40,425 nucleotides of DNA from the UHGV virus genome UHGV-0387913; one strand, given 5' to 3'. The position numbers and the translations under genes were made by a program. Below the pieces are notes generated by a model. That model was not told the origin of the DNA and ran no database searches. It worked only from the letters and a program-made list of their open reading frames with translations. Each line of letters starts with the position of its first letter. Position 1 is the stretch's first letter. The stretch is from a virus. Shown piece by piece: positions 1 through 40,425 of the stretch.

Positions 1-1234
1 ATTGCTTGGCCTTCTTAGCGAGGAACTCAAGGGACTTCTCTTCGTAACCACGGGTACCGCCAGCGTCCATCAAGTAGATGTACCCGTTGAGGGTATATAG
101 TACGCACCAGCCAGTCTCATCCTTACCGCGACCGCTTGGGTCAATGACCAGAATCTTACCCTGATACGCACCAGTGTTACTGGAGGCTGTATGGAAGGAG
201 TAAATCTCATCACCCTTCATGCCCACGTTAGGAAGCTCCTCATTGCGGTTCTGGCGGTTAGGCAACCACTGGTAATGCATTGGGGCCTTGTCCATCTGTA
301 GACCGCACACGATAGCGTCACGGAGGCGTAGTGGGTACTTCTCGGCGTCACTGAGGTTCGGGTTGAGCATGAACTGAAGCGTATAGCCAGCCTTACCGTA
401 TTCCACCTCACGCTCCTGAAGGTCCATAGAGTCGAATCGCACCGGGTCAGTAGGTTGGCTACCGAGACCCTCCTTGTCCTCATCGTACTCGTTACGGAGC
501 ATTGGAGCCAAGCGGTCGCCATAGTACAGGTCTTCATCTTTGGAGCGGGGATACTGTGCTGGCCAGATGATGGTTGAGTACCCACGGTTGTCCTCAAGTT
601 CCTTGTAGAGCGTCATCTCGGTCTGAGGGGTCCCCAGATAGATAACACGGCTAGTCGGTAGAGGTTTCAACAGCGCGGCGAACTCCTGAACCAACGTCCA
701 GAGTTTCTCACGAGCACCTTGGGTTGCAGAGTTACCGGGAATCTCCACGTCATCCGCAATGATGATATCGGCACGGCTACCAGTAAGCTGACCAGTAATA
801 CCCACAGACTTAACTGACGGGCTGTGGTCTGGCTTGGCAGGGCCTACATCAAAGCTAATCACGGAATCACGCTGACCGGGGCGGGGCTTAAGCTCACTCA
901 GGAAAGGCAACAAGTCGATGATGTTCTTGATGAAGATGGAGTTAGCGTCCGCACGTTCCTTTGAGGCCGAGACAATCAGTATCTTTAACTGAGGGTCACG
1001 CCACAGGGTCCACACTACGAACGCACACGTAATGAACGACTTCCCGATACCACGAAAAGCCTGAAGGATAAACTTCTTGTTCTTTGGGTCTGCCAGACAC
1101 TTGGCCATGTCGATTTGACACTTGGTTGGTTCAGGCAGGTTCAGGGCCTTCCAGAGCACGAAGAGAAAGGCGACAAAGTCACCCTTCAGTTGCGCAATGA
1201 TTAAGGCGTTCTTGGCTTGCTGAGAGTTACTCAA
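1..1234 (-). CDS. 19: Terminase large subunit (gp19), N-terminal 411 codons. The ORF continues across the window boundary into 39902..40425. The start is a TTG at 1234..1232 that overlaps the gp18.5 stop as TTGA.
   Basis: The translation reads (M)[33 protein letters not shown], matching the T7 gp19 N-terminus MSTQSNRNALVVAQLKGD. The RBS GGGAGGTG lies 6 nt upstream. The frame stays open to base 1 and continues ...AKKAKQ|W|[17 protein letters not shown] across bases 1 and 40425. Confidence 0.85.
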
Positions 1235-1677
1235 TGTTCACCTCCCTTCCCTTGCAGCTTGCGAATTGTGTCCTGTAGGGCCTTCTCTTTGAGGTCGGCC
1301 TTCCGGGTTATTTCGATAAGACTTCGAGCAGTTGCTTCGTGTAGTTCGACGGAACCATCAACGAGGCATCGACCGTCTGGTCCTGCGGCGACACTGGTAG
1401 GTTTGACTCTGACGCGCAGCCGCTTATTGTCGCTACGCAAATCAGCAATAATCCTATCAGTGCTGCCTTCCAGCCCTTCAAGGTCTGCTTGGTACTTAGC
1501 CGATACTGCGTCAATCGCTTTCTGAGTTTCAGCTCTAGCCGTTTGCTTCTTAACGTACTCATTCTGTACCACCTCCTTCCACTTGGTGTCCGTAGATTGT
1601 GAACCGAAGTGCCACCCGAAGGAGAACACCATGATAACCACAAGATACGGGACGATTCTCTTTGTAATTTCCAGCAT
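1231..1677 (-). CDS. 18.5: Rz-like i-spanin (gp18.5).
   Basis: The 148-aa protein opens [25 protein letters not shown] and contains [33 protein letters not shown], nearly identical to T7 gp18.5. It has an N-terminal TM segment. Confidence 0.9.
1308..1562 (-). CDS. 18.7: Rz1-like o-spanin lipoprotein (gp18.7), embedded in the +1 frame of gene 18.5.
   Basis: An internal Met of the 147-aa overlapping ORF gives [15 protein letters not shown]...[18 protein letters not shown], which carries the lipobox LxxC and matches T7 gp18.7 ([18 protein letters not shown]). Confidence 0.8.
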   Translation of the reverse strand: MSTLRSKRLELKLRKRLTQYRLSTKQTLKGWKAALIGLLLICVATISGCASESNLPVSPQDQTVDASLMVPSNYTKQLLEVLSK

Positions 1678-1727
1678 AATGCCTCCCGATGTTTCTCAAA
1701 TTTCACGTAGGAACGCCTAGCGTAGTG

Positions 1728-1782
1728 TAATGACATCCATAAAGGCACCACATATAGTAGTACCTTGAGTATATCACTGTAG
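1728..1782 (-). promoter_or_regulatory. RNase III-type processing hairpin (R18.5 analogue) between genes 18 and 18.5.
   Basis: The motif ccataaaggcaccacatatagtagtaccttgagtatatcact recurs at 25528, 32215 and 32745 in front of genes 4.7, 1.3 and 1.1. Confidence 0.5.
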
Positions 1783-2031
1783 GGTGAACGTATCGTCGTC
1801 TGTCAGACCATCCGCGCCCACCTTGGAGTTATAAGCCTCCAGACCCTCAGCCAGTCCGCCCAAGATGTTAACGTCAGGGGTCAGCTTAGAGATTTGGAAC
1901 TTATGGCGCTCCAGTAGTTTACCAATGGCGTTGTACAGCTGAGGGGTTCGCTTCTCAGGATTCTTTAGGTCCATGAGCATCTGCTGCGCCATCTCAGTGT
2001 CTAACATTTCGAGGAACTTAATCAGGTCCAT
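1774..2031 (-). CDS. 18: Terminase small subunit (gp18).
   Basis: The 85-aa protein reads MDLIKFLEMLDTEMAQQMLMDL...RHKFQISKLTPDVNILGGLA...GLTDDDTFTLQ, matching T7 gp18 (ITFLEMLDTAMAQRML...GLTDDDIYTLQ). Confidence 0.9.
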   Translation of the reverse strand: MDLIKFLEMLDTEMAQQMLMDLKNPEKRTPQLYNAIGKLLERHKFQISKLTPDVNILGGLAEGLEAYNSKVGADGLTDDDTFTLQ

Positions 2032-2034
2032 AGA

Positions 2035-2238
2035 TTACTCCTTGTTTGCTTTCTTCCAGTCAATGATTTTATCGACTACCTTGGCACCAATCTGAACCAC
2101 TGTGTAGGCGATTGCCGCTACGTAGAACCACTCGTTGAGTGAGAGGCCCCAGAATAGCCTCGCTACGCCATCGGCCCCAGCGACCCCCGCAATGGGAGCC
2201 GCCTTGATAACTTCGTTGTTGAAGTCTAGGGATAACAT
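2035..2238 (-). CDS. 17.5: Class II holin (gp17.5).
   Basis: The 67-aa protein MLSLDFNNEVIKAAPIAGVAGADGVARLFWGLSLNEWFYVAAIAYTVVQIGAKVVDKIIDWKKANKE is nearly identical to T7 gp17.5. Confidence 0.92.
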   Translation of the reverse strand: MLSLDFNNEVIKAAPIAGVAGADGVARLFWGLSLNEWFYVAAIAYTVVQIGAKVVDKIIDWKKANKE

Positions 2239-2457
2239 TTAGACCTCCTTAGGCGTCACCACCACCTCAACTACCCCGCCGATATCCACAAGCCCGAATT
2301 TCTCCGGGTCAGTTAGGACGACAGTTAAGTCCACTGAGGTATCACCTCCAGCATCCGCTTGGGCGAAGTAAAGGTCCACACGAGCTGGTACATCACCATC
2401 AACAATGGCCTCATGCTTGTATGTGCACCGCATTAATGCTTTTACAGTCGTAGACAT
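2239..2457 (-). CDS. Hypothetical acidic 72-aa protein between the tailspike and the holin. T7 has no counterpart.
   Basis: A strong RBS AAGGAGGA sits 5 nt before the ATG, and the tailspike stop lies inside that RBS. The sequence is rich in D, V and T (MSTTVKALMRCTYKHEAIVDGDVPARVDLYFAQADAGGDTSVDL...). Confidence 0.6.
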   Translation of the reverse strand: MSTTVKALMRCTYKHEAIVDGDVPARVDLYFAQADAGGDTSVDLTVVLTDPEKFGLVDIGGVVEVVVTPKEV

Positions 2458-2474
2458 ATAGTCCTCCTTATTGT

Positions 2475-4985
2475 TTAGTCAAGAAGGGCTAGAGTACCCT
2501 TCCCATTTGTCTGCCACATCACAGGGAGCTTCAGCTGGATTGTGCCAACGATTCCCCGAAGAACGATGGCCGGATGAATGGCGACCGTCTTATTCTTATT
2601 GGCAGGACCTAGGTTATTGTTATATGTGAAAGCTGACTGTACCCCAACGTACTTAGAAGTAGTCAACGGGGTCGTCCTACCTTCATACTCAGCCGTTAGA
2701 AGCGCAGATACATCATAACTCTCTGTTCCATCATTATACCCAGCATCTACCCCATCAACACTGAACCGCAAGCGAGCATTCAGTTTCAATGCCCCACTCT
2801 GGATATCTTTCATCATCACGGAAATCCCAGAGTTAATCTCTGTGCCGTCACTCGCTGTGAACCGTAAGGACCTGTTGCATAACTCAATCCAGTCGTTCTC
2901 ATTGGTTAGTGTTACGTTGATGTACTGGAAACCATCTGCATCCTGAGTACCGTACGTTGCCGTTCCGGTTCCCGTCATAGTCACCGAGAGGCCCGTACCG
3001 GATTCAACTGTACCCTTAACGTTTAGACCGGGAGTTCCGTTGAAGCGATAGTTACCGTTATTCAGGGTCTGTCGATAGCTGACTAGACAATCGGGGTAGG
3101 GACTCGACGGGCAGTTATACACAGCGTTCATGTATTGGCTGGTTGTATCCGTGTAGCCCATCAAGGCCAAATGTGGCTCTGACGGAGCTGCTGGGAAGTA
3201 AATCGGGGAGTTGATGAACACATCCACCCCAAGCTCTGGTAGAGTCGCTGCACTGTGGAGAATCTTACGGCGAGACGCCCAAGCCCCCGGAACACCACCC
3301 GCCGCCTTAATCTCACAGTCCCCACCAATAGTCACACGACTGCGCTCATTATACCAAGGAACCGACTGTGCAATCTGGTTCACCAGCATACCACCCCAGC
3401 CCTCAATGTGTCCACCCTCAACCTTGATGGCTACACCACGCGCCCCGTTATCCAAGTTGATAACATGACCGCCGCAGTAATCCATTGAGGTATCTCGTAG
3501 GGTAAGTGCCACACCCGGTGTGTTCCAATGGATGCCATGTGAGGTTGAGTCGGCAATCAAGGAGTTGAACACCACAATCTTCTCACCAGCGTTACCCTTA
3601 CCGCTCACCTTGGCTGCTATTCCCCAATAGTTACCAGACAGCGCCATACGTTCAAACGTCAAGATGTACGTATCGTGTGCATCGAACTCCAGCCCAGCTT
3701 GGAAACGTCTAATCTCCATATCGGAAACGTTGAGGTCTCGAAGGTCCAGAATGTTTGGGCCAGTGGCTGTGTTACCAACGCGCATACCAGCTGCTTGGGA
3801 CGACGTAGCTCCCGGTCCGATTAGTTTAAACCTACCAGACCTGTTAGCGAACAGTTTGATACCCTGCATGTCTCGCCAAGGTAGCAGTCCCGGTACAACA
3901 CCAGCTATCTGGTTGGTAACATGAATGGCCACGTCAGTGATTGGTGTGAACTCCACATAATGATTACCATCTACCTCGATTGGGATGAATGAGGGAATCT
4001 TAATGGACTGATTGAGTCTGCCGGAGTATGGTCCTGTCTGTGTAGCAAACGGTGAAGACGCTAAGTTCGGGATTAGGATGGTGGGTGTGCGCACTGCTGT
4101 ACCTAAGGCTAGTACCTTGGCCAGAACAGCATTGTATACCCGGTTAAATGTAGTACCCAAGTTGGAACCATCTGGGCGTAACCCAGCGTACCGAAGGTCA
4201 ATTCCGCTAGGTGCCAACAGTTTAAACCGCTTACCTGTAGTGGTCACAATAGTCATCACACCGTCATCCCCTGACGTTGAATCATTAGGGTCGTATACGT
4301 AGGTTACGTCAATCGGTGATACCGACAAGGAGATGTCCCAGAAGGCTACCGTTACTCTCTGATACGGAACAGTTGGGTCGATAGCACGAAGCTCCCCAAG
4401 GCTCTTACAGAACCCTACTAGAGAGGACCCTGCCGGACCAGCCAGATGAGACCTTAAGGTTGTATCTACTACCGCTTCCTGTGCAGCTCTAGCAGCCTCT
4501 TGTGCAATCCCAGCATCCTCCTCGGCACTTACCGCAGACAGGCGAGCCTCTGCTGCATACTCCTTGCCTTCCTCCGCGCTTCTTGCAGACTGGGCCGCAC
4601 TCTCAGCTGCCATCACTACGTAACCCTTAGCAATATCGACTGACTGGTCTCGGCCCTCCTCGGCAATATGAATAGACTGGAGCTGCGACACGTTCAGGTC
4701 GGAGGCTCGCAGCACAGAGCCATCATTGAAGTCCACCACAGGCTCTGAACCTGTCGTTCTCCGAATCTCGACAAAGGAGTATCCTTCAGGGAAGGTGCCC
4801 ATTAGAACTATCGAGGAGCGAGAGGTATACCTGTAGTCTACACCGTTTGTCAAGACGACAGACTCCAACCCTGATTGTGTCGCGGATACTACCACGAATT
4901 TTCTTGATAGAAAGTCAAATGGGATTGTGTAGTTAGGCCCATCGGATAGTGCGTATGTTCCTACTGTTTTTATCTCAGCGTTCAT
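2475..4985 (-). CDS. 17: Tail fiber or tailspike (gp17), 836 aa. It has a T7-like N-terminal adaptor domain and a long divergent C-terminal receptor-binding domain that is probably a depolymerase beta-helix.
   Basis: The N-terminal roughly 150 aa (MNAEIKTVGTYALSDGPNYTIPFDFLSRKFVVVSAT...DFNDGSVLRASDLNVSQLQSIHIAEEGRDQ) align to T7 gp17 residues 1-150. The remaining roughly 680 aa are unlike T7 and contain repeats such as GGHVINLDNGARGVAIKVEGGHIEGWGG, which resemble right-handed beta-helix lyases. Confidence 0.85.
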   Translation of the reverse strand: MNAEIKTVGTYALSDGPNYTIPFDFLSRKFVVVSATQSGLESVVLTNGVDYRYTSRSSIVLMGTFPEGYSFVEIRRTTGSEPVVDFNDGSVLRASDLNVSQLQSIHIAEEGRDQSVDIAKGYVVMAAESAAQSARSAEEGKEYAAEARLSAVSAEEDAGIAQEAARAAQEAVVDTTLRSHLAGPAGSSLVGFCKSLGELRAIDPTVPYQRVTVAFWDISLSVSPIDVTYVYDPNDSTSGDDGVMTIVTTTGKRFKLLAPSGIDLRYAGLRPDGSNLGTTFNRVYNAVLAKVLALGTAVRTPTILIPNLASSPFATQTGPYSGRLNQSIKIPSFIPIEVDGNHYVEFTPITDVAIHVTNQIAGVVPGLLPWRDMQGIKLFANRSGRFKLIGPGATSSQAAGMRVGNTATGPNILDLRDLNVSDMEIRRFQAGLEFDAHDTYILTFERMALSGNYWGIAAKVSGKGNAGEKIVVFNSLIADSTSHGIHWNTPGVALTLRDTSMDYCGGHVINLDNGARGVAIKVEGGHIEGWGGMLVNQIAQSVPWYNERSRVTIGGDCEIKAAGGVPGAWASRRKILHSAATLPELGVDVFINSPIYFPAAPSEPHLALMGYTDTTSQYMNAVYNCPSSPYPDCLVSYRQTLNNGNYRFNGTPGLNVKGTVESGTGLSVTMTGTGTATYGTQDADGFQYINVTLTNENDWIELCNRSLRFTASDGTEINSGISVMMKDIQSGALKLNARLRFSVDGVDAGYNDGTESYDVSALLTAEYEGRTTPLTTSKYVGVQSAFTYNNNLGPANKNKTVAIHPAIVLRGIVGTIQLKLPVMWQTNGKGTLALLD

Positions 4986-5027
4986 TTATAACCTCCTTTA
5001 TGAATAGGGAAACATGGGAACACTCTG

Positions 5028-5050
5028 TCTCCCTATAGTGCTACCTAATT
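5028..5050 (-). promoter_or_regulatory. Phage RNAP promoter (phi17).
   Basis: The minus strand reads AATTAGGTAGCACTATAGGGAGA, an exact consensus copy, directly upstream of gene 17. Confidence 0.85.
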
Positions 5051-8000
5051 AGTTGGGTCTAGGCTGTTGCTTGATGGTTACCCCGTTGGCCTCATAAATT
5101 TTCATTATGAGCTGCTGGGTCAGTGGGTCGTTGGGTACAAGCTCCTTAGTGGAGTTCATTAGGCCAGTCATGTAGTCACGCTCAGTCGGCTTGTTGGGTG
5201 CTGTAGCAACTCCATAGGCGTTCTTAGCGGTCGCAATGACGTTCCCTACGTAACCCAGAGCTGGGACCTGAGACCCTAAGTTACCCGCGAGATCGCTGGA
5301 CTCAGAGCGCCCTTTAGCTGCACCATCTCTCTTCTGGAACTGTTCGTCCTTCGGTAGGATGGTAGAGCGGAGCATGTTTGCGTCTTGGAACCCAGCGGCA
5401 CCAGCCATCATCGAAACGATAGACAGTGGAGCACCAGTATGGGAACTTCGAGTCAACGCTGCGTAACCCAGCATGGTCGGGTTTAGAGCCTTCTTCAGGT
5501 AGTCCTTACGTTGAGACTCTTGGAGACCGTAGGCCTTCACGTGGGCTTGCATCGCAAAGTAAGTCCCAGCGATACCCAGAGACAACACGTGGGTCAGCGC
5601 CATGTCGATAGCGCGGTTGTTCTTGTATCCCTCGTAGAAGGACCGAATGAACTTGGCGTTGAGTGACTTGATGGTGAAGTTCTTGAACTGCATAGCCATC
5701 TTGACACCAGCACCGTACGCCTTGGAATCCTGCTGGGATACCTTGTGAGGTCTCAGCATGGTCTCGTCGGCCACCTTATCGGCAAGACGCCATAGGTCCA
5801 TCGCTCGTGGGTCCTGACTGAACGCTTTCTTGTCCTTAATGGTGAACTGGCCGTTGGTATCGCGAGTCGCATGGTCAACAAAGAGTTGCTTGATTCCCTT
5901 CCACTGCTCAGGACTTATTGAAGCAGCCTTGAGGAAGTTCTCTTTGCCGAACTTGGAGCCTTTGCCGCCTAGGGCCGCCCCAGCCACATCACCGAGCACG
6001 CCTTGACGCGCAGTGTCCAGAATGTAGTTGGCCGTACCGTTCAACATCTTGGTCCAAGGGGACCGAGCTGACAGCTCCTGAGTACCGAACTTAATGGTAC
6101 CAATGACTGACGCCATAGCCCCACTAGTATCGGAAGCCTCACGGATTCTCTGCACGATGTCCTCACGACCCGGACGGATTAACTGGTCGAGTTCTTTACC
6201 GAACAGCGCCCCATGAAGTTCGCGGAGTTCACTACCTGACACCTGAGAGGTTCTGGTGGCGAGGTCTCGCAACGTTGGGATACCATGTAGCATCGCTTTG
6301 ACGTTACCTTTGGCTAACATCCCGGCAATCTCTGTGAGGTTCTGCGGACCCATGTAGAAGTTCTTAGCGAAGAACGCTAGGTCGTTAAGGGTGCGCATCG
6401 CGGTCTCAAAAGCTGTGTCATTGTTGCGTCGAGCACGGCCAGTGAGAATCTTAACGGTGTCCTTCAGTGCCTCTACTTCGCCCTTCAGCTGTCCCTTACG
6501 CTCGGCCTTCTTGTCTAACGCCATGATGTCATCTTTGAGCTGTTTAGTGGTCTTACCGCTACCGCCCATGATGGAGATATCACCGTTAACTCGACGGTCG
6601 TACGCTGGGATAATCCGTGACATATCGAAGTCCCTCAGGTCATTGACGCTGAAGGTTGACCCGTCCGGTAAGGTAACCGGGAGGTCGCTATCGAACATGT
6701 TACGAGCCTCAAGGAACGAGTTGTTCTCAATACCCACCAGACCAGTGATGTTGTCGTCAATGACACTGGACGCTGAGAAGTCCTCGGTGTGGCTGATACC
6801 GTAAGCCTTGTCCATGGCGTGCTTCTGGACTACCTCAGGAGTCACTTGGTCAACCGACTTGTAGCCGTTGAGTTCCATTAGGTACTCATCCACACGGGCC
6901 TTAACCTCAGGTCTCACTCGGTAACTGGTAAGCCAGCTTTGGGCGATAGCCTGTTGGAGCCCTTCAGGTCCACCCAGCTTCTGAGTCATCAGCTCCTTAG
7001 CGCCCCTATCGTACACGTTAGGTACGTAGGTTCCTTTATGGCGACTACCGGGGAAGATACTCACTGCGTTAGCGTTACCGAAGATACCCGGCTGTTCCAT
7101 CAGTTCACGCTTGGTATCGAAGTGCTCTTTCAGCAAGTCCATCACCTCACGTTCACCTTTGGTCAGGTCAGCCTGTAACTCTGGACGCTCAATCGCCAAG
7201 GCAGCACGCTTGTACACTTCCTGACGGATGGCCTTACGGGACAGCTTCTGCTCACCTATGGAGAACTCAGGGTCCTTCATGGCGCGGTCAACAGCGTCAT
7301 ACAGCTGGTTATACATCCGTTGGTCTGTTGCGTGGAGCCGCTCGTGGATATCCGAAGCGGTCGCGCCGAACTTTCCGCTAGACCCTGATTGCATCCCTGT
7401 AGGAGAGCGCACGAGGTCCTGAGCGATTGCACGAACGCCAGCATCCTTGGACCCTAAGGTCTTCAGGCCAATCTCAGTGAACCCTCCGAGTTTGATACCG
7501 GGAGCTGCACGCTCTGGGTCAATCTCTGCGAAGTCCCGCTGAGTCCTTGGGTTAAGAGGGTTGGTATCACTCAAGATGGAACCATTGGCTAGAACCACTG
7601 CGCCCTCTTCGGTCGGATGGTCGGCAAACGGAACACCCCTATGGTTCTGCTCAAACGAGAAGTTCTCAGGAGGTAGCGTGGAGGTATCATGGCCACCAGT
7701 GTTGATAGCAGTTTCTCTGGCTTCCATACGAAGTGCCGGACCAGCGAACTCGTTCACGGATTCAACACCACGTGACTTACGGATACCAGCAGCCACAGCG
7801 TCACTGAGGACTGACATACCGGAGCCGAACAGTAGACCACCGAGCGCCGCATCAGCATAGTGAGCTTCACCACCAGCGATAGACGTACGGATTCCTTCAG
7901 AGGCAACGTTGAGCGCGCCAGCCTGAGCACCAACACGGAGAGCCTTATTGATTACCTTGATACCCTTCCCGGTCACGCCAACCAAGGGGACATAACTCAA

Positions 8001-9014
8001 CGGGTCAACACCAGCACCCACAACACCAGCCGCAAGTTTCGCACCAGTACCAGCCTCAGCGGCCCTTTGGTCAGCCGCAAAGTTATCCTTGGCCAGTTTA
8101 ATGAGGGCGTCCCAGTTCTCACCGTCACCACCTGTCACCACACCGTAGTAACTGGGAGGTAACCCGGAGTCACGCAGCTTCTGTAAGTCTTCCTTGGAGG
8201 GTACGTAAGAGTTCCAACGAGTGGGGGTAATCGTGTCCTTGAACACATCGTACCCATCGTCAGCACGGGCAGCGCGGAATGCAACACCTAAGGTTGAGTT
8301 CTGAAGTTGAGCATCAGCTGCATCACCGAATCCAAAGAATGTTGACCTAGCGCTATACTCATCAAGAGTCGTCCCAGTCTTCTCCCAGAAGTCCTTGGCG
8401 TATGGTGTATTAGGTGCAGCCTGAGCCACACCCTCTACGTCGAACCCATGGGACTCCGGCAGTTCAGTACCTACTTTACCAGCCTTGGAGATGCCCCTGA
8501 AGGCATCCTCTGCGGGAATCCCTTTACCCTTTGGGGTGATTCCTCCGAACGCTTCAAGAGCGCCTGAGTTCGGGCTCTTGGCCACATCCAGCAGCTTGCG
8601 CATGTAGTTACGACCTTCCTCCGAGATAGACCCGAAGTCACCCTTGTCGTACGCTTGAAGCTGGGGAGCACCCGATGGGCCTTCCCCTTGGTTGTACGCT
8701 AGGGCAGCTTTCAGCTCATCCCCGTTGTACTTCTTAACGAGGCTGCTGAGTAACTTAGCCCCAGCGTCAATAGCTAACTCTGGATTATATCGCCCATCGT
8801 CATCACCATCTGTCACGTTAAGGCCCATGCTCTGGGCCGTCGCTTTGGTGAACTGCATGATTCCCTTAGGGCCAGTCTTAGAGACGGCCTTAGGGTTGAA
8901 GGATGATTCGTTGAAGGACAGTTTACGTAGTAGGTCGTAACTAACACCGTGTGCGTCTGCTGCCTTCTGGAACATACCGTCGTAGTCACTAGATTTGGAC
9001 TTGTCGTAGCTCAT
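5049..9014 (-). CDS. 16: Internal virion protein D (gp16) with an N-terminal lytic transglycosylase domain.
   Basis: The protein is 1321 aa (T7 gp16 is 1318). The N-terminus MSYDKSKSSDYDGMFQKAADAHGVSYDLLRKLSFNESSFNPKAVSKTGPKGIMQF carries the SLT motif. Confidence 0.9.
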   Translation of the reverse strand: MSYDKSKSSDYDGMFQKAADAHGVSYDLLRKLSFNESSFNPKAVSKTGPKGIMQFTKATAQSMGLNVTDGDDDGRYNPELAIDAGAKLLSSLVKKYNGDELKAALAYNQGEGPSGAPQLQAYDKGDFGSISEEGRNYMRKLLDVAKSPNSGALEAFGGITPKGKGIPAEDAFRGISKAGKVGTELPESHGFDVEGVAQAAPNTPYAKDFWEKTGTTLDEYSARSTFFGFGDAADAQLQNSTLGVAFRAARADDGYDVFKDTITPTRWNSYVPSKEDLQKLRDSGLPPSYYGVVTGGDGENWDALIKLAKDNFAADQRAAEAGTGAKLAAGVVGAGVDPLSYVPLVGVTGKGIKVINKALRVGAQAGALNVASEGIRTSIAGGEAHYADAALGGLLFGSGMSVLSDAVAAGIRKSRGVESVNEFAGPALRMEARETAINTGGHDTSTLPPENFSFEQNHRGVPFADHPTEEGAVVLANGSILSDTNPLNPRTQRDFAEIDPERAAPGIKLGGFTEIGLKTLGSKDAGVRAIAQDLVRSPTGMQSGSSGKFGATASDIHERLHATDQRMYNQLYDAVDRAMKDPEFSIGEQKLSRKAIRQEVYKRAALAIERPELQADLTKGEREVMDLLKEHFDTKRELMEQPGIFGNANAVSIFPGSRHKGTYVPNVYDRGAKELMTQKLGGPEGLQQAIAQSWLTSYRVRPEVKARVDEYLMELNGYKSVDQVTPEVVQKHAMDKAYGISHTEDFSASSVIDDNITGLVGIENNSFLEARNMFDSDLPVTLPDGSTFSVNDLRDFDMSRIIPAYDRRVNGDISIMGGSGKTTKQLKDDIMALDKKAERKGQLKGEVEALKDTVKILTGRARRNNDTAFETAMRTLNDLAFFAKNFYMGPQNLTEIAGMLAKGNVKAMLHGIPTLRDLATRTSQVSGSELRELHGALFGKELDQLIRPGREDIVQRIREASDTSGAMASVIGTIKFGTQELSARSPWTKMLNGTANYILDTARQGVLGDVAGAALGGKGSKFGKENFLKAASISPEQWKGIKQLFVDHATRDTNGQFTIKDKKAFSQDPRAMDLWRLADKVADETMLRPHKVSQQDSKAYGAGVKMAMQFKNFTIKSLNAKFIRSFYEGYKNNRAIDMALTHVLSLGIAGTYFAMQAHVKAYGLQESQRKDYLKKALNPTMLGYAALTRSSHTGAPLSIVSMMAGAAGFQDANMLRSTILPKDEQFQKRDGAAKGRSESSDLAGNLGSQVPALGYVGNVIATAKNAYGVATAPNKPTERDYMTGLMNSTKELVPNDPLTQQLIMKIYEANGVTIKQQPRPN

Positions 9015-9030
9015 GTTGTCTCCTTATTGT

Positions 9031-11286
9031 TTACTCATCGCCACCCCCATAAATGAACTTCGGAGTGGCCTTACGTTTCGCACGGACACGCTCACCTGCT
9101 GCCTTACGAGCCTGAGTGGCTGCGGATATAGGTGCACGCTTGGTTGCTTCCTTCAGTGCCTTCTCTTCAGCTTCCTTAGCCAGTCGCTGCTGCTGTTCCT
9201 GATAGGTGCGAGCCAGTAGCTCTTTGTCGTAGCGAATGCGGACGGTCCCAGTGGTGTCCATCATGTAGATAGAGTCACCCTGCTGGTACATCGTCAGCTG
9301 CTTGTTGGTAACCCAAGGGTTAGCCGCGATGATTCCCTTACGGGCTTCTTCGAGGATGTCTCGGCCCTGCTCCCAGCTCTTAGGGTCATCACTGACCTGT
9401 AAGATGTTCTTCGGGATAATACCAATGGTATCACCGTCCACGTCATCACCTTTGAAGGTAACAGTGGATTCCTTGAGGAACTTGTCGGTCTGCTGCATGG
9501 CCATGTCGCTGTTCCCTGTACGGTACTTAACGCTGTCGTAAATCTTACGGGCCATACCATCCAGACTCGCTGGGATACGCGACAGCTCTGGGGACTCTGA
9601 GTTGTTCTTCAGGGACGCCCACGCCTTGTCGTCCTCGTACTGCATCTCTTTGGTAAGACTGCGTCGGGAACGGTCAGCGTCGATGAGAATCTGGGGGTCA
9701 ATCCCCTGCTTGTCCATCATGTCCATCGTCAGGAACAAGTCTGCTTTGTCCGGGTACAGCGCGGCGAAGAGGTCCGGGTCGGTGTTACGCATGGTGCGCA
9801 GCTTGTTCAACGCTGTGGTGTCTTCAGGTAACTTACCGTTAATCACAGCGGCAGACCATTCAGACCCGGCATCGGTTACCATCTGGCCCACAACGGTACG
9901 GAAAGCTCCGCCATCTGAGTCTGCCCGTAGGTAGCTCAGCTTCATGCGGTCCTTCTGTTGCTCAGTGAGCTGCATCTGGTCAATCTCGGCCAACTTACCG
10001 TTAGCGTAATTCACCATGTCACTGTGGGTGAACTCTCCGGTGTTCTCATTGGTCGGCATGTCCTTGTAGCTGGTGGACACGTACTGCCCGCCGATACGCT
10101 TGGTGAACTGCTGGTCAATAACTTGGTTCTTGTTGATGGTCTTCTGACGCTTGTCCATCTCCTTGGCTGCCGCTTGGGCCTCCTGACGGAAACGGGTTTG
10201 CATCTGCTCCTCAGCCTGAATCAAGCGCTCACGCTCTGGGGTCATCTGCTCACCGGGTTGCAGACGGTCAAGTTCCGCCTTAGCACCTTGGAGCATCTCC
10301 CAGCCCTTGCTGGTGTCGTCTTGGTTAAGCGCACTAGTAATCCCAAGGCGAAAACCTTCTGACAACTTAGCGTCATTATCGAACTGAGTGGACTGTGCCT
10401 TGACCATCAGGGCGTTCCACTGTTCCTCACCCATGAGTTCCTTATAGGTCGTGGTCTTCCCGTTAAGGGTGACAGGACGGCCCTCAAGGCTCTGGAGGAA
10501 GTTGGTAGCGCCCGGACGTTGAATAACATCATTAAGTGACCCAATGATTACCTGCTGTGCCTGAGCATCGCTAGGGATACTTCCAGTCTTGATGGCGTTG
10601 TCTATGTAGCGCTGGAAGAACTCCCCGGACTCTGGGCGAGCCAGAACGGCAGGGTCTTTCAGTACACCGGACAGCTCTACCTTCGAGGCCAAGATGGCAC
10701 CCTTCTGGGCTTGGTCACTCAGGAACGTATCATGCTTGCCATACAGTGAGATGTTACGCTCAGTGATATTCGCGTTGAACCCTCGCTGGAACTCTGAGTC
10801 CTCAGGGTTAATCATGAACTGCTCAGCGTACTCGTTGGCACCTTCGGTCAACCGCTTGTGTCGATACTCTTCCATCTCTGCACGAGTACGGAACTCACCG
10901 TTCTGGACCTTCTGTGCCACATCGTCGTCAATGAGGAACGCAGCGTTACGACCAGTCTTGAACCGTAGGGCCTCCATAGCGTACGGGTCATCTTGATACA
11001 GCAGGGTCCCGTTCTTGATTGCCTCTCGGCGCTGCTCTGGGGTCAACTTACGAATAATCTCATCGGACCGCTCCTCGGCCTTGTCCCGCTGACTCTTGTC
11101 GTATGCATCTACTGCCTCACCCATTGCTGCCCCAAACTTAGCCAAGGACTGCACTAGGTTGGACTGACGGGCACCTTCCTGTTGAATGGTCACTGGGCGA
11201 TACTGCATGGACGTTGCGCCACCACGGATTCGAGTAGACCCGGCCTGTGGTATTTGGCTCAATGCTTGTTCTAGTTTACTGGCCAT
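9031..11286 (-). CDS. 15: Internal virion protein C (gp15).
   Basis: The protein is 751 aa (T7 gp15 is 747), in the conserved position with T7-like composition. Confidence 0.85.
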   Translation of the reverse strand: MASKLEQALSQIPQAGSTRIRGGATSMQYRPVTIQQEGARQSNLVQSLAKFGAAMGEAVDAYDKSQRDKAEERSDEIIRKLTPEQRREAIKNGTLLYQDDPYAMEALRFKTGRNAAFLIDDDVAQKVQNGEFRTRAEMEEYRHKRLTEGANEYAEQFMINPEDSEFQRGFNANITERNISLYGKHDTFLSDQAQKGAILASKVELSGVLKDPAVLARPESGEFFQRYIDNAIKTGSIPSDAQAQQVIIGSLNDVIQRPGATNFLQSLEGRPVTLNGKTTTYKELMGEEQWNALMVKAQSTQFDNDAKLSEGFRLGITSALNQDDTSKGWEMLQGAKAELDRLQPGEQMTPERERLIQAEEQMQTRFRQEAQAAAKEMDKRQKTINKNQVIDQQFTKRIGGQYVSTSYKDMPTNENTGEFTHSDMVNYANGKLAEIDQMQLTEQQKDRMKLSYLRADSDGGAFRTVVGQMVTDAGSEWSAAVINGKLPEDTTALNKLRTMRNTDPDLFAALYPDKADLFLTMDMMDKQGIDPQILIDADRSRRSLTKEMQYEDDKAWASLKNNSESPELSRIPASLDGMARKIYDSVKYRTGNSDMAMQQTDKFLKESTVTFKGDDVDGDTIGIIPKNILQVSDDPKSWEQGRDILEEARKGIIAANPWVTNKQLTMYQQGDSIYMMDTTGTVRIRYDKELLARTYQEQQQRLAKEAEEKALKEATKRAPISAATQARKAAGERVRAKRKATPKFIYGGGDE

Positions 11287-11876
11287 TACTTACCTCCTAC
11301 CTTAGTTCCTTTGGCCTGACTGATTGGGGCCTTGGTGGACTTGCTATCGAACGCACCAGAAGCATATGCGGACGCTGCCTGTGAACCCATCAGTGCCAGC
11401 GGGTCGAGTACCTGCTCCAGCTTGGACTTACCTTTACCTTCAGCCTTCTGCATTGATTTAACTTGGTCCATAGTGGACTCTGAGTTACCCAGCTGCTGGG
11501 CGAACAGTGACGCATAGTCTCGACGGTAGTTGTCGGTCACGGCGTTAGCCTCACGGATGAACTTACCTTCCTCGATGCGACCAATGCGGTCCATGCTGGC
11601 TCCCTCAAGGTTTCCCTCTCCGATTGCTGCGCGGATGGTACCCATAGCTTGAACCTTATCGAGATTCTTTGCGGTCAAGTCTGCACTAGCCTCTTCCAGC
11701 TTCTGCTTTTGCTCAAGGCTGGCGTTAGCGTTCTGAATGTTTGACTCTTTAATCATTTGGGCGGACTGTCTGCGCATTTGGTCATTCTGTAGGCCCGTGG
11801 CTTGTGCAGCATTACGGGAGCTACTCACAGACTGTACCGCCATCATGGCGATTGGAATAGCTGCTACCCAGCACAT
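11286..11876 (-). CDS. 14: Internal virion protein B (gp14).
   Basis: The protein is 196 aa, the same length as T7 gp14, and sits in the same position. Confidence 0.8.
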   Translation of the reverse strand: MCWVAAIPIAMMAVQSVSSSRNAAQATGLQNDQMRRQSAQMIKESNIQNANASLEQKQKLEEASADLTAKNLDKVQAMGTIRAAIGEGNLEGASMDRIGRIEEGKFIREANAVTDNYRRDYASLFAQQLGNSESTMDQVKSMQKAEGKGKSKLEQVLDPLALMGSQAASAYASGAFDSKSTKAPISQAKGTKVGGK

Positions 11877-11878
11877 AA

Positions 11879-12286
11879 TTACCTCCTTATGGTGAACAGT
11901 TGGAATTTCCCATCCTGTGTGTACTCCTCATGGAACACCGCACCGATGGACTTAAGGAACCGCTTGTGGGGACCGTTTCCGACCCATACGAAGTTCCACA
12001 GGGATGGATAAACATCTAATAACATGTCCCTGTACTCCATGATTCTCTCACGGAACTCCAGCTTACCAGCCCTGTCGAGTCGCCACACTTGGTCGCTCGT
12101 AACGAACCAGCACTGGTCTCCGCAATGTCCACCTATAGCCAGAGGAAACCCATCGTGGTCTAACGTGACACACTCGGTAACCGCTGGGAACGATGGTTCT
12201 ATACCCATGGCCTGTGCCTCAAGTACGTCATGGTAGGCCGGGATGAATAACTCGAAGTCATTACTTACAGTGTTTCTTATGTACAT
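11879..12286 (-). CDS. 13: Internal virion/assembly protein gp13.
   Basis: The protein is 135 aa (T7 gp13 is 138) and is preceded by the phi13 promoter. Confidence 0.8.
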   Translation of the reverse strand: MYIRNTVSNDFELFIPAYHDVLEAQAMGIEPSFPAVTECVTLDHDGFPLAIGGHCGDQCWFVTSDQVWRLDRAGKLEFRERIMEYRDMLLDVYPSLWNFVWVGNGPHKRFLKSIGAVFHEEYTQDGKFQLFTIRR

Positions 12287-12310
12287 GCTTTAAGTCCCCT
12301 ATTAATATGG

Positions 12311-12333
12311 TCTCCCTATAGTGCTACCTAATT
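12311..12333 (-). promoter_or_regulatory. Phage RNAP promoter (phi13).
   Basis: The site is an exact consensus AATTAGGTAGCACTATAGGGAGA. It is flanked by the inverted repeat gtctccct...agggagac. Confidence 0.85.
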
Positions 12334-12359
12334 GCACAACACCACAGGGAGACTTTCAG

Positions 12360-14735
12360 TTAAATACCGTTAGAGCGTCTACTGTAGCTACCTTCCCACC
12401 CACACCCGATGATTGACACCGGGGAGGCATTGAAGGAACTCAGGGACACCTTCTGGTACAAGGCGTTACCAGTCACCGGGAATCGGTACTGACCAGTGGT
12501 TGTGGCCTTCTGGCCCAGTCGTAGGCCCGTAGAGCCGACTCTGGCGTTGACCAGATAGCTGAACTCACGGTTGCCATTCTCAACGCTCACAGTGAACGCC
12601 CCAGTGTCCTGATAGTTAACCCAAGCCCTACGCAGCTGTAGACGACCGGAATCCTCTGTGGACGTTGTGCCGTCATTCTGCTCCTGCTTGATGAGGAACC
12701 GACTGAACACATACTGGAAGTCGTACAGGAAACCAATGACGATATCCTTACCGGAGAGGTCCCCGCTGATTCTAATGTCCGGTGTAGCATCCCAAGAACT
12801 ACCAGTCGGCTCATACTCAGTGATTTTACCATCACTCTCGCAGATTGCCACGGTACCGTTATAGAACGAAGCACCGTAGATGTCCTTGATGTTCACTACC
12901 GTCTGGTTCGTCTCAATGTCATACGCAGTCTCTGAGATATGGTATGCCCGCTTGGCGTCCACGTGGAATCTATAAGGCTCGAACTGGAAGTCCGTAGAGT
13001 CCTTCTTAAAGTCCACCGCAGCTATCCACACGTTGTAGGCATTGCGCATCAGCAGGTACATCGTTGAGTTGATACAGTTTGCTGCCATCACTTCCACACC
13101 ATCCCCGAAGTCCCAGTGGGACCACGACTGCTGTCGAATGTTCTCATCCATGTAGAGGAACTTGTAGATGAATACCTTACTCGGAGCACCTTTGGTCAAC
13201 ACACACGCGAAGTTTTCCGTACCAGACCCGTTTATGCTGTACACACCGTTCGGCACATAGTTTGGAACGTGGGCTGTCATGTCCTCTGCGTTCTTCACAG
13301 AGCTTACATCCTGTACCGCGTAGTAACGCATGATGGACGTAAAGGAGCTGCGAGGGGACGCATAGTAGATGTTCCTACCGATGCCATAAGGACGCGCACG
13401 GTCTGACACATCGAACTGAGTGGTCAGGTCCAGCTGTGCGGTCTTAGCGGATAACACACCGTTGGCTGACAGGACGAACTGCGCCTCGTCGGACCACAGC
13501 AGCAGCTCCTCAGCGAAGCTCACAGCATACTTAAGGACCGACACACGGTTATGGCTAACGGCAACATCCAGAGGGTCATCGTCTGTATAGTTGGCCACTG
13601 ACGGAGGGTAGAACTCAAAGTACTGACTTGTGCGCGACATCACAATGTTCTCCCCAGAGATGAACCCTAAGCGGTTCCTGAAGAAAAACACGTCTGTAAT
13701 CGTCGAGCCTACCATGGACGGCTGCGGGTTAGTATCGTCATCGCCAGCCCTACGGTCCTTCCAAGCGTGATACCCAAGGTCAAAGTTACCGTCAGCTGCC
13801 CGTACCAAAGTCCAAGGCATAGTCACATAGTCCAGACCTATAGATACGTTCCACCCGACAGTCTCCTTCCAGACCTTCTGCTTTAAGTCATACTTAACGT
13901 AATACTGGTCAGCTGTCTTGGATGTATCTCCTACAACCTTAACCATGTAACCATCAGGTGCATTTAAAGGTAACTTAGAGAAGCTCTGAACGTAATGCGT
14001 CACCGGATTGATTAGCTGGTCCGCGTAACCATCCTTTGTCTGAATCTCCCTGATATTGTCGTCAGCCGGGGCGATGACGTGGATGTACCCAGTGCCTACA
14101 TTGAATGTGAAGTCTGGGTGCGCTGCCTCCAGTAGGGTCTTGAGTGCCTCAGCGATTGCTTGGGCGTCAACCTTAGGCGGGTCGTCCTTGGCATTGTCAC
14201 CCGGAGGTAGCTGGTGGGATACCCATCCACCATTTATACCAACCTCAAGTTTACGTCCGTATTGGCCACCCCTGACGTTGATTATAGCGTCCTTGTCGTC
14301 ACGGAAGGTTCCACCGTTGGTCATGTTCTCACTGGCTTTAACTTGACGTGTCCGATTTACGACAAAGGTGTAATCCGCCACTGTAACCATCCTGAGGTTA
14401 TCCTTAGGGTTATTAACCGTGATGTAAGAACGGTCTCCCCTCACTTGGTACTCACGGCCTGACAGGTCGAATACCCTAACGTCATTCCCAGTGAACACAG
14501 CGTAATACTGCTCGAACTCATCCCGGTTAATGAGATGGATATAGGGGTCTTCCCCAAGATAGCCGCGCTGACCAAGCGACTTGATGAACACCATAGGTGG
14601 CCTCTTCTGGAGACCTTCAGTCTCGGAGGACCAACCGTTGACCTGAAGTGTACCCTGCTCCGGATACCGTAGGATTTCAGGCTGCTGGCTAATTCCTCCC
14701 TTGAGGTTCTTTATGCTTTGGCTCACGAGACTCAT
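12360..14735 (-). CDS. 12: Tail tubular protein B (gp12).
   Basis: The protein is 791 aa (T7 gp12 is 794). It opens MSLVSQSIKNLKGGISQQPEILRYPEQG, which is typical of T7-group gp12. Confidence 0.9.
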   Translation of the reverse strand: MSLVSQSIKNLKGGISQQPEILRYPEQGTLQVNGWSSETEGLQKRPPMVFIKSLGQRGYLGEDPYIHLINRDEFEQYYAVFTGNDVRVFDLSGREYQVRGDRSYITVNNPKDNLRMVTVADYTFVVNRTRQVKASENMTNGGTFRDDKDAIINVRGGQYGRKLEVGINGGWVSHQLPPGDNAKDDPPKVDAQAIAEALKTLLEAAHPDFTFNVGTGYIHVIAPADDNIREIQTKDGYADQLINPVTHYVQSFSKLPLNAPDGYMVKVVGDTSKTADQYYVKYDLKQKVWKETVGWNVSIGLDYVTMPWTLVRAADGNFDLGYHAWKDRRAGDDDTNPQPSMVGSTITDVFFFRNRLGFISGENIVMSRTSQYFEFYPPSVANYTDDDPLDVAVSHNRVSVLKYAVSFAEELLLWSDEAQFVLSANGVLSAKTAQLDLTTQFDVSDRARPYGIGRNIYYASPRSSFTSIMRYYAVQDVSSVKNAEDMTAHVPNYVPNGVYSINGSGTENFACVLTKGAPSKVFIYKFLYMDENIRQQSWSHWDFGDGVEVMAANCINSTMYLLMRNAYNVWIAAVDFKKDSTDFQFEPYRFHVDAKRAYHISETAYDIETNQTVVNIKDIYGASFYNGTVAICESDGKITEYEPTGSSWDATPDIRISGDLSGKDIVIGFLYDFQYVFSRFLIKQEQNDGTTSTEDSGRLQLRRAWVNYQDTGAFTVSVENGNREFSYLVNARVGSTGLRLGQKATTTGQYRFPVTGNALYQKVSLSSFNASPVSIIGCGWEGSYSRRSNGI

Positions 14736-15172
14736 GATGCTCCTCCCAAATAATCAATTAGACGTTTAATCCTCGCTGGGTCGTCTTCAAGAAACCCTAG
14801 GGATTTGTTACAGGCGTGACAAAGAAGTCCTCGGACCTTCCCGGTTGTGTGGCAGTGGTCTACGCAAAGGTGCTTAAACCAACCACTTGGACCCTTATGG
14901 CAAATCCTACAGACACCGCCCTGCTCCTCAAGCATACGGCCAAACTCCTCTGAAGTGATTCCGTAGGTGTTCTTGAGTATCCACTCCCGGTGACTTGCCC
15001 TACACTGGGCGCTGGTAGGTTTCCCACGCTTACCTGACTTTCTGCAGTCCTTGCATTGTGATTGTCCGCTTGGGCGTCCAGAGGACTTACCATACTCTGA
15101 TAAGGGCTTCCACTCGGAGCACTTAGAGCACTCCTTCTCCCCGTTGACAATCGGCTTTCGTTTATTGGCCAT
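14732..15172 (-). CDS. Endonuclease VII-family (HNH-type) nuclease, a probable homing endonuclease inserted between genes 11 and 12.
   Basis: The protein reads MANKRKPIVNGEKECSKCSEWKPLSEY...CRICHKGPSGWFKHLCVDHCHTTGKVRGLLCHACNKSLGFLEDD. It carries the T4 endonuclease VII signature (HxDHxHxxGKVRGLLCxxCN) and Zn-binding CxxC pairs. The RBS AAGGAGGA lies 5 nt upstream, and the stop overlaps the gene 12 ATG as ATGA. Confidence 0.8.
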   Translation of the reverse strand: MANKRKPIVNGEKECSKCSEWKPLSEYGKSSGRPSGQSQCKDCRKSGKRGKPTSAQCRASHREWILKNTYGITSEEFGRMLEEQGGVCRICHKGPSGWFKHLCVDHCHTTGKVRGLLCHACNKSLGFLEDDPARIKRLIDYLGGAS

Positions 15173-15197
15173 TTGGTCCTCCTTATGCGGTTGATGA

Positions 15198-15776
15198 TTA
15201 ACGTCCGATGATTCCACCAACAAAGCTATCGCCATCAATCATATTGTATTGCCCGAAGTCCATCTCGTACTCATTGCACGCCATCCGTGCCTCCATCTCT
15301 TCCTGTGCCAGAGAGTTCTCTACATCCTCCGCTCCGAAGAACCGAGAGTTGAACTGACGGCTGGCCTTGGTGACAATCCACTGGCGGAAACACTCAGGCA
15401 TCTCATCGTAATCCTGAAGAGTAATCAGGGTCACGGTGATTGCACTGGAGAAGGTGTCTGTCCCTGTGGACTTATCATACACCCATCCCCCACGGTTCAC
15501 GTACTGACCTCCAAGGATAGACAGGTAGGCTGGGCGGAATGGGATAAGCCCACTGTTTGCATCTGGGGTCAGTGTGGCCGACCCGTCGATATTGAAGGCC
15601 CAACCTTTGGACTGAATCTGTCGGTTAATCCTGTTGAGGATTCGACGGGCGTTCGCAACGTCTGCGTTTCCATCTTCATCAAGGGTTGTCACTGGGGATT
15701 CACCGATAGCTGCGAGCATCTCGTTGACAGCATCCAGCTCAGCGGCAGACCCAAAGTAAGCGTCTTGCATGTTCAT
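15198..15776 (-). CDS. 11: Tail tubular protein A (gp11).
   Basis: The 192-aa protein contains [19 protein letters not shown] and [27 protein letters not shown], nearly identical to T7 gp11. Confidence 0.92.
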
Positions 15777-15791
15777 ATTGTAAGCTCCTAA

Positions 15792-15834
15792 CGAAAAAAC
15801 CCCTCAGAGACCGTGAGTGGTCCCCAAGGGGTTT
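15792..15834 (-). terminator. T-phi-like intrinsic terminator for the phage RNAP, downstream of gene 10.
   Basis: The minus strand reads AACCCCTTGGGGACCACTCACGGTCTCTGAGGGGTTTTTTCG, closely similar to T7 T-phi (AACCCCTTGGGGCCTCTAAACGGGTCTTGAGGGGTTTTTTG). Confidence 0.85.
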
Positions 15835-15840
15835 GGCTTA

Positions 15841-16137
15841 TTAGTTAGTCACGACCAGCTTAAAGGTCTTCCTTTCAGACCCCTCAAAGCTGACAGTCAC
15901 CAGAGTTTCGCCTACAGCGATTCCTTTGAAGTACAGCGTGTTGGTCCGGCGAGTATGGCTGGCAATCCCTGAAGTACCATAAGTTACCTCAAGGTTTGAC
16001 CAATCCGTTACTCCCTCCAGCCCATCGAGTGCCACCTTAAGTGAATCACCATCAATGGCTACGGTCTGTACCTCATACTCAGGTGGAGTTACCACCCGAG
16101 CACTAAAGGTATTTACGCTTAGGCTGCCGTGAAAACC
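15841..16137 (-). CDS. 10B: C-terminal extension of the minor capsid protein 10B, reached by a -1 frameshift from gene 10A.
   Basis: The -1 frame is open from the slippery site to 15841, and its offset agrees with a -1 shift. The extension reads ...GFHGSLSVNTFSARVVTPPEYEVQTVAIDGDSLKV...VTVSFEGSERKTFKLVVTN and resembles an Ig-like (BIG2-type) fold. Confidence 0.6.
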   Translation of the reverse strand, partial: GFHGSLSVNTFSARVVTPPEYEVQTVAIDGDSLKVALDGLEGVTDWSNLEVTYGTSGIASHTRRTNTLYFKGIAVGETLVTVSFEGSERKTFKLVVTN

Positions 16138-17150
16138 AGCGCACCAGCAGATTCTGGACGCAGACCACCGTGACCCATCGCGTACTTAGCGACAATCTGG
16201 TCAGCCTGATACTCAGTGCGGCGAGCACGTTCCAGAGCGAGGTCTTTCAGCTTAACGGTACCTACAGCGGAACGGTGCTGGAACAGGCCTACAACGTTCT
16301 CTTTGTTGACCTTGCCACCAGTTGCCGGGAAGGCGTGCTTCTGGTTGGTTGCTTCTGCACCTTCGTCCGGGCGGTCATCACCAGCACCACCATCGGTCAG
16401 GTGCGGAACCTCTACGACTTCGAAGCCCATCACGTTACGGATAGAACCGCGCTCAGGGTCAATCAGAGCCGCATAGTTCGCAGCGTTAGGCATCAGAGCT
16501 GCCAGAATCGCAGAGTACACGTCCGGGGTGGTGTAGAACGTACGGTCGTTAGCCGGGACGTAGTTCTTGGTCAGAGCCGCACGAGCAATGGTCAGCTGCG
16601 CGATAACCGCTTGGCCCAGTTTAACCGGGTCAGTCAGGTCAGCCTTAGCGCCAACTTCCAGCAGGGACGGTTTGCCCAGACCAGCGATGTTCTCGTTGAC
16701 GGAATCCGCGAGGTTAACCAGACCAGCCAGCTCGGCCAGTACCGCACCGTCAGCAGCCATCGCCAGAGATTCACCAATCTGAGAGGTGTACTCGGAACGC
16801 ACGTCATAGTGGTTCATCGCGTCTTCGATGTCGTAAATCAGCACGTCAGCGGTCAGCAGCCCATCAATGTTAATGGTCTTCTCGGTGTGCTTGATGTCTT
16901 TACGTTTGTCATCCAGAGACTCGCCCGGTTGCAGGTAAGCAGCCTTGGTGCGGCCAATCACAGGGAACTGTGCGGACTTACCGGAGCTGATTTGACGCTG
17001 CATGTGACGGTTGGTGGTCACAGAGGTACGAGCGAATGCGGTCAGGACTTCACCGCCGAATACTTTCAGGAATAGCGCCAGCTTGTCTGCTGCGGATTGA
17101 CCTTTACCTTGGTTAGTACCGAGCTGCTGTCCACCTTGCATGTTAGCCAT
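16119..17150 (-). CDS. 10A: Major capsid protein (gp10A).
   Basis: The protein is 343 aa (T7 10A is 344) and reads MANMQGGQQLGTNQGKGQSAADKLALFLKVFGGEVLTAFARTSV... Confidence 0.92.
   Translation of the reverse strand: MANMQGGQQLGTNQGKGQSAADKLALFLKVFGGEVLTAFARTSVTTNRHMQRQISSGKSAQFPVIGRTKAAYLQPGESLDDKRKDIKHTEKTINIDGLLTADVLIYDIEDAMNHYDVRSEYTSQIGESLAMAADGAVLAELAGLVNLADSVNENIAGLGKPSLLEVGAKADLTDPVKLGQAVIAQLTIARAALTKNYVPANDRTFYTTPDVYSAILAALMPNAANYAALIDPERGSIRNVMGFEVVEVPHLTDGGAGDDRPDEGAEATNQKHAFPATGGKVNKENVVGLFQHRSAVGTVKLKDLALERARRTEYQADQIVAKYAMGHGGLRPESAGALVFTAA
16131..16137 (-). other. Programmed -1 ribosomal frameshift slippery heptamer G GUU UUC, nine codons before the gene 10A stop.
   Basis: The mRNA reads CUG GUU UUC ACG GCA GCC UAA. 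T7 gene 10 uses the same heptamer for its 10A/10B frameshift. Confidence 0.6.
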
Positions 17151-17400
17151 GTTGAATCTCCTTATGTTGTTTAAGAATAGAATTAGCCATTACGCTGACC
17201 AAACGGGCCTATCGTTGCCAAGCTCTTGGGTGATTCTCCGCGCCTATCATAAGGTCTTGCCCTAAGGTCGCGTCAGTTACTACTTGAAACGAGGTGATAC
17301 TCATTGTGTAACTCGAAGGGCACTCTACAGCCCAGCCACGGCAGCCCGATGCCCAATCAGTGTTAACTGAACTGGTGACCGCCAAACTGTAGATTCCATC

Positions 17401-17423
17401 TCTCCCTATAGTGCTACCTAATT
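17401..17423 (-). promoter_or_regulatory. Phage RNAP promoter (phi10).
   Basis: The site is an exact consensus copy. A roughly 250-nt leader follows before gene 10. Confidence 0.85.
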
Positions 17424-18423
17424 AAAACTTAGAGTCGATAACCTTCTGTTCCACTTCACGGCGATACTTAGAGTCGCTGCGGTAACGGGGGTCAGACATA
17501 GCTTTAATCATCTCAGCTTGAGACTCGAAGCCCTCAGCCTTACGGGCCACAGGTTTCGCTGGGGTTGCACGCTTGGTAATAGTGCGTTCAGCTTTCTTAC
17601 CAAAGGTTTTATCACGAGACTGTCCCGCTAGGTTCAGAATCGTCTTCATGGTGGCTACATCACGAGACTCAAAAGCCTTGATGAGCGCCTCGGCACCCTC
17701 AGGGTTGTTGGTCTGCATGTGACCATAGACCTGCTGGAAGCGCTCACGGCCACCAACGAAGTCCATCACTTTGTCTACGTACTGGTTGACCAGAGCTTCC
17801 TGACCACGGATGTACGCATCGACGAACGCCTTACTGTAGCCAGCCTCAGCCAACTCTCGGTAGGACTCATCGGACAAACTGTCTTCATTTTGGTACTCCT
17901 GCTGAATACGGGTCACAGCATCCTGTGAGAGACCGCGTTCGATTGCAGTAGCAACCATGTCGTTAAAGCCAGCTTCGTGCTCTTCCAGCTGCTGAGAGGC
18001 TTCGTTGATGTCAGCCGGAGTTTCACCAATAGGTTTGAACTCTTCAGGTTCACCCTCGGTTACTTCCTCCGACTGACTCTCTTCAGTGTCGCCCTGCTGT
18101 TCTTCTTCAGCTTCGGCGGACTCTTCAGGGTCATCACCGTCAGCGGAGATACGGACCTGCATACGGCCCTCTTCATGTTCACCAAACGGGTCAACATCGG
18201 AGCCATACGGGTCATCGCTGTTGGTGTTCAGCTCGATTGCATCATCGCCATCGCGGGCAGCAACATCAAGAGCCAACATGTTTTCTTGGTGCTCCTCAGG
18301 CGTGCTACCAGTCAGTACAGCACTGTTAACACCGAAGGATGCGTATACGTCTGCGTTAGATTCACCAGCCATTTCAATCTCCTTAAAGTTAAGACTAAGA
18401 GGAGACTTACTAGCAGTGTTCAC
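17422..18423 (-). CDS. 9: Capsid assembly (scaffolding) protein gp9.
   Basis: The 333-aa protein is highly acidic and sits in the conserved position between portal and capsid. Confidence 0.85.
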   Translation of the reverse strand: MNTASKSPLSLNFKEIEMAGESNADVYASFGVNSAVLTGSTPEEHQENMLALDVAARDGDDAIELNTNSDDPYGSDVDPFGEHEEGRMQVRISADGDDPEESAEAEEEQQGDTEESQSEEVTEGEPEEFKPIGETPADINEASQQLEEHEAGFNDMVATAIERGLSQDAVTRIQQEYQNEDSLSDESYRELAEAGYSKAFVDAYIRGQEALVNQYVDKVMDFVGGRERFQQVYGHMQTNNPEGAEALIKAFESRDVATMKTILNLAGQSRDKTFGKKAERTITKRATPAKPVARKAEGFESQAEMIKAMSDPRYRSDSKYRREVEQKVIDSKF

Positions 18424-18466
18424 TCAACGGCTACCATAAGGTCGGCTTGAGTGGTCTTACGTTCGG

Positions 18467-18489
18467 TCTCCCTATAGTGCTACCTAATT
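18467..18489 (-). promoter_or_regulatory. Phage RNAP promoter (phi9).
   Basis: The site is an exact consensus AATTAGGTAGCACTATAGGGAGA. Confidence 0.85.
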
Positions 18490-20095
18490 ACATACCCGGT
18501 TGCATACCTACGGAATCAGCTGCCTGTGCCATTGCTTCAGGACTCGCTGTAGCCTGTGCGGCCATCCCTTGACCCAGTGCTGCCGCCCCTTGCTGTGTGG
18601 CAATCTGAGCACCTTGCTGTGCCATAAGGGCGTTCTTCTCTTCCTGAGTGAGCAACATGCCAGCCGTGTCGAGTCCGATAGCGTTAGCGATGCGTAACTT
18701 GAGGTTAGCCAAGTTGAGGTCGTCATCACCTTCGAGTGCCTTAAGGGCTGACCATGCGGCAATACACCGCTCCAGCTTGTCAAGGTCCTGACCACGTCCG
18801 ATAGCCTCAAGGCCAGTGCTGATAGTTGGTTCGACGGCCTCTTTAGGTAACTCTGGGATTTGCTGCGTGGCTTGTAGTTGCTTCAAGAGCACTCTTACCA
18901 GGGGCAGCTGGAGTTCCTGTGAGAGAATCGAATAGACACCACCTAAGGTATCTTCCAGCTCTGACGCCACGTACCGAATCTCTTCGGCTGTGACCCGCTC
19001 GCCTGTACGTTGCACCGCACTGTTGAGCATAAAGGCATACGAGAGGCGAGCCTCAATGGTGTCACTTACATTCTTCGCTACGGTAAAGTCGCCGGACTTC
19101 TCCAGTTGGAGGAACTCAATGTCCTGCTTACGGCCCGGTACGAACGCACCAGACTGAGCGGATGTGAGTCGGCGGACCTGAGTGATACCTGCTGGGTCTA
19201 CAAGGCCGATGACCTTAGCGGTAATCATGGCCATCTTCACGATGGACTCTTGGAGGTTCTCTAGGGACTTGAGGTCACCTAGATACTCTTCCACGTAGGA
19301 GCGACCATAAGATTCACCGTCGATGCGGACCATTCGGACCGGAATGTACGGACACTCTTCGAGTGGATACTCAGCTTCGCTACCCGGTACCACCTCTTCG
19401 GCAACCTCTTCATACTTCGAGTAGCCATCCCCGGCTTCGTTCAGGTACACGTGAGTGTAGATGTCAATCTCAGCGTCTTCCTTCTGTTCACCTTGGGCTG
19501 CTTCCACTTGGCTGCGTACATCCTCAGGGAGGGCGTTGAACGCAATCTTGTCGAGGGTCACAACCTGAAGTACGTTACCGAAAGCATCTCGCTGGACTAC
19601 ATAGGAGTTCAGGCGATAGAGCTTCATCGGGGTATAACCCTCAGGCTCCGGTAAGTACAGCAGTGCGTTCCCGGCCACACACAGCTGCTTCAAGCACTCA
19701 AAGAGAGTCACTCGGTAGCTGTTGGACTCGATGTAGTTCATGATGATTCGCTCCACCATTGAGAGACCTTCATCGACCTTGGCGAGACCCTCAGCGTCAC
19801 CCAGTAGGTTCTTCGCTTCGTATTCACTAATGGTCAACTTCATCCATGACTGCATCGGGAACAGGGCCAGCATCAGCTTCGACGCTAGGTTGTTCAGCCC
19901 GCGAGCACCCACGGATTGCCACGGAGTCGTATAATCAGTCGATGCGTTATCGGAGTCCTTAGGGAACAGTGAGGGAATCGTGTACTGAGCGCAGGACTCT
20001 GCTCGTGTCTCATAAGGTTGTCGGTCGTTCTTCAGACGGTCGTACACCGCCTTGGCTCCCTCCTCTGCGAAGCCTTCGAGTTTAACTTCTGCCAT
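18488..20095 (-). CDS. 8: Head-to-tail connector (portal) protein gp8.
   Basis: The protein is 535 aa (T7 gp8 is 536) and opens MAEVKLEGFAEEGAKAVYDRLKNDRQPYETRAESCAQYTIPSLFP. Confidence 0.92.
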   Translation of the reverse strand: MAEVKLEGFAEEGAKAVYDRLKNDRQPYETRAESCAQYTIPSLFPKDSDNASTDYTTPWQSVGARGLNNLASKLMLALFPMQSWMKLTISEYEAKNLLGDAEGLAKVDEGLSMVERIIMNYIESNSYRVTLFECLKQLCVAGNALLYLPEPEGYTPMKLYRLNSYVVQRDAFGNVLQVVTLDKIAFNALPEDVRSQVEAAQGEQKEDAEIDIYTHVYLNEAGDGYSKYEEVAEEVVPGSEAEYPLEECPYIPVRMVRIDGESYGRSYVEEYLGDLKSLENLQESIVKMAMITAKVIGLVDPAGITQVRRLTSAQSGAFVPGRKQDIEFLQLEKSGDFTVAKNVSDTIEARLSYAFMLNSAVQRTGERVTAEEIRYVASELEDTLGGVYSILSQELQLPLVRVLLKQLQATQQIPELPKEAVEPTISTGLEAIGRGQDLDKLERCIAAWSALKALEGDDDLNLANLKLRIANAIGLDTAGMLLTQEEKNALMAQQGAQIATQQGAAALGQGMAAQATASPEAMAQAADSVGMQPGM

Positions 20096-20118
20096 TTGTT
20101 AGCCCTCCCCGTAACCAA

Positions 20119-20379
20119 TCATAAGTTAATCCCACCGCCTGAGCTGCGGGAAACTGAGAGGGACTTCTTACCGGAGGCGCGAGTTTTCTTCTTGCCGGAC
20201 TCAGTGTCTGCTGAAGACTCAACATCCTCCACGACCTCTTTCGGTGCTTCCTGAGGTGCGGCCACAGGTGTCTCAGCGGCTGTCTGCACGCTAGGTGCAT
20301 CCGCTGCCAGACCTACGGCCTTGAGTGGTGCCTTGACTACCTTGGAGATAGCCTTCTTGATTTTCTTGAACAGTCCCAT
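20119..20379 (-). CDS. 7.3: Tail protein gp7.3.
   Basis: The protein opens MGLFKKIKKAISKVVKAPLKAVG and ends ESGKKKTRASGKKSLSVSRSSGGGINL, matching the T7 gp7.3 ends (MGKKVKKAVKKV... and SGRKKARAGGKKSLSVARSSGGGINI). Confidence 0.85.
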   Translation of the reverse strand: MGLFKKIKKAISKVVKAPLKAVGLAADAPSVQTAAETPVAAPQEAPKEVVEDVESSADTESGKKKTRASGKKSLSVSRSSGGGINL

Positions 20380-20380
20380 G

Positions 20381-20608
20381 TTAGCCTCCTAAAGCTGACT
20401 TACGGATTTTACTTACTGACCCTGTAGGCTCGGTCGTCTTGGTCACCTTGAGTGACTTACGCCCTGACACCTCAGGAGTGGTGCTGTTAGAGTCCTCGTC
20501 ACTACCGTACTGGACACCCTTAGGTTCCTCCGTCAGTGGCGCTGGCTCAGGGACAGTCGTTGTGTCAACCTTAGGTGCTTTCATCTTAGGTGAGAAACAC
20601 ATAATCAA
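20381..20608 (-). CDS. 6.7: Virion protein gp6.7.
   Basis: The protein opens MIMCFSPKMKAPKVDTT...EPAPLTEE and ends SKIRKSALGG, matching T7 gp6.7 (MCFSPKIKTPKMDTN...EPAPLTQE...SIRKSAFGG). Confidence 0.85.
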   Translation of the reverse strand: MIMCFSPKMKAPKVDTTTVPEPAPLTEEPKGVQYGSDEDSNSTTPEVSGRKSLKVTKTTEPTGSVSKIRKSALGG

Positions 20609-20850
20609 TCTCCTTCTTTGAGTGCACGCTGACGGCCCTCCATCTCATCAAGGACACGCGAAGCCATGTGGTGACCATACAGTACGCCGGAGATGAACTC
20701 CTCACTGTGGCCAGCCTCACGCAACTTACGGACCTCTGATTGATACAGGAAGTCAGCATTGAAGCGAGACTGTAGGTACTCCTTGACAGCTCGCGGTACG
20801 TCAGGAAGGTCGTTAGGATTGTTAAGGATGTGCTCTATAGGTTTTAACAT
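20605..20850 (-). CDS. 6.5: gp6.5-like hypothetical protein.
   Basis: The 81-aa protein sits directly downstream of phi6.5. T7 gp6.5 is 84 aa. Confidence 0.7.
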   Translation of the reverse strand: MLKPIEHILNNPNDLPDVPRAVKEYLQSRFNADFLYQSEVRKLREAGHSEEFISGVLYGHHMASRVLDEMEGRQRALKEGD

Positions 20851-20889
20851 TTGAGTCTCCTCTCTAAGTAATCTTTAAGTAATAATCAT

Positions 20890-20928
20890 AATGGGCACTT
20901 CCCTATAGTGCTACCTAATTAGTGCCCA
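20890..20928 (-). promoter_or_regulatory. Inverted repeat around phi6.5, an RNase III R6.5-like hairpin.
   Basis: Perfect 8-bp arms ATGGGCAC/GTGCCCAT flank the promoter. T7 R6.5 overlaps phi6.5 in the same way. Confidence 0.5.
20897..20919 (-). promoter_or_regulatory. Phage RNAP promoter (phi6.5), variant AATTAGGTAGCACTATAGGGAAG.
   Basis: Twenty-one of 23 positions match the consensus. The site is embedded in the hairpin atgggcac(20890-97)/gtgcccat(20921-28). Confidence 0.8.
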
Positions 20929-20935
20929 TGAGTTT

Positions 20936-21046
20936 ATTACTCTGCCTTGTGCTCGACTATCTGCTTGATAATCAAGGCCAACATCCAGAGACCACGAGCG
21001 ACTAAGCCCATGGTCAGGACGATAAGAATCAGCTGCCCGGTTGCCA
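20936..21046 (-). CDS. 6.3: Small membrane peptide (gp6.3-like), 36 aa.
   Basis: Manual translation gives MATGQLILIVLTMGLVARGLWMLALIIKQIVEHKAE. The RBS GGGGAGA lies 7 nt upstream. T7 has a 37-aa gp6.3 in this slot. The ORF is below the length cutoff of the track. Confidence 0.55.
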
Positions 21047-21931
21047 TAGAGTAATCTCCCCAGTCTCGATGTTGTACTCATCAGAACGGAGGATTCTAGC
21101 CATCTGGCCCTGCTTGATTACTTCCTCTTCGGTCATCCCTGCTTTGGCACCAATGGACTTAATACAATCCCAGAGCGTCTCTCCGGCCTCAGGAGTGCGT
21201 TTCACCCACTTGGTTACCTCTTGGCCCTTGTTCTTACCAGACTTCAGCACGGACGTTACAGGCTCTACAATGAAGGGTTCCTTGAGGAAGTCCTCAGCGG
21301 TATCGCCCCATCCGGGAATCCCACCGTAACCATCAGTAATGTCACCCTTGATAGTCTGGAAGAGATGCCAGTAATCAGCTGTCTCCTGAGTCTGTACAAG
21401 GATGTTACCAGTGGTGCACCACAGGAAATCACAATCAGGGATGGTCTTAAAGTCCTTATCACAGGAAACCAGCACGGCCTTCTCGTAGTGATACGGTAGC
21501 GGATTAGACCCAATGATTCCCATCACGTCATCCCCCTCGAGCTGAGGCTCAAGGACGCATGTATAGGCCTCAAAGACGGACTCAAGGAACTCGAAGTAGC
21601 CAACAGGCTTCTTGACGACAGCTCGGTTCTCTTTGTACATTGGGTCCACCAGCAGTTTACGCCAGTTGACACGGTCGGTGAACGCTAGGACAACGTCAGC
21701 ATTCTTCCAAGCCTTCTTGCGCCCCTTGTAAGACTCAATGGAGTTTTCCAGAATCTCATGGGCCTTGGCGTGGTCACAGCAACGGTGCCAAATCTCTTCC
21801 TCCCACGAGGCATCGAACTCAGCGGCACTCATTGCCTGAAATACCAGCCAGTCACCATCCATCACGAGGACACCCTTGGCAATCTTCTGGGTTGCCCGGT
21901 AGTCACTGAAGGATAACAAAGTGTGCTTCAT
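21029..21931 (-). CDS. 6: 5'-3' exonuclease (gp6).
   Basis: The protein is 300 aa and contains VLVMDGDWLVFQAMSAAEFDASWEEEIWHRCCDHAKA, identical to a T7 gp6 block. Confidence 0.95.
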   Translation of the reverse strand: MKHTLLSFSDYRATQKIAKGVLVMDGDWLVFQAMSAAEFDASWEEEIWHRCCDHAKAHEILENSIESYKGRKKAWKNADVVLAFTDRVNWRKLLVDPMYKENRAVVKKPVGYFEFLESVFEAYTCVLEPQLEGDDVMGIIGSNPLPYHYEKAVLVSCDKDFKTIPDCDFLWCTTGNILVQTQETADYWHLFQTIKGDITDGYGGIPGWGDTAEDFLKEPFIVEPVTSVLKSGKNKGQEVTKWVKRTPEAGETLWDCIKSIGAKAGMTEEEVIKQGQMARILRSDEYNIETGEITLWQPGS

Positions 21932-22140
21932 TGGGAACCTCCCTTAGCAACAACCACAACACGGTCAAACGGACGCCACAGTTTTGACCACGTTGATTCG
22001 TACACCATGACCTGTTTATCAGTCATTCGGGTAACTACTGTTTTGTTAAGACCCGAAGAGCCGCCACGGCCGCCAGCGTCAGCATACACAATGGTGTCGC
22101 CAATCTCGATATCGTTACCTAAAAAGTCTTTCATAGACAA
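21928..22140 (-). CDS. Hypothetical 70-aa protein in the gene 5.9 slot. It is unrelated to T7 gp5.9.
   Basis: The protein reads MSMKDFLGNDIEIGDTIVYADAGGRGGSSGLNKTVVTRMTDKQVMVYESTWSKLWRPFDRVVVVAKGGSQ. Its stop overlaps the gene 6 ATG as ATGA. Confidence 0.65.
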   Translation of the reverse strand: MSMKDFLGNDIEIGDTIVYADAGGRGGSSGLNKTVVTRMTDKQVMVYESTWSKLWRPFDRVVVVAKGGSQ

Positions 22141-22340
22141 CCTCCATGGGTCTTAAGGAATTTCACCCCGGCACTGGTAATTTCCCAAGCGCCACCGTTA
22201 CGACCGCTCATGGTCAGACACGAAATGTGACCACGGCTCGCAGCCTCAGCGACTAACGCAGCGTTGTTTCGCACGTAGTTCGACTGGAAGGACTTAGGGC
22301 AGCCCTTGAGGGCCGCCAGAACTTTAAGGTACTCACTCAC
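22131..22340 (-). CDS. 5.7: gp5.7.
   Basis: The 69-aa protein MSEYLKVLAALKGCPKSFQSNYVRNNAALVAEAASRGHISCLTMSGRNGGAWEITSAGVKFLKTHGGCL is nearly identical to T7 gp5.7. Confidence 0.92.
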   Translation of the reverse strand: MSEYLKVLAALKGCPKSFQSNYVRNNAALVAEAASRGHISCLTMSGRNGGAWEITSAGVKFLKTHGGCL

Positions 22341-22639
22341 TTGGTCACCCTCACGATTGCCGGAGAGAAGCGCATAAGTTTCTTCTCGTTAAACGAAAGG
22401 TCGTCATGAGCCTCTTTGACCATTGAGCGCAGACCTTGTCGGATACAGTACGCAGCCGCCTCGTCAGGCCCACCATTGAGCGCTGCCTCAAGTAGCCCCA
22501 GATTGAAGTTGTCCACCTTCTCACCCTTGGTAACCATCTGTGCGATTCGCAGCACGGTCTCGCTTAGGTTCTTCTCGGACTCGCTGTCAATTACGCTGGT
22601 TACTTCAAAGGTAACTTTAAAACGCTTGGTAATAGCCAT
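22337..22639 (-). CDS. 5.5: gp5.5 (H-NS binding protein family).
   Basis: The internal-ATG start gives MAITKRFKVTFEVTSVIDSE..., matching T7 gp5.5 (MAMTKKFKVSFDVTAKMSSD). The RBS AGGAG lies 7 nt upstream. The longer start at 22741 offered by the track overlaps the HNH gene and is unlikely. Confidence 0.8.
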   Translation of the reverse strand: MAITKRFKVTFEVTSVIDSESEKNLSETVLRIAQMVTKGEKVDNFNLGLLEAALNGGPDEAAAYCIRQGLRSMVKEAHDDLSFNEKKLMRFSPAIVRVTK

Positions 22640-22649
22640 GATAAATCTC

Positions 22650-22955
22650 CTAGTTCTTAATGAGCCTACGCTCTTTGTTGGTCTTGATGGTGTGAGCCGT
22701 TCCGTCAATACACTGTAGGTGCTCAACATTACAGCAGCCACGGTTTAAACACAAATGGTCTATCTCGTATCCGTCAGGTATTGGGCCCATGTGTTGCACC
22801 CAGACCCATCGATGAAACATGAACTGCTTCTTCTCACCTTTGCGGGATGAGCCTATAGAATACCGAAAGTATCCATCCTGATTCCGCTTATGGGAAACGC
22901 AGACGATACACCCGGTCGGCATTGTGTGAAACCTTAGGGTTGCTACGCCTCCCAT
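22650..22955 (-). CDS. 5.3: HNH endonuclease (gp5.3-like).
   Basis: The HNH motif is visible in HRWVWVQHMGPIPDGYEIDHLCLNRGCCNVEHLQCIDGTAHT, and the gene sits in the T7 gp5.3 position. Confidence 0.8.
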   Translation of the reverse strand: MGGVATLRFHTMPTGCIVCVSHKRNQDGYFRYSIGSSRKGEKKQFMFHRWVWVQHMGPIPDGYEIDHLCLNRGCCNVEHLQCIDGTAHTIKTNKERRLIKN

Positions 22956-22964
22956 AAATCCTCC

Positions 22965-25091
22965 TTAGTGACATTCTCGCCAGTTAGCTCCCATCTTCCC
23001 CTCTGTATCCAGACGGCAACGGAACTTGAAGTGGTCCCCAACGTTACGCATAGCAATCTGCGCAATGTCAATTACCTGTTGTGCAATCTCTGGTGTCCTA
23101 CATGCAACCTGAATTTCGTCGTGTATCCATGCCATGTATGCAAAGTCACCATCCCAACCATGCTTTAAGCCAGCCGCGAGAAGTAACTCTTCAGTCTCGA
23201 TAATCCAGAGCTTACAAATGAGTGCACCAGCTGACTGAAGGAGCGTGTTGAGCGCGGCATGTGGTGACCGCACGTGTACCTTTCTCCCATCCAGTCCCTT
23301 AATCCAGCGTCGTTTCCACTTGAGCTTCTGTTCTCCGGCAACCCATCGGGATGACTCGACGAGGGTCTGCTGGATTCCTTCGCGCAGGGCTGCGATTGCT
23401 GGGGTGTTCTCAAGGAATTTCTTCTTGAGTTCCTTTCCGCGTTCCTTACCTGCTCCAACGATTTGTCCAATCTTTTCATCACCAGCCCCATAGAGGAAGC
23501 CGTAGATGAATGTCTTGGCGTTATCACGTGTAGGCAACTCAGCAGCCTGTTGGTTTACTGTGTGGATGTCCCCGTTAAGAATAACATCTGCATAAGCTCC
23601 CCCGTCGTACTTGGACATGAAGTGGGCGAGACACCGCAGCTCCAGACCACTGGCGTCGATGCCAGCTTGTACCCAAGGTAAACCAGTGAGGCCGTCAAGA
23701 TGATGCTCAGCACCAAAAGCAGCCCTGCAAGGCTCGCCGTAAGGACTTCGAACACCCGGTACTTGCCCGAGGTTCGGGAAGCTGTGAGTCGCTCGGCCTG
23801 TAATGGCACCATTAGGATTGACTGAACCATGAATTTTACCATCCTCTTGAACGTAACGTAGCCACGCTTTGTCACCCTCAGCCACCTGACCGATGCGCTT
23901 CTGTATCATCAGGTACTCTTTGATGAGGTCGATGCAGCGCTGCTTCTCAGGGTCTTCCACACGAACGTGCTCAAGGACCTCGTCGTCTACCTTAGGTGCA
24001 CCCTTTTCGGTGAACTCTGTAGGTACCCATCCGGCTTCCTTCAGCTTGAGCGCAATGTGGTCTCGGCTACTTGGGTTGAACACAACGTGCTCTACTGGTG
24101 TGTACGGAGCACCCTCTACGTAATCCCGAGTGTCCAGCTCACAAGGTTCACGACCCTCTCGTTGAGCTTTGTTCTTGGGTTTCTTGTAGATACCACCCTG
24201 TTTCGGATACTTCACTCGCGGGTATTTACCCAGAGGTCTACCAGTGCGGGGGTGCAGGAATAACTCAGTACCTCCCTTAGGCTGATACCAAGTACCGAAA
24301 GTGTCGGTAAGTGTCTGAAGGAGTTCAGAGCGACGACCAGCGAGTTCAACGTAAAGTTCCTCGATGGCCTTGGTGTCAAACGGGAAGCCGTTACGCTCCT
24401 GCTTAGCGAGCAACCATGCGGCCCGGTGTTCCAACCAAACGGCCTCACAGGACTCCGACCAGAACAGGCTGGCGTCAGCGTTGGTCCACTCCTCCAGTAG
24501 CCTTTCAGCGTCTGGGAAGTAGTGCTTGTCGCTCAGCAGTTTCTCTAAGAGTGCTTTGGTGACCACAACGTCCTGAACGTTATAGTCCATCATCGGCTCG
24601 TTGAAGCTAATCCACTCAGCACCATCAACGTAGTCCTCGCCCTGTTCCTCAAGGAGCTTCTTGAAGTCGTCCTTGTACTCACCCTTCATCTCTCCTAAGC
24701 GATAACCCCACGCCTCCAGAGCGTGAGACCCGAAGCGCTTACCAGGTAACTTACCGGAACGCAGCAGGGCCATGTCGGAGTCCTTAATGTTCGCATACAG
24801 CAAACGACTGAGCACCAATGTGTCAACGACGTTCTCACGCGGCAGGTGGAACTCGCGGTTTAACTGGAGCTTGGCCAGCTTGGTCAACACTGGGGCATCA
24901 TACTTGTGACCGTTGTGGAATACAATGAGACCACCACGAGCCACCTCAGCTTCCAACGCATCGAGATATGCTGAGAAGTCCCAAGGTCGATACGATACGT
25001 ACTCGTCCGTACTATAGTCATAGATGACTCCACAATGGAACTGAGTGACTTTCTCTAAGAGGTTGTTCGCCTCGATATCGGTTACTAACAT
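22965..25091 (-). CDS. 5: DNA polymerase (gp5).
   Basis: The protein is 708 aa and contains MLVTDIEANNLLEKVTQFHCGVIYDYSTDEYVSYRP and ...FIYGFLYGAGDEKIGQIVGAGKERGKELKKKFLENTPAIAALRE, nearly identical to T7 gp5 blocks. Confidence 0.95.
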   Translation of the reverse strand: MLVTDIEANNLLEKVTQFHCGVIYDYSTDEYVSYRPWDFSAYLDALEAEVARGGLIVFHNGHKYDAPVLTKLAKLQLNREFHLPRENVVDTLVLSRLLYANIKDSDMALLRSGKLPGKRFGSHALEAWGYRLGEMKGEYKDDFKKLLEEQGEDYVDGAEWISFNEPMMDYNVQDVVVTKALLEKLLSDKHYFPDAERLLEEWTNADASLFWSESCEAVWLEHRAAWLLAKQERNGFPFDTKAIEELYVELAGRRSELLQTLTDTFGTWYQPKGGTELFLHPRTGRPLGKYPRVKYPKQGGIYKKPKNKAQREGREPCELDTRDYVEGAPYTPVEHVVFNPSSRDHIALKLKEAGWVPTEFTEKGAPKVDDEVLEHVRVEDPEKQRCIDLIKEYLMIQKRIGQVAEGDKAWLRYVQEDGKIHGSVNPNGAITGRATHSFPNLGQVPGVRSPYGEPCRAAFGAEHHLDGLTGLPWVQAGIDASGLELRCLAHFMSKYDGGAYADVILNGDIHTVNQQAAELPTRDNAKTFIYGFLYGAGDEKIGQIVGAGKERGKELKKKFLENTPAIAALREGIQQTLVESSRWVAGEQKLKWKRRWIKGLDGRKVHVRSPHAALNTLLQSAGALICKLWIIETEELLLAAGLKHGWDGDFAYMAWIHDEIQVACRTPEIAQQVIDIAQIAMRNVGDHFKFRCRLDTEGKMGANWRECH

Positions 25092-25107
25092 AGTGGTCTC
25101 CTGTTGC

Positions 25108-25500
25108 TTAACGACGCCCGATGAAATACTCGCGGGGTCGAACGGTCAACTTACTTTTCTCAATAGCGAAACTACCGTTGAGGACATCGGCACCTGAATG
25201 ATAGACAGCGCGAACGTGTGATACTTGGCAGTACCTATCACCTACTGACCGGATATAAACGGTACCGCCAAGGGCGCTATCCTCCCACGTTGCAAACTCT
25301 CCAGCCTTCAGTGGAGCCTTGTAATCATTGATTTTGATTGTTGCCTTAGGCTTCTGCCAGCCCTTTCGTGGGTCGTGTGTCCACCCTAAGTTATATAGGA
25401 TGTTAACAGCAGCAACCTGCCTAGACTCATGAATCTTCACGGCCTCCAGCTCTTTGGTCAGCTTCTCAATGTCTGCACGGATTTCTTCAGGTTTACGCAT
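25108..25500 (-). CDS. 4.7: gp4.7-like hypothetical protein.
   Basis: The protein is 130 aa (T7 gp4.7 is 135) and is preceded by an R4.7-type hairpin. Confidence 0.7.
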   Translation of the reverse strand: MRKPEEIRADIEKLTKELEAVKIHESRQVAAVNILYNLGWTHDPRKGWQKPKATIKINDYKAPLKAGEFATWEDSALGGTVYIRSVGDRYCQVSHVRAVYHSGADVLNGSFAIEKSKLTVRPREYFIGRR

Positions 25501-25527
25501 TGTTTGTACCTCTCAATATGTTGTGTG

Positions 25528-25585
25528 TGATAATCATAAAGGCCACTATATATAGTAATGACCTTGAGTTTATCACTTGGCTTCT
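25528..25585 (-). promoter_or_regulatory. RNase III-type hairpin (R4.7 analogue).
   Basis: The motif ataatcataaaggccactatatatagtaatgaccttgagtttatcact shares the sequence found at 1728, 32215 and 32745. Confidence 0.5.
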
Positions 25586-25884
25586 GACGCTTCTGCCAGC
25601 CGGGTTGCCGTTGAGCCTACCTCTTTACTCAGGATAGCCTCACGGACCTTGTCCTCACCAACAGCTATAGTAGCGGCTACGGCTACGGATGCCAGTAGTC
25701 GAGCTGCTTGAACATCGTCAAGTGTCACACGCTGAGTATGCGCACGGTTATCACTCTTAGCCTTCCAGCGGTAGACCAGAGTCACCTTGTCGTTGCGAAC
25801 GTTGATGTGAACCTTGCGTCCCCACTGGTCAACGGTGTCGGACAGCTGAATGGTATTACCGGGGAATTTAACTTTGGTAGTCAT
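25573..25884 (-). CDS. gp4.5-like hypothetical protein.
   Basis: The protein is 103 aa. Its start overlaps the gp4.3 stop. The call rests on position only. Confidence 0.6.
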   Translation of the reverse strand: MTTKVKFPGNTIQLSDTVDQWGRKVHINVRNDKVTLVYRWKAKSDNRAHTQRVTLDDVQAARLLASVAVAATIAVGEDKVREAILSKEVGSTATRLAEASEAK

Positions 25885-26093
25885 TAGAAGAACTCCTTAA
25901 GTTTCTGGGCTTTAGCTGCCACCTTAGCGGCCTCTGCGGTTGCATAAAGTGCTGCTTCACGTGCGACAGCGGCCTTTGCCGCCAGCTGTGCAGCTGTAAG
26001 GGCCTCAACCTTGGACACCTTGTCAAGTGCCTTAGCTTCGCGAATGTACAGCGCGATGACCAGACGGCCTAATGCTTCGATAAGTTTAAACAT
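25884..26093 (-). CDS. 4.3: gp4.3.
   Basis: The protein opens MFKLIEALGRLVIALYIREAKAL and ends AKAQKLKEFF, matching T7 gp4.3 (MFKLIKKLGQLLVRMYNVEAKRL...QQLSKFFE). The RBS AGGAG lies 8 nt upstream. Confidence 0.8.
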   Translation of the reverse strand: MFKLIEALGRLVIALYIREAKALDKVSKVEALTAAQLAAKAAVAREAALYATAEAAKVAAKAQKLKEFF

Positions 26094-26191
26094 GTTGATT
26101 CTCCTATTTACGGTTAAAGTCTCTGTACATTCTCATACGGAATGCTTCGAGTGTTGGACAGCAGTGCTCACAGGAGCACCACTCGTCATGA

Positions 26192-28103
<1,912 letters not shown>

Positions 28104-28104
28104 T

Positions 28105-28560
28105 TTACCCACGGTCAGAAGTGACCAATTCGTTCTTCTCCCACCAGCGCTTCAGGTCGAAGCTCGGGCAAGCTTTAGGTGCCACATCGTGGTGTGCCAT
28201 CAGCACAGCCCCAGCGTATTGCACCTTCAGTTCTACCAGTAGTGAACGCAGAGACTGCATCTGGGCTGGCGTGAAGTTTGCCTCGTGGTTACCTTTGGCG
28301 TCGATGCCTCCAACCAGACACACACCGACCGAAGTCGAGTTGTAGCCCTTGACGTGTGAACCTACAGCATCTTGGTCTCGACCAGCCTCTACGGTACCGT
28401 CACGGCGAATCACAAAGTGATATCCAATTGCTAACCATCCCTGCTCCTTATGCCACTGAGCAATCTCTCGGACCCCAATGTCCATAGAGGACTTGGTGGC
28501 TGAACAATGTACGAAAATCTGGGATGTCTCCTTTCGTTTGGTGAATTGTACCTTAGGCAT
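28105..28560 (-). CDS. 3.5: Lysozyme, an N-acetylmuramoyl-L-alanine amidase and RNAP inhibitor (gp3.5).
   Basis: The 151-aa protein contains FVHCSATK, REIAQWHKEQGWL and AHHDVAPKACPSFDLKRWWEKNELVTSDRG, nearly identical to T7 lysozyme. Confidence 0.95.
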   Translation of the reverse strand: MPKVQFTKRKETSQIFVHCSATKSSMDIGVREIAQWHKEQGWLAIGYHFVIRRDGTVEAGRDQDAVGSHVKGYNSTSVGVCLVGGIDAKGNHEANFTPAQMQSLRSLLVELKVQYAGAVLMAHHDVAPKACPSFDLKRWWEKNELVTSDRG

Positions 28561-28562
28561 AC

Positions 28563-29009
28563 TTACTTCTCCTTCTTTCGCACCAGCTTATCCCATGGGA
28601 TGTCCTGCTTAGGTTCCTTAATCCAAGATGCTGGTATTAATTTGTCAGCGTAGATTATACCATGTTTGGTACACCATTCGCCATAAGTTGTCTTGGAACC
28701 CTTGTACAGCTTGGCCTTACTGGAAGAGAACACAAGGCGTACCTTAATCTCAGGATATTGCTCCCGGATTAGAAGGTGTTTCTTGCGGTCATCTGAGTCC
28801 CAAAGACCCTTAAGCTCCACGATGATTCCATTAGGAAGCACCACGTCAGGGGTGTAAACGTGATTACTGGCTGGGATGACATAAGGAATCTTCCACATTT
28901 CATACTCAGCTTTCACCCCGTTGGCCTCAAGGACCTTCATGTTCTGTGCTTCTAGGCCACTTCGGTAGGCCCCAACCCGGCTTATGCCTTTAGCTCCGTA
29001 ACCTGCCAT
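28563..29009 (-). CDS. 3: Endonuclease I, a Holliday junction resolvase (gp3). The start is at the internal Met of MAGYGAKGI.
   Basis: The protein opens MAGYGAKGISRVGAYRSGLE and ends ...KHLLIREQYPE...KLYKGS...ADKLIPASWIKEPK, matching T7 gp3. The upstream part of the track ORF overlaps the HNH gene. Confidence 0.9.
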   Translation of the reverse strand: MAGYGAKGISRVGAYRSGLEAQNMKVLEANGVKAEYEMWKIPYVIPASNHVYTPDVVLPNGIIVELKGLWDSDDRKKHLLIREQYPEIKVRLVFSSSKAKLYKGSKTTYGEWCTKHGIIYADKLIPASWIKEPKQDIPWDKLVRKKEK

Positions 29010-29409
29010 GTCTCCTCCCGTTGCGTATGTCGCAGATGGTTTGCTGGGAAACATTGAAGGAACGAGCCAGTACCACACCGGACTCCGCCGATTGCATGAT
29101 GGATATAACATCCTCATCCTTCAGTTTATAACCCCTGTGGCTGCGGCCCTTTCCCACCATGTCCGACGAGTTCTCCTTAGGAGTACCAACAGTTAAGTGC
29201 TCAGGGTTGCAGCATCTGGGGTTATCGCATGAGTGAAGGACTGTTGAGCCTTTATGGGCTTCAGCCATAACACGGTGCACATACAGCAACTTCTTAGAAG
29301 AGCTACACCATACCTGACCGTAGCCCTTGTTGTTACAAGCTCCGCTCCATTCCCAGCATTCGGTGGGAGTCACCTTGACTCTCTCAAGGATTTTCTCCCG
29401 AAGTGTCAT
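28990..29409 (-). CDS. 2.8: HNH endonuclease (gp2.8-like).
   Basis: The 139-aa protein contains ECWEWSGACNNKGYGQV...YVHRVMAEAHKGSTVLHSCDNPRCCNPEHL. Its start overlaps the gp2.5 stop as TAATG. Confidence 0.8.
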   Translation of the reverse strand: MTLREKILERVKVTPTECWEWSGACNNKGYGQVWCSSSKKLLYVHRVMAEAHKGSTVLHSCDNPRCCNPEHLTVGTPKENSSDMVGKGRSHRGYKLKDEDVISIMQSAESGVVLARSFNVSQQTICDIRNGRRHGRLRS

Positions 29410-30104
29410 TAGAAGTCATCGTCTTCTTCAGCTTCGCCCTCGTCAGCTTCCTCACCAGACCAATCTTCCGGGTCTTCCTGAGGTTTACGGCTGCGAGATT
29501 CGTCAGCTTCATAACCACCTTCTACAGCTTCGTCAGCCCAGTCGTCTTCGCCACCACCAAAGGTAGCCAGTTCGACCAGCATGACGCCTTCCAGCTGCAA
29601 CTTAACTGAAGCACCAGCTACCGCAGACCAGCCGTACGGTACCAGCGAGAAGCGAATCTTCACTTTGGAGCCGCCACCGATAATCGGCACATCCTGAATG
29701 CGCTTGCCCTTAGCATCAACTACACCCAGAACAATCTTCTTTGTCTCGCCAGTCTTCTTGTCCTCGTACGAACCGTAGCACTTGAAGTTGAACGTGGTGG
29801 TACCATCCCCGTTGTCGAAGAACGGCATGTCGCCTTCGTACGGCTTCAGAGGTTTCTTACCCTTCTGAACCTTCGGCGGGTTCGCTTCGTGAGCTTCCAG
29901 ACGGGCCGCGTAGTTTTCCTCATGGGTCTTAACGATGAGGTCTACCAGCTCCTGACAGTCTTCGTTCTTGAACGTTACGGAACCCTTGTAGGTACCGCGT
30001 GGGTTCTCAAAACCCTCACCGCCATAGTCCGGCTTGTTGAAGTAAGCGTACGGCTCACAGGTACCAATCTTGGTGGTATAAATCTTCTTCTTAGCGAATG
30101 CCAT
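29409..30104 (-). CDS. 2.5: Single-stranded DNA-binding protein (gp2.5).
   Basis: The 231-aa protein has an acidic C-terminal tail ending DDF and contains KPLKPYEGDMPFFDNGDGTTTF and GASVKLQLEGVMLVELATFGGGEDDWADE, matching T7 gp2.5. Confidence 0.95.
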   Translation of the reverse strand: MAFAKKKIYTTKIGTCEPYAYFNKPDYGGEGFENPRGTYKGSVTFKNEDCQELVDLIVKTHEENYAARLEAHEANPPKVQKGKKPLKPYEGDMPFFDNGDGTTTFNFKCYGSYEDKKTGETKKIVLGVVDAKGKRIQDVPIIGGGSKVKIRFSLVPYGWSAVAGASVKLQLEGVMLVELATFGGGEDDWADEAVEGGYEADESRSRKPQEDPEDWSGEEADEGEAEEDDDF

Positions 30105-30146
30105 GATGAATCTCCTTTAAGTTTAAACAGTAAGAGGGACAGCCTG

Positions 30147-30169
30147 TGTCCCTATAGTGCTACCTAATG
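30147..30169 (-). promoter_or_regulatory. Phage RNAP promoter (phi2.5), variant CATTAGGTAGCACTATAGGGACA.
   Basis: Twenty-one of 23 positions match the consensus. The transcript 5' end can fold as GGGACACAGGCUGUCCC. Confidence 0.75.
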
Positions 30170-30334
30170 ACTACAGGTCGAACCGAAATTAGTATCCGGG
30201 CGTACCCGTGTCACTTGGCCCAACTCTTCGTACTCCGCCTCGGCAACTTCAAGGGCCTCTTCGAGAGACCCAGCGTGTACCGGGAGTTCATACGATGCGT
30301 TAGCTGTCTCGACCGTTACGATGAACTTTTGCAT
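30164..30334 (-). CDS. 2: Gp2-like inhibitor of host RNA polymerase.
   Basis: The protein reads MQKFIVTVETANASYELPVHAGSLEEALEVAEAEYEELGQVTRVRP, matching T7 Gp2 ([44 protein letters not shown]). The RBS AGGAG lies 7 nt upstream. The track extends this frame to a GTG at 30415 that overlaps the gp1.7 stop. Confidence 0.8.
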   Translation of the reverse strand: MQKFIVTVETANASYELPVHAGSLEEALEVAEAEYEELGQVTRVRPDTNFGSTCSH

Positions 30335-30411
30335 CTTCTCGCTCCTGCCACATGTTATACAATTCGATGTACACAGGGTCGAGCGTCTTCTCGTACTGTG
30401 CGCGGCACCAA

Positions 30412-30774
30412 TCACTCGGCGTCATAGCACAGACCCTTGTGTTTCCTGTACAGCTCAAGATAGAACGTAGCTTTCGCCATGTCTTTCTCTAAGGTAGCCA
30501 GCTCGGACTTCTTACCAGCACGAAGGCGGTACTTGAGGATGTTCCCGAGGCAGTACCCCTTGAACATCTCTTGGGTCATACTGCGAGCAATCACCTCGAT
30601 GGCCTCTACACCTTCGAACAGCTGGTAGTGACTCGGCGATGTAACACCGTCGTCTCCAACCTGTCTTTTAACTGGTTCAGGTTTAGCACCGCAGTCGCAC
30701 GCCATAAATGATCGTACCGAGCGGCAGTGACTTGCGTGTATGGTGATGCATGGTTTCGACTTATTCATTGACAA
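30412..30774 (-). CDS. 1.7: gp1.7, nucleotide kinase family. Only the C-terminal domain is present (120 aa against 196 in T7).
   Basis: The sequence PSHYQLFEGVEAIEVIARSMTQEMFKGYCLGNILKYRLRAGKKSELATLEKDMAKATFY matches the T7 gp1.7 C-terminal half. Confidence 0.85.
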   Translation of the reverse strand: MSMNKSKPCITIHASHCRSVRSFMACDCGAKPEPVKRQVGDDGVTSPSHYQLFEGVEAIEVIARSMTQEMFKGYCLGNILKYRLRAGKKSELATLEKDMAKATFYLELYRKHKGLCYDAE

Positions 30775-31024
30775 CCTCCTTGATGCGCTCCCAGAACAGG
30801 CGAATACGCGGCCACTTGGTTACCACAACGGGTACGAAAGGACGGCTCTTAGTCTGAGCCAATTCGTAGAGACCGCGAGTAACCAAGAGGTGCACGCTCG
30901 GTGCCAGCTCGAAGGTATCACCTATGAACGGAATCTTACCGTGGCGCTCAGAGGCTGCTACAGTGCTGCGGTCTTCCCGGCGAACCGAGAAGATACCATT
31001 GGATTTATTGAAGTGTAAGCGCAT
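30761..31024 (-). CDS. 1.6: gp1.6-like protein.
   Basis: The protein is 87 aa (T7 gp1.6 is 88). The RBS AAAGGAG overlaps the stop of the upstream peptide. Confidence 0.7.
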   Translation of the reverse strand: MRLHFNKSNGIFSVRREDRSTVAASERHGKIPFIGDTFELAPSVHLLVTRGLYELAQTKSRPFVPVVVTKWPRIRLFWERIKEVVNE

Positions 31025-31027
31025 GGT

Positions 31028-31114
31028 TTATGCTCCTTTAGGTGGCTCGTCGTTCATCGACCACACGATAGCCGCGAGGATGAACACGATGATTAGAATC
31101 AGATTGATGGACAT
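31028..31114 (-). CDS. gp1.5-like hydrophobic peptide of 28 aa.
   Basis: Manual translation gives MSINLILIIVFILAAIVWSMNDEPPKGA. T7 gp1.5 is 29 aa. The ORF sits directly downstream of the phi1.5 promoter. Confidence 0.45.
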   Translation of the reverse strand: MSINLILIIVFILAAIVWSMNDEPPKGA

Positions 31115-31121
31115 ATTGTTG

Positions 31122-31143
31122 TCTCCTATAGTGCTACCTAATT
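31122..31143 (-). promoter_or_regulatory. Phage RNAP promoter (phi1.5/1.6 analogue), variant AATTAGGTAGCACTATAGGAGAC.
   Basis: The site has one deletion in the GGGAGA initiation region. It overlaps the ligase stop. Confidence 0.6.
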
Positions 31144-32179
31144 ACATCTTAACGGTAGGGTCAGCCTCGGTACCACGCCATTTGTCGAACGATGGGTGAC
31201 GAAGAGAGCCATCTGGAGTCTCCTCCATGTACTTGATTTGACACGCCCAGCCCTCGTAAGGGTTAATTGATGTGTCAGTCGCCCAATTCTCGTCGAAGGT
31301 TTTGACTTTTGCGGTGAACTCGTCCATCAGCGCTTGGCTAATGTTGTTCGCGGACACTACTCGACCAGACTCAAGGAGAACCTCGAAGCCAATCACCTTG
31401 CCCTCGTTGGCAAGACCAGGAGTCCCCCAGTTGAGTCCTACAACGACACCGTCAGCCTCGTTCTCTGGCTTCAGTTTCCACCAGCCGGACTTCTTACCGC
31501 GCTTGTAGATACCGCGAGGGTCCTTAACCACCAAACCTTCGTGACCTTCTTCGCGTTTCTGTCGGTAAAGCGCATCGAGTTCGTCCATGTCGTAAACTTC
31601 ATGGGACTCTGAGAGGCACCACTCGACTTCAGGGAAGTGGTCTTGCAGGACTGGTAAGGCTACCTTGACGTGCTCAAGGCGCAGCAGGGTCATCACGTTG
31701 TATTCATCACCGGACTCGATAATGTCAAGCGGAATGATGTCGTAGAGGACAACTTTTAGTTGCTTGGTATCCAGCTCGAAAGGTTCCTTCTTACCCTTCA
31801 CCACGCCATCCTTGCTGGAGTACATCCAGTTTGTCTCTTTGAGCCACTTTGTGCGCAGCAGTCCAGACCCTGTGTTGAAGTCCACGCCTTTGACCATCAG
31901 CTCACCATCCAGCATAAAGCCATCCGGGAAAATCCAGCGGTCATCCTTCAGCAACTTCTGCCAGCGCTGGTCGAAACCGTTGAGGTGCTCAAGGGCCGGA
32001 ATGGTCTTGGAGACCCGGCTGAGCCACGCAGCGTTTGCTGTGTTGTCCACGCAAATGTTCCCGCGTACGCCATCGTGCTTAGTGTCTGCGATTAGGTAGC
32101 CGGAAGTCTCCAGTGCCTTCTCGATAGCAGAGCGGACGTATGATACAGCCTTAAAGGGGTTGGTCTTAATGTTCATCAT
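31142..32179 (-). CDS. 1.3: ATP-dependent DNA ligase (gp1.3).
   Basis: The protein opens MMNIKTNPFKAVSYVRSAIEKALETSGYLIADTKHDGVRGNICVDNTAN, which includes the KxDG adenylation motif, and contains EGHEGLVVKDP and KSGWWKLKPENEADG, nearly identical to T7 ligase. Confidence 0.95.
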   Translation of the reverse strand: MMNIKTNPFKAVSYVRSAIEKALETSGYLIADTKHDGVRGNICVDNTANAAWLSRVSKTIPALEHLNGFDQRWQKLLKDDRWIFPDGFMLDGELMVKGVDFNTGSGLLRTKWLKETNWMYSSKDGVVKGKKEPFELDTKQLKVVLYDIIPLDIIESGDEYNVMTLLRLEHVKVALPVLQDHFPEVEWCLSESHEVYDMDELDALYRQKREEGHEGLVVKDPRGIYKRGKKSGWWKLKPENEADGVVVGLNWGTPGLANEGKVIGFEVLLESGRVVSANNISQALMDEFTAKVKTFDENWATDTSINPYEGWACQIKYMEETPDGSLRHPSFDKWRGTEADPTVKM

Positions 32180-32258
32180 GGTGATGTCTCCGAAGTGTAG
32201 TGTTCATTTAGTGTGCAATAAGCAATCATAAAGGCCACCGGAATCCGATGACCTTGAG

Positions 32259-32281
32259 TCTGCCTATAGTGCTACCTAATC
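32259..32281 (-). promoter_or_regulatory. Phage RNAP promoter (phi1.3), variant GATTAGGTAGCACTATAGGCAGA, with the adjacent R1.3-type hairpin at 32215..32258.
   Basis: The promoter core is conserved. The upstream motif is atcataaaggccaccggaatccgatgaccttgagt. Confidence 0.7.
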
Positions 32282-32537
32282 ACCTCCAACTTGCGTAGTC
32301 GGTAGTGAGTTTTGCCAGCCAGTCTGACGCCGAGTCAATTGACCAGCGGCTGAATGCTTTTGATACCAGAAGTTCCCCTCTCGGCTCATACACTGAAAGC
32401 GAGACTGTATGGTTCCACGTGTGGTACTCCATGACCACCCTTAACATCGTCTCGTCCAGTAGTCTGCGCTCGGTGGCTCCCAACCGAGACCATTGGGCTG
32501 TGCTGCCATCAAATAGGTACTTAGCTTGTACGGCCAT
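32280..32537 (-). CDS. 1.2: gp1.2-like protein (dGTPase inhibitor slot).
   Basis: The protein is 85 aa, the same length and position as T7 gp1.2. Sequence similarity is weak. Confidence 0.6.
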   Translation of the reverse strand: MAVQAKYLFDGSTAQWSRLGATERRLLDETMLRVVMEYHTWNHTVSLSVYEPRGELLVSKAFSRWSIDSASDWLAKLTTDYASWR

Positions 32538-32540
32538 TTG

Positions 32541-32750
32541 TTACGCTCCTACGAAGTATTTCTCTTGGTTAACAACGCTGTCACCCTTCGCGTTACGGAA
32601 GGAACCCTTCACGCCACCACCGCGTTTCGTCTTGTTCAGCTTGCGGCCCTTAGGGATATAACCCTCGGTCTGCTGACGTTCACGGCTGCGCTCGAAGTTG
32701 ATTGTGTTCTGATACATAGTGTTGCTCCTGTGTATTGGTGTTAGGGACAT
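32541..32750 (-). CDS. 1.1: gp1.1-like basic protein.
   Basis: The sequence ...EGYIPKGRKLNKTKRGGGVKGS matches the T7 gp1.1 motif ATKGRKLNKTKRDRSHK. Confidence 0.7.
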   Translation of the reverse strand: MSLTPIHRSNTMYQNTINFERSRERQQTEGYIPKGRKLNKTKRGGGVKGSFRNAKGDSVVNQEKYFVGA

Positions 32751-32782
32751 TCATGAAGGCCACCAGATGATGACCTTGAGTA

Positions 32783-32805
32783 TGTTCCTATAGTGCTACC
32801 TAATC
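32783..32805 (-). promoter_or_regulatory. Phage RNAP promoter (phi1.1B analogue), variant GATTAGGTAGCACTATAGGAACA, with the R1.1-type hairpin at 32745..32783.
   Basis: Positions -17 to -1 are conserved. The upstream motif is tcatgaaggccaccagatgatgaccttgagt. Confidence 0.65.
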
Positions 32806-33385
32806 ATACCTTGCCGTGGCGGAACTCGATGCGGCCTACTACTTCGTTCTTATAGTAGACGAACTGCTTACGCTCGCCGTTGGTGCACAGCTGGTCTATC
32901 AGATAGCGGTCTTCCAGCTCGGTCCAGCGGAGGGACTTGACATGCAGACCGCAAGGCCCTAGTCCTAACTTAAAGAGAGTCTTTACTGGCTGTCCGTCAG
33001 GTAATCGTGCGGTGAACTTAACGTGAATCAGGTCGGAGACCATCAGCAGCTCGTTCAGTAACTCATCGTTGTGCTTACGGAGATGCTTCATTCGGTCACG
33101 CTGGGTTGCGATGCGACCACTTAAAGTCATTACCCTGTCTTTCTCAGCATCCAGTAGGTCCTCAATGTGCCGTAACCTTCGGTAGCATGACGCTCTGTCC
33201 TCTTCTGCCCGACGTACCTCGGTGGCAGCTGACTCTAGGGCCTGTTTGTGTGTTTCCACCTTTGAGCTAAGAGTGCTCTGTAGGTCGGTTGCGTTCAGAA
33301 CAGACCGGATGAACAGGATGGTTACAACGATTAACAAGATGGTTACAATGATTAACAAGATGGTTACAATGATTGAGTAAGTCAT
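32804..33385 (-). CDS. Hypothetical 193-aa protein with an N-terminal transmembrane repeat, a central coiled coil and a Cys-containing C-terminal domain. It lies between gene 1 and gene 1.1 and has no T7 counterpart.
   Basis: The RBS AAAGAGGU lies 5 nt upstream, and the phage promoter at 33443-65 drives it. The sequence begins MTYSIIVTILLIIVTILLIVVTILFIRSV, continues with a charged helical segment (KQALESAATEVRRAEEDRASCYRRLRHIEDLLDAEKDR...), and ends in a C-terminal domain ...GLGPCGLHVKSL...CTNGERKQFVYYKNEVVGRIEF. Confidence 0.75.
   Translation of the reverse strand: MTYSIIVTILLIIVTILLIVVTILFIRSVLNATDLQSTLSSKVETHKQALESAATEVRRAEEDRASCYRRLRHIEDLLDAEKDRVMTLSGRIATQRDRMKHLRKHNDELLNELLMVSDLIHVKFTARLPDGQPVKTLFKLGLGPCGLHVKSLRWTELEDRYLIDQLCTNGERKQFVYYKNEVVGRIEFRHGKV
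33306..33370 (-). repeat. In-frame 21-bp x3 tandem repeat (gatggttacaatgattaacaa) inside the 193-aa ORF. It encodes IIVTILL, IIVTILL, IVVTILF.
   Basis: Three direct copies are visible, and the first and third are imperfect. Each copy encodes one 7-aa unit of the TM helix. Confidence 0.8.
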
Positions 33386-33442
33386 GGCGTACCTCTTTAA
33401 GTTTACTTTAAGTTGTCTTTAAGTATATGGACCCAGAGAGCG

Positions 33443-33465
33443 GGTCCCTATAGTGCTACCTAATT
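33443..33465 (-). promoter_or_regulatory. Phage RNAP promoter (phi1.1A analogue), variant AATTAGGTAGCACTATAGGGACC.
   Basis: Twenty-one of 23 positions match the consensus. It sits immediately after the RNAP stop. The transcript 5' end can fold as GGGACCCGCUCUCUGGGUCC. Confidence 0.75.
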
Positions 33466-33475
33466 ACCGGAGACC

Positions 33476-36196
33476 TCACGCAAACGCAAAGTCAGACTCT
33501 AAGATATCGCGCAGATTCAGGTCCCCTTTAGCTGGTACCTCAGGCATCTTGTCGAGCTGAGACTCGTGCAGCTGGTCAGCGAACTGGTCATAGAAGTCTG
33601 CAATCACATCGTTATCCTCGTAAGTCTTCACCATGGTCTCACGAACCGCCTTGAACAGGTTGCCAGCGTCTGCCGGAATGGTACCGAAGGAGTCGTGAAT
33701 GAGCGCAAAGGAGCCAATCCCGTAGACCTCGTTAGCGTGCACTACGGTCATACGTAGGTGGCTACCATCCTGTGAGTGCACAAAGTTAGGCGCGATGCCT
33801 GACTCTTGCTTGTGCGCGTCAATCTCTTTGGTGTCCCCTTTGTTGTACGTCATAAATACGTTAGCCTGGCCCAGAAACGTCAGCTTCAGGCGCGCTTGGT
33901 CACGCTTGTGGTATTCTTGCCACACCGGGAATCCGTCTGGTGTAACCCAGTGGATTGCGCAGCGCTTGCGCAGTACCTCTTTAGTCTTCTTGTCCTTAAC
34001 TTCAGCGGCCAACAGCTTAGCGGCAGACTTCAGCCAGTTCATCGCTTCGACAGCGGCCACTACGGTCACGGTCACAGCATCCCAAATCAGCTTAGCCATG
34101 TAGCCAGCCGCTTGGTTCGGATGAGTGAACATCAAGCCATCACCATTATCAATAGCGGGCTGCACGGTATCCTCAAGAACTTGCTGGCGGAACCCGAACT
34201 CCTTGGAACCATACGCCAACGTCATGACTGAACGCTTAGTCACCTTGCGGGTCACACCATATTGCAACCACTGCGCGGCCATTACGGACTCGCCAAGTGT
34301 TACCTTCTCGCGGAACTCCCCAGTCTCCTTGTCGGCAATCTGCTCGACCACCGTCTGAGACCCGTTGACGACGTGTTGATGGAGCACCTCGTTGACCTTG
34401 TCGGCAACAATCTTGTAGATATCCTGCACGGTGTCGGAAGGCAGTAGGTTTACTGCGCGGCCACCGATAGAATCACGGAGCATTGCGCTGAAGTGTTGAA
34501 TCCCAGAGCAAGACCCATCGAACGCCAGTGGCAACGAGCAGTTGTAATTCAGGCCGTGATGCTTAACACCAGCATACTCGAAACAGAACGCTAAGAAACA
34601 GAATGGTGAATCTTGCTGAGTCCACCACGTGTTATTCAACGGGTCAGCTGCGCTCGCCAGAATGTTGCCCTCGTTCTCTTCGATAAACTTGATGCGCTCA
34701 GGGAATGGGACTTTATCTACACCAGCACAGTTTGCACCGTGAATCTTCAGCCAGTAGAACCCGTCGAGGCCGATTGGCTTACCTTTGGCCAGCGTAAGCA
34801 TACCCTTGGTCATGTCGTTACCTTGAGGGTTGAACATGCTCACAGCGTACACACGACCGCGCCAGTCCATGTTGTAAGGGAACCAAATGGCCTTGTGGTT
34901 TGCGAACTTATTGGCCTGTGACACCATGAACTCCATTGACAGGCGGCGAGACTGGCGAGCTTTGTCCTTACGGTAGACCGCTGCGGCCTCCTTGCGCCAA
35001 GCCTTGCGTGCCACCTCGTTGGTGTCGATATCGTCCGGGCGCGGTGGTAACTCTTCACGCTCAATCGCCGGGACATCACCTACCGGGCAGTGCTTCCAGT
35101 TGACAATCTCGTTGACTACCGCCAGCACCTTCTTGTTCACCTTCCACGGCGTGTTTTGTGCGAGGTTAACCGCCTTGTACACCTCAGGCATGTGAACATC
35201 TTCGTAGCGACGCAGCGCCTTCTTGGAGTGGGTACGCACCAGTGCCAGCGGGCGACGACCTACTGACCAGTACCCACCGCCTACAGTTCCAACCCAAGGT
35301 TTCGGAGGGACCACACAGGGCTGGTACATTGGGCTGATACCTGCAAGTGCGCCCGCTCGTTTACTCAGGAGTTCCACAAAGGCCGGAGCCAGCTGTACCA
35401 TTTGCATACTGGTGACATCATCCGAACCGTCCGCCATCTTGTTCTTGGTCATTTCCACCAGACCCGTGCCCTCGATGAGTAGCTCAAGCAGCTTGGTTCC
35501 TACGTGCATCTGCTCGTCGGTCTTCCAGCTCGCCCAGTTGTCACCACCCAGCATCCCTTTTGATATCATATCAGACTCGACAACTTGCATAAATGCCTTC
35601 TTATACACGTGGCCCACCCGCTTGTCCAGCTGGTCCGCTACGTTCTTCTTGAAGTAGGTGGCTTCCTGCTCGCGGATACGACCGAAGCGCGCCTCATCCT
35701 CAAGGGCCTTACCTAACTGCGAGGACACCTGCTGGATGGTGGCCTTAGAGGCGTCTGTGAGCGTCCCTAAGACGACCTTAATGGTCAGTAGTGCGATAGC
35801 CTCACTGGACACTCCGCGCTTCTCGTTGAGCACCTCAGCGCCCATACTAATGGCTAACTCTGAGGCCACGCCGTGCTTAATCGGGTAGTATGCGCGAGGC
35901 TTCTTACCACGTGCGGTTGCTTGCTCCTCTTTCCAATCGTTAATACGTTTGGTTAACTGCGGGTGCAGCGTTAGGACCAGCGGCTTAGCGGCCACGTTGT
36001 CAGCGAACTCGCCAGCCTTGACCTGACGTTCTAACATCTTCAGGAAACGCTGTTCGCCCAGCTCGTATGCTTCATGCTCAAGCGCCAGCTGTTCACGCGC
36101 CAGCTTATCCCCGTAGTGCTCGCTGAGGATGTTGTAAGGGATGGCAGCTAGCTCAATCTCGGAGAAGTCATTACGTGCAATGTTTAATGCGTTCAT
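33476..36196 (-). CDS. 1: Single-subunit DNA-dependent RNA polymerase (gene 1), 906 aa.
   Basis: The protein opens MNALNIARNDFSEIELAAIPYNILSEHYGDKLAREQLALEHEAYELGE and contains ...AIWFPYNMDWRGRVYAVSMFNPQGNDMTKG...PLAFDGSCSGIQHFSAM...ALIHDSFGT...LNLRDILESDFAFA, matching T7 RNAP. The catalytic D537 and D812 equivalents are present. Confidence 0.97.
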   Translation of the reverse strand: MNALNIARNDFSEIELAAIPYNILSEHYGDKLAREQLALEHEAYELGEQRFLKMLERQVKAGEFADNVAAKPLVLTLHPQLTKRINDWKEEQATARGKKPRAYYPIKHGVASELAISMGAEVLNEKRGVSSEAIALLTIKVVLGTLTDASKATIQQVSSQLGKALEDEARFGRIREQEATYFKKNVADQLDKRVGHVYKKAFMQVVESDMISKGMLGGDNWASWKTDEQMHVGTKLLELLIEGTGLVEMTKNKMADGSDDVTSMQMVQLAPAFVELLSKRAGALAGISPMYQPCVVPPKPWVGTVGGGYWSVGRRPLALVRTHSKKALRRYEDVHMPEVYKAVNLAQNTPWKVNKKVLAVVNEIVNWKHCPVGDVPAIEREELPPRPDDIDTNEVARKAWRKEAAAVYRKDKARQSRRLSMEFMVSQANKFANHKAIWFPYNMDWRGRVYAVSMFNPQGNDMTKGMLTLAKGKPIGLDGFYWLKIHGANCAGVDKVPFPERIKFIEENEGNILASAADPLNNTWWTQQDSPFCFLAFCFEYAGVKHHGLNYNCSLPLAFDGSCSGIQHFSAMLRDSIGGRAVNLLPSDTVQDIYKIVADKVNEVLHQHVVNGSQTVVEQIADKETGEFREKVTLGESVMAAQWLQYGVTRKVTKRSVMTLAYGSKEFGFRQQVLEDTVQPAIDNGDGLMFTHPNQAAGYMAKLIWDAVTVTVVAAVEAMNWLKSAAKLLAAEVKDKKTKEVLRKRCAIHWVTPDGFPVWQEYHKRDQARLKLTFLGQANVFMTYNKGDTKEIDAHKQESGIAPNFVHSQDGSHLRMTVVHANEVYGIGSFALIHDSFGTIPADAGNLFKAVRETMVKTYEDNDVIADFYDQFADQLHESQLDKMPEVPAKGDLNLRDILESDFAFA

Positions 36197-36221
36197 TGTG
36201 TGCCTCTTTGTGAATAAAGTT

Positions 36222-36260
36222 TATCTATTGGTGCCTCTTGCATGAGAGACACCTAAGATA
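36222..36260 (-). promoter_or_regulatory. Hairpin in the 0.7-to-1 intergenic region, a possible R1 RNase III site.
   Basis: The imperfect inverted repeat ggtgcctc ttgcatga gagacacc is flanked by tatct/agata. Confidence 0.3.
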
Positions 36261-36267
36261 CACCTTG

Positions 36268-37272
36268 TTAGCCCATAAGTCTACCCTGAAGGTAGTTGTC
36301 CACCGGAAGGCCCCGACCCTGCTGTATGGCGAGACCATCGCAGGCCATCCATGCGTGCACTCGCTGCTCGATTACCGCAAGGTCGTGCTTCAGGTCCTCG
36401 GCGTTAATCCGTTCGCGCTCCTTACGCCACCTTGCGTGCGCCTTACGGCGTGCTCGACGTTCCTTATTGGCCTTACGCCGTGCGATGCGCAGCTCTCCGT
36501 TCGGGTCACGCTTAGCCTTGTTGCGCTTACAGCGTTCAATCACCTTGTCGTGCGCTATCTGCTCAATCCCAGCAAGTAGCTCCTCAGGTTCCAGTGAGAA
36601 AGGCTCACGTTCGCGGTCCTGTGAGAATGACACCGGGTCGGTTATTACTGGCTTGCCGTCTTTGGTGAACATGATGTTGCCGCTGTGCATATCGAAGGAT
36701 GCAATCCCGTAGAAGAACTTACGGATGTCCTTGCACGTCTGAATAAACTGCTGGTCTTCCTTGCGCTGGTCCTCAGGCTCGTAGTCACTTTCGACAAAAT
36801 AATACGCAAGCTCTGCGTAATGGTCATGCTCATCGTTCTCATGACGCTCGCACGGTACAAGCTCATCCAGTACCACCGTATAGCAGCCAGCGTGGCGCGC
36901 TACGTGATAGACGTTAGGAATCCCTACCCGGCCTTGATGCATCCGGCAGAAAGCCACGTAGGCGGCCCCTGAGTCCTCTTTCTTAAAGCCAACCTTAATG
37001 ACCTTGCCGGGTAACAGTTCATGCTTAAACGCTGCGCTGAAGTGACCATTGCCCAGCAGGTTAAACCCAGCATCTTTGGCCTTAATCCTCAGGGTATGCC
37101 AGTAATCCTGACATTCCAGACCACAGCTACTATCCGTATCATCACCGTCGGACGTCTCGCAGTTCACGATGTCCGCAATGAGGGCCACCAGTAGCGGCTG
37201 GCGCGTATCGAGTTCACAGATTGGTATATTGCGGAGGGCGTTTAAGCGTGCTTGTATCTCGGCGTAGTTCAT
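36268..37272 (-). CDS. 0.7: Protein kinase and host-shutoff protein (gp0.7).
   Basis: The sequence AGFNLLGNGHFSAAFKHELLPGKVIKVGFKKEDSGAAYVAFCRMHQGRVGIPNVYHVARHAGCYTVVLDEL...IASFDMHSGNIMFTKDGKPVITDPVSFS is nearly identical to T7 gp0.7. Confidence 0.95.
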   Translation of the reverse strand: MNYAEIQARLNALRNIPICELDTRQPLLVALIADIVNCETSDGDDTDSSCGLECQDYWHTLRIKAKDAGFNLLGNGHFSAAFKHELLPGKVIKVGFKKEDSGAAYVAFCRMHQGRVGIPNVYHVARHAGCYTVVLDELVPCERHENDEHDHYAELAYYFVESDYEPEDQRKEDQQFIQTCKDIRKFFYGIASFDMHSGNIMFTKDGKPVITDPVSFSQDREREPFSLEPEELLAGIEQIAHDKVIERCKRNKAKRDPNGELRIARRKANKERRARRKAHARWRKERERINAEDLKHDLAVIEQRVHAWMACDGLAIQQGRGLPVDNYLQGRLMG

Positions 37273-37303
37273 TAGTTGTTTCCTTCAAGTGGTTAGTGGC
37301 GAG

Positions 37304-37474
37304 TTATTGGTACGAGAGCAGCGTGAGTCTGGCCCACTTTACAGCGCAAGCAGCTTGGCGTGCTGTCATCTTGCGGTGTTTCGTTAGGATGCGCTTGGTT
37401 AGTGCGTCAGATGCACCATAAGCCATTACCAGTTGTGCGGCCCGAATGTGTCGTGTATCAATGCGTAGCGACAT
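37304..37474 (-). CDS. Small early protein in the gene 0.6 slot. The start is placed at an internal Met; the track ORF begins at 37510.
   Basis: The ORF is open, and the inner ATG has a weak SD (GUGGGGA). There is no recognisable homology. Confidence 0.35.
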   Translation of the reverse strand: MSLRIDTRHIRAAQLVMAYGASDALTKRILTKHRKMTARQAACAVKWARLTLLSYQ

Positions 37475-37655
37475 AGAATATCCCCACTTTGTTTGCCTTA
37501 AAGCGGCCATTAGGTAGCCGCACAGTAAAGCGAGGCAGTACGCCCCACTTCATGTAACTGAATGACGCCTTGTGTACCTTGAGACCCTTGCGAAAGTCCC
37601 GCACAAAGTACAGGACAATCAGGGCGTACACAAAGAGTACAAAGAGTGTTAACAC
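37458..37655 (-). CDS. Small hydrophobic early protein in the gene 0.5 slot, with a GTG start.
   Basis: The protein opens MLTLFVLFVYALIVLYFVRDF, a TM helix. The RBS AGGAGG lies 9 nt upstream of the GTG. Confidence 0.4.
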   Translation of the reverse strand: MLTLFVLFVYALIVLYFVRDFRKGLKVHKASFSYMKWGVLPRFTVRLPNGRFKANKVGIFYVATH

Positions 37656-37760
37656 GGGTTAGTAACCTCCTGTCAGCGTGATGGTCAAACTGCTTGCGTC
37701 AGTTTTAAACGTTAGCCCCGCTTTACGAGACCTGCAATGCAATCCAGAAGTGAATCGAGG

Positions 37761-37961
37761 TTAGGACATTCGATTGTCATTGTGCATTCTCTTGCGTGAG
37801 CGGTAGGTCTGGGCCATTTGGGCCATGTAGTAGCCGAACCAGTCGGCTTTTGCTTCAGGTATGCCAGCAGTGCACTCGCAAGCGGCCTTAAAAGCGCCGC
37901 GATATTCCTGCATGTCCTGCTGGGTGAGTCCATACTTAATCATCACAGTCTTCCTCTTCAT
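37761..37961 (-). CDS. Small early protein in the gene 0.4 slot, possibly an FtsZ inhibitor homologue.
   Basis: The protein contains ...IKYGLTQQD..., compared with T7 gp0.4 NVQYGLTAQT. An RBS AGAGGA is present. The start overlaps the acidic tail of gene 0.3. An alternative ATG lies at 37943. Confidence 0.45.
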   Translation of the reverse strand: MKRKTVMIKYGLTQQDMQEYRGAFKAACECTAGIPEAKADWFGYYMAQMAQTYRSRKRMHNDNRMS

Positions 37962-38304
37962 CTTCGTCCTCTGGCTCTTCCCACCAGATAATCCCAGAGT
38001 CGTTCAATACATCGTTGTACAGCGCCTCATAGATGCGAGCCTGACAGATGCGACTCACGTCCTTGGTGTCCGGGATGAAGCCCGAATCATCGAACTCATG
38101 GTCAATACCGTTAGCAGCCATAACCGTGAAAATCTCGTGGTAATAGTGCGGAACCTGACCATCTACCACCTCGTGTAGTGCATCAGACCAATCATCATGC
38201 TCGGTGAGTTCATCCTGTTGAATGCGCTCATTGAACAGCTCAACAGTTGCGGCCAGAAGGTCATAGTATGCGTTCGCGTTACGTTCCATGGTGTGTATCC
38301 TCAA
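37936..38304 (-). CDS. 0.3: Ocr-like DNA-mimic anti-restriction protein (gp0.3).
   Basis: The 122-aa protein contains DALHEVVDGQVPHYYHEIFTVMAANGIDHEFDDSGFIPDTKDVSRICQARIYE, compared with T7 Ocr [53 protein letters not shown]. It ends in the acidic tail EEPEDEDEEEDCDD. An RBS GAGGA is present. Confidence 0.9.
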   Translation of the reverse strand: MRIHTMERNANAYYDLLAATVELFNERIQQDELTEHDDWSDALHEVVDGQVPHYYHEIFTVMAANGIDHEFDDSGFIPDTKDVSRICQARIYEALYNDVLNDSGIIWWEEPEDEDEEEDCDD

Positions 38305-38342
38305 TGTTGATTGCTAGTTACCTAGCGTTAGTGGTTATCAGT

Positions 38343-38397
38343 GTGGTTACATTCAGGGTGACAGGACGTACCTTGCCAGAGACCTGAATGTAACCAC
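38343..38397 (-). promoter_or_regulatory. Perfect 15-bp inverted repeat (GTGGTTACATTCAGG / CCTGAATGTAACCAC) with a 25-nt loop, just upstream of gene 0.3. It is a likely R0.3 RNase III processing site.
   Basis: The repeat is seen directly in the sequence. T7 has its R0.3 site in the same place. Confidence 0.55.
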
Positions 38398-38645
38398 TAG
38401 TTAAACACTATTGTCGTGGTATACATATCAGCTTTTGACTAATCCATATTGTTAAAGAGCGGTGCTAGTTGCCTAGCGGTGTAAGCCTGATAACCTTACT
38501 CGTGAGCTGTAGCCCCTCAGCGGGCGACACTTTGCGTCCTGTATTACTCCGCCTCAGCGGTACACTAGCGAGCTAGTCAGGCTCTTGTTGGGCTGTAGTG
38601 CCCTCCCGAACTGTTACAGTGGCAGCCTGTAACGACCGTGTTTCA

Positions 38646-38674
38646 ATACTACTGTTTGTTCATCGTTGAGTCAA
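38646..38674 (-). promoter_or_regulatory. Candidate host sigma70 early promoter, analogous to T7 A2/A3.
   Basis: The minus strand reads GGTTGACT-caacgatgaacaaacag-TAGTAT (a 17-bp spacer), compared with T7 A3 TTGACAacatgaagtaaacacggTACGAT. It points toward gene 0.3. Confidence 0.45.
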
Positions 38675-38779
38675 CCACTTTCGTATGTCCGGTTGATGAC
38701 TACTTGAGACCCTTAGTCTAACCAGATAACTCGTGGTATTGTCTGGTTGTCGGTGACGTTGTGTCTCTCAACGGTTGCT

Positions 38780-38809
38780 AATGTCTCATAACGGATTCTG
38801 AATGTCAAT
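38780..38809 (-). promoter_or_regulatory. Candidate host sigma70 early promoter, analogous to T7 A1. It is weaker.
   Basis: The minus strand reads GTATTGACA-ttcagaatccgttatga(g)-GACATT, compared with T7 A1 GTATTGACTtaaagtctaacctatagGATACT. Confidence 0.3.
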
Positions 38810-38886
38810 ACCTTAAGTTGAACTTTATGTAGACCTATAGTGATAGTTATCTTTATGGTGATGGTCTCTTAGTAACACTTAAAGTG

Positions 38887-38909
38887 TCTCCCTATAGTGA
38901 TACCTAATT
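38887..38909 (-). promoter_or_regulatory. Phage RNAP promoter near the left end (phi-OL analogue), variant AATTAGGTATCACTATAGGGAGA.
   Basis: Twenty-two of 23 positions match the consensus. It lies about 414 bp from the inferred left terminus; T7 phi-OL is at nt 405. Confidence 0.7.
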
Positions 38910-39165
38910 GTTTAGTATATTGACACTGACCACTGAATAGCTTTATAGTAATGACTCACCGATACTCTTTGTCCCGCTCTTAGTGTCTCAGGGACTGCTA
39001 AACGAGATACTTAATGACGCTCTTAATGTGACCTACTAACAGTCACTGCTAAACGTTAGTCACGTGGTGAACCTTGTGAGCAGTCGGCTCACCTTAGGTA
39101 TATGGTCTCAGGTACTACCTCAGGTTGGCTCCTCAGGTATGACTTGGAGGATACTTGGAGAGTAC

Positions 39166-39323
39166 CAACAGATAGGGACACAGAGACATCAACATATAGT
39201 ATCACCTAAGGATTCCCACCAGTCCCACCTAAGGTTAAACCGAAGGTTTATGGGAGGCCTAGGTTACTGAGAGTGAACTGAGAGGGTACCGGGGGGGGAT
39301 AACCAAAAGTGTAAACTGTGAGA
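39166..39323 (-). repeat. Probable direct terminal repeat of about 158 bp, present once in this permuted assembly. The genome left terminus TCTCACAG maps to 39323 on the minus strand.
   Basis: The minus strand reads TCTCACAGTTTACACTTTTGGTTATCCCCCCCCGG...ACCTTCGGTT...TGTCTCTGTGTCCCTATCTGTT. This parallels the T7 TR (TCTCACAGTGTACGG...ACCTTCGGTT...GTGTCTCTCTGTGTCCCTATCTGTTACAG, 160 bp). Confidence 0.45.
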
Positions 39324-39507
39324 TATGCACTCAGAACTTTATGTCATATTCTTAAAGGTAACCTCAGGTATTCCTCAGGTAAGTGCATAGACCCGTAGGT
39401 AGACCCAATGAGTCACCTAAGGTTAACTTTAAGTATTGACTATTGAGGGATGGAGTGGTGTATGCTGGTAAGCATCACTACGGAATCCCTAGCGCGTCAG
39501 GAAGACC

Positions 39508-39657
39508 CTAATCGCTACAAGTGAGTAGAGAGCACACGAGAGTCTCCAATCCACTGAGTTGCTGCTGAGTGACCAGTGAAGCCCCAAGGGCACCAGCAAG
39601 TACCAGCAGAAATCGCCAAGTAGTCCTATGGCGCAGTAAGTTAAACAGTAAGCGCAT
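39508..39657 (-). CDS. 19.5: gp19.5.
   Basis: Manual translation gives MRLLFNLLRHRTTWRFLLVLAGALGASLVTQQQLSGLETLVCSLLTCSD, 49 aa, compared with T7 gp19.5 MFRLLLNLLRHRVTYRFLVVLCAALGYASLTGDLSSLESVVCSILTCSD. The RBS AAGGAGGA lies 4 nt upstream. Confidence 0.8.
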   Translation of the reverse strand: MRLLFNLLRHRTTWRFLLVLAGALGASLVTQQQLSGLETLVCSLLTCSD

Positions 39658-39798
39658 AGGTCCTCCTTATGTTGGCTCTTAGTGTCTTATAGTTAGAGGG
39701 TGATATTATCATCACTACCCTCTCTCATAGAGGAGACTTAAAGTGCATACCTATATGAATGAAACTTTAAGTAGTCTTATAGTATGTAACCTTGGGTC

Positions 39799-39821
39799 TC
39801 TCCCTATAGTGCTACCTAATT
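39799..39821 (-). promoter_or_regulatory. Phage RNAP promoter downstream of gene 19 (phi-OR analogue).
   Basis: The site is an exact consensus AATTAGGTAGCACTATAGGGAGA, positioned before gene 19.5 and the right end. Confidence 0.8.
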
Positions 39822-39901
39822 CCAAGTGTCTGTTATACTTAGGGTTTTCCAAAAGTGGCCTTCCGTGGCCTAATGAATCCTTATGCGCAATAACTGCATA
39901 C

Positions 39902-40425
39902 TCACCATTCGATGAACATAGAGCTGTCCCCGTCGTCTTCCCATCGGATATCCACACCGTTGCTGCTGGTGGTGCGGAACTGCGAGACGTTACTCAGGGG
40001 CTTCTCCATGTGGTGCTCCAAGAACTCCTGAAGTACCTCAGCCTCTATCTTAACGGCGTCCTGCTGCATCGTAGAGCGAAGGAACTCGACACCCAGTGCT
40101 AATGCATCAAGTCGGTCATCGTGCGCCACAGCGCCCTTCTCACGGCTCATACGGGTCATCTGGTAGAACAGGCTGTACTTCAGAGCGTGCTTACCGTCTG
40201 CATCACGCGCTGTTTGGTAGTCCTGTCGGATTACCTCATCACGGATGACCAAGCGGTGACTTGCTAGTACAGGCTCAAGGGTATCGCAGATACGGACCTC
40301 TTTCATGCCACGAGCACGAATCTCTTCGAGCTGCGCTGGGTGATGCTTCAGGAGCACAGGCTGGAACACGTTACCGAACATACCGTCACCGAAGTTACTC
40401 TCGAAGACAATAGTCTGTACCTGCC
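39902..40425 (-). CDS. 19: Terminase large subunit (gp19), C-terminal 174 codons. It continues from 1..1234 across the window boundary.
   Basis: The sequence ...[102 protein letters not shown]...SSMFIEW is nearly identical to the T7 gp19 C-terminus. Confidence 0.93.

What the first reader, a model, noticed from the sequence alone, without database searches (positions are those of the whole stretch)
33476..36196. Distinct phage promoter specificity (AATTAGGTAGCACTATAGGGAGA) co-varying with RNAP specificity-loop substitutions
Thirteen promoter copies share -7 to +6 with T7, T3 and K11 promoters, but -8 to -12 read GGTAG. T7 has CGACT there and K11 has GGGCA. The exact or near-exact copies are at 5028, 12311, 17401, 18467, 20897, 28081, 30147, 31122, 32259, 32783, 33443, 38887 and 39799. 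Counting back from the conserved IHDSFG (D812), the specificity loop aligns to T7 739-768 as YHKRDQARLKLTFLGQANVFMTYNKGDTKE against T7 YKKPIQTRLNLMFLGQFRLQPTINTNKDSE. The base-reading residues N748, R756 and Q758 are therefore K, N and F here. In T7 these three residues read bases -11 to -8, so this looks like a promoter/polymerase pair of altered specificity. The 906-aa length and the AATTAGG start resemble the Klebsiella phage K11 lineage, but the recognition bases do not.
Basis: partly seen in the sequence, partly recalled or inferred. Interest (0 to 1): 0.7.

Follow-up and report, generated by a model that had tools for sequence, protein, structure and literature searches.

The report
Second promoter type in K11-like phages
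This Klebsiella phage carries a T7-like RNA polymerase whose DNA-reading loop and all 13 of its promoters differ together from phage K11; the matched pair looks real but uncharacterised, and about 60% of sequenced phages in the genus already share it.

Summary
A 906-aa T7-like RNA polymerase lies at 33476-36196 (minus strand). Thirteen AATTAGGTAGCACTATAGGGAGA-type promoters sit at the same 13 positions as K11's annotated promoters. The loop aligns to T7 as N748K, R756N and Q758F.

The window is a complete, circularly permuted Przondovirus genome. Compared with the characterised relatives K11, KP32 and IME321 (all K748/N756/K758 with GG[G/A]C[A/C] promoters), only residue 758 of the three canonical residues differs (K to F). 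Eight other loop residues also differ.

I compared 53 przondovirus RNAP loci. All nine fixed protein differences between the two types lie in the loop. In about 32.7 kb of aligned genome, 38 of 48 near-fixed sites lie in the loop or in promoter positions, mainly -10 to -8. Loop type predicted promoter type almost perfectly, with 3-4 exceptions in about 600 promoters. This strongly supports a distinct cognate specificity.

It is not unique. About 235 GenBank przondoviruses, including Whistle, KpV289 and IL33, share the loop and promoter, against about 150 of K11 type. I found no biochemical characterisation of this type.

Verdict: a new, uncharacterised member of a well-known kind; moderate interest.

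The parts
33476..36196 (-). Gene 1: T7-like single-subunit RNA polymerase, 906 aa
   Evidence: ORF. Full-length alignment to T7 RNAP 1CEZ with E=0, catalytic D537, K631, Y639, H811 and D812 contexts conserved. Pfam PF00940 and PF14700. 99.1% aa identity to phage Whistle and 96.9% to K11.
33824..33913 (-). Specificity loop, residues 762-791 (T7 739-768): YHKRDQARLKLTFLGQANVFMTYNKGDTKE, the 'F-type' allele
   Evidence: It holds all 9 fixed aa differences from K11-type RNAPs (residues 763, 765, 766, 773, 781, 786, 788, 789, 790). Between-type nucleotide divergence is 17-22% here against 5-9% elsewhere in the gene.
33854..33856 (-). Codon for F781 (T7 Q758; K in K11/KP32), the only one of the three canonical base-reading residues that differs from K11
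   Evidence: Codon table (TTT vs AAG). All three codon positions are near-fixed between the types.
38887..38909 (-). Promoter phiOL equivalent, AATTAGGTATCACTATAGGGAGA (GGTAT variant)
   Evidence: Syntenic with K11 phiOL. GGTAT in 24/26 F-type contigs.
33443..33465 (-). Promoter phi1.05 equivalent, AATTAGGTAGCACTATAGGGACC
   Evidence: Type-diagnostic sites 33456-33457.
32783..32805 (-). Promoter phi1.1 equivalent, GATTAGGTAGCACTATAGGAACA
   Evidence: Diagnostic sites 32797 and 32805.
32259..32281 (-). Promoter phi1.3 equivalent, GATTAGGTAGCACTATAGGCAGA
   Evidence: Diagnostic sites 32272, 32273 and 32281.
31121..31143 (-). Promoter phi1.6 equivalent, AATTAGGTAGCACTATAGGAGAC
   Evidence: Diagnostic sites 31134-31136.
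30147..30169 (-). Promoter phi2.5 equivalent, CATTAGGTAGCACTATAGGGACA
   Evidence: Diagnostic sites 30160-30161.
28081..28103 (-). Promoter upstream of the primase/helicase gene (phi3.8/4 equivalent), CATTAGGTAGCACTACAGGGAGA
   Evidence: Diagnostic sites 28094-28095.
20898..20920 (-). Promoter phi6.5 equivalent, AATTAGGTAGCACTATAGGGAAG
   Evidence: Diagnostic sites 20911-20913.
18467..18489 (-). Promoter phi9 equivalent, consensus sequence
   Evidence: Diagnostic sites 18480-18482.
17401..17423 (-). Promoter phi10 equivalent, consensus sequence
   Evidence: Diagnostic sites 17415-17416.
12311..12333 (-). Promoter phi13 equivalent, consensus sequence
   Evidence: Diagnostic sites 12324-12326.
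5028..5050 (-). Promoter phi17 equivalent, consensus sequence
   Evidence: Diagnostic sites 5041-5042.
39799..39821 (-). Promoter phiOR equivalent, consensus sequence
   Evidence: Corresponds to Whistle 40055 and K11 phiOR at 40503.

Best explanation
The window is a complete Przondovirus (K11/KP32-like Klebsiella podophage) genome. It carries the 'F-type' allele of a two-allele transcription system.

Shown by comparison:
- The phage RNA polymerase works like T7 RNAP. After host RNAP has transcribed the early genes, the enzyme recognises 13 23-bp promoters that drive the middle and late genes.
- Przondoviruses come in two discrete types. K-type has a K748/N756/K758 loop and GG(A/G/T)C(A/C) promoters. 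F-type has a K748/N756/F758 loop and GGTA(G/T) promoters. This phage is F-type.

Inferred:
- Promoter choice is made by the specificity beta-hairpin (window residues 762-791) inserting into the major groove at -12 to -7.
- R746 reads G:C at -7, which is unchanged.
- K748 reads GG at -12/-11, as in K11.
- N756 reads T-10/A-9, as in K1F-like enzymes, which pair N756 with ACTAT.
- Replacing K758 with F removes the lysine contact that in K11-type enzymes goes with C:G at -9 and A/C at -8. This shifts preference to A at -9 and G/T at -8.
- The eight other fixed loop changes (H740, R742, D743, T750, K763, D/E765, 766, K767) probably tune hairpin geometry.
- The two types discriminate enough that a mismatched loop or promoter is selected against. 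That selection would keep 14 dispersed loci matched despite recombination.
For: Anatomy.

One-to-one positional match of the 13 promoters with the 13 annotated K11 promoters, and conservation of each promoter's own +1..+6 idiosyncrasies.

Co-variation:
- In the 27 F-type loci, including the window, nearly all of about 200 promoters are GGTAG or GGTAT. In the 26 K-type loci, nearly all of about 200 are GG[AGT]C[AC].
- In the late region, 110/110 and 110/110 promoters match type, with no cross-type.

Localisation:
- All 9 fixed aa differences are in the loop.
- Nucleotide divergence between types exceeds within-type divergence only at codons 751-810.
- Of 48 near-fixed sites in about 32.7 kb, 9 are in the loop, 29 inside 12 promoters, 9 within 25 nt of one of these, and 1 isolated.
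- Loop type needs 8 switches on a tree of RNAP codons 1-750, against 1 on the loop tree. The association is therefore not simple clonal descent.
- No half-loop chimeras occur among about 385 GenBank records.

Residue-to-base code:
- Zhu et al. 2025 (PMC11880802) link 748 to -11/-10, 756 to -10/-9 and 758 to -8, and showed KNK with GGGCC is active and orthogonal in a T7 scaffold.
- K1F-like NNQ loci use ACTAT, validated for Ro45lw (PMC12272871).
- K-type promoters are validated for KP32 (PMC13580328) and IME321.
Against: - No biochemical or in vivo test of the F-type enzyme was found or could be done here, so the degree of discrimination is inferred from selection signatures only.
- K748 and N756 are identical in both types although -9 differs. 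The simple three-residue code therefore does not fully account for the switch, and the F758 contact model is conjecture.
- Three to four cross-type promoters exist at middle-gene positions (L010, L013, L023, L022). This could mean partial cross-recognition, or that these promoters are dispensable.
- Outside the loop, nearest neighbours are mostly of the same type (0.83-0.93). Part of the association therefore reflects recent shared ancestry.
Confidence: 0.8

Rival explanations
1. The two promoter variants are functionally equivalent. Both polymerase types transcribe both promoters, and the loop/promoter association reflects shared ancestry or hitch-hiking rather than altered specificity.
For: Nearest neighbours outside the loop are mostly of the same type. 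A few cross-type promoters are tolerated. K-type promoters are already degenerate at -10 and -8. KP32 RNAP shows some activity even on the T7 promoter (PMC13580328).
Against: Under ancestry alone, fixed differences should be scattered across the genome. Instead 38 of 48 near-fixed sites fall in about 1.2% of the sequence, namely the loop and the promoters. No fixed aa difference lies outside the loop. Loop type is polyphyletic on the flank tree, with 8 switches. -9 and -8 are known specificity positions.
Confidence: 0.08
2. Specificity differs, but it is determined by something other than the specificity loop, such as another phage-encoded factor or another RNAP region. The loop changes would then be secondary.
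For: The canonical residues K748 and N756 are unchanged although -9 differs. About 7.7 kb of the genome (window 1-4962, 39324-40425 and some gaps) was not covered by the differentiation scan.
Against: There is no other fixed aa difference in the RNAP, and no near-fixed site inside any other gene except one isolated site at 17724. T7-like RNAPs need no accessory factor for promoter recognition (established knowledge; the KP32, IME321 and K11 enzymes work alone in vitro).
Confidence: 0.04
3. The F-type loop was imported by recombination from a K1F-like (Kayfunavirus-type) phage that reads TA at -10/-9, rather than diverging in place.
For: Protein-level resemblance to K1F-like loops at D743, N762-K763-G764 and K767-E768. 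Shared TA at -10/-9. Elevated synonymous divergence in the cassette.
Against: At DNA level the F-type loop core is 72% identical to the K-type core but only 53-58% identical to K1F-like cores. The shared residues look convergent. This rival concerns origin only, not function.
Confidence: 0.08

Closest known systems
Klebsiella phage K11 RNA polymerase and its promoters (also KP32 RNAP, RNA 2026; and 'KpnP' RNAP of phage IME321, JBC 2025)
   Same: Same genus. 906 aa with the same N-terminal 20-aa insertion. 96.9% aa identity to K11. Same 13 promoter positions. Identical promoter bases at -17..-11 and -7..+6. Shared R746, K748 and N756.
   Different: Nine loop residues differ, including K758F. 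Promoters read T-A-G/T at -10..-8 instead of (A/G/T)-C-(A/C). The F-type enzyme has not been characterised, whereas all three characterised enzymes are K-type.
Sequenced but uncharacterised F-type przondoviruses (Whistle, KpV289, IL33, PRA33, KpV766/767, ZK2 and others; about 235 GenBank records)
   Same: Whistle has an identical 30-aa loop and an identical promoter consensus at the same positions. The 94-aa loop region is 98-99% identical in 234 records. IL33 annotates the phiOL promoter TAGGTATCACTATAGGGAGA.
   Different: Genome-wide nucleotide identity is only about 91-94%, so the window is a different strain or species. Nothing differs in the feature itself.
K1F-like polymerases (N748/N756/Q758; for example Escherichia phage Ro45lw) with ACTTAACTATCACTATAGG promoters
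   Same: N756 paired with T at -10 and A at -9. Loop residues D743, NKG (762-764) and K767 are shared.
   Different: RNAPs are only about 60% identical. They have N748 and Q758, read AC at -12/-11 and T at -8, and their loop DNA is not closely related to the F-type.
T7/T3 natural specificity pair and engineered orthogonal T7 RNAP variants (Temme 2012; Meyer 2015; Zhu et al. NAR 2025)
   Same: Same principle: a few specificity-loop residues co-vary with promoter bases -12..-8. Zhu et al. mined 840 T7-like genomes and tested KNK-GGGCC.
   Different: The main text of Zhu et al. does not mention a K/N/F combination or GGTAG, and its supplements were not readable here. The class was probably in their dataset, but I could not verify that.
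Experimental evolution of T7 with an RNAP retargeted to a promoter differing at three bases (Garry et al., GBE 2018, PMC6171733)
   Same: A three-base promoter change coupled to an RNAP loop change. Promoters must follow the polymerase.
   Different: That was a laboratory system with incomplete promoter conversion. Here nature shows a complete 13-promoter conversion, maintained alongside the ancestral type in one genus.

Membership tests
T7-like single-subunit DNA-dependent RNA polymerase | RNA_pol (PF00940) catalytic domain plus RPOL_N (PF14700) | tested here: met
   PF00940 E=1.2e-111 and PF14700 E=1.8e-20.
T7-like single-subunit DNA-dependent RNA polymerase | Catalytic residues equivalent to T7 D537, K631, Y639, H811 and D812 | tested here: met
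   The motifs PLAFDGSCSGIQH, TKRSVMTLAYGS and LIHDSFGT are identical in the full-length alignment to 1CEZ.
T7-like single-subunit DNA-dependent RNA polymerase | Specificity beta-hairpin with conserved R746, paired with C at -7 in the promoters | tested here: met
   R769 aligns to T7 R746. C at -7 in all 13 window promoters and in 210 of 218 F-type motif hits; the 8 with T are the terminal-repeat promoter-like element.
T7-like single-subunit DNA-dependent RNA polymerase | Factor-independent transcription from its cognate 23-bp promoter | not testable with these tools
   Needs in vitro transcription. Shown for the K-type relatives KP32 and IME321.
Genus Przondovirus (K11/KP32-like phages) | High genome-wide nucleotide similarity and T7-like synteny with members of the genus | tested here: met
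   91-94% identity over 84-87% of 25 kb to IL33, ZK2, KN4-1 and others. RNAP 93.7% nt identity to Whistle. Promoter positions match K11.
Genus Przondovirus (K11/KP32-like phages) | 906-aa RNAP with a 20-aa N-terminal insertion absent from T7 | tested here: met
   The gap in T7 opposite window residues ~105-127 corresponds to the '20 aa motif' described for KP32 RNAP.
K11-type promoter-specificity class | Loop residues K748/N756/K758 (YRKQNQARLKLVFLGQANVKMTYNTGKDSE) | tested here: not met
   The window has F at 758 and eight further loop differences.
K11-type promoter-specificity class | Promoters with GG(G/A)C(A/C) at -12..-8 | tested here: not met
   12 of 13 window promoters read GGTAG and one reads GGTAT. 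None has C at -9.
F-type (K748/N756/F758 with GGTAG) przondovirus class, as defined in this report | Loop YHKRDQARLKLTFLGQANVFMTYNKG..KE together with GGTA(G/T) promoters at all phage-promoter positions | tested here: met
   Loop identical to Whistle, L004-L007 and L046. 13 of 13 promoters are of this type.
K1F-type promoter-specificity class | N748/N756/Q758 loop with ACTAT at -12..-8 | tested here: not met
   Only N756 and TA at -10/-9 are shared. The window has K748 and F758, and GG at -12/-11.

The most novel reading that the evidence does not exclude
Przondoviruses consist of two sympatric 'transcription types' whose polymerases are mutually orthogonal although they differ at only nine loop residues. 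Epistatic selection would keep the loop and all 13 promoters (14 dispersed loci) matched while the rest of the genome recombines between types. That would be a natural multi-locus co-adaptation and an incipient recombination barrier. It would also give a ready-made orthogonal RNAP/promoter pair in which a phenylalanine replaces the usual polar base-reading residue at position 758.
Probability: 0.5. Interest if true: 0.6.

Novelty: new member of a known kind. Interest (0 to 1): 0.4.

Why it matters
If the F-type enzyme discriminates strongly against K11-type promoters, and the K-type enzyme against GGTAG, three things follow.

1. There would be a natural orthogonal partner for the K11 and KP32 polymerases, which are now being developed for mRNA manufacture. 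The two scaffolds are about 97% identical, which is useful for multiplexed expression.
2. It would be a test case beyond the simple 748/756/758 recognition code. The -9 base changes although residues 748 and 756 do not, and a hydrophobic residue sits at 758.
3. It would be an unusually clean natural example of a polymerase and all of its promoters switching together, and staying matched, within a recombining phage genus. This complements the T7 laboratory evolution experiments.

For annotation, K11-consensus promoter searches will miss the promoters of most przondoviruses.

Tried and rejected
- Literature string searches for TAGGTAGCACTATAGG and GGTAGCACTAT found no phage paper.
- Papers on the closest phages (ten przondoviruses including Whistle, Adeo, KP192/KP195) say nothing about promoters.
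- Zhu et al. 2025: the main text has no KNF or GGTAG, and its supplements are not held. I could not establish whether the class was catalogued or tested there.
- Three RNAP-screening papers were checked. The only przondovirus enzyme characterised in them, KpnP/IME321, is K-type. One of the three mentions K11 only in passing, and the other two cover no przondovirus enzyme.
- I searched for natural half-loop chimeras with two synthetic chimera queries and found none.
- Import of the loop from a K1F-like donor was rejected on DNA identity.
- My first reading, that sequence outside the loop is 'freely mixed', was too strong. Nearest neighbours are mostly same-type. The tree test shows repeated but not unlimited uncoupling, with 8 switches against about 18 for random labels.
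- F at 758 as something unprecedented was rejected. Among 150 diverse ssRNAP representatives, F, Y, W, L, V or M align to this position in roughly 15%, although the alignment is approximate at 35-56% identity.
- My first promoter regex had the wrong spacing and found nothing; this was corrected.
- GenBank annotation: KpV289 annotates no promoters in the first 9 kb checked (the early region, which holds phiOL and the first promoters after the RNAP gene), and IL33 annotates only one.
Full report

Yes.
- A 906-aa ORF lies at 33476..36196 on the minus strand.
- It aligns over its full length with T7 RNA polymerase (PDB 1CEZ, E=0), and the catalytic motifs are intact.
- It matches Pfam RNA_pol and RPOL_N.
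- In that alignment the window segment YHKRDQARLKLTFLGQANVFMTYNKGDTKE lies opposite T7 residues 739-768.
- The 23-mer AATTAGGTAGCACTATAGGGAGA occurs 12 times at up to 3 mismatches, all on the gene-coding (minus) strand. None was found in 100 shuffles.
- A core-anchored scan adds the 13th copy at 31121-31143.

Small corrections:
- Two start coordinates are off by one.
- The copy at 38887 is GGTAT.
- T3 promoters have A at -2, so the '-7 to +6 shared with T3' statement is not exact.

**2. What is the window?**

It is a complete, circularly permuted genome of a Przondovirus (K11/KP32-like Klebsiella podophage) in reverse orientation.
- The RNAP gene is 93.7% identical in DNA to phage Whistle, and 91-93% identical to dozens of other Klebsiella phages.
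- Of the 25 kb tested, 84-87% aligns at 91-94% identity to IL33, ZK2, KN4-1 and others.
- The 13 promoters match one-to-one the 13 promoters annotated in the K11 RefSeq record: phiOL, 1.05, 1.1, 1.3, 1.6, 2.5, the one before gene 4, 6.5, 9, 10, 13, 17 and phiOR.
- Individual quirks downstream of -7 are conserved position by position, for example GGCAGA at phi1.3, GGAGAC at phi1.6 and ACTACAGG before gene 4.
- The promoters are therefore orthologous, and only the upstream triplet has been exchanged.

**3. Two discrete types within the genus**

K11 and KP32 share the loop YRKQNQARLKLVFLGQANVKMTYNTGKDSE (K748/N756/K758). Their promoters read GGGCA, GGACA or GGACC at -12..-8. Whistle has the window's loop exactly and the window's promoter at the same positions.

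I fetched 80 RNAP loci with 10-kb flanks from viral contigs. Together with the window, Whistle, K11 and KP32, these gave 53 przondovirus 906-aa polymerases.
- 27 were 'F-type' (26 K/N/F and one K/D/F) and 26 were 'K-type' (K/N/K).
- F-type loci carry GGTAG (about 88%) or GGTAT (about 10%, nearly always at phiOL).
- K-type loci carry GG(A/G/T)C(A/C).
- K-type tolerates T at -10, so the real discriminators are -9 (A vs C) and -8 (G/T vs A/C).

A second set of loci around gene 12 was linked to RNAP type by contig name.
- It gave 110/110 GGTAG promoters in F-type contigs and 110/110 K-type promoters in K-type contigs.
- Only 3-4 cross-type or intermediate promoters were seen overall, all at the phi2.5 or pre-gene-4 positions.

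In GenBank phages, the 94-aa loop region is at least 95% identical in 234 records. About 148 records fall in the K-type band. The window's type is therefore the majority.

**4. Where do the two types differ?**

This is the strongest evidence for a functional coupling.
- All nine fixed amino-acid differences between F- and K-type polymerases lie in the loop: window residues 763, 765, 766, 773, 781, 786, 788, 789 and 790, which are T7 740, 742, 743, 750, 758, 763 and 765-767.
- There are no fixed differences in the other roughly 876 residues.
- The window enzyme differs from K11 at 28 positions (9 in the loop) and from Whistle at 8 (none in the loop).
- Along the gene, between-type nucleotide divergence equals within-type divergence (5-9%), except at codons 751-810. 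There it is 17-22% against 5-7%, and many of the changes are synonymous.

Mapping all loci onto the window gave the following.

| Region scanned | Aligned length | Near-fixed sites | In the loop | In promoters | Elsewhere |
|---|---|---|---|---|---|
| Early/middle | 13.8 kb | 28 | 9, plus 2 just beside it | 16, in seven promoters | 1, 18 nt downstream of phi1.6 |
| Late | 18.9 kb | 20 | 0 | 13, in five promoters, plus 1 adjacent indel | 5 just upstream of phi13; 1 isolated at 17724 |

- In total, 38 of 48 diagnostic sites fall in about 1.2% of the sequence.
- No half-loop chimeras exist among about 385 GenBank records.

I initially read this pattern as free mixing outside the loop, which is too strong.
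- Nearest neighbours outside the loop are mostly of the same type (0.83-0.93).
- But a neighbour-joining tree of RNAP codons 1-750 needs 8 type switches. The loop tree needs 1, and random labels need about 18.
- So the loop allele has repeatedly been uncoupled from its flanks by recombination, while loop and promoters stay matched.
- Both types occur in the same metagenome sample set.

**5. Mechanism**

Established background:
- In T7 RNAP the specificity hairpin reads the major groove. R746 reads -7, N748 reads -11/-10, R756 reads -10/-9 and Q758 reads -8.
- Covariation analysis of 840 T7-like genomes recovers the same position pairs (PMC11880802).
- A T7 scaffold carrying K/N/K is active and orthogonal on GGGCC.

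Seen here:
- K748 goes with GG at -12/-11 in both przondovirus types.
- N756 goes with T-10/A-9 in K1F-like phages: N/N/Q loops with ACTAT promoters, a promoter validated for Ro45lw.
- N756 goes with the same TA in the F-type.
- The F-type specificity therefore reads as a composite of the K11 rule upstream and the K1F rule at -10/-9.

Inference:
- The K758F change removes the lysine that in the K-type accompanies C:G at -9 and A/C at -8.
- The eight non-canonical fixed changes probably adjust the hairpin. Several of them (D743, K763, K767) recur in K1F-like loops.
- Since the loop DNA is closer to the K-type (72%) than to K1F-like loops (53-58%), that resemblance looks convergent and the cassette is a diverged sister allele rather than an import.
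- The exact contacts made by F758 are conjecture. Packing against thymine methyls is plausible.

**6. Comparison with what is known**
- The principle of loop and promoter co-variation in T7-like phages is textbook (T7/T3/K11/SP6) and has been mined systematically (PMC11880802).
- All three biochemically characterised przondovirus polymerases are K-type: K11, KP32 (PMC13580328) and IME321 'KpnP' (PMC12272871).
- I found no paper that mentions the GGTAG promoter or a K/N/F loop.
- The sequences themselves have been public for about a decade (for example KpV289 and IL33). The IL33 record annotates one PHIRE-predicted promoter of this type.
- Given its scope, the Zhu et al. dataset probably contains this class, but its supplements were not readable here.
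- Aromatic or aliphatic residues align to position 758 in roughly 15% of 150 distant ssRNAP representatives. F758 is therefore unusual within the T7/T3/K11/K1F group but not across the family.

**7. Verdict**
- The feature is a lineage-wide trait and is in fact the majority type in the genus. Its kind is well known.
- I rate it a new, uncharacterised member of a known kind, with interest 0.4.
- The most interesting aspect came from the follow-up rather than from the window itself: two discrete transcription types kept matched at 14 loci within one recombining genus.
- The decisive tests are in vitro transcription with both enzymes on both promoter sets, and loop-swap experiments.

Noticed in passing
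window 39189-39211 (minus strand); also L001 111 and 40665, L002 112 and 41112, L003 88: A promoter-like element, CCTTAGGTGATACTATATGTTGA, lies inside the direct terminal repeat. It is conserved almost unchanged in both F-type and K-type phages, so it does not co-vary with the polymerase loop. It lacks the GGG start. It may be a terminal-repeat, concatemer-processing or replication signal rather than a normal promoter.
   Followed up: partly
window 38887-38909: The leftmost promoter (phiOL equivalent) reads GGTAT instead of GGTAG. This variant is conserved at this position in 24 of 26 F-type contigs, which suggests a position-specific requirement such as a different promoter strength.
   Followed up: partly
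L010 (+5240 from the RNAP stop), L013 (+3529), L023 (+5057), L022 (+5265): Rare cross-type or intermediate promoters: a K-type promoter in an F-type phage, the reverse, and one GGTGG. All are at the phi2.5 or pre-gene-4 positions. They are candidate recombination scars at promoters that may be dispensable because of read-through.
   Followed up: partly
window 32805 and 32281: The phi1.1 and phi1.3 promoters have G at -17 in F-type phages where K-type phages have A. These sites are near-fixed although they lie outside the -10..-8 triplet.
   Followed up: no
window 12345-12354: Five near-fixed differences between the types cluster in the short spacer between the gene 12 stop codon and the phi13 promoter. 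This is probably hitch-hiking with the promoter triplet.
   Followed up: no
L017 (RNAP loop): One F-type contig has D instead of N at the position equivalent to T7 756 (K/D/F) but carries normal GGTAG promoters.
   Followed up: no
window RNAP residues ~105-127 (about 35816-35884, minus strand): The roughly 20-residue N-terminal insertion relative to T7 is present. It accounts for most of the 906 vs 883 aa length difference. A 2026 study of KP32 RNAP reported that it improves production of long transcripts.
   Followed up: no
window, whole: The window appears to be a full phage genome assembled as a circular permutation. The phiOR equivalent (39799), the terminal-repeat element (39211) and the phiOL equivalent (38887) are adjacent. 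All genes are on the minus strand.
   Followed up: partly
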